Origin: Raillietiella orientalis
Lineage: Eukaryota
Length of the DNA stretch: 64,000 nt
Assembly: GCA_036172245.1 (NCBI GenBank)
Contig: JAYWIR010000006.1
Span: 620,001-684,000, forward strand
Reading direction: 5' to 3'
The position numbers were made by a program, and so were the translations under genes. Below are positions 1 to 64,000 of this stretch, piece after piece (position 1 is the stretch's first letter; the number at the start of each line of letters is the position of its first letter). Under the pieces are notes generated by a model. It saw only the letters and a list, made by a program, of their open reading frames with translations. It did not search any database and was not told where the DNA came from.

Positions 1-667
1 CAGAGCTCGCGACTCGCTTCAAAAATTCCGTTTCTTCCCGTATTGTTCGAATTTCACACTTCGCGAGTCCTGTTCTTCAAAGTCTAAGGGTTCTTTCTCT
101 CCTGCGTTGCATTTCGGGGAAAGAAGAGGAGGCCATTATTCGAACGCAGCGATGCAATGCTTCTGCTCTCATTGGGCGGCGACGACGCTCCACAAAAAAA
201 CGATGCCGCCAGTGACATCTAACGGAAAACCAGACGAAGCTGCTCGGCTTCGACAGCCGACCAGTCGGCGCGAAGGCGAAAATAGGGACGCAGCGCTCCT
301 GCCGCGAGAATCGGCCCAATTCCGAGAAGCACGGGGTGCATCAAGCATGCAGTTAGTTACAACTGAAAGGCGTTCGCGAGATGCGTGGTCTTGGACTGGT
401 TGCTAGGTTACCCTCGTCGCTCTCGCACGAGCAGCTCTTGATTTCCCCCTGCGCGACCGATGCCCCTTTTTCTCCCGATGTCACGATGCTTTCGCTTCCC
501 CTTTTCTTCCCTGCCCCCTCATCATCCTCTCCGCTGCCCTTGCCAACCTCATCTGTGCAGAGTCTCAGGTCTAGTCCACCCGACCCGGACGACAGAAACG
601 GCGGGAAGACAGAAACGAAAAGAGGGGGTGGAGGAGAGGGGGGCGGACACGAAAGCGGGAAGTATGC

Positions 668-810
668 CTGCGCCGACCATCTGGAGGATCGAGATCCCAA
701 GTCCGAACCCTTGATGCTTCACCATGGCAACCTCCTTCCTCATCCCTTGAATGCATTTCTCTACCAATGGCCGCTCTGGAGCCACTGCCTCCAGAAGGCG
801 TCTTGCGCCT
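668..810 (-). CDS. Possible exon encoding the start of a PDZ domain
   Basis: RPLVEKCIQGMRKEVAMVKHQGFGLGISILQMVGA contains a K-xxx-GLGISI carboxylate-binding-loop-like motif. No convincing remainder of the domain was found. Confidence 0.25.
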
Positions 811-3130
811 GGGATGAGGCGGGTGGTCCATGCACAAGCGCGCATCTCTCTCCTCTTCCTCCTCCCCTTTCGGGTACCCGCCAGCGAGGGACCGGGAGAC
901 GCACAGCTCCCCCCTCCCCAGTTCACCTCCTCGGGAGCAGCGCAAGCAAACGCGAGCTGCCAGCCTCTTCCCCGTCTCCCGATGCCACAGCTGCCAGATC
1001 CGGGAGAAGGGCGCGCCGGATGGTCCGAGCGCGGTTGCCAGCCAGCCCGGACCGTTTCCTTTTGCATCTTCCCCATGTTCCGAGTGGCGTGGGTGGAAGG
1101 GTGGACCCCCTCTGCCGGTTCTTCCCTTCCGCCAGAGGGGGACACGCCACTTAGCGAGAGAGCATGCATCCGGAGGCGAGCCGGACTCACGACTGGCCCC
1201 CCTTCCTCTTCTCCCTTCTCCCGGAAGCGTCCGACGGGAACTTCCTTTCCCCTCCCCTCCCTCCTTTTTCGCCCACCGATTTCCGCGCCACCGCCTTTCC
1301 GCTCCCCGTCTGCAGAGGGAAGGAGGAGGGGAGAGGGAGTCCCTGAAGCCGTCCCGCTCCTGTGCTCCCCTACGCTGGAAGTGATCCTCGCTTCCCAGCT
1401 TTCGCTCCAGCGCCTTCACGGGAGGGGGCACGCTGAAGGAAGAATAGGCAGGTTGGCCACCAGGGGGTGCACCTTCTTGCCTGGAGTCCGGTGGTCTCTC
1501 AGCGGATGCCGGCGTTCTCCTCAGGACTCCCTGGAGCACCCCTTTTCGGCATGAACCCTGTCGAGTCACCAGAGGTCAGGGTGCACCCGAGGGGGCGTCG
1601 TCATTCTTCCTCCTTGAAAACCTCACTGAAACCCCCTGCGGCCTCTCCCCCATCCGAGGCCCACAGGGGCACATGGATCCCGTAGAAGAAGGAGTGAGCA
1701 GGAGGACGAGGGTCAAGGCGAGAGTCCGCTCTCCCCTGTGCCTCGCAGTCCGTTCCGTTCGCCTTCTCTGCAGACACCCCGCTGCTCCCGGCAGCCAGCA
1801 CCCATTCTTCGGTGTCTTCACGAAGCTGCGCCCCCGAGAGTGCCTCCTGGAAGCGGGCACGGAGACCGGAGGCGACTCCCGTTTCTGGTTTTCTCAGCAC
1901 GGTCCACGCCGCCTGCTCTCCCTTCCTTTCCCCACGCCGATGCGACGCCGCGGGTTTCCATGCCAACCCGCCGTGCACCTTTTCCCTGCCTCCTCTCTTC
2001 CGAATGAGACGGCTCCACCGCCGCCACCGTCGGCGGTCAGGACGGGGCCGGCAGTGGAGGCGGAAGATCCTGGGAAGAAGCCTGCTCTCTCGGAGCAGTC
2101 TCCAGGGCGCACCGGGACAGCCGAGGCGCACTCGGGGGCGCAGAGGGAGCGCCGGAGGCAAGGCGCACTGAGTCCCTCTCCCCGAGGGAGACCACGGGGA
2201 TCATGTGACCCCTTCGAGGACACAGAGCTCTCCCGTCTCGTCGGACCCCGGGTTCTTCCCCCAGACGTCTGATCGGCGATCCCGTTTGGGAGCGGCGTGA
2301 GCTCTCCTTCACTTCCCGTGACGTCATCCGACACCGGACCCGTGCGGTCGGTTCGCTGCCCTTTTCCCGTTTCTTTGCCTTCGAGGGTCCTTTCCTCCCT
2401 CCGCATGGCGGGGCTCCGGCAGTGGCTCCTCTGGTGGCCGAGGCAGCAACCTCCCTCCCTTCTCGTGGGAGCCCTCGCCGGTATACGCGGGCTCAACAGC
2501 CCGTTCCCGGACTACCCACGAGGATTCCTGGAGAAGGTGTTCTTTTCTGGAAAGATGGCGCCCGCAGATTCCTCCGCAGAATGTGAGGGAGGACCCCAAC
2601 GAGGCTGGTTACAGGCGAGGAGACGGGCAGTGCCGAGGAAGTTCCCGAGTCGTACGTCGTATGTGGAGACACGAGGTCAACTTCTCCGAAGACTGCTCTG
2701 AAAGACGGGGAAGCAGTTGATCATCAGGCCTCCTCTCTCCTGGATAGCCTTTGAGAGGCCAAGAGCGCGGTCTTCCGTCGAAGACGGAGCGACCCTGCCG
2801 AGAGCTCAGAGGTTAGGGTGCGTAGGAGGGTTTCACCGTCGACTCCTCGTCTCCCTCCTCCCTCTCAGACGGGCTGCTGCGCCTGGACCGCGGATGCGCC
2901 GGCGATATCCAAGGTCCGTTCCTCCACTCCCCCCCCCCCTTCTCCAAGGAGACGACTTCACCCCGTGGGAAGCTGCAGACTCGCCCTCGCCGCTCGGAGG
3001 ACGTCCGCTCCCTCGGGGCTTCGGGCGACCAGGCCAAGAGAGCGCGAACCTTCCCGCGACCTCCCAGTGACCCGGAACAGCACGCACGTTAGTTAGTGGA
3101 ATCTGTATTTCCGTTGGGATCCCGGAACGC

Positions 3131-6100
3131 TCACTTCTCCTCCGGGTAGGGACCCGCCAAGAGGTTCTTGAGGAACGCTGGAAGAGGGATGCCGCGTCAG
3201 CATGCCCACGTGAGGGGCAGCAGCACTCACCGCTGTACTGGACGAAGCCGTCCTCATTCTCCGGGGGGCAGGTGTCCTTCAGCAGCTGCTGCACCTCCGG
3301 CTTCTCCATCTTTTCTCCTACGGGGCAGCAGAGAGGGGGGGACCTTTGTTACAGATGTAAGACAAGGAGGCCCTGGGGGTGAAGGTCAGCCCCTCTTTCT
3401 TTGCCCTCCCCTCCCTTCCTGTTTTTTTTTTCCACTCGGGAACTTGCTGAAGCGGCCGCTTCCCTGCGCTGCGCTGGCAGGCGACTGCTTGGGCCAGGGA
3501 AGGGCCGGCCGCGCAGCAGACCATCCGTTCGGGAGGGCTGTCATAGTTGGTCAAGCGGCGACCAACTCGTCCCGAAAGCAGCCCCCCCCCCGCACAGCCA
3601 GGAAACCGCGAGGTGGGAGGACAAACAAACAGGCAAACAAAAGCAAAAACAACCGCTCGAGCCCTCTTCTCGGTTGCCGGGACGGGAACCTCGAGACCAG
3701 ACCCTCCTAACCTGCGGCGACCTGACTGGGTGACCCGGGGAGCGAATTTTCACGCCGAGAGTTAGTCGAGCTAGGTGGACGAACCCCTTCACTGCCCGGA
3801 AGCGTGCTCCGTAAAGCTGGAGGAGGAGTTCCAAGCATCTCCAGCGGGCCCGGGTCTTTCGTGCGCGTAGGGACCTTGGTCTACCGCACAGCGCGATTCG
3901 AAGAAACCAGCAGGCGACTGACCCCGGCCCAACTTGCGACTGGAACCCCCCGACCTCGACGTCCGACCAAGGAGGCCCCTAGTGCTGTCAGCCCTTCGCG
4001 AGTACTAGGGGCCTCCTTCGAGAGTATGGGTGGCCCCTTCCACCCTTTCCGCCGCCGCCACCTTACCCATTTCCGAAAGCGTCGCTGTTTTGGGAATCAG
4101 CCAAGGAGAAAAAACTCACGTCCGCCGCTGCTGCCATCTGTTGCATTTACGCTTTACTGCGCTACCAGGCACGCGCCGTGCCAACATCTCCCTAACAGCC
4201 ACGCTCCGTCTCGGAACGCCTGAGTAACTCGAAGAATTTCTCGCGGATTGCTGATGAGGGTTTCGGAACGGAGATCCGAACCCCAAAGGGTGACCCAGCC
4301 ACCTCCTCCGAGGACCCGGAACAGACGCGAAACCAGACAAACAAACAAAAAGAAATGGTCTGCAGCTGCCATGGACTCGAGCGATACTTGCCAACGGCGA
4401 GAAGGATGTGCTCCAACTCCGCTTTCAGTATGGTGCCGTCTTCGGCTTTGTCGTACAGGCGCATGACTTCCGTGAAGTCCTCGATGTTGCCCACGTCCTT
4501 CTCCTTCTTGATCTGGGCGAAGATGGGCAGGAACTCCTCCACGGTTAGCAGCTTCTCCTCTGTTTCCGGAAAAGAATAAGCAGCCGTGTCATCAGAGGTA
4601 TCAGTGCTGATCGCGTCCCCTCGCACTGGCGGGAAGCGGCTGGGGAGAGGGACGACCACCAGTGCCGGATTCCGCCTCCGGAGAGGAAAAATCCCATCTA
4701 AAGAGCGGTGTCCGCCCGCCCGTCGGGGCCTCGCAAGAGCGCGCGCTAAGCGTCTCTCAAAGGCTAAGCTCCCTTCCCCCGGTCCAGACGTTTGAGTAGA
4801 GCAACAGGGAGCGCGTTCGGGAGATGACCGGCTTGGCAATCCCATCTGGTCTCTCCTCTCGGCTGCTTTTTTTTTTCCCCCTCCGGGATTTCTGACACCG
4901 CTCCCGAACGAGCCGAGGCGCTCGAGAAAGGAATTCCAAGATCTGCCGAGGCAAGCGGCAGATCCCGGAGGCTTCCTGGGCTACGCGTTCCGGCCTGGGG
5001 AATCAGCTAGAACCTCCAGGCCGATCACTTCTTTCTGGACCATTTTCTTTCTCGGGAACGAGAAGGCGCCTCTTTCCCCCCATCCCCACCCCCTCGCTTC
5101 GCGACGTCGCGAGTGCACCACGGAAAGGAGAATCCTGGCCGGGGACATAGGCAAGAAAGCATGGCTTACTCCTCCTCTTGGTCAGCCCCACTTTTTCCAG
5201 CAAGGCTTGGGTGGGGTGCGTGTTCAGGGCCCTCAGCGCGTCTCCAAGGTAATAGGAATCCATCTTGTCGACCCCATCGAAGTCATAGATGGAGAATACG
5301 AATCTCGCCTCTGCAATCAGAAAGAGACTGTCGTCAGCCACCACCGCCTGGGTCGTGTGTCCGGGAGCAGCAAGGGACTGGGGAACGTGACGGCAGCAGA
5401 AAGAGCCACGGGTCACTTCCTCCCCTTGCCCGAGGCGGAACCTTCCTAGGGCGGGGCTATTTAAAAACTTCTCTTTCGTCTTGGCAGCCTTGCAGCCCTC
5501 CGCCCACGCTTGCACGTGTTCATGGAGGGGTGCATTCAGCGTTAGGGAAGGGAATCCAGATGGGGGTGGGGTGGGGGGTGAGTAGAAGGTACGTACTTTC
5601 CGCGTCTCTGGAACTCAGCTCCAAGGCCTGCAACACAGAAACGAACGCCATCTTAGATTTTTCGCCTTTTTTCAATCTGGCGCTCCTCTTTCGCCCGAAG
5701 GGGTCGCGGCTGGAGGACAGCGAGCCACGCGCTGCATTTCCCCGGTGGATGCGGATAGCACGGCACACCAACGCCCTCGCGCCAGGCGGGTCGGCGGCTT
5801 CGCCTGCCTCGGGCCGATCGACGGTACCTCTCCGGCGGCGGAACCATCGGCGCGGTGACCCCCTCCTGCCCCAGCCGGAAGAGGCCGAGTGCGAAATCCC
5901 TGCCCTTCGGACGTCCAGGATTCTCTGCGACGAGGGCCGGAAGACCCAGCAACGACGACGCAGAGACTCCGGAACTTGGGGACGGGAGCTCGAGGTGGGA
6001 GGGGGGTTCGCGAGAGGGAGGCGGGAGGAGGGACGAAGAAGGAAAGATACCTTCCTCCTCTTCCCAGATCATCAGATCCAGGCGATCCCGCATGCACGCG

Positions 6101-6148
6101 CACCATCCTCACTACCGGGCATTCCACGCTCTTTCACGGACTCACCAT
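3131..6148 (-). CDS. Mlc1: Myosin essential (alkali) light chain, muscle type; spliced CDS, exons 6148-6146 (ATG), 5627-5597, 5310-5170, 4559-4392, 3317-3231, 3177-3131
   Basis: Exons splice in frame to [158 protein letters not shown], a typical arthropod alkali MLC. All acceptors are YAG; donors are GT except GC at 4391-4390. The ATG-only first exon (AAGATG|GTGAGT) is the least certain part. Confidence 0.95.
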
Positions 6149-7659
6149 CTTCCGCTTTCCGCAGTGGCAGGCTGATGTGTGCAAGCACCCCGACTCGAGA
6201 CCCAGTACTGCCACTCATGTTTCCAGCTACCTCGCATCCCGGAGCGATCATGCCCTTAATAGGGAATCCTTGTCACGTGATCTTCAGGTCTCTTGGCAAG
6301 ACTTTTCCCCTCCCTGCACGCGCGTTTCAGAGTGGGGCATCCTGGAAGTCCCTCGGTGCGAAGGCGGGAGGGCTGCTCGGGCAGCGGCGCGCACTCACGC
6401 ACCGGCCAGTGGTCTAGCTGCCTGGTCGGGAGGGTGGCTAACGGGAGGGCCGGAGGGGTGAGTGGAGGGAGCGAGGCTTCAGCACGGCCGTTTTCCCTTG
6501 CAGCCTTTCCGTGTGATGACGTAGGCGGCGGATGCGATCGTACTTGGCTCCCTGCCTCGGGGATGTGCCACAGGCCGAGATCCGCGCCGGCGCTTCGTGA
6601 GGCGTTCCTCTCCCCCCCCCCTCCTCTCCCTTCACCTGGTCGGAGAGTGATTTCCTCCTGGAAGCGAAAAACCCAGCCCTGGAAGACGGGGAAGTAGCAC
6701 AGTGCAATGCCCAGCGCGCCAAATAGCCGGCGCGCTGGGCATTGCACGAACATCTTCCGTCAAACAGCCTCGAGCTGTCGGAGGTGCTCCCCATTCCCTT
6801 TTTCCGTCCCCGGGAAGAAGGACTTTTTTTCTCGTTCGTTCAAAGGCAAGCTGCAAGAGCAAGAGGGTCAGGAAAAGGAGGGCCACGGCGGGAAAAAAAA
6901 AAAGGGAGACGGCGAGACGGTATCCAAGCAGCCACCTTTGCGATTCGCGCAAACTTTCGTGGCCGGTGCGTCCTGGACGCGAGAGCGACACCGACTTGAG
7001 AGCGTGAACGCGGATCCCGAAATACGAATCCCGTTCTCCGGACCACTTCGACGTTCGGCCTCCGCATCCTCCCCCTCCTCCGCATGCGGAAAGGCGGGAT
7101 GCCGCGTGCCAGGGATGTGCGGCGATGGAAATAGCTACGCCCGCCTCGTGAGGAGGCAGGAGATGCTGTCGCTCTCGGTCCGCGGGAGAGAGGGATTCGG
7201 GAGTGCTGCCATGCGCGGGACGGGGAAGATTTTTTTCGAATTGAGACAATAGACTATCGTCTACACGATTGAGGAATTTCAAGACAACCAGTCCTCCGTT
7301 GAGGAGGAGCGCAGCTTGGGATGCCGCCGTGCCGTGCCTCGGGAGAAGTGACGTCACGCACGTCAGACGAAACGGCGCTCCTGCAGCGGCTGACGGCACT
7401 CTGGCCGGGACCACCACCTCCGTGTCGGATACGCGGCAGCAGGAATCGAGCGCCATCTGCTTCGTAGGTCGACGCCGCTCGAGGCAAACGCATTCGCCCA
7501 TCCCTCCTAGGCTACAGTTGACTCCCGGTACTTGTCAGGAGCGTGCAGGCTCTACGAATCACAGGATCACGGGACGAACGACGGCGGCGCTTCCCTTCGT
7601 ATGGAACAGGGTGGCCAGAAGAGGCGATAGAGATGCATGGGAAGGATTCAGGAGGTGAG

Positions 7660-9352
7660 GATGTGGGCACCCTTGGTACGACCCGCGTTGGCGGCGGCCG
7701 TGTGCCTCCGCACGTGCAGTACCGAGAGCTGCGGGTTCGAATCCCGCCCGGAGCTCGAAACCCCCTCACCCCGCAGAACAACGGTGGTTGACCCTTAGGC
7801 TTCCAGTGCGGCGGCACCGGTGGAAGCCGGAAGCCCCCGTTGGCCCATTGGGATCGGAAGTCGACCCTCCGGGGTCCTGTTCCCCCTTCTAGGAAGCGCC
7901 TTCCAGAGAAAACTGGTAAGCGTCTCTTCGGGATTCTCTTCAGGGGAGGAGAAAAGAGGGAGTGGTTCCCTTTGCGGATGTCTCCCGGAGAATGGTCTCC
8001 TTTAGGAGATCCCCCTAGAGAGACCCCTCCGAAAGAATCCCTTTGAGGTTTCCTTCGGAGACAACCTGGAGGAGATTCCTTTCGGAACCCCTGGTTTCTC
8101 TCCCGAGAGTAGGAGGAAGGGACTCCTTCCTCCGGAACCCTTCCTGAAATTCGTAGGGCGGTCTCCTGGGTTCATCCCCCAACATGCTCACTGCGGATGG
8201 TCCTTGCGGATCCCAGAGTGAGTACGTGGGCAGAGACGATCCCCCTCGCTGCAACGATGTCCTTCCTGAGGAGGACACCTGGCAGCAGCCAATCGCCGCG
8301 GTGTGAAGTCTCCCGCAAGATTCGCAGGCAGGCAGAAGCTGATGAGTGGCTGGACCATGCATCAACTGGCAGAACGCCGCGACCCCGATTGCTGTTCCAC
8401 GAGAACTGCAGCTCTGGGGCGAGCTTCTCGGAATCCGAGCGAAGACCTGGAGTGGCTCCCGGTGCTCAAGAACAGCAGCAGAAGTGCCGGCAGGAGTCGA
8501 CACTTCCCATGTTACACTGGGCTCTCCCCTGCAACGCACGTCAACATCGCTGGTCCCGGAGGGAGGGGGCGAGCCCGGACTGTACCAGGTGAGGGGAACG
8601 CGCATCCCTCCCGCACCTGCCAGTGGTCTGTGCTGCCCTCCGGCGCCTATGGGAAAGGGTTTCGGAACGACCTTCCGAATACCCGTTGACACCCCTTTTA
8701 CCGCTTCTCTTTGTGTGGGATACGCTGCAGCCAGCCGCAATCTCAGTAGCACTTTGCTGCATTTGCGGGACTGCGGCGACCTGGAGCGAAACCAACAGAA
8801 GAAATGGGAGGAATACCGTCCAGCCCGCAGTTCTCTTTCCGCAGATGGCGGCCAGATGGTCCCACACGGGGCCTATTCGAACGGGCCTAGCCGGCATCCT
8901 GGAAAGGATGCGGACTCCCTCCAGTGGACAGTGGTCCCCTCCCGACCCTCCCTAAGATTTTTTATTTGTTTTTATTTGCTCTTTCTTTTGGTTTTCTCCT
9001 GTCTCCCTCCGCGGCCGACCCGGACAAACGGAGTGTGTGCTAAGACCACGAGTGTGAGTTTCTTCCAAAGTTCAAAAAACTCCCCGCCGTGTCCGGGTGG
9101 AATCGGAGGCCACCCAGGGTGGAGGGTTCCCCACTAAGGGTAAGGGGAACGGACTCTTCCTCCGGAACCTTCTTGGATTCATAGGGTGGTTCCTCCAGGG
9201 TTTACCTATGACCTGAAGAGTCACAGATGTGGCGTGGGCAGTGTTAAAGAGCTTTGAGGACCTCCCTACGGAAGGGGAACGAAGAAAAGTCAACAGGAAT
9301 TTCGCCTGCTCTTGAATGGTTCTTCAGAACTTGGAGAACCAAAAAAAAAAAA
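7660..9352 (+). mobile_element. tRNA-headed SINE-like element, copy 1 (head and body ~7660-8180; 3' part and A-tail ~9110-9352), interrupted by a LINE fragment
   Basis: Perfect tRNA T-arm/B-box GCGGG-TTCGAAT-CCCGC at 7731-7747. The body matches the copies at 20.3-21.9 kb (minus) and 41.0-41.7 kb (e.g. cccccgttg..gggatcggaagt..ccggggtcc; ccggaaccttcttggattcatagggtgg). Ends in an A-run at ~9341-9352. The 5' boundary is approximate. Confidence 0.75.
8190..9100 (+). mobile_element. 3' fragment of a Tx1/L1-clade LINE (zf-RVT-like C-terminus plus 3'UTR), degenerate, copy A
   Basis: Peptide LHWALPCNARQHRWSRREGASPDCTR*GERASLPHLPVVCAALRRLW resembles the zf-RVT motif (LH..LP...C..C...E...HL...C......W). 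ORF ends at 8955, followed by a T-rich 3'UTR. Homologous to 20810-21722. Confidence 0.7.
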
Positions 9353-12300
9353 CAAAAAACAAATAGAAAACCCGAAAACAGAAGAACCCAAAAGGATTTT
9401 CATCTTCCAAATGCAGAGGAAGGATTCAACAAGTGCGGATGTGAGGGAAACTTTCCTTCAGAAATTCCCGTGTCTTTTCCGTGAGGTTCGTGGTCCTTCC
9501 GAGAGAACCCTGGTGCGAGAATTTCCAGTTGCCTCTGCGATGGGGTTTGCAAGTCTGCTGGGGCTGTTCGTTCGGGACGTGGCCTTTGATAGAAGAAAAA
9601 AAGAAAAAGGAGGACTTTCCGGGTAACCGAGCGCACACTCGTCGGTGGCAACAGCTGCCTCGGCAAGAATCCGACCAGAACATCGGGACCATTACGGTGC
9701 CACGTTCACGAGTTTCCGAGATCCCTCAATGTCCTCCCGAAGTTTTCGCAACCAGCAGTTCCAAAAGGGCTCCTCGCCGTTTCCAGCATCCTGATCAGGC
9801 AGGAAAGGAAGCGAAGATCTGTCTGCGTAGCCGCAAAGAAGCAACCTCAAGCGAGGCTACAGAGGCGACTGAACCTTGGATTCTTTTGAAAGAGAAATCG
9901 CCATCCTTGAAGGACACCCACGGAGAGATCTGTTTCCCCCCCCCCCCCCGTATCCGTGTGCACTCACACACACCACGGTCGCTATCGTAACCTTGACGTT
10001 TTCCTCTGTCGATCAGCTCCTTCCAGTGAGTCCGATCACACGGGAAGGAACGGCTAAAGGACATCATCAGTGACCAATATTGCGCCCGCGGGTGTACACG
10101 GTCTGTTGTTTTCCATGCGAATTTTAAGCTGACTCTTTGCCTGCGGAAATCCAGCTTTCCACCACCTTCTCGGAAAAGAGCAAAAAGTCTTTGCAGCCCG
10201 GGAAAGCAGGCGACGAGAAAAGGAAATTTCCCATAAAGTCAGCTGAGAATTTCGCGGCTGCTGGAGCTGAATTTCTAAATACAGAATATCTGTTAAACGG
10301 TGCAAAATTCCCTTTTCTTTGCTCTCCTTCCTCTCCTGAAAGAGTCGATTTTTGAACAGGAAAGGGAACAGAAAGCGGCTAAGAGCACGCACGGCCTCTC
10401 GTCTGGAAACGCTGTCTCTCGATGCCACGAAGTCGGATCCCCGAAATTGTTCCATCGGAACCCAAGGCACGGGTCGCATCATTTTTGAGTTTTGCCTTGG
10501 ATGCTGAAGATTTCAAAATGCCATCCGGGCAAACACGTGCTTGCCGGATCGCATATGTATCTTCCCACTTTTTCCCTGGCAGGGCTCGCGTTTTAAGCTT
10601 GCTCTTGGAGTCCAAAAATTTTTCGAATCATCTTTACCGATTCTTGGCAGGAGAATCAGAAGCTCATCTTGAGTGTATTGAAATTCAGACGAGAGTTCAT
10701 GATGGGTGTATTGAGGTCGGAAAGCCTGAACACCTGGACCCGAGTAGCCGAACGCTCCATTCAAAGTATCAATACCAATAATGGCGATCAATGAGAACGG
10801 CCAAATCAGTGCCATCTGCACGACTTTTGTCGAACTTATTTCGGAACAAAGAGGCGGACAGGCGGTTTACGCACACGCGAAATGGAAAGCAACCCATTTT
10901 GCCCAATGTTTACACGCATCGGATCAGTTCCGGTATTCGTCCAAGCAGCAGATCAAAATCAGTCAAATCCTAATGCAGCTGAAGTTCACCTATTGTCTTT
11001 GGCTCTGGATTTCCTGTGGCTTTTCTTTTTTTTTGGGGGGTCATGAAGCACGTGGAAGATCCAAAAAACGGAAGTTACTTCATTCGTTCAACTTCGCATC
11101 ATTTTAATTGGATGTCAATTATCCAATTATCTGAGCACTCCTCATTCTTTAATTCAGTGGGAATCCAGACTCAGCACTCGAGAGCTGAGTTTCTAAGACA
11201 CGATGGAGGGAGATCCGAAATATGCCAGTTCCTTCAGCTGCTCCCTTCAGAAGAACGGCATCCTTCCTCTGGACCGGAAGCTTGCAGAGTCTGCTTAGGC
11301 ACCAAGAATGCATTGCGTAAGCAGTTTTTCTGTGTTTTCCGCTCTAGGTGGAAACAGCTCCTCTGACCGTCTTTTCTCCATGGAAACCGCTTCCGAAAAT
11401 GGAATCGAGGCGACAGAAGGTGAGCGGATTCTGCTTCCGAATTTCTCGCAGCCATCTGAATAACCTCGAACGGTGATCTCTCCTTTTCCACGAGAGTCCA
11501 GCATCGCCAATGACCCCACGTAAAAAACCAGTGAATGTTATTATGAGTTCCCGGTTGGGATTCGACCCCGGAAGAATCGCTGAACAGCTGACCGGACGAA
11601 AACACGAAAACAGAGCAAATTTTAGGAAATCCGAATGCTGGAGGGCTGTGGCGAAGAAAACGAAACACAACAACGGGTGAACGTCTTGCAGAATTCGGGA
11701 GAACAGGGATGCGAATTGGGAGCGCTCCTCCGTCCATCCTGCAGTCCAACGGGAAGACGGAACAGCTACTGGTGCGTTCTTTTCGAATTAGAATGTTGTT
11801 GTTTTATTCCAGAGTGTCATCGCACCACGGAAACCTCAGGCTGGATTCTATTTGAAGATGCTGACAGCTTCCATCTCTTCTCTGCTCCTTAAGGAACTTG
11901 CGAATTTCAGTCAGGAGGCAAGGAATATGGAATTTTCCCGCAGGAATTCAGGAACTCCCATTAACTAACCAGGATGGTGGCTGTGACTCCTCAGCCACTC
12001 GCTGCTTTCCCTCCTCATACTTCTTCTGTCAAGTTTCCTGCTCGCAAAGGTTTTCTTCCAGGGTTCAGCAGCAGTAGTAGGTTCTCGAGGAAGCGGAGAG
12101 ATGAAAGAAAGAAAAGAAAGTGCTGTATGCATGCGATAAAATGTCCATGGACACGCCCACAGCACGGACACGCCCACAGACCCAGCGCCCAAGGCTCACT
12201 CGGCTCAAGACTACAACGGAGAAATCACGGGACTTGATTGAGACCATCTTGGATGCTTATTCCGCTGTCTGGCAGCTGAGCCACTCCAGCGGAAGAACTA

Positions 12301-15300
12301 ACTTCCTTACAAAGTTCTCGGACACGGGGAGGGGAAAAATCGATGCCGTTCCTCTCGGAGGAGGAAGGGGGGGGCTAAGTAAGGAAAAGAAAGAGAAATT
12401 CATAGCCGGGACCTACACAGGACAAGGGTGCTGCGTTGAAAGCTCATTGTAGGCAACGGTAATTAAGAGCCGAAGAAAAACAGATGGTCTTGTTTGCCAC
12501 AAGCATGCGTCGAATAAGCACACATCCTCCGAGGAAGCTGCTCCAGCAGAATAACAAACGCTTTCGAGGAATTTTCCCATCTGAAGCTTTTTTGGGTAGC
12601 CTGAACGTGAAAATGGAGTTCATGCCAGTGACAGAATTTTCCCAACTAAGGTCCAACAGCCTTCTTCCGCAATTGGTTCCCCGCAAATCCCTTGAGCTCA
12701 TTAAGGAACACGAGACAGCATCGAAGGACATCGGATCTGCAGGAAGGAATCTCAAGACGAGTAGTCAGCACACTTTCACTTGCTTCTTGAACCGCAACCC
12801 TTCCGTAGGAACAGAAGCAATGTGAATAAAGCAGCTGCTTTAGTTGCCCGGGGGGGGAACTAATGACAGCAGGGCCGGCCAAGTATGTCTCAAGAAAGGA
12901 CAGCCGAGAAGAGCCCCATCTGTTTGAAAAGAGAGGCGGATTGAAAGCACGGGGACGCTACTGACGTTGGTAACGCAGCAACGACTCAGGTGGTATTTAC
13001 CTATGGAGTGAACGCAAGAAGGGTCTGCTGGAATACTTGGCCGTATCTCAGGCTTCCTTCGGTGTTTCCCAAAAAGGGAATGTACGTCTTCTGCTTCGCG
13101 CCCCGTTCCGTCGATGGGCAAATCCCTGACTTTCTCAGGCTGTAATCGCTGAAAGATGGAATTCGGGAAGCGAAAAGAAATGAAACAATTAGAAGTCCCC
13201 GTCACACAGCTTCCTCGAACGGGCCAAGCCATTAACGTGAAAGATTAACTTTGGTTTCCCAGATGCTCCTTAAATATCGAAAGCACTTTCGTTCCCCAGG
13301 GACAGGAAGTAGCACAATAAATTCATTGGTTGATTTTTGCCGAGCAGCCTGGACCGTAAAAACGATATCAGAAGCTGTATGGAGGCGATTCCCTTGTTTT
13401 GAGAATCTGCTCGTTTATAGGTTTGGAAAGCGCGTCTCGATACATCCGTGTTCTGAGCTCATTAATGGCAATCAATTTCACATTCTGAGGTGCTTCTCCT
13501 CCGAACAGAAGAACCTTTACTTAACCTCGCCTCCAAGAGTCCTCTCTGCATTCGAAATGCCGTCCTCGCCATGTGGTTCGCATGCTGCAACAGAATGTCA
13601 CTCCGGAGCGGAGGTTTGAACTGCAACTCAAGACATGGAGAAACTCGAGACCCGAACCTGCAAGTTTCTCAAAAAAAAAAAAGAGAGAAAAAAGAAAAAA
13701 GCCAAAGCAAGACGAAAAGCAGCGGAATCCAAAGCCCTCATCACAGGGCAGTCAGGAAATGTACATGGAGGCAATCCATGATAATACTGAGTAATCGTGC
13801 CAGATCATCATAATTACAAGTTAAATGCACGAAACTGAAAGAAAAAGATTCAAAAGGAAATAAAACACTGCCGCATGACGAAGGCAAAGCCCACGAGCTG
13901 CTTCATCACAAGGCTAATAAATGTCTGAGAAGTTTATCCTCATCAAGTTTGCTCTAGAGCAGCCATGAGGAACCTTTCTGTTGCAGCGGCCGCACGCCCG
14001 TTTAAGACGTGTGGCTACGGGTTGCAATTTTGTACACAGCGAATGCCAATTTCTCACATGTGAAATTTACAGGAGCCAATCTCCCTTTTCGTTCGTTTTT
14101 TTTTATATCAGTTATATCAATGCCGCCACCCTACTATTACTGGAGTTACCAATGCTGGAGGTAGGCCCAAAGGGAGACGGATGAAAAGAGGAGTAAAAAT
14201 CAGTTTCCCTCGTCAGGCAGTATTTGCATTCATGAGATTCGAAACAAAACGGTTGCAGAGGAGAGGAGAAAAGATCAGAACCCCAAATGAAACCTTAGCA
14301 ACCAGTTGTTTCCCGATCGGATCAAACTGTCAGGCGGATTTCAAGAAATATGTCTCCCCGGGAAACAATTTCAGGAAATTCTCGAGGTCGCCATAAAAAA
14401 GCGCTGAGGGCTAAAGGTTCTCCACGGCTGCTCAAGAGTACGGCATGTCATTTGATGAGAATGTATATCGGAAGAGTTCGGATGTACTGCCCTCTTTTCA
14501 TCTTTTGTCCTGCGTGAGATCCCGTTCTCCAAAAAACAAAAAAAGTTACATAAAGGAGCCTCCTTCCCATTTTTTTTTGATAGATTGGATTTTCCACGTT
14601 AAAAAGAAAGATGTGCCGCCGGAGGCTAAAACTCTCCCGCAGTAAGGAGCGTGCTCAAGACGGCGTGATTCCGAAAAGAGACACAGTTTTGAAGTATGCT
14701 TCCTAGATGGCAGTGCGGGAGACCCAAAAACACAAGGAGGAACAATCGTGCCGATCTCGAATATTCGCGAATTCTCTTTTCCTCCGGCACCAGTTTTTAA
14801 TGATATAGGAACGAGCCTACGTCCTCCGATTCGCGGTGCCGCTGCTATTTGGGAACCGTTTGAAACCGAGGAGAGATAGCTCTGTCATCCACCTTTTCCA
14901 CAGAAACGCTTCCTCGGAACGCCTACAAGATGACTAGGGTAGCTGAAAACCTCAGGCATTGTTTTCGAAGAGTCTGCTGTGCCAAAGTGATGCTGGAAGC
15001 ACACATCATACCGTTTCTTTTGGTGGAGCAACTAGGGTCTCTATGAACATTCCGGGTTTCTAGGCTGGGGTGTGATGGGAGCTTCCAGATTCCGATTGAT
15101 TCCATCCATTCATCAAGAGGCACGTTTCTCAGCGCTCGCTGATGAAAGTTGCCGAGGGCTGGAACAGAACGGGCTGCTTTCCAAAAGTTCCAGCTGGGAG
15201 CAAGCCGCTCTTCTACGAGGTCTTGGCTTCTCCCATTCTCCTACGAGTGATCTTCTAAGTACGAACTCAACACAGGGTGTCGAGATAACGAAGTTTTCTT

Positions 15301-16569
15301 ATTAGGGGTCCCACGCCCGCGAATGCCTTCATTCTCGAGGGCCTTCCGGTCTCGAGAGTTTGGAATTTGCTTTGTATGATCGCGGAATCCCAACGGAACG
15401 GGGGATTGCAGTACCTTCATAGCCTGAAGTAGTGTTTCAGGTGCTCGACAGGGGAATTCCAGGCTGCCAAGTCTTCAAACCTCTTGCTCTTTCGTACACT
15501 TGTCTGTTTGCTTTCTTGTTCCTCGTACAGTGCAACCGGAAACGAAGAAGATCTCGCCAGAGCTTTTTTTTTTTTTTTATGCATATTTTTTAAACCTGAA
15601 CTTTTCTAAAGAGATCAAATGGAAGGTGTCCGAAGATCAAAGAGGAAAGGAACAGGAACTAAGATTCTCAGCATTCTGCATGTGGCAACGAGGATAGTTC
15701 GTGCGCTTTTCTGAATGCCCTGGAAACACCCTTTGGATCACACCATTGCTGTCCCAATTTCCCACATGAGTTTCTTTCGTACACCTCTGAAGCCATTTTG
15801 GAGAGTCGAAGCTCTGATATGGGGTGCACTCGAATTACCATCAGAATGATGGACAGCATATTTGACCCCGCCGAATATACCTTTCAAAGACAACTCCGAC
15901 GAGCATATGTGAGCTCCATTCGAGACGCCATGTTGCTGCTCCTATGACGTCCGGTCACGCAGGAGTGTCCGTCGAAACTGGTAGGAAGCCTACCAGTTTC
16001 AACGAAGCGCTGCAAAGAAAAAAATAAAATAAAATAAAGCAGATTGTGACACTCGTTCCTTCCAAAGCCTGGAAGGTCCTGGATGAGCAGTCGTGAAGCC
16101 AGTTGACTTGCAAGTAAGTTCCCGTCTTGGAGAAGGAGGGTAAGGGGTATCGGATGAAGAAATAAAAGGAAAATTTGGAGGAGGAAAGGGGAAGGATGGC
16201 ATCCCGTTGTCCTCCTCACGAAGGCAGTCATTTTGTTGCTGCCGTTCCCGTCACATTGTGGCTCGACTACTCCGCAGAGCCAGCAGAGGAAGGGGGAGGG
16301 TATTGCTTTGCGCGCGAAGAGGAGCGCCAACACGTCTCCGGAGCTGTCTTCTGGGAATAGTAGGGCTGTTGGCAGGTTCTTCCGCATCCTTTGGGAGGGG
16401 GAAACACAATCCTCAAGCACGTACAGGGATTCTGAGCATGTAGGGTAGCGTGGATCCTCTTCTCGTACCGTACTACAGGCGAGCCCTGTAGTTCGGAAGG
16501 CCCCAGTGCAAAAGCAGCGTGCTGCTGCTGCACCCAGCCGGAGGCACCCTTGGGGAACGGACACAGTTC

Positions 16570-17050
16570 GTCTAGCCGTCCGACCTCCAAGGAGTTTCAT
16601 GATGCCCTAGATGACTCCCCCAACTTCCGGGCAGGTCTCGGCCAGGTCTATGATAACACGTGTCCACTGACTCCTGTCGGCAGGCGCCATTGCTGCTCCT
16701 TCGGACGTAAGGACTGCCATTTTCTGATAGCCGCGTTCCTCTTGTTGATGAACACAGGAAGAACCACATGACAGTGAAGTGGAGATCACAGATCTCTCCG
16801 AACACATCCGGAGCTGCAGGAAATAGGTTGAACGTGCCTTCGAGAGCATCTTGCTCAAGGATTCCGGTGCTAACGTCGTCTGCAGCCTCAAAGCAACAGC
16901 TCCTATCCCTTTCATCATGACGCGCTGCTGTTTTTCATTAGTTGAAAGGTTATGGGTCCATCAGTCCCCTCCCTCCCAATCCAAAATGTCGAGGAATGTG
17001 TGTCCTGATGTCGTGCGTGTGTATGTGTTTTTTACCTTCCTGAGAGTATC
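16570..17050 (-). mobile_element. Possible decayed hAT-like transposase remnant
   Basis: Frameshifted peptides HTTSGHTFLDILDW, MMKGIGAVALR, EQDALE, FINKRNAAIRKWQSL and QWTRV are loosely in hAT catalytic-region order. No decisive motif. Confidence 0.22.
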
Positions 17051-18572
17051 GGCTTTTCCGAAGAATTCCGAGGGAAGCACCTTCGATGAACATCTCTCGA
17101 GACATCAGGGTGGTGTGTTCATCATTCCCCCGCCAATAAATTCGGTAGAGTGAGACGCCCTTCGAGTTAAAAATTTCCCATTTCGTGGGTTAGGTGGAAG
17201 AATTGCATTGTGAAAGATCGTTCCTCACGTTACTCCCTTTGTGTGGCATGGGTCATTAAAAATACCGAGGAAAGGAAGGAGCGCTGCAATTTTCATATGG
17301 GCCCTTCCAGAATCTTCCACATCCACACCGGCGAATCCGAGTCCAACAAGCTTTCGCGATGCCCCGGAAGAAGATGTACACGCATTTTTTTTTTTTTTTG
17401 TGTTTATAGCCTGACTTTGCTTCGTACTTTATTTGACACGCTCAGGGGATGAAGACTGCTATTGAGTCTTCGAGATTTGAAGCCCAGGATGAAGGAAAAG
17501 TAATGGAAAACTCATTCGAAGGCGCGAATGGGCCATCCGCGCTAATTGCTATGGGAAGACACATGAAATACCGGGCTCCGGAGAGGAGATACGAAGGCAC
17601 AAATCAAACGCGACTTTTTCTTGGCATCAGCCATCTTCGAACGGCAAGTGATATGCAGCAGCAGCAGCAACCCATCCCGCCCTCACCACAGCCGCGTGCA
17701 CACGCTCTTCGGACGTGCGTTTCCTGCTCGACAAGCTCACGTTGCGACGAAACCATCGTGATCACAAAAGAAAAAAAAAAGAGAGAGAGAGAGAGAAAAG
17801 GCACTGTATAGAGAAAATGACGTCTTCACGAAGCGAAACGCATTCCCGGTGCAGCCCCAAACAACCGGTGCACCGACGTTTCCCCACCGTTCAGCATTTC
17901 TTCCGTCATCCCGCTGCAAAATCCGAGCCGAAAACTCGCAGATCTGTGAGGTGCATGACTGAAATTGGGTCATTTGTCTCACCGTTTAATGCACCTCTGG
18001 GCAGATGGAATCGATTCCGGGACGTCGCGGCTAATTCGGGACGTCGGAGTGGTAATTTTGGAAAAGTTTCTTGCGCGACCGCCGAAGGAACGAGTTTGGA
18101 CTTGTTGAAAAACGGATCCGTGGGACCCACGGAATCTGCTCTCCGAAAATGCAACGGCTCCGTCGCGGACGCAGCGATCAAAGACGAAGAGCTGCGAATG
18201 CCTCGACGGCTCGAGAGGCAGCAGCGGCCCTTCTTTCGCAGCCAGCGAACGACTTTTCCTTTCCTTTATTTTTTTCCTTTTTTCCACCCCCCATCCATCG
18301 CTTTACTCCCCATTCTGGGGAAAGGCTACCTTGGAAACCGTTCGCAGCTGAGATCTGCGAGCTGAGATCAAGCAGATAGCCGGGCAGAAAACAAGCGGCA
18401 AGGAGCCGGACGTCTTTCAGCGATCAGGGAGCGGCGAGCGAGCAACGTCGAGGCACGTTGGACTGTCCCTCGTGGCCGAATAGGAGGCTCAAAGCATAGC
18501 CCGTGGACACAAAGGGAACTGCAGACGAGAGACAGGATGCAACCACGTCTTCATTCCCGCTGCTACCAGCTG

Positions 18573-18937
18573 CAGTGGTACCTCGGTACTCGTCGGTAAT
18601 TCGTTCCGGGACTCGCGACGAGTGACGAAACAGACGAGTACCGAACGAGTTACTTTCCAGGCTTCGTGGTATCATTTTTAACCATTCTAGGACCCAAGAT
18701 TAGAGCTTAAGGTGCACAGAAAGCACACAAAAAGGAAAGATCCGGGAGGCACTCCACAGGAGTGTTTGGCACTGTTCGCGAGCCACCATGAGACGAGAGC
18801 GTTCATCTGTTTCATCACGAGTGGGGTGTCGAGTTGCGAGAATGCGTCGAGTGTCGAAGCATTTTTTTTCCTCTTCAAAATGCGACGAGTACTGAGTTTG
18901 ACGAGTTCCGATACCGTCGAGTACCGAGGTACCACTG
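18573..18937. mobile_element. MITE with 26-bp TIRs, Tc1/mariner-pogo type
   Basis: Left CAGTGGTACCTCGGTACTCGTCGGTA vs reverse complement of right end CAGTGGTACCTCGGTACTCGACGGTA (25/26). TA follows the right end and TG precedes the left (possibly a mutated TA TSD). Internal GACGAGT sub-repeats; no coding capacity. Confidence 0.88.
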
Positions 18938-19576
18938 TATCTTAGCGACTCGCTTTTACTTCTTATTTGCCTTTTCCATTTTGGAATCCAGCGGCAGCGT
19001 TCTTTAGCTTCAGCGTGATTCTTCGGAGATTCATGCCCGGCTTTTTATCGGGAATCAAAATGACGTCGACTCACAGTGCCTTTCCTTAATGTGTGTCCGG
19101 TCTGAAAAGGTGGGCGCACGGAGGGTGCTTCCGCACGCACACCGGGAAGACGCGGAAAGTCAGCATGAGAAGCATCTCCTGGTAGTCAGCACGAAAGGAG
19201 TCTCCCGACCTGGACCTGCTGGGCTCTCTCCTGCGCATGGATCCTACGAAGGATGCTCGCATGTCCAGAGGGCCTCTGGCGCACTTGTCCGGCATGCACA
19301 GGGGGAAGACGCAAGCACGGAGGCGACGACGGTGGCGACTTCCACGAGGGAGAGTGCGAGGCTTTCGGGGGGAGGAATCGCTCCGTTACTCCCGCGAATC
19401 GCAGAAGGGCACGAAGGTTCCATCCGGTCGAAGAGGACGATGCGAATCCCGAGCCGGCACAGCAGGGCAACTTGAAGATGGGTCGCCAGTCCCGCGTCGC
19501 CTCGCCTCATCCTAGAAAGAGCGGTCACCTTTGGAAGTCTTGTGCGCTTCCCCTAGGCACTCTGCACCGAGAGCGC

Positions 19577-19590
19577 GCTTCCATGGCAAC
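19577..19590. promoter_or_regulatory. RFX X-box-like motif
   Basis: GCTTCCATGGCAAC matches the relaxed GYTNYY-AT-RRNAAC consensus; ~3.1 kb upstream of the unc-80 start. Confidence 0.3.
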
Positions 19591-20299
19591 TGCTTCAGTT
19601 CGTTTCTGCCGACGGCTGGAGACTGCGCACCCTTTGCGAAATGGAAAGGACGGAAAGAGCTTCCGCAGATGGGGATGGCACGCCTCCATGTGACCTGTGG
19701 TTCCGATTTGCATCTGCCTTGTGGTCCTCTTCCTCGAAGGGGGCGATCTCGGAAGTGCTGAGATGTGCCAGTTCAATCTGCTGCAGGAAAGGATCAAAGT
19801 TCAAAGCATCCCGCCCACTTCCGGAAAGTAGTTCAAAATACTGGCCGCTAGATGGGCGGTTCTTCAGATACAAAGCTGACGGGAGCAGACGCACCCGCAA
19901 GCAAAAAGGGGAAAGATAACAGGGAAGAGGACGGGCTCTCCCTCACCATCTTTGTGTCTTTTTTGGCAATCTGCCGTGCCGACGACGGGATTGCGATCTC
20001 GAGCGCTTGCCGGAAGAGGCAGCCAGGATCCTCCGAAGAGAAGGGTGGAGGGAGAAGGGAAGGAGAGACACTCTTCGACCGGCAGCGCACCCGCGGCTCC
20101 TCGCGACTCACCCATCTCTTCGCCCATGCGGAAGAGGCCGCTCTTCGCCTTGTCTTTCGCTGCCCGATCCCGCAAAAGGGAGCTGTAAGATCCCGGGACC
20201 GGCCCCCGTACCCATGGTCTCCTTTCGTCGTATCCGGAGCATCAGCAACCCAAGAGGAAGGCAGCCGACTGCAGTGCTCGCAGTCGAGGACGCTTCCGT

Positions 20300-21880
20300 C
20301 TTGAGCACCGAAACAGAACCGCCTTTCTGGGTAGAAGTCCACGTTGAACTACGATCCCCAACTCTTTAAGTCGAGGGATGACCCCCTGAGGGGATCACGC
20401 TATGAATCCAGGAAGAGAGAGGCGGCCTCTCTCTCACGCTTGGTAGGGAACTCCGAAGGGAACCTTCACCCTAGTTGTCTCCGGAGAGACCCCTCGGAGG
20501 GGACCACTTCTCATTTCTTTGCCGGAGGGAACCCGCAAGGGAAACGCTCTCTCTTTCCTCCTCCCCTGAAGAGAACCCGGAAGGGACGCTTCCACATTTC
20601 TCTGAAGGGTGCTTCTTACACTCCGAAGGGATAACCCCGAGGAGGGTGTCAAACAGCTCCATGGTACGTCCCCATTCTCACAACCGGAGGGAACGCCGAA
20701 AAGAACCGGGGCTCCTCGATTCCCGAAAGGACCCCGGAAGGTCCACTTCCGATCCCAACCAGTCAACGGGGACATCCGGTTTCCGGCTGCTTCCACCAGT
20801 ACCGTACCACTACCCTCCCTTAGGGAGCACATGGACAGCAGCCCTAAGGCTAGATAGGAGAAGGTTGCTGTGGAAATCTCCTGAAGGAGGCAAGAACTGG
20901 GCGATTGGGCGACGGGCTAGCCCACCGACGCTACGACCTCGATTGCTCAACGTTGTGAACTTTTGCTCTAAGGTGTGCTACTGAGTATTCTAGAGGAAGA
21001 CCTGCAGTGGATCCCGGTGCTCATGAATACCCGTACCCTCCCCTTGAAGTGGCGGGAGTTAGCGTTGATACCGCTGTACTGGGGCCTCCCGTGCAACGCC
21101 CGCCAGCATCATTGGTTACGAGGGAGAGGGATGGATTCAAACTGTGCAAGGAGTAGGAAACAAGAATCCCTCCTGCACCTCCGAGTGAACTGTGTTGCCC
21201 TCCAGCCCCTTTGGGGACGCTTTGCCGCGACCGTTGGAACCCCGTTTGCAACGCCAGAGACGTTTTAAAGCGCCTCTTCCAGCGCGACGCTCTCACGCAG
21301 GCCACATCCCCAATAGCCACGAGCTACGATCCCGTGGCTGCATTAAGCAACGCCAGAGAAAGCCAGAAGGACAGAAAAACATCCATTTTGCTGTCCTCTT
21401 CATGAGGACAGCGTCAAGATGGCCTCGTCTGGGAGTGTTGAAAAAGGAACTTGCGGGCATCCTTACAAGGATGCAGAGGATACCCGTCAGCACTTGGTAA
21501 TCCCTTCCCAAACCCCCTCCCCCTTTTTTGACTGTATGTTTTCCGTTTTATTTTTTTCTTTTTGTTTGTCTCTTCTTCCCCTTTGCTTCCGAGGCGAAGC
21601 CCACTGGCCTGCGCGCCAGTTCTCGGCAGGTCCCTTCTCGTTGTTATGAGTAACGCGGCAGAATCAAACATCCTACCACAGACATGTAGATTTTCAAAAT
21701 AAACGCCCCGCCGTGACCGGGTGTCAACCAGTGCCGCACCCGAAGCCAGTCGAGATCAGCCAGCTTCACCCTGCAGGGAGGAGGGGGTGACTCGAAACGA
21801 CAACGGCGTTGGTCCTTCCCTGGGAGGAATTTGAATCCGCAACGCTTGGTACCACGCGTGAAGACTGCAGCCACATGGCT
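20300..21880 (-). mobile_element. tRNA-headed SINE-like element, copy 2 (head ~21725-21880, body ~20300-20810), split by a LINE fragment
   Basis: Reverse strand reads cacgcgtggtaccaagcgttgcggattcaaattcctccc (degenerate T-arm). The body ccccgttgactggttgggatcggaagtggaccttccggggtcc...ctggattcatagcgtg matches copies 1 and 3. Confidence 0.72.
20810..21722 (+). mobile_element. 3' fragment of the same Tx1/L1-clade LINE family, copy B
   Basis: EDLQWIPVL...LYWGLPCNARQHHWLRGRGMDSNCARSRKQESLLHLRVNCVALQPLW (zf-RVT-like). T-rich 3'UTR, AATAAA at ~21698, and terminal cgccccgccgtgaccgggtg matching ctccccgccgtgtccgggtg in copy A. Confidence 0.72.
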
Positions 21881-22682
21881 GCCAATAGGAAGAGGCCCCC
21901 GTGGCTGCCACGAACCCAGGATGGTCAGTGAGCCGTTCGACGAACGTTTTGAGGAGACGTGCAAGTCAGCTGCAGGAGCAGCTGCGCCCCGTTTGGGAAG
22001 ACGCTCTCATCGGTGGGAAGTAGGGAGGGAAGGTTTCGGAAGGAAAGAAGGGGATGCGCTCGGGGGGTGACCACCGCACTCTATCGAGATCGCGACTTTT
22101 TCGCGACGCGCACCGGAGCAGCCAGATGGCACCGATGGTGCTCGCGAGCGCCCTTCCTCCGAGCTTCACGGACAGATGACCCCTCCAATGCCAGGGTTGA
22201 AGGGTGGAGGATGCGGGAGAAGGAGGAACAGACGGGGGAGGATGGGGTGAAAATTGCGCGAAGGTTCCACCCGGTCAAAGAGAACGATGTGAATTCCGAG
22301 CCGGAACTTTGCGCTCCCAGGGAATCGTAGAAGACGCTCCGTATCTGCGCGCACACGCGAACCGGGACGTCCTCGCGGATGCTCGCCGTTCCTTACCCGT
22401 CCGCCAGCAGCCAGGCGACGGGAATTGTCTCTCGGAAACGAGGTAGATCGGGAGGGGATACTGCGCCTCGCGGGCTCTGCAGCAGTGGCTCCTATAGTGT
22501 GCGCGTCCTCCCCTCTCTCCCCCCCTCTCTCTGTCTCTTTCTGTGTGTGTCCCACCCTTTTGTTCTGCGTCTTCCCTCCTCCCCCCCTTCCCTTCCCCCT
22601 TCCCCTAAAAGTGACCCGGGGCTGACCGATGCCGGTGCCGAGAAGCTCGGGTCAAGGGAGTGATGTGCTGAGGGATGGCACC

Positions 22683-22936
22683 ATGAAGACTCCAGAGAGG
22701 AAGGACGAAGCCGCGCTCTTCGTTCCCATTCCGATACAAAACTTCTTCTGGATTCAGTCAAGGTCAGCAAACAGAAACCAAAAAAAGAAAGAAAAAAAAA
22801 TTGCTTGTGGCCTCGTTCCGCGCCGCCCAAGATGCTCGCGTCCATCTGTAACCCGGCCTGACCACTGGTTTTTTTTTCTTCCTCTTTCAGTCGCTTCACG
22901 CAGCCCCTGAAGGACGAGAGAGACCCTCACATATCG
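22683..22936 (+). CDS. unc-80: unc-80 coding exons 1-2 (22683-22762, 22891-22936)
   Basis: MKTPERKDEAALFVPIPIQNFFWIQS|SRFTQPLKDERDPHIS; AG|gtcagc donor, tttcag acceptor, TCG|gtaagc donor; phases are compatible. Confidence 0.85.
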
Positions 22937-25900
22937 GTAAGCAGCTGTGGTTGTGGCTGTGGTTCGTCTCTGCAGTGGGGCTGATTGCTGCTGCTGCTTG
23001 TGGCACGGGTGGGGTAGGGGTGGGATGGGGTCCTTTCTACCTTCCACTCGCCCGCGCGTCCCCTTGCAGCCGACGGAGGACTCCGGACCCCGTGCAGGCT
23101 CGGCAGGAACACGAGATGAATGGTATCCATGGCAACGGAGGAGGACGGTATCGATCTCCGCGCGCGGAGATGCGGCCGAAAGAAACGCAAGTACCGTCAG
23201 CGATGCTCCCGGTTCCGGAATGCATCCGCGGCGGCGACAACGGGGTGCTCGACGATCGATCCATCGGGATGTGGCAGGGGAGAAAAGGGAAGTGGAATGA
23301 GCAGGGGACCCTCGAAGTCAGTTCTCCGCCACCCATCGGGGATGAACCGCGGCTGCTGGCGTCACGATGCCTCCCACCTGCTCCGGAAGCAGGGCGGGGA
23401 TCAGGCGACGGGATGCAGCCAGCGGTGAAGTGAAAGTGGAGCTCCCGCGCCGGCAGCGGAGAGCCGCGCGCCCGCCCGAGGCAGGGAGCATGCAGCAAGA
23501 AGCGCTTCCGCCGCTGCTCACCCTGCACACGGAATGGGCAGCATGAGCAAGAGTTCCGGTCTCTTCTCCTTGCCCCGTTCTCTTCCCTTTCGTTTCCTAT
23601 CTGCCCCCGATTCAGACACCAAGGAGCAGGGGTTGAGCCCGCCCCCCGCTTCCCGAGACACCTCGTCAGAGCATGGGCGTGTCTGCAGCACGGGGGAAGC
23701 TGCTGTTGCCGCGCCCGAGAGCTGCGTTTCCACCGTCAGCGCCTCACCAGGGAGGACGCTGCCGCGCGGCGCTCGGCATCCCGTCGGCAAGGAATCCGGA
23801 GGAGCTGCCACTGGCAATCGTCCCGTTGCCGGAAGCAGGCCAGGAATCCTTCCTCGGCCACCGTCCGCCACCTTCGTGCCGGATGCTTCTCTCACGGGTC
23901 TATCCGCAGTCTTCGGAACTGTCCAGAGGGAACTTCTATCTCGATGTCCGTTGCGCTCGCCACCGGATGGTGGGAAAAGAGGGAGGCGGAGCAACTAGGA
24001 GACTTGGCGCGAGACCCTTCACAGCTTCCGCAGGGGACGGGATTCAGGAATTAGGAAAAACAGAAAGAGAGAGACAAAAGAGTAAAAAGGATTAGGCAAG
24101 GAACGGTGGAAGACGAATGAAATTCAAGGAACATCCACGGCGCCAATCTTTTTTCACTGCTGTCCAGATGCTTTTCCCTCCCATCGTTGCTTTTTCCTCC
24201 CCCAGCAACTTATTATGCATTGAAAAAAGGGAAAAAAAACCTGCACGTAAATGCCATCGGACCTACAGCAACTTGGGAATGACACGGCGCTCTCCAGATC
24301 TGCCTGCGAGGAAAGGTGCTGCAGGGAAAAGCATAGAGGAAGGTGAACAAGAAACTGTAGAAAGCGGAGAAGAAAGCGTGAAAGAAAGCGTAGAGGAAAG
24401 AGTGGAAGAAAGCGTAGAGTAGAACATAGAAGGAAACGTAGAGAAGAAAGTGTGAAAGAAAACACAGAGGAAAGTGTGAAAGAAAGTGTAGAGGAAACCG
24501 AGTTTACGAGGTGCTGATTCCTGGAAGGAGTGAAAAGAGAGTCCCCTTGCCAAGAAGAGCTTCAAATTCTTGGAAGAGATTCAAGCAGGAATGAATGGTC
24601 GCTACTCGCGAGCCTTCGGAGACCCTTACTTGGGCGCTCTCAGCAACTCCTTCCCTCCTTCCGCTGTGCTTATTTCAGAGTTTCAGGAATACCTGAAAAC
24701 GCCGCTCATGCGATTGGCATTCCAGGATGTGAACCCAAACAGGAAATCCCATAAAGTAAACAGCACCCGTCGGAATCTTCACGAAGACCCCCCAACTCAC
24801 CCTACCTAGAAGGATCAGGAAATCCTTCCTGGAACTCTCTAACATTGAAAAATGCTCGGGAAGCTTCAGGGAAGCTCAACCCAGCAGCCGCAGCAACCCC
24901 AGGCCGTGAGGTGGCGCACAATCCGGAGGGAAGGATTCTCTTGGAAGTAGCGAGTATGGCGCTGCTCTCTGGTGACGCGCTAGTTCTCTCAACGGAGAGG
25001 CACCCATTCCTCCTGGCTCATGCAGCTTTCGAGGGCTATCATGACCCTCAGATCTGGGAACTCCAGCAGAAGACGCCGATGATCCCCTGAGTGTCGAGGA
25101 AGAGACTCAGAGTTACCCTCGGCGGATGAAGCTGACACATGAGCTCCATCCACTGGCTACTCATGAGTCATCAGCTGGTGACCATGAGACCCGCAAGAGC
25201 TGACCAATCGGGAGTGAAGGATTCGATCCTCTCAGCCCAGATAGGACGAGGCAAGAATCTTTAAAGCACGTTCCACGGAGAAGTGTCACTGACGCCTGAC
25301 CTGTGAAACATTTCTGTGGGAACTTGGGAGTGTTCCTGTTTCCTGGATGCCGACCGGGTTTGCCAGGCTGCAGATCGGAAATCTCAGCCATGGGATGCAC
25401 AGGAGTGAACCACGATAGCTCCGGAAAACAGGGACACCTCAGCAGGCTTTGAAACCTCAGGAGCGTTTTGCTCCAGGATAAGAAATCAGTTGCTCTGTCG
25501 GCATTGAGGATCCCAGTCTGAGAATTCAGCGGGTCCTCTTTTCTAGACTGCGACAAAAGTTCAAGAGGAAACAATCCCGTGTCGAAGATCGACGCACCGA
25601 AGGAGGAGGCGATCACGAGATTGTGAATGTTTCCGAGGAGTCGTCGAAAGATGTGGACGAATGATCGCTCATCCCTTCGGGGAATCAAAAGAAGCAGGAT
25701 GTATCAGGAGAGCATGGAAGGCACTTTCCGCATAACAAAATGGCTTCCACAAAGCTGTCGAAAGAGTGAGCTCCGTCATCCGTCTCCACCGTGTCACAAG
25801 AAGGAAACTTCCCCTCTCTAATCTTGGAGAGCTGTCTCGAAAGAGACCTCGTGCTGAGTTTGGTACGACGGCGCTGATGCGTGCATGGATATGCTCACAA

Positions 25901-28900
25901 CTTACCCCCTCGTTCACGTGGTTCGGTCCTCTAAATCGGCTCGTTTGCTGGAATCCATCGAGCTGAGCTACTGAGAGAAGTTGCAGCTGCTGCAAGCGTT
26001 TCCAAGGATGAAGATTGAAGAGTCTCCAGTGCTTCCTGGAACCATTTGCATCCTGCATCCAGAATGTTCCTTACGTGTCCTGTAAAACTATATCTTCCTC
26101 CTAATTACGCTCCTGTCTTTTTCTGTATGGCGCCATCGTAGGAGGATGTTTCAGACCTCTCTCCCGACCTGGTCATTTGCCCATCTCCTACTCAAATCTG
26201 TTCAGGTTTCTCCTAGTGAAACGATCGCATGTGATTTCTGGAATCATTGCTGACGATCTCTTGGGCTGTTTTCCCACTCTTCTCCCTGATATACTTTGCT
26301 CTGGTGGGCTGAAGAGCTTTTTCTCACACTTAGCTCAAACATTGAGAAGGCACCTCCTGTCCTCTGAAGTGCACTTTGGCCCAGGAATTTGACGAAGTCG
26401 CGAATCTGTTCGCCGTTTTCTCTGTGTCGTGCTTGCTGTAGTCTGGAATACACATCCACCATCTGAAACGGTTTTCCAGGAATTTCCAAAAGTTGGTTTC
26501 CCTCTCCAGCATTCCTGCTAGTCGCCTCTCCAGCTTCCTCCAATGCTTTTTCGAGGTGAAAACAAGTCCTCCGCATGGTTTCTCGCCTGATTCAACTTGA
26601 GCAGCAGCCCGAGGATGACATTTATCAAGTCGCTCCTCGCTAGCACGCAGCAGGCTTCCTTCCTGGAGTGTGAAAGCTCTCCCCGAAATACTAGGGAAGA
26701 GCAGCCCGTGGATTCTCTCTTTCTTTACGTAGCAGCCCACTAAGATAAATAAGACCATCCCTTTTCTTATCTTATCTGCTCCTTCGCTGCTTGTAGCTCT
26801 ATCTGCTCATCCCATTGCTCTTCATGCCTACTCTTTCGTCTTATTAACACAATGGAATGACCGACTGATCACCTGCGTATCAACGCTACTAGATCTCCTG
26901 GAATCCCCTCTGAGCACGGATATATCCAAACCGAAGCCCACTGCATGATTATGTGTCACAGAACTGTCTCCATGTGGCAAGGGATGCGCACAACGAGCGA
27001 TCTCCAGCTTCTCAAGGGCGCAAGAGCACAAAACGAACCGACCGATTAGCACACCACGATCTCCGGAAGATGCCGAAAAAAGTCTTCTTGCAATCATCCT
27101 CGCTTTTTGATCGTGTTCCAGAGATCTCTTTCGATAAAGTGCGAAGCGACAAGCTGGGGTGTTGTGGACAGATCTCCCGACCCTCACGGAATCAGATGAT
27201 GTAAGAAACACCTGACAAGCACAAGTCGATCTTATTCGAGGAAGCGTTTGCGACGAATCGAGGCGGAAATAAGGCTGATCAGCACGCTTATTATTTGGGT
27301 TAGACGAAGGTGCTGTCCATCATCATGCGTGGTTCGACTACGCATGATGGAGAGCGGGCCAGCGATCAAAGTAACTACGATGCATTGTAATCGTGCGAAA
27401 GAAGGAAAAAGGGAGTAGCATCCTGGATAAACAGGAATTCGAAGTCTCAGAGTGTGTTCCAGAGTGAGGGCATTCAAGGCAAGTGCCAAGCTGGATTCAG
27501 AGGCGGATTCTTTGAGTGATCGCCTCTGGGTCTCCATCAGGAAGAACGACTCTGTCCTTTCAGCGCGTGGACGAAAAGTGAAAGTGCTCTTGTTGGAGAG
27601 AAAAAGGAAGTACTTTCGCGGACCAATTACAACAAGATCAAAAGATAATCAAGGTGTCAATGAAAATCCAGATGAACATTCCAAAGTTCGAGTCAGAAAT
27701 GGGTCTTGAACTCAGCTCCAGTTTCCAGCCTGTGAAGCACCTGCAAAGCAGCCGAGTCAAATCCCATCGCTCCTGAAAGATCTTTTAGCATCCGGGATCT
27801 TCATCCTTAGGATCGCACAAAGCATCCGAGACATACTCGGACGTCTACTGAGGCGAGATAAGAGAACATAAGTGGACCGACGAGCAAGAACGCGACGAGT
27901 TGTTAGATCGTTCACCAAAAGATGGCTCGTCCCACGGCAGAAGCATCTGGCAATTTTCAGATTTCTGTTGCCACCGTCCTCTCCGCGAATCCTCACCTCA
28001 GTCATCCGACTGTTGCGCCTGTCTTTGAGGTGAACTCTCTGAAACTGAGACTCTCCTTTTAAGTCCACTCATCCCCTCAGTTCTGGGAAACACGCCCCGT
28101 GGACACGAAAGTCGGGAACCGTTGAATTGACCCTGAGGGATGAATCAAACGATGGGTTACGGAGATTCGCCAGATCATCCTAGGGAAGGTGTTGGTTACC
28201 AGACTCAGCACGATAGAGTGATCATAGAAGTGGGAACCTGCTAAGTAGTGGGCAACGACTCTCCTGACGATGCAAACCGGCCCTGAAGACGGGTGGAGCT
28301 CAAGTGTCGGGCCCGCGCCCAACTGACGAGAAAGGGTTGTCTTCCGGCATTCCTCCTATCCTCGGAGGACGGCGGGTTGCTCAGGTTCCAGCGAGTAGGA
28401 GGCTCGTGATGGCGCTTGCGAGATGGCTTGGAGTCGCCGTCGGTGCACATCTTGGTTGTAGCAGTAAGCACTCCAGTGAGATACCGGAGGATGTGGAGGA
28501 TGAGCAGCACGCAGCATGTTCAAACGTGGAGAGCTTCTGAGAACAGAAGTCTGTGGAACAACTGAAAAAGGACTGCAGAAGGATGATTGAAGGAATGGTT
28601 GCATCGAAGTTTATCATGTGGAAGCACAGACAGCTTGAATTCGATACAGTACGAAAAACGTACAAACACGCGCCCACCCACGTCTTTGAGACGAAGCCTT
28701 TCTGATGCAAGCAACTGTGCAACCTCCACCTCTTCTCGTGAAAGCTTCCTGTTGGTTTCTTTTTCCTCTCCGTCTCTCTAGAGTTGGTCCAGAAATCGTT
28801 AGCTTTCCTCGGGAGCCTGAGGTCACTCGGCACTTCCGCCAGAGACCCCGTAAGGGAATTTCCACGTAGTCCTTGGACCCCGTGAAGAAAACTTCAAGAC

Positions 28901-31900
28901 CAGTCTTCCTTCCACCCGTAACCGAGGGCACCACCACCATTGTGACCTCCTCATTTCTCTTCATCCCGATTTACGTCTCCTTTTATCTCCCTTTTCCCTT
29001 GTTTCACGCTCGCGTAGCGGATTGTCACCAGGAGAGCCACCGGAGCTCTTTCTTTCCTCAGGGAACCAGATGGCTTTCGTCGGGAGATGGTGATTCCTTC
29101 ACGTGCCTTCACTGATCAGTTCTTCTTCTTCTTCTTCTTGTAGGGCATGGGTGTTTTTCCGTATCCCGATCTGAACACATTGATGTTTATTTTGGTCCTT
29201 GTTTTGGTAGAGAAGAACTCTTTTCTCTTTCCTGCTTTAAGATCTTCCGTGGCTCGTGCGATCTCTTGTTTGACAAAAGCCGCTTCAATCCATCGAGGCT
29301 TCCGCGAGCTCCCCCCGTCCTTGCAGTGGTAATCCTCAGGAGCGCAGGATGACCAGAGTGTTTGACTCGCGATGCTACCTGCGGCACCTTTTTTTCCGGT
29401 TACGTCCCGGGCAGCCTGTTCCTCTGGACGAGAGGAAGGGAAGTTTCTCACGATCAGGTCGCGAGCCGGAATCGCGTAGGAAGTCCCCCTGACCTGTCCG
29501 GTCAACTTGGAAGCGCTCCTCCCGAATAAGCCGAGGCCTACGACACAAGCGTCGGGTGGCGGTCGCTGGCCCCCGCCAACGTGGCGTTTGCGCGGGGGAG
29601 AAGAAATGATCCCGATCCCGTTTGCTCCCTTCCTGATCAGGTGTTTCCGGTTTCCCCGTAGGAGCTGAACGAGGTGTACAAGGTAAGGGACGCTTCCGAA
29701 GTCCGAGGTGACGCCGCGTTCATGCCAAGGTCCTTGAAAAAGTCCTGGTCCAGAACATTCTCTTCGGCTTGTCGCCGAGCCTTACCGAGGCAATCAAGAC
29801 CATCCCAAGGTGGCGATTGATACAGATCGCGTTCCCGCACATCATGAAATGCGCCGCAAACGTCATCTGCAACAGGTGGAGCCCCCAACGCCCTATGAGT
29901 CCTTTTTTTAGAAAAAGTTCTGAAGGCGCATAAGAGGGATCGAGATCCTCGCTTCCATAGAGACCAAGCTGCTCTACACCCTCCACTGGATCCTGCTCCA
30001 AGCTGCAGAGGAATGTTACGACGCTGACCACGACAAGGGAATCATAAGGCCTGCCGAGTTCTACACTTTCTCTATTGTTTCCATCCAGGTGAGGGGGGAA
30101 TCCAGCGCTAGACCGCAAGAGCGCTCTTGCATCTTAGACCTTCGTCTTCCTCTTCGCTCCACTGACGCACCTGCTGCAGGAATGGGAATTCAGGAACTTC
30201 CGTCTGGAAAACGGGTTTCGCATTTGGTCTGCGCTGTGGGATTACAGGACCCCTGACGTCTTTTGCTTCTCCATCCCTGTGAAGCCCCACAAACTGTGCT
30301 TCAAGCAAGATCCCATCAACCGATCTCGGAACAAGTTCGGAGATGTATTCATCGGAGGCGCAGGTACGGTTCCTCTGCGAGTGACGAGCGCAGCCTCAGG
30401 AGAGGATTTCGTATATCCTTATCAGGGACCCAGATGGAGGCGAAGGAGAAAAAACAGAATTTCGGAGATATAGACGTAAGTTGGCCGTCTCCCGAGCTCC
30501 TCGAGCACGCTTCGGATGCAGATTTTCATTCCCGTCATCTGTCACCAGGCCTCTTCTTGTAGCTCTGTGCCCATGTGCAAGCGAACCGCGAACTACCTGA
30601 AATGCTCGTTCCTCCTTAACGGCGGACGGGACGCAGTCGATCCGCGAGTTCGGGATTTGTCCCTGAAATGGAAATCTGGGAGTCGTTGTTCCTTCCTGTG
30701 ACTTGATCTCTTTCTACTTTGCTCTCTCGAGAGATTCCATGCGAAACAAAGCGTGGGAAGGAAAACAAAACTCTGGTCAACTCGATGCTATCGGAACATC
30801 TCTCACTCTGAGGAGCCCAAACACTTTGTTGGTCACGCAGAGAAGACCACTGTTTCATGGAGAAGCTTCCTCTTCACATGTGTATCAAGCTCCAATATAG
30901 GCTATACATTGAGAGGGAAGTTAAGAGCAGCAGCTGCGGAAAAAAGGCTATTCGGAGACGCAGTTTTTCCACATCGGGATGACCACACCCGAAAATGAAA
31001 CCGCCCTTTCGCAAGAACAGCATCTCGCTGGTTCTGTCGTTGACTGAGCAGTAAATTGCCTCTGACTCTTGAACGATAAAATGATCCTTCTCGCAAATTC
31101 CAAGAATCGTCAGAAAGATTATGTTCTTTGGGTCCATGAGGATTTCGAAAGCCTTTTTCTCATAGTTCACCTATGCAGCAACCCTTTCCTGTGAAGCTGA
31201 TTCTTCATCATCCTTCACAAAGACCTCCTTTTTCCTTTCGACTTTGAATTCTTTGATCTTAAGCATCCTTCTTGGTTTAAGATGTTGGTTAACTTTACGA
31301 AGCAACTGCAACGAAGAAAACTGATGGCGCTTATGAAATTCGTTCCCTCGAATCTCATCAGAATGTCTTCATAGGTTTCTTCTTTGTCGAATTCTGACAG
31401 CTATCCAGAAACCATCCCAGAAGAAGGCTCCAGTGCTGAAGAACATCTGGTAACTACACAGCAAATTTTTCGCCCCTGTATACCAGTACCTTGCAGGTCA
31501 TCTTCCGATTAGACGAAGCTGATGTTGACTGCTGTAAAAATTCCAACGTCTACAAGGTAAAGAGCGCACGTGAACATTTCTGCACGCTTCCATTGTCCCA
31601 CGTGGTTCGGATCTACTTTTTTCCAGAGTTGAATTTTGTAGGGAAAGCGCTTCTTGTGTTGAAAATTTGCCGCGAGAGCCGAAACTTTTCAAGCACCCAA
31701 GTAGGCGTTTCTTCTTGCCTGAATGGCAGCATCTGCCAAAGATGATCCGTGTTGCTACATACGAAGTCAACGCTGACCAGTGTATCTTCCATCTGTTGAA
31801 ACAGCACTTCCTCTGCTCTGAAATGCATATCTGTACCACGTTAAATATGAAAGCTGATTTTTTCATCTTAATCTCGATGTATCAGGATAGCACTGCTGAC

Positions 31901-34900
31901 GGTCCAGAAGGCATCAGACGCGCGAATTCTCTGAGAGAATGCAAGCGAAAAGCGAACTTTCACTTGGCTTGACGCGTGCGCATGAGGAATTTTTACCACC
32001 TTATCCACCATTACGACTCCCAAGTTCCGGTGTTAAGTGCTCGCAGAGCAGACAATCGCGCGCGACACGCGTAAGAAGGGAGAAAGAGTTAAAACACTTT
32101 GATTCAGACACGTGCACTGCGTTCACACATGCATTCATTGAGGTTAGACGAAAAGCTTCTGTTCTTCTGTGAGACAGCAACTCTTCTTAGCTGAAATTTT
32201 TATCCGTCAGGAGAAATGAGTTGGTACTTTGGTGGCTCCTATGGCATGGCGGGTCAGCCTATACCAGTTTGCTATACATACTTTTAGAATAACCCCGTGC
32301 TCTATGCAGTCCTTGACATCTTGGACCATGTTGGTAAGAAGCGTTGCAATGGCTTACTCCCGTAATACGATTCTTCTTCGAGCTCATGCAAAGCGGCATC
32401 CTTATCTCCGTTTTTAAAATTCACAGATTCCTCCCAAAGGCATAATTGGCCCCTTTTTGATTTTGTTTTTTTTTTTTCTTCTTCTTCTTCTTTTTCCTTC
32501 CTACCGGAAATTAAGTGGCTATTGATCAAGCAATGAAAAAAGTGACTTTCCTTAGCTTTCCGAAGCTAAATACATGCTTATGACTGCACCGCCAGTCATA
32601 AATGATTTTAATGATTCCTCCGAGAGCTAACTTTTTCATGTCGCCAACGCTTTTCTGCATTGAATCCTTTGTACTGCTCCTTCAGCAATGTCGGGCGATC
32701 ATTCGGATGCGTACTCGAGTGACCTGACATCTTTTCTCCATGCCTCTTCCCTCTCGTCCCCGTGGACACCTTCTCTGAGAATTAGAAATGTTGCAGTCGG
32801 AAGATCCATGGAAAGGTTCTTCCATCAGACTCCCTCTCGAATTTGAACTCTTTCCACGGACGGAATGTTCCCTTCCGAAACGATGCATTTTCGTCTTACA
32901 GTATTTATTTTCTCGTTCTGCTTTTATTGATGATTTCAAGCATAATTGCATAATAATTCTCACAGAATGCTTCGTATAGGGATTGAATACTATAAAGTGA
33001 CAGTTGCATTCGTCTCACTATCATTCATGCATTTTTATATTAAAAAAAATAAATAAATGATTAACTGCATCCGAAGGTCAATAAAATACGATCTGCTACT
33101 ATCCATTTCACTGCAGCTCTTTGTCCTTCGAGATTCCTGGAACCTCCAGAGTTCGATTTCCTCCCTGATCTCTTATCGGTTCAAAGGTATGACACAAGTG
33201 GAACATTCTAGTAGATAACGGCTATGATCTATGACAAACCTATTGCGGAAGAAATCGAAACCGTTTTTCACTTCGTTGTTTACTCTAGAGAGCATCCGGT
33301 AATTAACAGCATCCAAGGTTAATTCCTTGACGATGGGCGATTGTGAAGAGGGGGATGGTCATAAAAACAACGGAGCACTCTGGCATTGAACCTCCGTGTA
33401 AACACCGAAAGCGCAGTGTTGGGATTTCTTCTGCAGCGCAACGAGAAGTATTCCCTTCAAACGTACCTGACAGGGAAAAGGAAAGGCTTGTTTTAGATTC
33501 CCACCTTTACCGTTCAATCTTCGGGTCTGCACACGTACGTGCACACTCTTGCACACAAGAGTGTACGCAAGAGTGTCGTGGGCATATGCAAGTTAGGTGG
33601 ATAGCTGCACATTTCTACGTGACCAGTTGGTTTATAAATGGCAACAGATGAGCCTTGAGGATTCCCAAATAAATGCCCAACGTTCGCCCCCCCCCACCCT
33701 CCCTGCTTGGATGCACTTGTTTGGCCTCGTGGCTAAAAGCGCAACGGAATGAGGGTGGGAGGGGGTCAATGCAATGAGCGAATGTCGCGTTAAAAGTTTC
33801 GATAATTCTTGTGAACTCATTCGGCATTTCTTGCAAGTTACGTGATGTGGCTTCAATTTCAGGCTGATCCGAAGCTGTGGCACCAGCAGCTGCTGCCCGA
33901 ACCCCAAAGCAGTGCAGAAAGGTAACAGAGCCCAAATGGCGGTGGCATGGTCAGAAATGCTCCGCTGGATTTTAGCTTCTTGGGGGAACACTAGCGCAAC
34001 CAGCAAGCATCCTTCGCTTCGTGCATTTCCTGTTTACTTCTTGGCTTTCTTCCTGATCTCTCAGAGATCTGAGACAAGCGCGAACCTCTCTGCTGCCTGC
34101 GAGCTCGTGCCGGGCAGTTTACGGATTCCCTGGTGCAGCAGCTCCGCCCTGCAGGTGGAGCACGCCGCGGTCTCTGTTGGCCAAACGTCGAACTAATCCT
34201 CCCCTGCCACGTTTGCACTGAAGACGGCGCGCGCGTCACCGTTCTGGGGTGAAAGAGCGGGTCGAAATTTTCCCGTGGGGCAATCGCTACCTCGCAGTTC
34301 AAATCCCACGGGGTATCAGCAAAGAGTTGGAAAGCAAAGGGGATCTCCCTCGAATAAACGCTCTTGGTCAAAGTGCGAAAGGCTGAGTCGTTTAGGGAGT
34401 GCGGAAACAATTTTCCTTTCCAAGGATAAAGAAAAGAACCATACCGAAATTGATTCTGCTGATGATAAGTTTCAGATATCACGTGCACGAGCACCATGAC
34501 TTCCTAAGAAAACCGGCCGCTTGACTGAAAGACGTTCTTCGGAAATCCGTTCGCAGCAGTGTGCAAGCCTTGCCTCTTCTTCGCAAGGAGTTCGAGAAGG
34601 CAAAATGATGTTTCTGGTACCAAGCAGTTGAAGCTGTTCGACTTTTTCGCCTCAGCTGCTCCAAACGCTGAGTGCTCATTAGCTTTTCCGCTTGTGACAT
34701 CTGCTTCCCATACATCGTCTGCTATTGTCATCCTTCTCCTCCATCCTTCCCTTAGCTCTGTAAGGGAAGCATGGAGGAGAAACTCTTCCCGAAGCGGCCA
34801 TCCAGCGCAAGCCGAAAAAACACCACTAAATTTCCAAAAATGATTGATTCTCCTCCACTCTCACAGTGACCGTTTGATCCAGACTCCTCACTGCATCCCC

Positions 34901-37900
34901 CTGAAGGGCGCACAACGCGGGGAAGCCCAGGACTCAGTGATTTGAGACTTACACCGTTATCTTACGGGTTGTGACGAAAATCCGTGCGAATGGAATGCAG
35001 GATTGTAGCAGCGGGAGAACGGTGACATTGGGACTGAGAGTCAGTGCTCTTGCCCCAAGTTAACTTTTGCCATTTTCGCGAGCGTCTTCGTGGTCAGAAT
35101 CCCCCATCCACGATGCGGGCGCAGGCGCGGCAGAAGGTGGCTGCAGTAACCAAGATGCGCACCGATTTGAACGGTTATCCCAATGATCGTTCCAGACAAC
35201 GGGATTCCGATCACTTGTTATCAGTATATAATACATTATCCTTTAATTAAGAACATAAAGATTAATTAATCTTCGAACTCACTGTCTGCTGCCGACTGTT
35301 CCATTTCCAGAAAATGCAAAGCATGCATTCCTGAAGAGCTACGAAACCTACGCAGGATTCGCACGAATTCTCTGCTGAGCGTGCAGGTTCGCTTCTTTTT
35401 CTTCTGGTTTCTTACCTTCTCGTTCGGTCCTCACCCGCCTCCCTGTTTTCTTCTGGAGAGGAAAAATCCCTGAATGGTTCCTGTTGCTTCCTTCCTTTGC
35501 ATTCGTCTGCATTCGCGTGATCACCCTGGCCTCGTCTTGTTGCTTGCACCAAGATGAGACAAGAGAGGAGCAGTGGTGATGTTGAGGATCACTCGCCTTT
35601 CCATCATCTGTTTTTATCTGCATCGTCTTTTCACCGTCTCTTTTTGTACGTCACCTTTTCGTTACATGCTCTCAGGCTTGGTGTGATAGCCGAAGCTCTG
35701 GACTTGCGGTCGCGCCTCTGCTCCTCAGCCCTCCGCCTGACGCCACCTAGAGGTGGCGCCTTTCTGATCTCGTTGCAGCGAAAACTGCCACCATGTTTTT
35801 TTTTCGTTTTTTTCATTTTAGGAAGGACGACCTTCCCTCCGTTAAGAGGAATTCCGATGAAAACGTGCTCCTCGCAACGTATCTCGATATCGCTGTGATC
35901 AGATGCCTGCACGTGTCTTTATGGACGGAGGACGGCGTGTTCTGGGCGTGCCAGTTCATGCTGAAGAGGTGAAACAGCCTCCTCTTTCCTGCTTGAATCC
36001 CGGAATGTCCACGCAGGTTCCTGGACATCCACCTTCACCTGTGTAAAAGAGACGCTCCTAAGAAGCGCAGCAGCTCGTTGCCAATACCGAAGATCCGGGT
36101 GTCGATGCATGTTGACGAAGACAAGGCGGAAGACGGATCTTTCCCTTTGGCTGAAGATAAAACGCGGCACCATTCGAGTCAGCAGCTGCCACAGTGCCTT
36201 CCGGATGCTTTACAGTGCGGGTTTTCAGCCAGCAACCTCTGCCATGAAGAGACCTTCCAGATGAAGGGGAGGAACAAGAAGTGGAAAAGCAAAATCGGCC
36301 TGAAAGCGTTGGTGGGGTTGAAGTCGCGCTCCAAGTCTGAGAAGCATCTGGAAAAACTAGCGGAAAACTGCCCTGACCTCTTGGAGGAAACGCCCTACAT
36401 AGACGAGGTAAGGGGATGCCTCGAAGCAAAGCAAAGACCCCTTGAACTTCCATTTTTCCCCACCGCTTAGGAAATCACGGATGAACAGAACATGCTGCTG
36501 AAGCTGCCTTTCAGCTCCGGGAGATGCATATTTTCTGGAGCGGAGAAGAAGGCGAAAGACTCCTTGGTTTCATCAGGTCGCCTTTGGAAAGGGAAAAGCA
36601 TGCCGTGCCTGAGGTCCCTTCCTTTGTCTTGCTTTTTGTCAATCCGAGCACGCTTGAGAGAACCGACCTCGGAATGAATGCCACGCGCCCTCCCCCTCGC
36701 TTCCTTCCCAGTTTTGAGACATCTCGCTCCACACAGTTCTGTTCTTCCTACCCACTGCTGCTCCCACCTTCCTGGGCGCTGGCAGCGCCTCGGCGCCCGA
36801 GAAGCACAGCTCTCGATTCGACATACCGCGGTTCTGGTCGCGTTCTGGTTCACATCCTTTTGAGTTCCTTCGACGAGTCCTTGCTGTCATGGCTGCCTCG
36901 AATTCCTCGCCCTCCTCCTTCGCTGCCTTGTCGGTGACAGATGCGAAAACTCCAGCCTGAATCTCTGATTCCCTCCTCTGTTAAAACAAATGTTCAGGAC
37001 TCATCTACAATGGCAATCACATCCACACCCACTGCCTTCAGTCACCTCATCTATTCCTCTCCAATCAAACATTAAAGATTACTTCTAATCCCGCAAAGAG
37101 ACCACTGAGGTCCTGCCTACCATGGCAACTGCATCAGTAAACCGGTGAAGTTCCCTCTTTAAGAATAGGGATTCCCTGTCTACTATCCCTATACACACAC
37201 GCTTTGTTTCCCATGCCTATCTGCGAGTGATCTTCGGTCTGTCACGCTTGGCAGCGGCCCGCGAGCAGAAGTCGCGTTAAGGCTGCCGCGGCATGAGCCC
37301 TGTGTAACCTCCGCCTTGGAAACCACCTCGCTCTCCTGGGGGCAAGGCCCATCCGTCGCGTAATGTGGCTGTTGAGCCCCGAGATATCCCAAGGAAGTTC
37401 GTGGAGCTTCCCGCCTTTCAAAGGAACCTTCCGTCCCGCGGAGTCCGACCCGAGTCGAGCGCAGGAGGCAGCGAACCGAGATGGCATTCGGGAAGATCGG
37501 GTGCAAAAGCACCCGGCTTCCGAGAAGAGACCATCTCGGCCTTCCCGCGCTGCGCCTTCCGTATTCTGGGGTGGAATACGAAAGTAACCACTGAGTTCCT
37601 TTCCCGTGAAACAACAAAACGCTCATAACAGTGAAAGCAGTAAAACGGTGCAGCATCCTCAGTGAGAACTCGCACTCCTCAACTTCTTGAAAAAGAAAGG
37701 TTCTTCGACGGTCTACGATAAGGACACTCTTTGAACTCCAACTGGCGATAGCGATCGCGACGCCAGCATTGCCACTGCTATAGCTATTGAGACGATGTTG
37801 GCAGCAAATCAAAATGCCAAGGAAAGCAACGTTTTTTTGTTTTTGTTTTTTCCTTCCAGGTTCCTGGGAGAGAATGATCACCCCCATCTGTCCCTCCATG

Positions 37901-40900
37901 TATCCCATCCAAGTGTTGTGTACCCAGTGATAAGGATTACCCAGCACCACACCCCCATCTCTTCGCCGACGGTGAAAAAAAAGGCAAGTTACGTGGTTGG
38001 TGAAGAGTTCGTTCGAAGCGAAGGAGACTCCGTGACCCCCAGTAAGGGGACGCGCGAGAACGAGTGTGACCACTTCTTGCAACGCTACATCCGAAACAGC
38101 TAGCGCACCAACACGAACCAACACAAAGTCCACTCAACCAGCTTAGTCTTGGGGATTGGCGCGCAGCTTCCATCTCGCGGGGAGTCATGGACCAAGAGCC
38201 GTGAATGCAAAGGACAAGCACCGATGCTGACAATAATTTTATTATCTCGATTGGGCATGAATAGCGAGCAAAGAAAGAAAATCAAAAATGACGTAAATTC
38301 AGGATCCGTGCTCTATCATGCAGTCACTCAAAATTCTTTGCTTCATGTTACGAGCAGGCCGCTTATTCTCGAAAGGAGGTCTGCCTGAGATCCCAGTCCT
38401 TCGACCGGAAGTGGTGGAGGGACGAAGGCAGACTTCTCTCTCCCTCTCTCTCTCTCGATGTTTCATCTGTTCAGTGCAGAAACAAGAAGACTCCTGGTTC
38501 TCGTGGATGTTTCAAAAATTCGCCTTTGGATAATCGCCAGTTCGATGATGAGCCCGCCGTCTCCAAGGGTAAGTGGTACCCAAGGTTTCGAACAGCCAGA
38601 GAAGTATCCGAGGCGTGTGTGACGATACGAAGAAATGCGGAGAAGAACTGTGTCGACTTGTTTTTCCCTCTTCGAGAAGCAGGAATCTCTTCATGTCAAT
38701 AAGTCGGCCTGAAGTAGATCTTTCGGACACCGGAAAATATGTCTTCCTTCCTTGTTTAATCATGAAAGGAGAACGGATTTCATCCTCGGATTACGGATTC
38801 TTTCTTTCACGCTCAGACGTTCTTCAGAAGGTTCCCGGACTCCGACTGAAAAAATCCTCGGTAAAGATTCTTGAAAACGAAGCTGCAGTGGCAAGAAGGG
38901 AGGATTGAAAGATTGTCATCTTTCCCACTGAGGACAATCATCTGTTGTTAGTAGCATGTGGCTTTTGAGACGAAATTGCGTGGAACACTCGGAGACAGTG
39001 TGCCACTACGTGTCTCTTTGTGCGACGACCTGGTCCAAGAACGAGTATCTTTATGAGGAAAATCTAAGCGGAAAATCTCCCAAGGCATCGACGACAGAGG
39101 GTTCGGGAAACGATCCAGGAAAAGTATGAATGGAAAATGATCTCTGACGTGCGAAGGACCATCGAAAGTCCTTCAAGTGCTAATTTTTGGTCATGACCTC
39201 ATGTCTTGACTCTGAGCAGAACACGCCCGAAGCACCAGTCGAGGAGGCAGTCCACGGCTTTCGCCTCCATTGGGCAATGGAGGAGCAGCAGCAGATATTT
39301 GCGAGTGCGGAGCAAAGATGGGAGGCTGTATATCTGTATCTCAAAGGATCCGCGCAAACATCCGGGACAGTGAGATGCATCGGATGTACGGAAGCGATTG
39401 GATTCTGTACAGAGTATGCATCCTCGAATCCGAAAAATCGCAGCAGAAGCATGAAAGCATCTTTGCGTTTTTCTACATAGCATGATGTCCCATCTCCGTT
39501 TCGGAAGCTGCCGGATCTCGTCCTTGTGACACTGCGAATGCTGATTCACATCTCAAAATGGGATTGACTCTCATGATCCAATTTGATCCTTGCAAGCACC
39601 TTCTGTTGCCGATGCCTTCATCGTTCTGATGGTGAAGTGCCCGAGACGGAATAACGGTGCTGCATAGAATATCCCTGTCTTCTCTCAGTGGACGTTTCCC
39701 AGCTCTCAAAGACACATTTCTGCTGATGCGCAAGAGCATCCCATCTCCCTAACTTTACCTTCCCTCCATCGGGCCGGTGCTGATGAAAATCCCGAACGCC
39801 GAATCTGGGACGATCAGAATCCCGAAAGATCTTGAAAATGAATGCTTATTATATACACAATATGTAAATTTGTATATAGATTAACACATATCATAAAGAT
39901 TCTAATGTATATATATATATGTATGCCTATTATGCATATTGATATATGTATGTATGTATAGATTAATATGCAGCTTTATTTTAACATGCATATCTATTTA
40001 TATAATTAATAGCATGTGTTAATATGTGTCTTAAAGATTCTAAAAAATGAATATATATGTTTATTATACATATATATTAACACTATAATAAACATATGCA
40101 TAATTAATAAATTCCACGTTAGCATATATAATGAACATATGTATAATAAACGTGGTATTTATTTTTAAGATCATTGGGTATCTTGATCGTTCGGGATTTC
40201 GTTCGGGATAGCCCAGCCCCCGTAAGATGCTTTGGCACTATCCAAATGATGGAATGCTCAAGGATCACTTATGTAAAACTGACGTGGATAACTTGAGGGG
40301 GAAAGGAAAAGAATTGACCTCAGTTACTGTGAGGATCGTGGGTGGACGGAATGCACTCTTAGCTCCAGGCTCCACAACTGCAACTTCAGGAAGCAGTGCC
40401 GCAAACGGAGCTCCATGAAGAGATTCAGCATGCTGGGGAATCTATGTTGCCATGTGAACCACTGATCTGCGGGCTGGAGGGCTATTCCTGGATACCTTGG
40501 ACGTAGTCACATACTAAATCACCCCCAACCTCCCCAAAACGGAGACACTGAATGATATTCTTGTGGGAAAAGAACCTCGCTCGACCACGGATCCGAGACC
40601 CACAAGGACGAAGATGAACCCAAGGATGATCTTCGAGAAGGGACATTCGAATCTTCAATGTCACAGAAATCGAGAGTAATTTTGCGAATCAGCGCATTCT
40701 TTCGGAACCAAGGAAGCCGAGATCGCCTGAGGCAGAGGGTGTGGGCTCTCGGATATCTTGCCGAAATCCAAAGTCTCCATCGGAAGGACCGGCAGAACCG
40801 ACTTTATGCTGAACCGTACGTGGTGTGCGGATGGAGAGCCGCGTTCTGTTCCAGAAAAACTCGTACGGGTTCGGGATTCGCTTCCCGGCAGCATTCGCGG

Positions 40901-43900
40901 TCCGGGACCATCAAGGCGAGGGGCATGGCGAAATGAGTGAACACCCGCGTGGCATCCGCAGCGATGACCGATAAGCCTCGGAGACCCTTCGCACGTAAAG
41001 AAACGTACGCCGTGCGTCCGCGTTGGCAGTCACGCGCAGCACCGAGCGTTGCGGGTTCGAATCCCACCTGGAGAAGGATCGACTCCGAGAAATGAGGAGT
41101 GCGTCGTGGTTTCGATTCCTCCCCCCCGCAGGTTGACGATGGTTGACCCACGGGATTCGGGTGAGACACTGATGGAAGCGGAACCCCCGGATGCCCCCGT
41201 TGACTGACCGGGATTGGAAGTTGGTCTTCCGGGTCCTTCCAGGAATCAAGGAATCGTTTCCCTTTGGGTTCCCCTCGGGTCGTGAAAACGGATCCATCTT
41301 CATCACCCTGGGGAACCCTCCATCGCGTTCCATGGAGCTGGTCGATGCCTCCCCTCGGAAGGTTGCCTCTCCAGAGTATAAGAAACGCGCTGCTCCCTTC
41401 GAGGAAGCCCCCTTCAGAGAAACCTGGGAAGCGTCCCTTCGGGGCTCCCTCCAGAGGAGGAAACTAGGAGCGGTTCCCTTGAGGGTGCCCTCCGGAGAGA
41501 ACAAGGAAGGTAGTTCCCTTTGGGATCCCTCCCAAGCGTAAGAGGAAGGGATTCCTTCCACCGGAGCCTTCTTGGACTCATAGGGTGGTCCCTACGGGTT
41601 TCCTCCCCATAACCTCGTCCTCAAGCGGCGTGAACGGTGTCAGAGAGCTTCGTGATCCCCTAGGCGAACGGTTCTCGAGTACTGAGAGATCTAAGGGGAA
41701 AAAAAAAGGAAGCTGCAAGGAAAACGGCGAAAGAAGAGAACCTAAGAAAATTTCCATCACGATCGATGTTAGACGGTAAAAACGAGAACACGCGCGCGAG
41801 CACGCAACGCACGCACACGCGCTGTGTCCTGCCTTCCTGTTTGTCTTCCCCTCCTGCCGAAACCTTCCGAAAACTGGAAACCGTGGCTGCCGTGACCCGC
41901 TGTCTTTAGGGATTAAGAAGAATCAGAGTATAAGAAAGGTCCCATCTCCCTGACTTTACCTTCGGGATTAAGAAGAACCGGTTGCGCGCGGGATCGACTC
42001 GAACTTCCTCCTGACCTCTGCGCTTTGGGAGGCGGGGTGTGAGGGACGGTCGCGAGTTCGAGAGCGGCATCTCTTCCGAACCGTTCCTGCCTTTCCGATC
42101 CGGATGTTCGGCTCGGAGAAGCGGGAGACATCTCGAGAATTGTCTCTTCAAGAAATTTCTCCGTGTTCCTCAATGGACCGCTCTTTATTTCATGGGGATC
42201 GCAGAAATGCATGAGCTTCGATGCAGCTGAGAAAGTGACCGGTTCGAAACCTGCCCCCTTCCTGAGGTCCATGACGGATACCAACATCTCGTACTCCTCC
42301 ACGTACTCGAATCAACCCATCGAAGCGAAGTTCTTCGTGGACGACGAGGGCCGCTTGAAGGTGAAAGCAGTCGCGTGGGTGAGTGCCGGAAGCCCTTCGA
42401 GATCCCCCCTCCCGATCCACGCAAGGGGAGTAGGTGGTCTACCTGGTGATCAGGAATGGTGTGCACTGCACGAATCGTGTTTGTGAAACTCTGCTGAACC
42501 TTTTGGAGGTCCTTTTAGAGTTAACAGAGGACGAAGCATTTTCCGGCGACGACCGCGATGAGAGCTTTGGATTCCGAGACGAATCCTATTGGTTCCTGGA
42601 CTCGGTGGTTCGGTGGGTCAGACCACGCGGCTAAACATCAATGGCTTCCGTTGCAATACCAGAATATTTCTTTACACTGGATGCGGCGTATGCGGAGAAA
42701 AATCGCTGATCACGGATTCCCTTCGATACCGTGGGCAGAGCTTGCTGCTAAAGTTACGAGAACGAGACGACAACCTCTTCGGGCAGTATTTCAGGGACAT
42801 GATGCAGGAGTGGTCGCTGGAAGACAAGCTGAAGTTCTTCCACTCCTTCCTGTGCTACTGCTGCGAACCTTCGCTGCTGCCTTCTTCGCACGGTAAGTCC
42901 CGTTCCTTCCTCTGCCCTCCAGGCTCTCCTATGAGCGGGAATCGAAAGGTCGGTTTTGGACGTTGAGATTCCGGGGCTAAATGACCGCCTCGAAAGGCGA
43001 CCTCCACTCTGTGCTCTTCTTGGAGAGTGGGATGGAAGGGAATTTTCTTCGTCATGCCTAACAAGTATCGGCTCGCCCCGAACGATCAAAATCTCGAAAG
43101 AGTATAAACATAAATACAGCTTTATATATGTTGTATATTTATATAGATCAGTATACAGAGTAATATATATTACACATTATAAAAAGTAAATATATGCGTT
43201 TATTATGTACATTAATATGTATATTTATATATGGATTTATATAGAAATTTATTTTAACATGCATAGTAATATAATTAATTTTATGTACTAATATATATTG
43301 CTAATATATTTAATACTACTTGTGCTTATTATGTAAGCATACACAATAATGATATATGTATATATATACATCAATGTGCATCATAAGCATATATATTTGT
43401 TTTTCATAATGTTTATGATATATGTTTACGAACAGATTAACAAGTATCATAAATTATCATATATCATAATCTATACGTAAATATATATACATATATATAT
43501 ATATATGTATATTAATATACATGTGTATTTATTGTTAAGATCCTTTGGGTTTTCGATCGTGAGGGGCTTTGAGCCAAACCCCCTTGAAGACTATTTTGAG
43601 CCCTCGTTTGACGTTGACCGGAAGAGGCAGATAAAGTGAGGAAGAATGATCGTGCCTCAACATCCATATCTTACTAGCAATAGCCGCAGCGTGCTACTCC
43701 TGTCGGTCACACCCTTCGGGCATGCCAAAGCATGAGAACCTGCAAGAGATTTCTTTGAAAGCAAAATGCTTGCCAGAAAAGGTCAACCGCAGGAAGGAAA
43801 GACGAGGTCCATCAAGCTGGTTTCAGTTTAGAAAAACCTAGCAAGGTCGCCTGCCGCGAATCTTGCAACCGGTGTGGAGGCCAGGAAAGCAAGAAAGGGG

Positions 43901-46900
43901 GTTTTCCGAAGAGGAAATTCGTCCCTTCGTGGACGGATTTACTGGGAACAGGCGCAGGGGTCTCTACCGTTCCGACACTGAAGGAGGAATTCCTGGAGCA
44001 GAAGCATTTTGGTAAACAACGAATGAGGCAGCACCTTTGGAAATGAACTTGACTCCTGGAGTGCGATGTGCGATGGCCTGACTTTTTTCTTCTGGGTGCT
44101 GCTGCTCATCGCTACTGAGGCGCAGGAACTCACTGGGCGCACCCTGGGAGGATGGTAGGTAAAAGGCTTCTTGAGAACACTTGAGGTGGTTCCACCAAAA
44201 TGAGTCTCTGAAAAGCGGGTTCGGCCAAACAGGTGGACTCCAGACGGTGGATGCGGGCTCGCAAATCATCTTGGGAAGGGTGACCGTGGAGGGTGAATTT
44301 CGCTTAGGAAGACGGCCGCTCTGTCACCGGCAAGCACCGAGACGAACCTTTCAAGAAGTCCTGGACCTTTCTGGAAGCGTGGAGCTGGACGCTCTCTGTC
44401 GGAGGGAAGCGAAAGACGAGAAGGCTCGAAGACTTGCTACGCGAAACACCGGCCGATGGGCTGGGGAGACGCTGAGGCGCGGATCGTTTCGATCTGAGGA
44501 GAATTCCGGTGCTTCCGTCGTAAAGAGAGGAGGCTGCTCGGCGATTCAGAGGGGGGAGAGAATTCCGATGGAGCAGGTCAAGCTCCAGCGTTGCGCTTCC
44601 CCGGGGAAAAGCCGACCCGACACTCGGGAAGGAGGAAGCGAAGGACGCGAGGGCTACCCTGACGACGCTCTCGAAGCATAAGCAGGGGGGGCTGAGCGTG
44701 TGGGAAGCGCCTGCTCTTCGAAGCGAGTCACCTGATCCATTGAGAAGGAGCGAGGTCACAGGTCGGGTATTTCCTTCGCCTAAAGGGAAACTTTGAGAAC
44801 AGAAACAGGACGCTTGCACCCCCTGTCCAGGAAAGACAGGCTGGAGAAAAAACGCGAACTTCTCGACATTTTGAGATCCGAGAACTGAAGCTTCCGATTC
44901 GGTTGGCTCGATCTGCCCACCAGTGGCCTCCCCTGTATTCCGGGATGAGCCGATGAACCTGTCCACTCAGGCGGACCGATTAGGAATTGTTCTCTTCCGA
45001 CTGAGTTCCTCTTTTCGGTTCCCATTTGCACGACTCTTCCCACCGTGCCACGTCGGAATTCCCTGATATTTCGATTGGCCGGCCGAACACGTGATCCACA
45101 TGGGGACGTTTCACCTGAAGATGGCTTTGTCCGAGGAACGATGCTTATCTCTTGACCGTTTCTCCAAAGCGTCTCCTTTTTCGTTCCAAGAGCCACAACT
45201 CAAGTGCATCACCCGGAGAAGAAGGCCAAACGCCCCTCCCCGTTGCTCAGAGAGGAGCCCAAGGCAGCTAGAGAAGCTTTCTGATCTTTGACAGAACCAG
45301 TCTCTGGAGACTGAAAGCTCTTATCAAGAAAGGAACGATGCTGACAAAGAAATGAACTCTTCCCTCGGGCAGTGCCATAATTCGAAAGGTGAGCGTTGAG
45401 CTGAACCAGTACGGTGGTGGCGTGGGAGGGGGGAAATCTTTCGCGCTGACTGTGTCCTTCACACAGAACAAGCGCCAAGAATATCACACGGACGGTGGCT
45501 GCCTCCGTCGTGCCAATCGCTCTGGGAAAATGGCGGGCTGCTTGTAACCAGGATGGCGGAGTCGAAATGCATTCGCAACCGAAGCGGCGTTCCCCTTGGG
45601 AAGAGCAAAGAGAGGAAGAGGAGAAGGACTGCAGAAAGAAGGCCGAGCTCCAACGTCAGCTTAACCGAGGACGAGCCTTTGAGCACACGAAGCAAATGGA
45701 AACCTTATGCCATGTGGGACGACGAGCGTGAGCGAAGCGGTGGACTCTCATCGTGCATTGGCCGACTCGGACTGCCGGTGGCCTCTTAGCATCGGAAACT
45801 GCGGTCACTTCCAGGGCTTCTTGAGAAGTGGAAGACTCCTCTTCCCTCGCATGAAAACGCACCTTTTCTAATCATGATGGTCATTTCTAGAAAAATCTGC
45901 GGGAGGGGGGGCTGGGATTCTTCCGCAGTCTCGAGAAACTTCCTCGAATCCCTCCTCCGGTTTCAGGGATTCGGACGCCAATAAGTGTCCCAGTTGTGGC
46001 CACGGTTTCAAGGAACAGTTGACGATGGAATCCCTGCTTTGCATGGAGGAAAGAACATTCCTCGAGCAGCTTTCCTGACCCTTAAGATCTCTACTATTAG
46101 TCATCATGGGCACAACTCCTGAGCCTCCAGATTGAGGTTCAAAAAGGACTGTCCCTTCTCTTCCGCGAAATTTGGTTTTTATCCCTGAGAACTAGTCCCT
46201 GCCGTCCGTTCTTGTATTGCTCTAATAGACTGGGACGCTGTCGCTGCACGGCTCGCCCATCCCCCATTCCACTAGCCAAGCAGAAGAAGGACCGCTCGTT
46301 CGTCTTCCTGGTTTGAGGCAGATCTCACCGTCCCTCAGCATCAAATCAATAAGAAACGGTCTGGGAAGTCCAGGGTGGGAGTGGGATGGCGATGAGACGA
46401 ACTGAGAATCCCTTCCCCGACTTGACTCGGAGAGACTCCTGGAGACAGATTCGCAGCGTGCCGTCACCTTGGCAAAGGATGACTGGCCATCCCTCTCCTG
46501 CGAACCGTCTCTATGGAACCGTGTCCTCAAGACCAGAAGTGCGCTATTCCCAAACCCTGCCTGCTTTCCCCTCCGTTTCGCCTCCGCCTCCGCTTCCTCC
46601 TTCGCCTCTCTCATCTCGGTACTCTCTCAGGTTATGCAAACAGCTTCGGGGAGGCCTGCGGATCCAGGAGCAAATCCATCGAGAGCAGCGTCATCGACGC
46701 CACTTTCAAGCACTTCGTGCACGTTCTGGCCTGCTTCGGAAGACAGCCGAAGTCCACCGAGAGCCGGGTGAGGATGAGAGTCCACTTTTCCTGAATGCCC
46801 CAAGGAGCAGTTGGCCCCGCGTCCTCTTTCCCCACGGCGCGAGAAAGCACCGTCCCACGACACCGTCCTTCCAGTCTCCCGGTGCCAAAAAAGGAAAACA

Positions 46901-49900
46901 GTGGAGAACGAACCGATCCTACCCCTCATGTGCCAGGTTCGTGCAGCCCCGAACGGTCGTTACGAGTGCTGGAAATGCGACCTTCTCCCGAGGGCTGATG
47001 GCGGGCTAGGAAGACGCAACCACGAATGCCCAATCCTTCCTTCCCATTCATAATCCCATCCTGTCGGCATACCCCAGAATGGTTATCCACCACCATCCGC
47101 TCAAGCGGATGGATACTCGCCGATCGTTCTTTTAATGACGCACTTATTCGCTGGCGCGCTTTCGAAAATGCCACTTAATACCCGGTTTCTCCGTAGGATG
47201 TCTCCACTGAAGTCCGCCTCTTCATCCACCACGTCAAGCAATCGTGCGAAGGCATCTTCCGGAGGACTATGCTGTGTGGACTGATTGACACGATAAACAA
47301 GCCGGCGGACGAGCAAGAGGAGGAAGTGCAAAAGAGGTAACCCCGATCGATGAGTTTAGGAAGAAAAAAAGGGAGAGAGAGATGCTCTGCATGCATTCTA
47401 ATCTGCATCATTGATACCAGCACGCTTTCGAGAATCGATGAAGAGTTGCTTCTCCCTAGGAATAACAAAGCAGAGGATTTGGAAACCAAGGCGACACCCC
47501 TACACAGCAAGCAGTTGTCCATTAGGAAACCATTCTTTAGGAAGCGGTTGATGTTTCCTCCACTGATCAAGAACTCGTCTAGCATCCAGGTATGTAAGCG
47601 GGATGCCAGCCGATCTTTTTCCTGTTGGCACTGATGGCATTTAAGAACATTCTCGAGCATGAGGAATACGACAGGAAGAAAACGAGCCTGGATAAAAACG
47701 GGAAATCGAGAAGTAGGTCGCTGATTAAAAAATTCGGGACTCACGCATAGCCCATCGAATGAAGAACTGTGGAACAAAAGGGACTCCAATCGTAGAGAGC
47801 CCCTTGACAGTTTCAACGACAACATTTACGGGTTCCACGCCAGGAATCCCGGAGGAAACCTGCCCTTCCCCAAACCGGCGTCTCAAGTCAGCCAGACCTT
47901 ACAAAAGGCCAGAAGGAAAGTCGAAGACTCGTTCAATAAGCTTGGCTTCTCTTATGCAAGGCGCAGAGAAGTCCCCGTCAGCGACACTCCAGGTGAAACT
48001 TCCATTTTCCTCCCTTTCGAGCGGCAGCAGTCCTCACACCGAATAAGAGTGGAAATCTCGCGCAAACTCTTCTTGCCTGGAAACATACGTCCTGCCTCGC
48101 AACCCCTCCGTTACTTTTTGCACAAACCGGTTTCAACTTCCTGCTCCCTTTCACCGTCAAGGCGGCAACCACCTCTATCCTTCGCGCGAAAGTGGACCAG
48201 CGAGCTCTATTGGGGCACACTCGCGAACGCGGTTCGCTCACTGACGATTGTGGCGAGGATGTCCACGCAGCACACTCTCCCCAGCGGTTTTGCTGCCCAT
48301 CGAAACAGGGGAACCCTGTGAGGCGGGTCCTTCTACACCTGGGGAGGTGCCACGGAACGGCGATTGAACTTCCCCCTCTGCTCCCGAAAGGCCCGCCAGT
48401 CGTTCCGCATGCAAAGAACCGACAACAAGCGCAGGGGAAGAGGACGTTGTCGGTCTGTTCTTGCCCGTCGTCTTCCCCGAAGGGTGAGGGCACTTCCTGA
48501 CTCTTTCTCAAACTCTCCGCGAGGACTGTTCGATTCCAAGCGAGCCGACTCGGATTGGGAAGAGTTTGAGGCTCCCTGACTCGTATGATCACCGCAGGAG
48601 CGATCTGAATGCGATCCGAGCGGCACCCATCCAGATTTACTCCCCTTCATTCAACTCCTCTTTTTCTTGGGACGAGTTTCAGCAGATCGTAGCAGGCGCC
48701 AATCCCTTTGTGAAGAAGCCTACGACCAGGAATCCGTCAGCTTGGCTCAATGCAGCAAGCAGAAGCGTCTCGTGGACACGCACTTGCTTGGCGACGGAAT
48801 GCTGTGCTTCTGTTATCTCATGGAGAACTGCCCTCCGGGATCGATACCAGACGCTCAGCTCGTGGCGGCTTCGCTCAATCTGGTGACAGATCGCTCTGAA
48901 GAAGACGCGAGCAGCACCGTTTGCTTTGCAGCCCTTTACACCCGTTCTATCCAGAGCCCTCTTCCTTCTGCAGATGGCGCAGTTCGTCCACAGGTGCAAC
49001 AGGAACCTGTGGCCCAAATGGGTCAAAGAAGGGGCTTCTGCTTACCGTTCCTCCGTCTCGCATTCCCTCCGGAGCAGCACTTCCGGATTTCGCCGCCAGA
49101 TAGCATTTCAAAAGTCTGCCGGGAAGTCCTTCTTCCAGTGGGCAGAGGTTCGTGACATCTAACCCCCCCCAACGGAGGCCCCTGACATTTGCATCCTCAG
49201 ATGCTTTCTGCACACATGGAGCACATACTGACCAACGAGAAGCAGTGGCTCAGGGAAGCCATCAAGGATGGAGAGAACACGAGGAGGTTTCGAGAGGAAG
49301 AGGAAAACGAAAATTACTTGGACGACGGTAACGATCGGGTAGCATCTGGCAGTGTAGCAAGACTCGATCCTGGTCACCAGAGAGTGTCAACAGGAAGGAG
49401 TACGGGTTCCCATTCAGCCTCCTGGTAATTGCGACCATGGTGCTGCTGGAGATAACGGCATTCTTGAGGGAGACCTATCTGTACCTTCCCAAAACATCCA
49501 TTGCAGCCGGAGGGTAAAAGAATCTTGCTTCCGTAACCTCGTCACCCCTGATGCTCCAGGGATAATCGCTTAGCAAAAGAGAGGATCAGCATCTGGAGCA
49601 ACGCTGCACGCGGCGCGGAGCGGAGGTGGAGCACTGCCCTGTCCTGCACGGGATTCTCCCAGACCTCTGCCCTGAGTCTCATCTCCATCTCAGGAGAAGC
49701 GCAGGCTCCCGGTGAGATTCTCAATTGTTTCTGTGGCTCAGGTAACAAACTCTGCCTAAGAAGAAGCGGGGGAGAGGAAAATCAGCTTCGCGCTATTGGA
49801 GCCAGACCCGGATTCCGGAAACAGCAGCAACTTGACGGTAAGAGAAAACCAGTCTCAATCTTCCTCTCTCCTTCCGTCCTCCTCTCTTTCTCCCTTCCTC

Positions 49901-52900
49901 CTTTCTCCTCCTCTTTTATCCCTTCCTTATTCTCTTCCCTTCTCCTCCTCCTTCCTCAATCCTTCTTTTCCGCACTCTTGTTCGTCTTTTGAAACTCAGC
50001 ATCCTTCTTTCCTTTGTTTTCTTTCTTATTCTTTTTTTCCAGACAGACGCAGGCACCCAGCAGGAATTCTACGACGACAAAAGAACGAAGATTTCGGGGA
50101 AGCCGGTGAACCTCTTCCGGAGAGGCACTTCGGCGGGCCTGAACACGTCGTTCCGCCGGAGAAGTCTGAAGCTGCTGAAGAAGGCAGAGAAGAAGGACAG
50201 AAGAGGAAGCGAAACAGAAGGTGACTTTTCTCGTGAGCTCCCCGCCCCGCAACGAACCCATGAGTGTCCCGTTCCCCTGCGTCCCTGCTCTCCTGCTCGA
50301 TGAATTTCGGTTTTCTCTCCGGATGGGTTCCCCGTTCAGCCCTCCTCCCGACACCTGCTGAACTCTTCGTTCTGCGGGCCCCCTCTCTCCCCTTATCCGC
50401 TTTCCCCGTCGCGTTGCAGGAAGCTCGCCTTTCCTCCCTTTTCCATTCCCTGTTTCCCTCAGGCTTCCTGTTCTTCAAAAGGGGAGACTCCATCAAGTAC
50501 CAGAGGAAGATCTCTGCTATGAGCGACCGTAGCGAGCTTTCATCCCAGCTGCCAGAGCTGGAGCGCCAGGAGTCCACCATCATCCCCATAGACGAGGTGG
50601 CCAACGAACCCGAGGAGGATCCTGGCGAAGATCCCACATCCTCGTGCTTTCCTTGGATCAGGGTGAGGATTCAAGCTCTCCGGAGCGATTCCTGACGGTT
50701 CCTCCTTCCCCGACCCTCTTCCCACCCACCCACCTCCTCTGCTCCTTTCCTCCCCTAGACGGTGACCCGCATGATGAACTCCCTGGATCTGGCTTGCAAT
50801 CACCGCCACGCCTGCAAACCCCTGTGCTACAAGCGGCAAATGAGGTCGTGCGAGCGCCTGGTCACGGCGTGCCTGCAGGTGAGGAACCCTACCCTTTTCC
50901 CTCGCTCCCTTCTATCAAGGCTCCTCTCTCTTCCAGGTTTACGAGGAGGGTGAGGCCACAGAACTGACCTTTTATCCGGGTCACTTCTTCCTGGAGAAGG
51001 TGGCGGACAAGAAGAAACACCGCGACGGCCACGCCCCCATCTCTCCGGGGAAGAGCAGGGAAATGTACGTGCTCGTGAGGAATGGGAGATGAGAAGGGGG
51101 GGATGAAGGGATGGGATCACAACTCCTCTTCTGACTCTCCTTCACAGCTTCCGATCCCTGAACGCCTCCTCTCTTCTGAAGCCGACCGGCAAGCTGGCGG
51201 CGGAAACAGCTCAGGGGTCCAGCTCGGAGGCTCCGAGGGGCTCCATGGAGGACCCTCCATGCGGGAATGCTGCGCGGAAGACCCAGGAGAAGAGCAAGGA
51301 GGCCTCCAGGAGCAGGGCGCACGCAGCCCGCTACATCAAGAACAACGTGAGCGGGGAAGGAGGGATCGAGGACGGGTGAGCTCCCCGTGCCACCCCTGCA
51401 GGTGTTCGGAGGATTTCACAGCTATTTCTCGCTCATCTGCAAGGCCTTCGTCGTTGTCCCCGAGGACGAACTGCTGCACGCCGCCCACGCTTCCTGGGAG
51501 CTTCTCCTAGAACCAGACTTTCAGCTGGTCAGCAGTGCAGCCTCCGTCTTCATCCTGTCCGCCGTCCGCTCTCCCGATGCCGCCACGCACGTCCTCCTCG
51601 GAGGGCTGCTGCACACGGACCAGAACATACGCATACACTCGATGGAGAAGTCAGTTGGGAGGAGGAGGGGATGGAGGGTGGGGAACGTCCCTTCTTTTCC
51701 TTTCTCCTTCTCCTTCCTACAGGTTCCGCGTTCTCTGGAAGAACCGGCATCACGTGTGGTTGCGGATGGAGGAGACCGCCAACCTCATCTACAAGCCGCC
51801 CCCCCACGGGATCGAATTTACTCTGCCGTCCCCTAGGATATCCACGGAGTTTCCGACGGTCGTAGACTCGCCCTGGGTGCCAGAGATAAAGACCAAGGTT
51901 GAGGAAGTTACCCTGAGCCAGGAGCAGACGGTAGGAGTGCGCGGATAGCATCCCTCCCTTAACTTCCATCCGCGGATCCTTAGAGCGCTCTGGTGACCGC
52001 CACCAAGACAAGGAAGAAGCAGAAGGTGGAGATGGTCCAGATGGCCCTGCAGGAAGAGAAAGAAAAGGTCAGGAAGGAGAGGGAGAGGTTCCACCTGACG
52101 TCGGTGCCCATCGTCATGCAAGCGGCCTACCAGCCCAGCCTCTACCATGCCGCCACCGAAGACCGCGGTGAAGGTGAGAGACCCTTCTCTTCGTTCTCTC
52201 TGCGTCCGCCCTCTGGGGCTCTCCCATTTTCGACCAGGCCCTCGACCTCTCTCTCCCACCCTCTTTCCCGGATGGGAGGAAGTGAAGGGCACGCAGGGCT
52301 TCCGTCACACTCGGAACGCCACGCAGAAGCGTCTCTTCCGCGGGCCGCGTTCCCGCCTGCCGTACACGGGATCAGCAAAGAACCCCTGAAGGTAGAAGGT
52401 CCTCGGTCCAGGACATCCTTTTTTCCGTACTTCGGGGTCAAGGAACTGCGGGCAGGATCAAGAAGAGGAGCAAACAGGCGCTCCCCGGAAGAGTTGCCCT
52501 CCGCCATGGAGCGCTAGGGATCGCGCACATAAGGTCCCAGGGTTGACTGGAGAAGAATGCCCCTCCGAATAGCCTGGTACTCCTGCCTTTTTCCCGGCTT
52601 ACCGGGGGCAGATGTAGAGGGCTCAGCGGAAAGAGAAGAACATAAAGTACCAAACAGCCTCAGGCAAGCCGGAAAGAAGTCAACGGTCAGGTCCTGCCGT
52701 CCTTCCTTCGGAGAGCTTCCGGGAAAGAGTCCTGCTTTCCAGTAGCGGCAGAAGAAGAAGCGCGATAGCAGCGAGGGAAAAGGAGGAGAGCAAGACCCAC
52801 TGCTCTCTGGGCTCCAGGACTCGCGCGGTCTCACTCGGGAATAAAGTCCCCTCTACCGAACAGGATACGTCCTTCCGCGTCCAGACTGCCTCGCTGTCTT

Positions 52901-55900
52901 TCGTCTTTCGTCCCTTTTAGTCCCTTTCTGCCCTTTTGTGTCTTCGTCTGCTAGTTGACACATACCTAAAGGAGTCAAGGTTCCCTCAGGCAGAAAGGTC
53001 TTCAGCGTCCACTGCTGTGCGCGTGTTCCGAGAGACCGATTTGCGGAACAGCCATCGCCCCTGGACTGCAGGCCTTCCAGACGGAGAGCAAATTCTAGGC
53101 GTAGAGGGATTTTTTCCCACGGGGGTCGGTCTCCTTTGCGCACCTGACTTCTCAGGGGTTTCAATCTCCCAGATGTTTCCTCTTCGTGTTCGATTCTCCT
53201 TCTCCTTCCCCCCCCCCCCTTCACCCCTTCTCCAAAATATCCATCGGAAAATCACCTTCGAATCGGCTACGAAGTGACCAAGCAGAACGAGGCGAGGCAT
53301 CAATGATTTTTTCAAAAAAAGAAGAAAGGGAAGAGGGAAACGAGCCTTCAGAGGAGAAAAAATAACTCGGCCCTGACCGGGGTCGCAGTCTCGTCGGAGA
53401 AGTCGACGGCGACGACCGTTGTCCTCTTTGTCAAGGTCTCCCCGACCTCTGAATCCCCTGCGCACGAACAGAAGGACACGTGCCCATCGGGAACACACAA
53501 ACGCCCTCTTCGACTCGTTGGAAAGCGGAGGAAGGCGCGCGAACCGCAGCAGCGGAATCTTCCGCCAATTTTATCGTCCCTCCTCCCCTTCATCTCAGGC
53601 CGCAACTTCGGAAACCGGGGCTTGGGCGTTCTTACAGCTAAGATTCTTCTCCTGCAGAAGAGAAGTCCTGCAGCTGTCGCACCTCTCTTTTAGAAGAGGA
53701 AGAATCGGAAGCACGAAGCGTGTCCCACCGAATCGACGTCGCGCAGCCGCTGTTTCCATCCTGCCTCTGCTCGGCAGCCCTCCACATCATCAACATGTTG
53801 ACCGACACTGCCATCACCGCAGACGGCATAGCTGTCTACCAGGTTGCCCAGAAGGTGAGTCACCCAGCCGCCTCCGCAGTCGAAGGAGGCGATCGACGTG
53901 CGAACCGCAGGTCACCTGGAACTCGCTGGTGGAGGACAGCTCCCTCTTCCTGCGCTACTTCCTCGAAAGGCTGAGCCGCGAGAGCCAGGACCTGATGTTC
54001 CAGACGCTGCGCAAGTTGATCGGCTTCTTCCAAGTCCTGCCGTGCCAAGCGGCGTTCACCATCTTCAACTACATGATTGGGTACATCATGTTCAACGTCC
54101 GCAGCCCTCAGGAGAACTCGAACGAACTCATCGCCAGCGCCCTCAACCTGATGTCGATGGCAAGTCGGGCTTCAATGTGACACGTGTCGTGGCGAAGTGC
54201 TCGCCGCTCGATCCGCCGTCAAAGCATGCAGACTGCGAGCGTTCGGCCCGCCGACGTTGATGTGTCCCGCGGTCAAGCGAAAATCACGAGGTTCCTCGGG
54301 CAGTAACCACGATGACGAAAGCATGCAATAATAGAGGGGCGTAGAGTGCAATGGTGATATCGTGCTGCAGGCAGCGATAATAGCGGAAGCAACGGTGAGA
54401 TCCAATCTGACGAGTTCCGGTTGAGATGCAAAGTGTTTGAGTCTTCGATGGCATCCCATCAACAAATTCCACGTGTTGTCTCTCTCTCTCCCTCTCGTTC
54501 TCTCTCTCCTTCCCCTCCTCTTTGATGATCAAAAATTTTCATCACAGTCCGCGACGCAATTTCGGAAACCGAATGAATCGCCTCGCGGGAATGCCATTGC
54601 CTGAGCTCCATCACCATGAGGATCCTGCTGATTGGAAACTGCTCGCCGGTGACCGACCCGAACGAATATTTAAGACTTTTAAAAGTCTGTAGGTTAAGAT
54701 GTAAGAATAAAAACTGATCTGATTGCTCCGCCCGGAAGTGTAACCTGAAAACTCTTTTCAAATGCATCGCGAAAGGCTGAGCCAACGCCCTTTTTTCCGA
54801 TCGCTCTCGAAGATGGTCATGATTCGGATTAATTGGAGAGTTTAAGAACTAGGATATTACGGAAAACTGATCCACCATAAAAGACTTCTGGAATTTCCCT
54901 CTAGAATTCTCCAAAGCAAGGAAACAAACCAAATGAACGTGAAGGCTGCAAGGGGAAGATCAGAAAAGGCAAAAAGAAAAATGGTCAGTAGCTCCCGAAG
55001 AAAGTCGAGGCTCCGTGCCATGGAGGACGGTACGCAGGGAGATGGGTTCTTCAGAATGCAGTGACACTCAGCGGTACACCAGTAATTGCATCTTTAGCAA
55101 GATCGAACTCGGACGAAGACTTTAGATCTTTCATCTTGGAGCAGATATCTCTGGAGCATCAAAATCACTTGCAAAGTTTTTGCAAGAGCAAGTTCCGATT
55201 TGGCTCATGCAATGTCTTCAATGCCCCAAAAAGAGCCTGTCATCGGACAGCACCTTAAAGGTGAAGTCCCAATTCTTTTCAGAATCATTTCAAACAGTCA
55301 CCAGAGGCGACGAAAGAAAACGCAATGCTTAGAAACGAGGGTGCCGTACCAGTTCAGCGTATTGGCCAGCAGGTTGCCGGACGATCTCAAGCAGAGTGAA
55401 AAGGATCGATAAAGAAGAAGTGCAGCTGAATTCGGATTCCTGCCTGGAACATCCGGCTGGACGTTGGGAGGACGAATCATCTATGCGCAGCCGTTCGCTG
55501 AACCATCACGGGAAGAAGCATAGGTGTTGGTTTCTGTTGGCATGGGGATTTCGTGATGGGGACACAGGGCGAGTAGGGCGATAAGAGGATCACTGATGGT
55601 CAACGTCGATGGAACTCTCCGCCAACGAAAGCTTGGAAGCAGCAGGATTTTCATTCTTTCGGCATTTTCCTTTCGAACAGTCCTGAGCAGTTCCAGTGAG
55701 CCAGCTCGACGCATTCCGAATGTGCTGCCGAAAACTCGCATTCTGTGCTGTCCAGTTGTACAGTGGGGCCATGAAGGGATCGTTCTAATCCTCCCTGCCA
55801 CGCCCAGGACTGCATTCCAATAACAGTCTCGTTTCTCTAGCGAACAACGGCCACATTATCTGTTGATGTGAATTGTCGATAGGAGCGTGGCGCCCTTTTC

Positions 55901-58900
55901 CCATCGACGGCTCCCCCATCGGATCCGCAGTTTTGCAGCAAAAATTGTCCGTAGTTCAACCGAGAAGAGAATATGAGGAACTTGCGCCGCAGAACAAGCA
56001 CATTTTTGAGCTGGAGATTAAAAAAAAAATGTGGCAACCGATAGAACATCTTGCGTTACTCTTTTCGAAAATTGGAAGGTATGAGAAGAAGAAAGCTTCC
56101 GATCCAAGAGACTCTGTTTCAGTGAAAGCCCAGTCGGAAACATCAGATGCAAATTAGAAAATTACATGATCGAGTGGACCAAAACCCAGAAAAACTATTT
56201 ATCATGGAGAGCGCGCTTGGATTCGGCCTACGAAGGATGCGTGAAACGCATCACGTAGAAATCCAAAATCACTGCACTTTTGTTCCCTTCTATTTCACAA
56301 GGAACCGTACGATGAAGTGACGTCAGAAGAAGAAAAATATATACCGATAACATTCTGAATCTAATTTCTAACGTCGTAGATCCGAGTAAAACGGATGTTG
56401 GGCTCACATCGGCAAATTAGAACTGAATCGGCGGTCCAGCTCCCACTAACAAGTAGTGACCTCCACAATCAGCAGGGGAAGTGTTTGATGTGTTCAAGGA
56501 TCGGCAAAACGCCAGTGCAGCAGCAGCTTCCATTAACAAAACGAAGAATAATCAAAACTAGGAGAATTTACGAATCGTTGGCTCTGTAAGTTTCTCTGAT
56601 GGAGAACACCGAGTAAAACACAGTAGGTCCGGCATGGATAATAGGATACTATTTCTAAAAGACATAAGAGGTACCGTAGCGCTGTAACAGAACAATATTT
56701 TTCATGTCACCTTAAGGCAAAAATAAAAAATAAAAATGTGTAGCCACTAGTGGAGTTACAGTTAAGTTAAAAAAAAGGGGGGGGGGATGGGCTTTAGAGA
56801 TTTGTTGATGACAGTCAATCAGTTGAAAGAGCTCCCTCGTTCTCACTGTTGAAGAATGTATCTTCTTGCGCTGTTTTCGTTTATGAAAATTTGAACGGAA
56901 TGGAATTCATCCCGATTCAATCACGTCTTTATGTCCTTTCTTAAAACAGACGAACTGGCACTGAGCCACAAGACTGACATTTATCCACAGCACCGCACGG
57001 TGCTGATTCACCATGTTGCAAGAGGGCTGCAGCCATTTTTTTGTGGGTTTCCGCCGCATCATACAAATCCGCGTTACATTTCAAAAAAATGCCTTAAGAA
57101 CGCATGAAGAGTGTTTTGGATGCATCGGTTCTGCATCCGTCTCTTTCGAGAAAGAAATTTTCCGCACTGGAACCATTGGCCCATTCCGACTTGCGGCAGG
57201 TCTTCCGCCTTCGCTTCATTCAGCTGCCTGCTGCACGACGGATCACAGTTCTCTCGCCCAAGGCTTCTACTCTTCTTCGTGAGCCTCCAACGCGGCTAGA
57301 CACATGATTTTCGTAGTAGCCTATTCCTCTTGCACTTCTTCAAGATTTTAACAGCAAAAGAGGAAACTGATGATTCAGGAAGACTTTCCGAGATACGTGC
57401 TTGGGCCGGTCTCAAGCAAGTAGCTTTTTAAAAGCTTCTTTCCCACACTAGTGATTGCAGCACGAAATCATCTCCTGCGTAGCTTTCAGCGTATATCGCA
57501 ACTGCGCACGTCTGTCGACTTGTTCCTCTGCATTCGTATTGAAACGAACAGAGTTTGCAGTCGAAGATGCAACGCCGCTTCACCACAGTGTGACGGCTTT
57601 CGTCATCGGCTCGGCTACCAAGGAAGGTCCTCGGCGACTGTACTTGACAGATATCTTGCACGATTCCGGCGCTTTAACTCGATGTGGGGGTCTGGAAAAG
57701 GGGTCACTCGTGGGGATCGATTCTTACCCTCCCATCAAAATGGGCTTTCTTTGGTGCACTCTCGAATGCTGTTCCTCAAACAAACATGGTAACGAAGTGT
57801 GATCTGATTAGGTCGTTTCAAACATGCAAGGATTGTTTTTGAAAGATATGAAGCAGATCCTAAGGAAAGAACAATGTGATACACACATTCTTCTCACAGC
57901 GAATGTACCTATGGCCAAAAAGGTGGTTGTTCACGGACCGGAAGCTATGATGGAAGGCAGCATTCCTACCCAGTTCCCAGTGCAGGTTTCTAAATACGAT
58001 TTTGTACATTTCTTTTGCGATCTGAGGATCCAGTGCTGTCAGATGGGCTGACTGTTTTCTTCTTTCCGCAGGAAGACACACAGTTCCTTCAGATACTCCA
58101 GGAATCGTTGGATTACTTCAACATCCCTGCAGAAGACCATGCCAGTTTTTATCTGGCGGACATGAAAACAGGTTTGTCCTTTACGGGAACATCGGATGTT
58201 CGTGGCAAGCGTGACTGACCCACGCATCGATTGATCCGGGTTCTGAAACACTGTTCTCCAAAATTCGGCGAACTCTGCGCTCAGGAGTCATCATGATAGG
58301 AAGGTGGCTCCCCCGGCAATTCCAGTTCGTTAATTTGCGAGGCGGGAGACCTGCGGTCCCAGAGCTGAGCGATGTCCACACTGAGGTGTCCGGTAGTAAC
58401 GAACCGCGAAGTAAATTCCAGTCAAGTCCACAAATAATCTGCATGCCAGCTGGGAATCTCTGCAGCTCGCCTCGTAATTTCTTTCACTCGGTTGGCCGTG
58501 GGATGTCACATGTTTGCGTTACTTCTAAGCCAGCAGACTTCTAAGCTGCCAACATGGGTCTCATGTTGGATTTAGATAGGAAGAAGAAGAAAAAGAAAAA
58601 AAACAGGGGGGGAAGGGCATTTGATTTAGTTAGGGTTCGATGCACTGTGACGTCACTCTTTCTCTTAATGCTTCGCCCGACCAGATTCTTTGCATGATGC
58701 TTACAATTATCCTGAAGTTGATTGCCACAAAAAAACTGCTGCAGTTTTCCATTGACTTTTCCATCTCACGACTGCTTAAGGGCATTTTTCGAGGCTTGGT
58801 TATTATTGAACAAACTTTATTGTTTTGTTGTGTGCAATTACATAGCTTGTTTGCAAGGGACTCTGAACAGTCTTCCTCAGTTGCTTTCTTCCTTTGGTGT

Positions 58901-61900
58901 TGTCTTCTCTCTACCTTTACGGTGCTTCCTCCAATTGCTCGATTTCCTCCGGTGAGAGGCAATTGCCTGGATTTTCCAGTTGGTTATCGGTTTTCCTTTC
59001 GACGTGGGTTGCATGCATAGCCCCTGAGTACCGGATACACGTAGCCGCCATCCGGTGCCTCAGTTCCATCAGCTTCTTTGGTATTCCTAAATGCTGTAAT
59101 ACTTGCTCGTTACCAGGATCCCATGCTCCTAGAGAGCCGACGATGATCGCGTGTGCTTTACTTTGTTTTCCGCCACTTCCCAGCTGCATTGCTACATCCG
59201 TGTATTTTCCTCCCTTGTTCTTCCTGGTTGTGCTGAACGCCTCCTTTCCATTTTCATACAGGCAGCAGATCTCTAGCACAGATATCCGGTTTCCTTTGTG
59301 TAAAACCAGATCCGGTTTTAGGGTGGAAGTGGTTCCTGGCACTCTCCGGTTTCCAGAGACAACACTCCACTTTGCTTCATCCACTGCGGCCTTCCTCATT
59401 ATTTCTTGAGTCCCATCGTGGCGTGCCATACTCAGAAAAACGTGTGCTTCTTGCATCCATTTAACACGTGAGATAGCGTTTCATCCTCTGTTCCACGACG
59501 CCGATATATGCGTTCACCTGCTTATTTGGTTGGTCCAGCGTGGATTGGCAATAAGTTCAGCCTTGCCGCACGAATGAACCCGTAATCTTGGAATCTCAAG
59601 TGGATTCCGTTTGTATGGAAGAAGCTTGAAGCGTGATGCATGCCCACACACTTCGTGGCTTTCCCTTGACTCACGTGGTTTTGGATTAGGGATTGCCATG
59701 AGTGTTCCCTCTGCAATGCTCTTACGCCGGAAGTGAGCTTCCTTCTTGTACTGCTGGTAAAAATGACGCCGTCCACTGCTATACTGGGTTCTTCCTGTTG
59801 AAATTCCCAGCGGAGGTTTTCGCTCTTCTAGAGGCCTTCCTTCTTTTCCTCCAAAGGCTCTCTATGTCTTTTCCAGGCTGCATGACTCTCCTGTGTGAAA
59901 TACCCGTCAATTACTCCCCGAGATTTTCATCTGTCGGGGCTTCGAAGGCTCTTTTCTGGACCACGTTTTCCGGACCAACTCATTTCGAAATGCGCTGGCA
60001 GCTTTGAACGAGGCTGAGAACCCCAGCAGGACTCGCTCCTCGGACGGCAAACGCCAAAGTGTCTTTCTCAGCTTGACGTCCACTTGCGGTCGGCGCCGAA
60101 CCTCGGCAGCTCGGTCTGTTGGCGCAAGTGCGGGCCGCGAGAATCTGCAAGCTGCTGCGTGGAAAACTTCCTCCCGTGCCCGGACGGCTCGCAACGGGGA
60201 AGTTTTCTCCCGGACGCGTGCCCGGTGACCTTCCGACACAACCGACTGCGCCGTCGGTGCACGTCGGCTCTTTGATGAGCACGAAGTTGCACGACACTCA
60301 AGATGATGGAACACGTGCCCACGTGCCCTCTGGAGAAAAGTTCTGAGGCCGAACAGAACTGTCCTGCTGCCATCTGCCAGACTTCCGCGACACGGAGGTC
60401 ATGACAGAGAAATCGTGGGGATCCAGGCTGCGAGATGGTTTGGCGTGAAAACTCCGACCCCCTGTATCTGCTTTCGTTTGCTTGATTATCCATCCGGAGC
60501 CTCGTGTTTTGCATTGCCCATAGCACAATTGACGTACACGACACATCATAACGTGAGCGCAGTTTAACTGCCGAATCCGCGCCTTCCGAGCAAAACGTGC
60601 ATCATTTACGTAGCATTAATGCCATGCCTTTGAGCTGCAGGCTTTCATTCTCACTGAGCCATACAATTAATTCTCGGTGCTCCCATAAATATACGAGACA
60701 TGTGAAAGAACAGGTGGATCATCGGAATCCGGCATGAAAGCAAAACGGAAGTGATCACTGTGTAACGTACGATGTAGCCAAAGTGCACACAATCAATTCA
60801 ATGTACTGCACGCTGAATTAAAATATTCATGCGATGTCTCAGGTTTATACAATGACCGTAATTATATCTTCGAAATGAAAAGAAAAGAAAAAAAAGTCGA
60901 TGTGCTCTCATTTCATGGACCAACGCGTAGACTTTTACGCATTTGCATAAACCGAGAATTTCAGAGGCTTCTTACAATGTTGCACTTCCTACAGAGCGAA
61001 CCATTTAAAACAGGCTTGCCAGAAGCCCCGCAGCGGTTCTCTCCAAGTCGAATGTCCGGCCGCCGGACTTTCAGTCTCTTGCCCCTGCGTGGCATGATTG
61101 GCTACCATGCTGACCACACGCATGCTGACGTCAGCAGGCGGACCGAATTGAAGTCGCTCATCCTCCACCATTTGGGCTTGAAAGCAGTAAAAAAAAAAAA
61201 AAACTGATTCGATAGAAACCCATCAGCAAAAAGTGAAAACTAAACTAAAATTCTACGCTTCGAATCGCATGTTGAATAAATGAGATTTTATTCAGCAATA
61301 ATCAAATTAGCACATCTAAGATCATCTAAGATACTAATCACTCACATTTCTCTCTCCTCGTAGGATACCTGCACTGCAACGAATCCTTCGTGAGAGACTT
61401 TTATTATTTCAAGAGATCTCAGTACCCTCAACTTACGTTGGTCCGATTGGAGGAGGAAGCGGCCCTGAAAACACTGCAAGAAGAACTCATCCAGCTGAAA
61501 ATGTGCGAAATAGGCAAGGTCTCCATAACTCTGAACATCCTCCAGAGTGCAACGAATGTAATGATTTTGGAAGCTTCACGAGATGAAAACTAATTTCTCC
61601 CAAGATATCCCAAAGAGCTGTCTTCTTTCACGAGGAACTCATGCGGCTTCCTTCCTTTCCAAGGAAAGCCTTGGATACGGATCTCAATTACTTCACGTCT
61701 TCGCCAACCGGACTAGTAAGTTGACAGTCGACTGGTGGCGGTTGATCTTGTTCTTGGAGTGCCTTCACGGAGTCAACACCATGCACAAGTACATGTGGGT
61801 CAAGCTGACCAACCGCATCTTCGAAGTCAGCGCCGGAAATTTCTCTCATTCAAAAGACGTTCATCTCTTCCTGAACATCATCAAGAGCACGCTGGTGTTC

Positions 61901-64000: not shown

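Follow-up and report, generated by a model that had tools for sequence, protein, structure and literature searches.

Degraded rDNA units and fragments that lie dispersed outside the rDNA arrays are known from the human genome (Robicheau et al., 2017, PMC5381670), where, in the parts of that study considered here, centromere-proximal clustering is stressed and the rDNA-like sequences include near-full-length units with IGS. In addition, the sections of Longo et al. (2015, PMC4994717) on which we draw report 109 LSU fragments that are scattered over the human genome. The 28S-specific retrotransposons R1/R2 and their relatives, and elements that carry rDNA out of its arrays, have been reviewed (PMC10946416, cited for its passages on this topic). 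The locus that we analyzed, situated in a 64-kb stretch of DNA (the window), is best read as a fragment of a kind already described, and as ordinary genomic debris rather than a hidden rDNA unit.

Within the window, a colinear 18S-ITS1-5.8S-ITS2-28S (5′ half) unit had been proposed at positions 24690–28950 in the initial annotation. Only approximately 380 nt of this interval (28124–28501, plus strand) is ribosomal. This piece is a 28S (LSU) rRNA-derived pseudogene fragment that is truncated at both ends, and its ribosomal origin is far beyond chance. It was aligned by nhmmer (envelope 28120–28521, E 1.1e-29) with positions 1803–2169 of 3918 in a profile that combines 11 eukaryotic rDNA loci, and this was the single match of that profile in the 64 kb. 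The best-kept core of the fragment (28148–28349, plus strand) is the part that was aligned by the Rfam covariance model LSU_rRNA_eukarya (RF02543), over model positions 1171–1379 of 3401 (50.5 bits, E 5.9e-9). This score reaches the gathering score of 50, as a partial match only; it is the sole Rfam match at the gathering threshold in the whole window, and eukaryotic LSU was the best model of its clan for this piece. The complete fragment corresponds to approximately positions 1125–1530 of the same model, or about 11% of its length. Similarly, all 53 HSPs obtained by sensitive blastn, which involved 46 of 107 LSU loci, lie inside 28124–28498, with none in the rest of the proposed unit. The diverged 28S core that had been placed on the plus strand at 28120–28540 is therefore genuine.

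The fragment is dead as an rRNA. We defined 140 near-universal columns as those with at least 95% conservation in 60 distinct eukaryotic LSU sequences, and the fragment keeps 98 of these, while 38 are substituted (24 transitions and 14 transversions) and four are deleted; as the references were selected for the exact presence of a 25-nt motif from the region that the fragment covers, 25 of the 140 columns are invariant by construction, and the fragment agrees with 20 of these 25. Of 101 consensus base pairs, 61 are canonical in the fragment and the remaining 40 are broken. Canonical pairing in the 60 reference rRNAs has a median of 97% and a minimum of 72%, and the printed covariance-model alignment of the core has non-canonical pairs flagged at many positions. 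These broken pairs show decay and not functional long-branch evolution, and the transition:transversion ratio fits ordinary neutral decay. Although homologous with functional eukaryotic 28S (RF02543, its best-matching family) over approximately 380 nt, the fragment differs from it in covering only about 11% of the model, in having no upstream 5.8S/ITS2, and in failing to keep structure and universal positions as a functional LSU does, with 40 of 101 pairs broken and 30% of the near-invariant positions lost. The terminal branch of the fragment is 1.11 substitutions per site, whereas the references have a median of 0.16 and reach 0.61 at most. Its sister in the tree is the reference L078 (support 0.86), a placement that is uninformative on the donor since the references are unlabelled.

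The fragment lies in sense orientation in an interval of approximately 6.9 kb between two early, arthropod-type unc-80 exons. The upstream coding exon, which carries the start codon (~22683–22760, plus strand; 3′ end approximate, as the splice donor is unmapped), was identified by a homolog motif and tblastn: its translation opens with a Met and agrees with the PIPIQ.F.W motif at the N terminus of UNC80 homologs, and three such homologs (P0003, P0004, and P0014) gave tblastn matches that start at 22704 or 22716 and end at 22808 (E 0.045–0.094). The next detectable coding exon (29724–29876, plus strand) encodes part of the UNC80_N domain and is followed on the same strand by further exons at 29924–30091 and 30141–30374. 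Pfam matches to UNC80_N span 29712–29930 (E 9.6e-21) and 29924–30199 (E 5.2e-12), and the exons have 68–77% identity by tblastn to arthropod UNC80 proteins. An exon for a conserved stretch of about 30 residues, which UNC80 homologs have between the parts encoded by these two exons, was sought between 22.8 and 29.7 kb, where nothing convincing was found, so that the number given to the intron in the initial annotation (intron 2) is provisional. Minus-strand tblastn matches of two UNC80 homologs (28568–28212, E 0.066 and 0.19) overlap the rRNA-like piece and were taken as chance. The initial annotation was right about the kind of sequence involved, as it had recognized rDNA-derived DNA outside an array, long escaped from homogenization and sense inside unc-80.

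We consider it probable, at roughly 0.8, that the locus is an isolated, anciently inserted and non-functional mid-28S pseudogene fragment of approximately 380 nt in an unc-80 intronic interval. In the most likely scenario, a single insertion brought a short stretch of rDNA or rRNA from the host itself to this site. Filler DNA used in the repair of a double-strand break is one possible route, and reverse transcription into an internally truncated copy is another. Both routes are purely conjectural, since no signature of insertion, be it a target-site duplication, an A-tail or another, was found. Our literature search recovered no publication on retrotransposed truncated rRNA pseudogenes. The fragment would never have belonged to an rDNA array at its present site and would have undergone long neutral decay since its insertion. 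It has no rRNA role and would be present in the unc-80 pre-mRNA until its intron is spliced out.

Such an origin would place the fragment with the rDNA orphons, based on the portions of PMC5381670 compared here: it is likewise rDNA-derived, far from any detectable array, degraded towards random, non-functional, and located in ordinary single-copy DNA. Both rRNA ancestry and a location outside an array, in unrelated unique sequence, are found in the fragment, with derivation from the host being presumed. Unlike the human sequences emphasized in those portions, however, what we found is one piece of approximately 380 nt from the mature 28S, in the intron of a gene in an arthropod-like genome.

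It is also conceivable, though unlikely, that the 28S piece was carried here by a dispersed repeat, either a transposable element or an rRNA-derived SINE-like family that had picked up an internal 28S segment, and that the locus represents one old copy among many. Pieces of rDNA inside mobile elements are documented, examples being SINE28 and the elements that move rDNA from arrays (in the relevant parts of PMC10946416 and PMC4994717), and the high divergence of the fragment could partly be that of a family rather than a reflection of the age of the copy. Other interspersed repeats are present in the window, among them pieces of tRNA-like SINEs near 7.7, 20.7, and 41.1 kb. However, no part of 22800–29720 recurs elsewhere in the 64 kb, and a search around the fragment revealed neither terminal repeats nor an A-tail nor a convincing target-site duplication. 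Two short direct repeats bracket it (14–15 nt, 86–87% identity), at unequal distances and of a size expected by chance. With the scattered LSU fragments and SINE28, as characterized in the sections of PMC4994717 used here, the fragment shares being short, 28S-derived and interspersed; SINE28, by contrast, uses the 3′ end of 28S, whereas our piece is internal, has no recognizable tail or duplication, and is far more diverged. Neither a head from the 28S 3′ end, nor an A-rich tail, nor target-site duplications, nor many copies (counted within the window) were found, all of which characterize SINE28-like elements. The R1/R2 elements and their relatives offer a possible route by which 28S sequence could reach non-rDNA sites, but no domain of such an element adjoins the fragment. 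The target sites of R elements lie much further 3′ in 28S than the segment represented here.

Searches for coding sequence around the fragment also argue against a mobile carrier, as no reverse transcriptase or other transposable-element domain adjoining it was found with Pfam. There were no families at E ≤ 0.1 for 18 ORFs of at least 80 aa and none for the six read-through frames (X at stops), while for the 96 open frames of at least 45 aa in 23800–30200 the only matches above the cut-offs were those of the two UNC80_N exons. When the 927-aa read-through frame was used as the query, a word-indexed search returned no homolog at E ≤ 0.01, and an exhaustive HMMER search returned one protein, a multi-Tudor protein of 3813 aa (E 4.5e-10). 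We attribute this similarity to chance, based on the fact that a weak match of approximately 80 aa (~33 bits, 30% identity) was counted over six near-identical repeats. A decayed coding element at 24.5–29.7 kb was considered and rejected. Five minus-strand ORFs of at least 150 aa occur there, compared with 0.61 in shuffles (none of 300 shuffles reached five), and per-frame stop counts are unremarkable; since the same excess of long ORFs over shuffles recurs in almost all 5.2-kb blocks of the window, it is a background property and not a feature of this locus.

Two further origins seem very unlikely, even taken together: that the locus is the last recognizable trace of rDNA taken up from a parasitic or symbiotic eukaryote on a long branch, or that it heads an as yet undescribed family of arthropod mobile elements based on an internal part of 28S. 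In either case it would have lodged, sense to the gene, in the first long intron interval of unc-80. Taken by itself, horizontal acquisition from such a eukaryote, with donor rDNA that was already divergent, seems scarcely credible to us. In its favor are the very long branch (1.11 substitutions per site, where the reference median is 0.16) and the low overall identity of the fragment to the best of the 60 references (61%, in a comparison from which host rDNA was absent). However, an rRNA that has lost 40 of 101 pairs and has changes or deletions at 42 of the 140 near-universal positions could not function, and most of the divergence must therefore have arisen after insertion, whatever the donor; the 24:14 ratio fits neutral decay here as well. 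The hundreds of rDNA copies and abundant rRNA of the host would also be a far more available source than a foreign donor. There is no need to invoke the origin from a symbiont or parasite that had been suggested.

A complete, extremely degraded unit running from 18S to the 5′ half of 28S at 24690–28950 is similarly improbable. In its favor, the sections of PMC5381670 used here describe near-full-length, highly degraded rDNA units outside arrays in the human genome, weak plus-strand motif look-alikes occur at 24756 and 24881, and spacers and expansion segments are species-specific and beyond the reach of a comparison that lacks host rDNA. However, the 28S fragment is isolated in the window. At E ≤ 10, cmscan returned three matches in 24500–27300, none of them ribosomal and thus with no SSU or 5.8S, and six in 23000–31000, of which the LSU piece alone is ribosomal; at E ≤ 1 there were two matches in the whole window, the LSU piece and a weak mir-297, and no other rRNA. 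The Rfam model was the sole basis of the SSU search. These searches left an isolated 28S fragment with no SSU or 5.8S match, the very outcome named beforehand as refuting a complete unit. The rDNA profile, which includes the 5.8S region, gave no match to 5.8S, to the 28S 5′ domains, or to 28S outside the fragment. Both the profile and the flank alignments indicated that the strongly conserved 28S segments expected directly upstream and downstream are missing. Consequently, neither an upstream same-strand SSU, nor a 5.8S between SSU and LSU, nor a contiguous 28S 5′ end was found.

The flanks of the fragment (24500–28100 and 28520–30500) were compared with eight reference rDNA loci, the upstream flank with their upstream parts and the downstream flank with their downstream parts, and the Smith-Waterman alignments lacked colinearity and, in 14 of 16 comparisons, scored at shuffle level. 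The exceptions, each with one reference, were L001 upstream (17 vs. a shuffle maximum of 15) and L021 downstream (20 vs. 14), and they consist of a short isolated match and a T/C-rich 28-mer. The best flank-to-rDNA alignments sit in variable regions or low-complexity sequence. To these results can be added a power control in which whole 4-kb rDNA loci were decayed in silico to a degree like that of the fragment (30% substitutions and 3% indels, with leave-one-out profiles): all 20 remained detectable over nearly their full length at E ≤ 1e-111, a somewhat optimistic figure as the simulated loci may be nearer to the profile than host rDNA.

The 18S-like and 5.8S-like anchors that had been reported in the correct order were not confirmed. 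The 530-loop-like 16-mer at 24881 is one of four matches in the window with at most three mismatches, and an equally good match (two mismatches) on the opposite strand at 23344 lies outside the proposed unit. Because such matches are enriched across the window (four vs. 0.55 expected; none of 100 shuffles reached four), the one at 24881 seems to be CAG/GCC-rich sequence and not rDNA. A motif from the SSU 3′ region has one match, with three mismatches, at 24756, which is 125 nt upstream of the 530-like sequence, so that their order is wrong for an SSU. For a third SSU motif there were no matches, and the six window matches to a 5.8S motif (at most three mismatches) include none between 22712 and 31852.

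Chance resemblance, or an assembly chimera with true rDNA reads, is extremely unlikely, since despite a covariance-model score that barely reaches its threshold (50.5 vs. 50) the E-values are 5.9e-9 for that model and 1.1e-29 for an independent profile, and a chimera with genuine rDNA reads should differ hardly at all from functional rRNA and have rDNA neighbors, whereas this piece is approximately 30% changed at conserved positions and bounded by non-rDNA.

As an old and isolated 28S pseudogene fragment, the locus is one more case of rDNA or rRNA debris decaying in an intron, a process that earlier work has recognized as a minor contributor to junk DNA. It also counsels caution, based on the fact that a strongly conserved rRNA core stays recognizable long after its surroundings have been lost, and that short near-matches to famous rRNA motifs nearby can mimic a whole rDNA unit. 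If the orthologous introns of related species were compared, the fragment could be used as a datable neutral marker.

Rfam cmscan at gathering thresholds returned a single match in the 64-kb window, to the eukaryotic large subunit rRNA (LSU_rRNA_eukarya, RF02543), at 28148-28349 on the plus strand. The match covers positions 1171-1379 of the 3401 in the model and scores 50.5 bits (E 5.9e-9), the gathering score being 50. In the covariance-model alignment the conserved single-stranded stretches agree well and many positions are marked as non-canonical pairs. At E<=10, a cmscan confined to 27300-29200 recovered the LSU piece alone, aligned over a shorter stretch and scoring 38.5 bits. The reference set used for comparison comprised 107 LSU loci of eukaryotes, picked from metagenome contigs by a 25-nt motif of the Rfam consensus. 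With 23001-31000 as query, blastn (word size 7) gave 53 HSPs over 46 of the 107 loci, every one inside 28124-28498, with identities of 67-96%. A nucleotide profile was built from the 11 loci that reach at least 1700 nt upstream and at least 1500 nt downstream of the motif, thus spanning approximately 5.8S, ITS2 and the initial ~3.3 kb of LSU sequence. With both strands of the whole window searched, this profile had a single match (E 1.1e-29), at 28124-28501 on the plus strand (envelope 28120-28521; profile positions 1803-2169 of 3918). The 28S core that had been marked at 28120-28540 in the initial annotation is therefore real and rightly placed, based on the Rfam match.

That annotation had gone further and read 24690-28950 as a colinear 18S-ITS1-5.8S-ITS2-28S 5' half. 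Its 18S and 5.8S are absent: cmscan of 24500-27300 at E<=10 gave three matches (a Streptococcus antisense RNA, bxd_4 and DUF805b), all with E>2 and none ribosomal, and of six cmscan matches in 23000-31000 at the same cut-off the LSU piece was the only ribosomal one. We also compared the flanks with eight reference loci by local alignment, 24500-28100 with the part upstream of the fragment's counterpart and 28520-30500 with the part downstream of it. Scores ranged from 13 to 20, while shuffles averaged 13-15 with maxima of 14-19, and the positions of the best alignments varied between references without colinearity. Shuffle maxima were exceeded only by one locus upstream (L001, 17 vs. 15) and another downstream (L021, 20 vs. 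14), the latter score representing a T/C-rich 28-mer matched in that single reference.

The motif anchors of the proposed unit fared no better. The 16-mer at 24881 taken for the SSU 530 loop (two mismatches) is one of four window matches with up to three mismatches, another two-mismatch match lying at 23344 on the minus strand. Since such matches are enriched across the whole window (4 vs. 0.55 expected; four reached in 0 of 100 shuffles), the anchor points to CAG/GCC-rich sequence instead of rDNA. A motif of the SSU 3' region matched once, with three mismatches, at 24756. The 530-like motif follows 125 nt further downstream, whereas in real 18S the 530 loop precedes the 3'-region motif by more than 1 kb; 16 of 100 shuffles contained at least one match. 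A third SSU motif had no match in the window, and none of the six window matches (up to three mismatches) to a 5.8S motif fell between 22712 and 31852. The upstream edge of the marked region is adjoined by a purine-rich tandem repeat at 24359-24497 (period 12/24, ~5.7-11 copies, 63-73% matches).

Could a full unit of equal decay escape detection? As a control, five reference loci of ~4 kb were each left out of the profile in turn and given 30% substitutions and 3% indels by simulation, with four replicates apiece, and the products went through the same search as the window. All 20 decayed loci were matched over nearly their full length (typically from profile position ~20-800 to ~3800, E<=1e-111), with the caveat that the profile may lie closer to these loci than to the rDNA of the host. 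As all were detected, the match of only 367 profile positions in the window means truncation, not uneven decay, a result that covers the conserved rRNA regions, spacers and expansion segments being particular to the host's own unit. The rDNA reading thus stands as regards an orphan rDNA-derived sequence and falls as regards a colinear unit, the ribosomal match being confined to the 28S core.

The fragment was aligned with 60 distinct reference segments to describe its state. At columns conserved in at least 95% of these it keeps 98 of 140, with 38 substituted (24 transitions, 14 transversions) and four deleted; 25 of the 140 are invariant through the reference selection, and the window agrees at 20 of these. 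On the RNAalifold consensus of the references (101 pairs), canonical pairing has a median of 97% and a minimum of 72% among references, against 61 of 101 pairs in the window (36 unchanged, 16 changed on one side and nine on both sides), the other 40 being broken. The FastTree terminal branch of the fragment is 1.11 substitutions per site (references: median 0.16, maximum 0.61). The lost conserved columns, broken pairs and long branch are the signature of a dead copy under neutral decay, not of a working, fast-evolving rRNA.

Two further readings were considered, namely that a mobile element carried the fragment and that it belongs to a gene on the opposite strand. No Pfam domains were found in 18 ORFs of at least 80 aa or in six read-through frames (X at stops), and none besides the UNC80 exons in 96 open frames of at least 45 aa. 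A 927-aa read-through frame had no homologs in a word-indexed search; an exhaustive search gave one protein, a 3813-aa multi-Tudor protein (E 4.5e-10), similar over ~80 aa (30% identity; window 28498-28722, minus strand) to a repeated inter-Tudor segment. We judged this similarity to be due to chance, based on the fact that the E value arises only through summing weak similarity over six near-identical repeats. Long minus-strand ORFs (at least 150 aa) in 24.5-29.7 kb number five, against 0.61 in shuffles; this might suggest a coding element, but the same excess is general to the window. Open frames of at least 150 aa exceed dinucleotide-preserving shuffles in nearly every 5.2-kb block of 9001-61000 (for example +6/-6 vs. 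1.9/2.8 at 19.4-24.6 kb), so that long "ORFs" are unreliable here owing to the general composition of the sequence. Around the fragment, neither terminal repeats nor an A-tail were found, nor any target-site duplication that was convincing, and nothing in 22800-29720 recurs elsewhere in the window.

Other repeats are present. Three interspersed copies at 7711-7985, 20524-20784 (inverted) and 41031-41233 share ~81-86% identity and contain a tRNA-like "GGTTCGAATCCC" box, which suggests that they are probably a tRNA-derived SINE family; ARAGORN found no tRNA genes in the window. AT-rich (TATG/TA)n-like repeats at 39881-40060 and 43187-43522, direct and inverted copies ~3.3 kb apart, contain a weak mir-297 look-alike (E 0.64), the one match besides the LSU piece in a whole-window cmscan at E<=1. 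Two open frames on the minus strand at 4192-5614 resemble exons of an EF-hand myosin essential light chain, judged by eye from the translations.

The placement of the rDNA-derived sequence inside unc-80, in sense, was confirmed by same-strand coding exons on both sides. Downstream are two UNC80_N matches on the plus strand, 29712-29930 (Pfam E 9.6e-21) and 29924-30199 (E 5.2e-12), and tblastn delineated plus-strand exons at 29724-29876, 29924-30091 and 30141-30374, with more downstream; the closest proteins are decapod crustacean and insect UNC80 (~68-77% identity). Upstream, the extreme N-terminus of UNC80 has a weak tblastn match at 22704-22808, seen three times, where the translation has a Met start and the conserved N-terminal motif. 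Because these flanking exons are on the plus strand, the fragment lies sense-oriented within the ~6.9-kb interval separating the N-terminal exon from the UNC80_N exon. An exon for ~30 residues conserved between them in arthropod homologs was not found in any plus frame of 22760-29724; this exon may be missing, subject to alternative splicing, or simply short or diverged.

The best-supported reading takes the fragment for an isolated piece of central 28S rRNA sequence, from either the gene or its transcript, that was inserted long ago and has since decayed neutrally. It would have entered by capture at a repaired break, or by abortive or template-switched reverse transcription. Features of this kind are already known. 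Robicheau et al. (2017; PMC5381670) describe dispersed rDNA-derived sequence in the human genome, both small rDNA-like fragments and nearly complete but degraded units, a category that the fragment fits, and Longo et al. (2015; PMC4994717) report 109 LSU fragments scattered through the same genome. The latter also describe SINE28, a SINE that is built on 3'-terminal 28S sequence and has target-site duplications and an A-rich tail; the fragment, in contrast, is internal to the 28S and has no recognisable tail, no convincing duplication and no second copy in the window. Mobile elements carrying rDNA pieces are listed in a 2024 review (PMC10946416). For R. orientalis, a putative host origin and single-copy state of the fragment are likely and, since it is sense to unc-80, it would be passively transcribed within the unc-80 intron.
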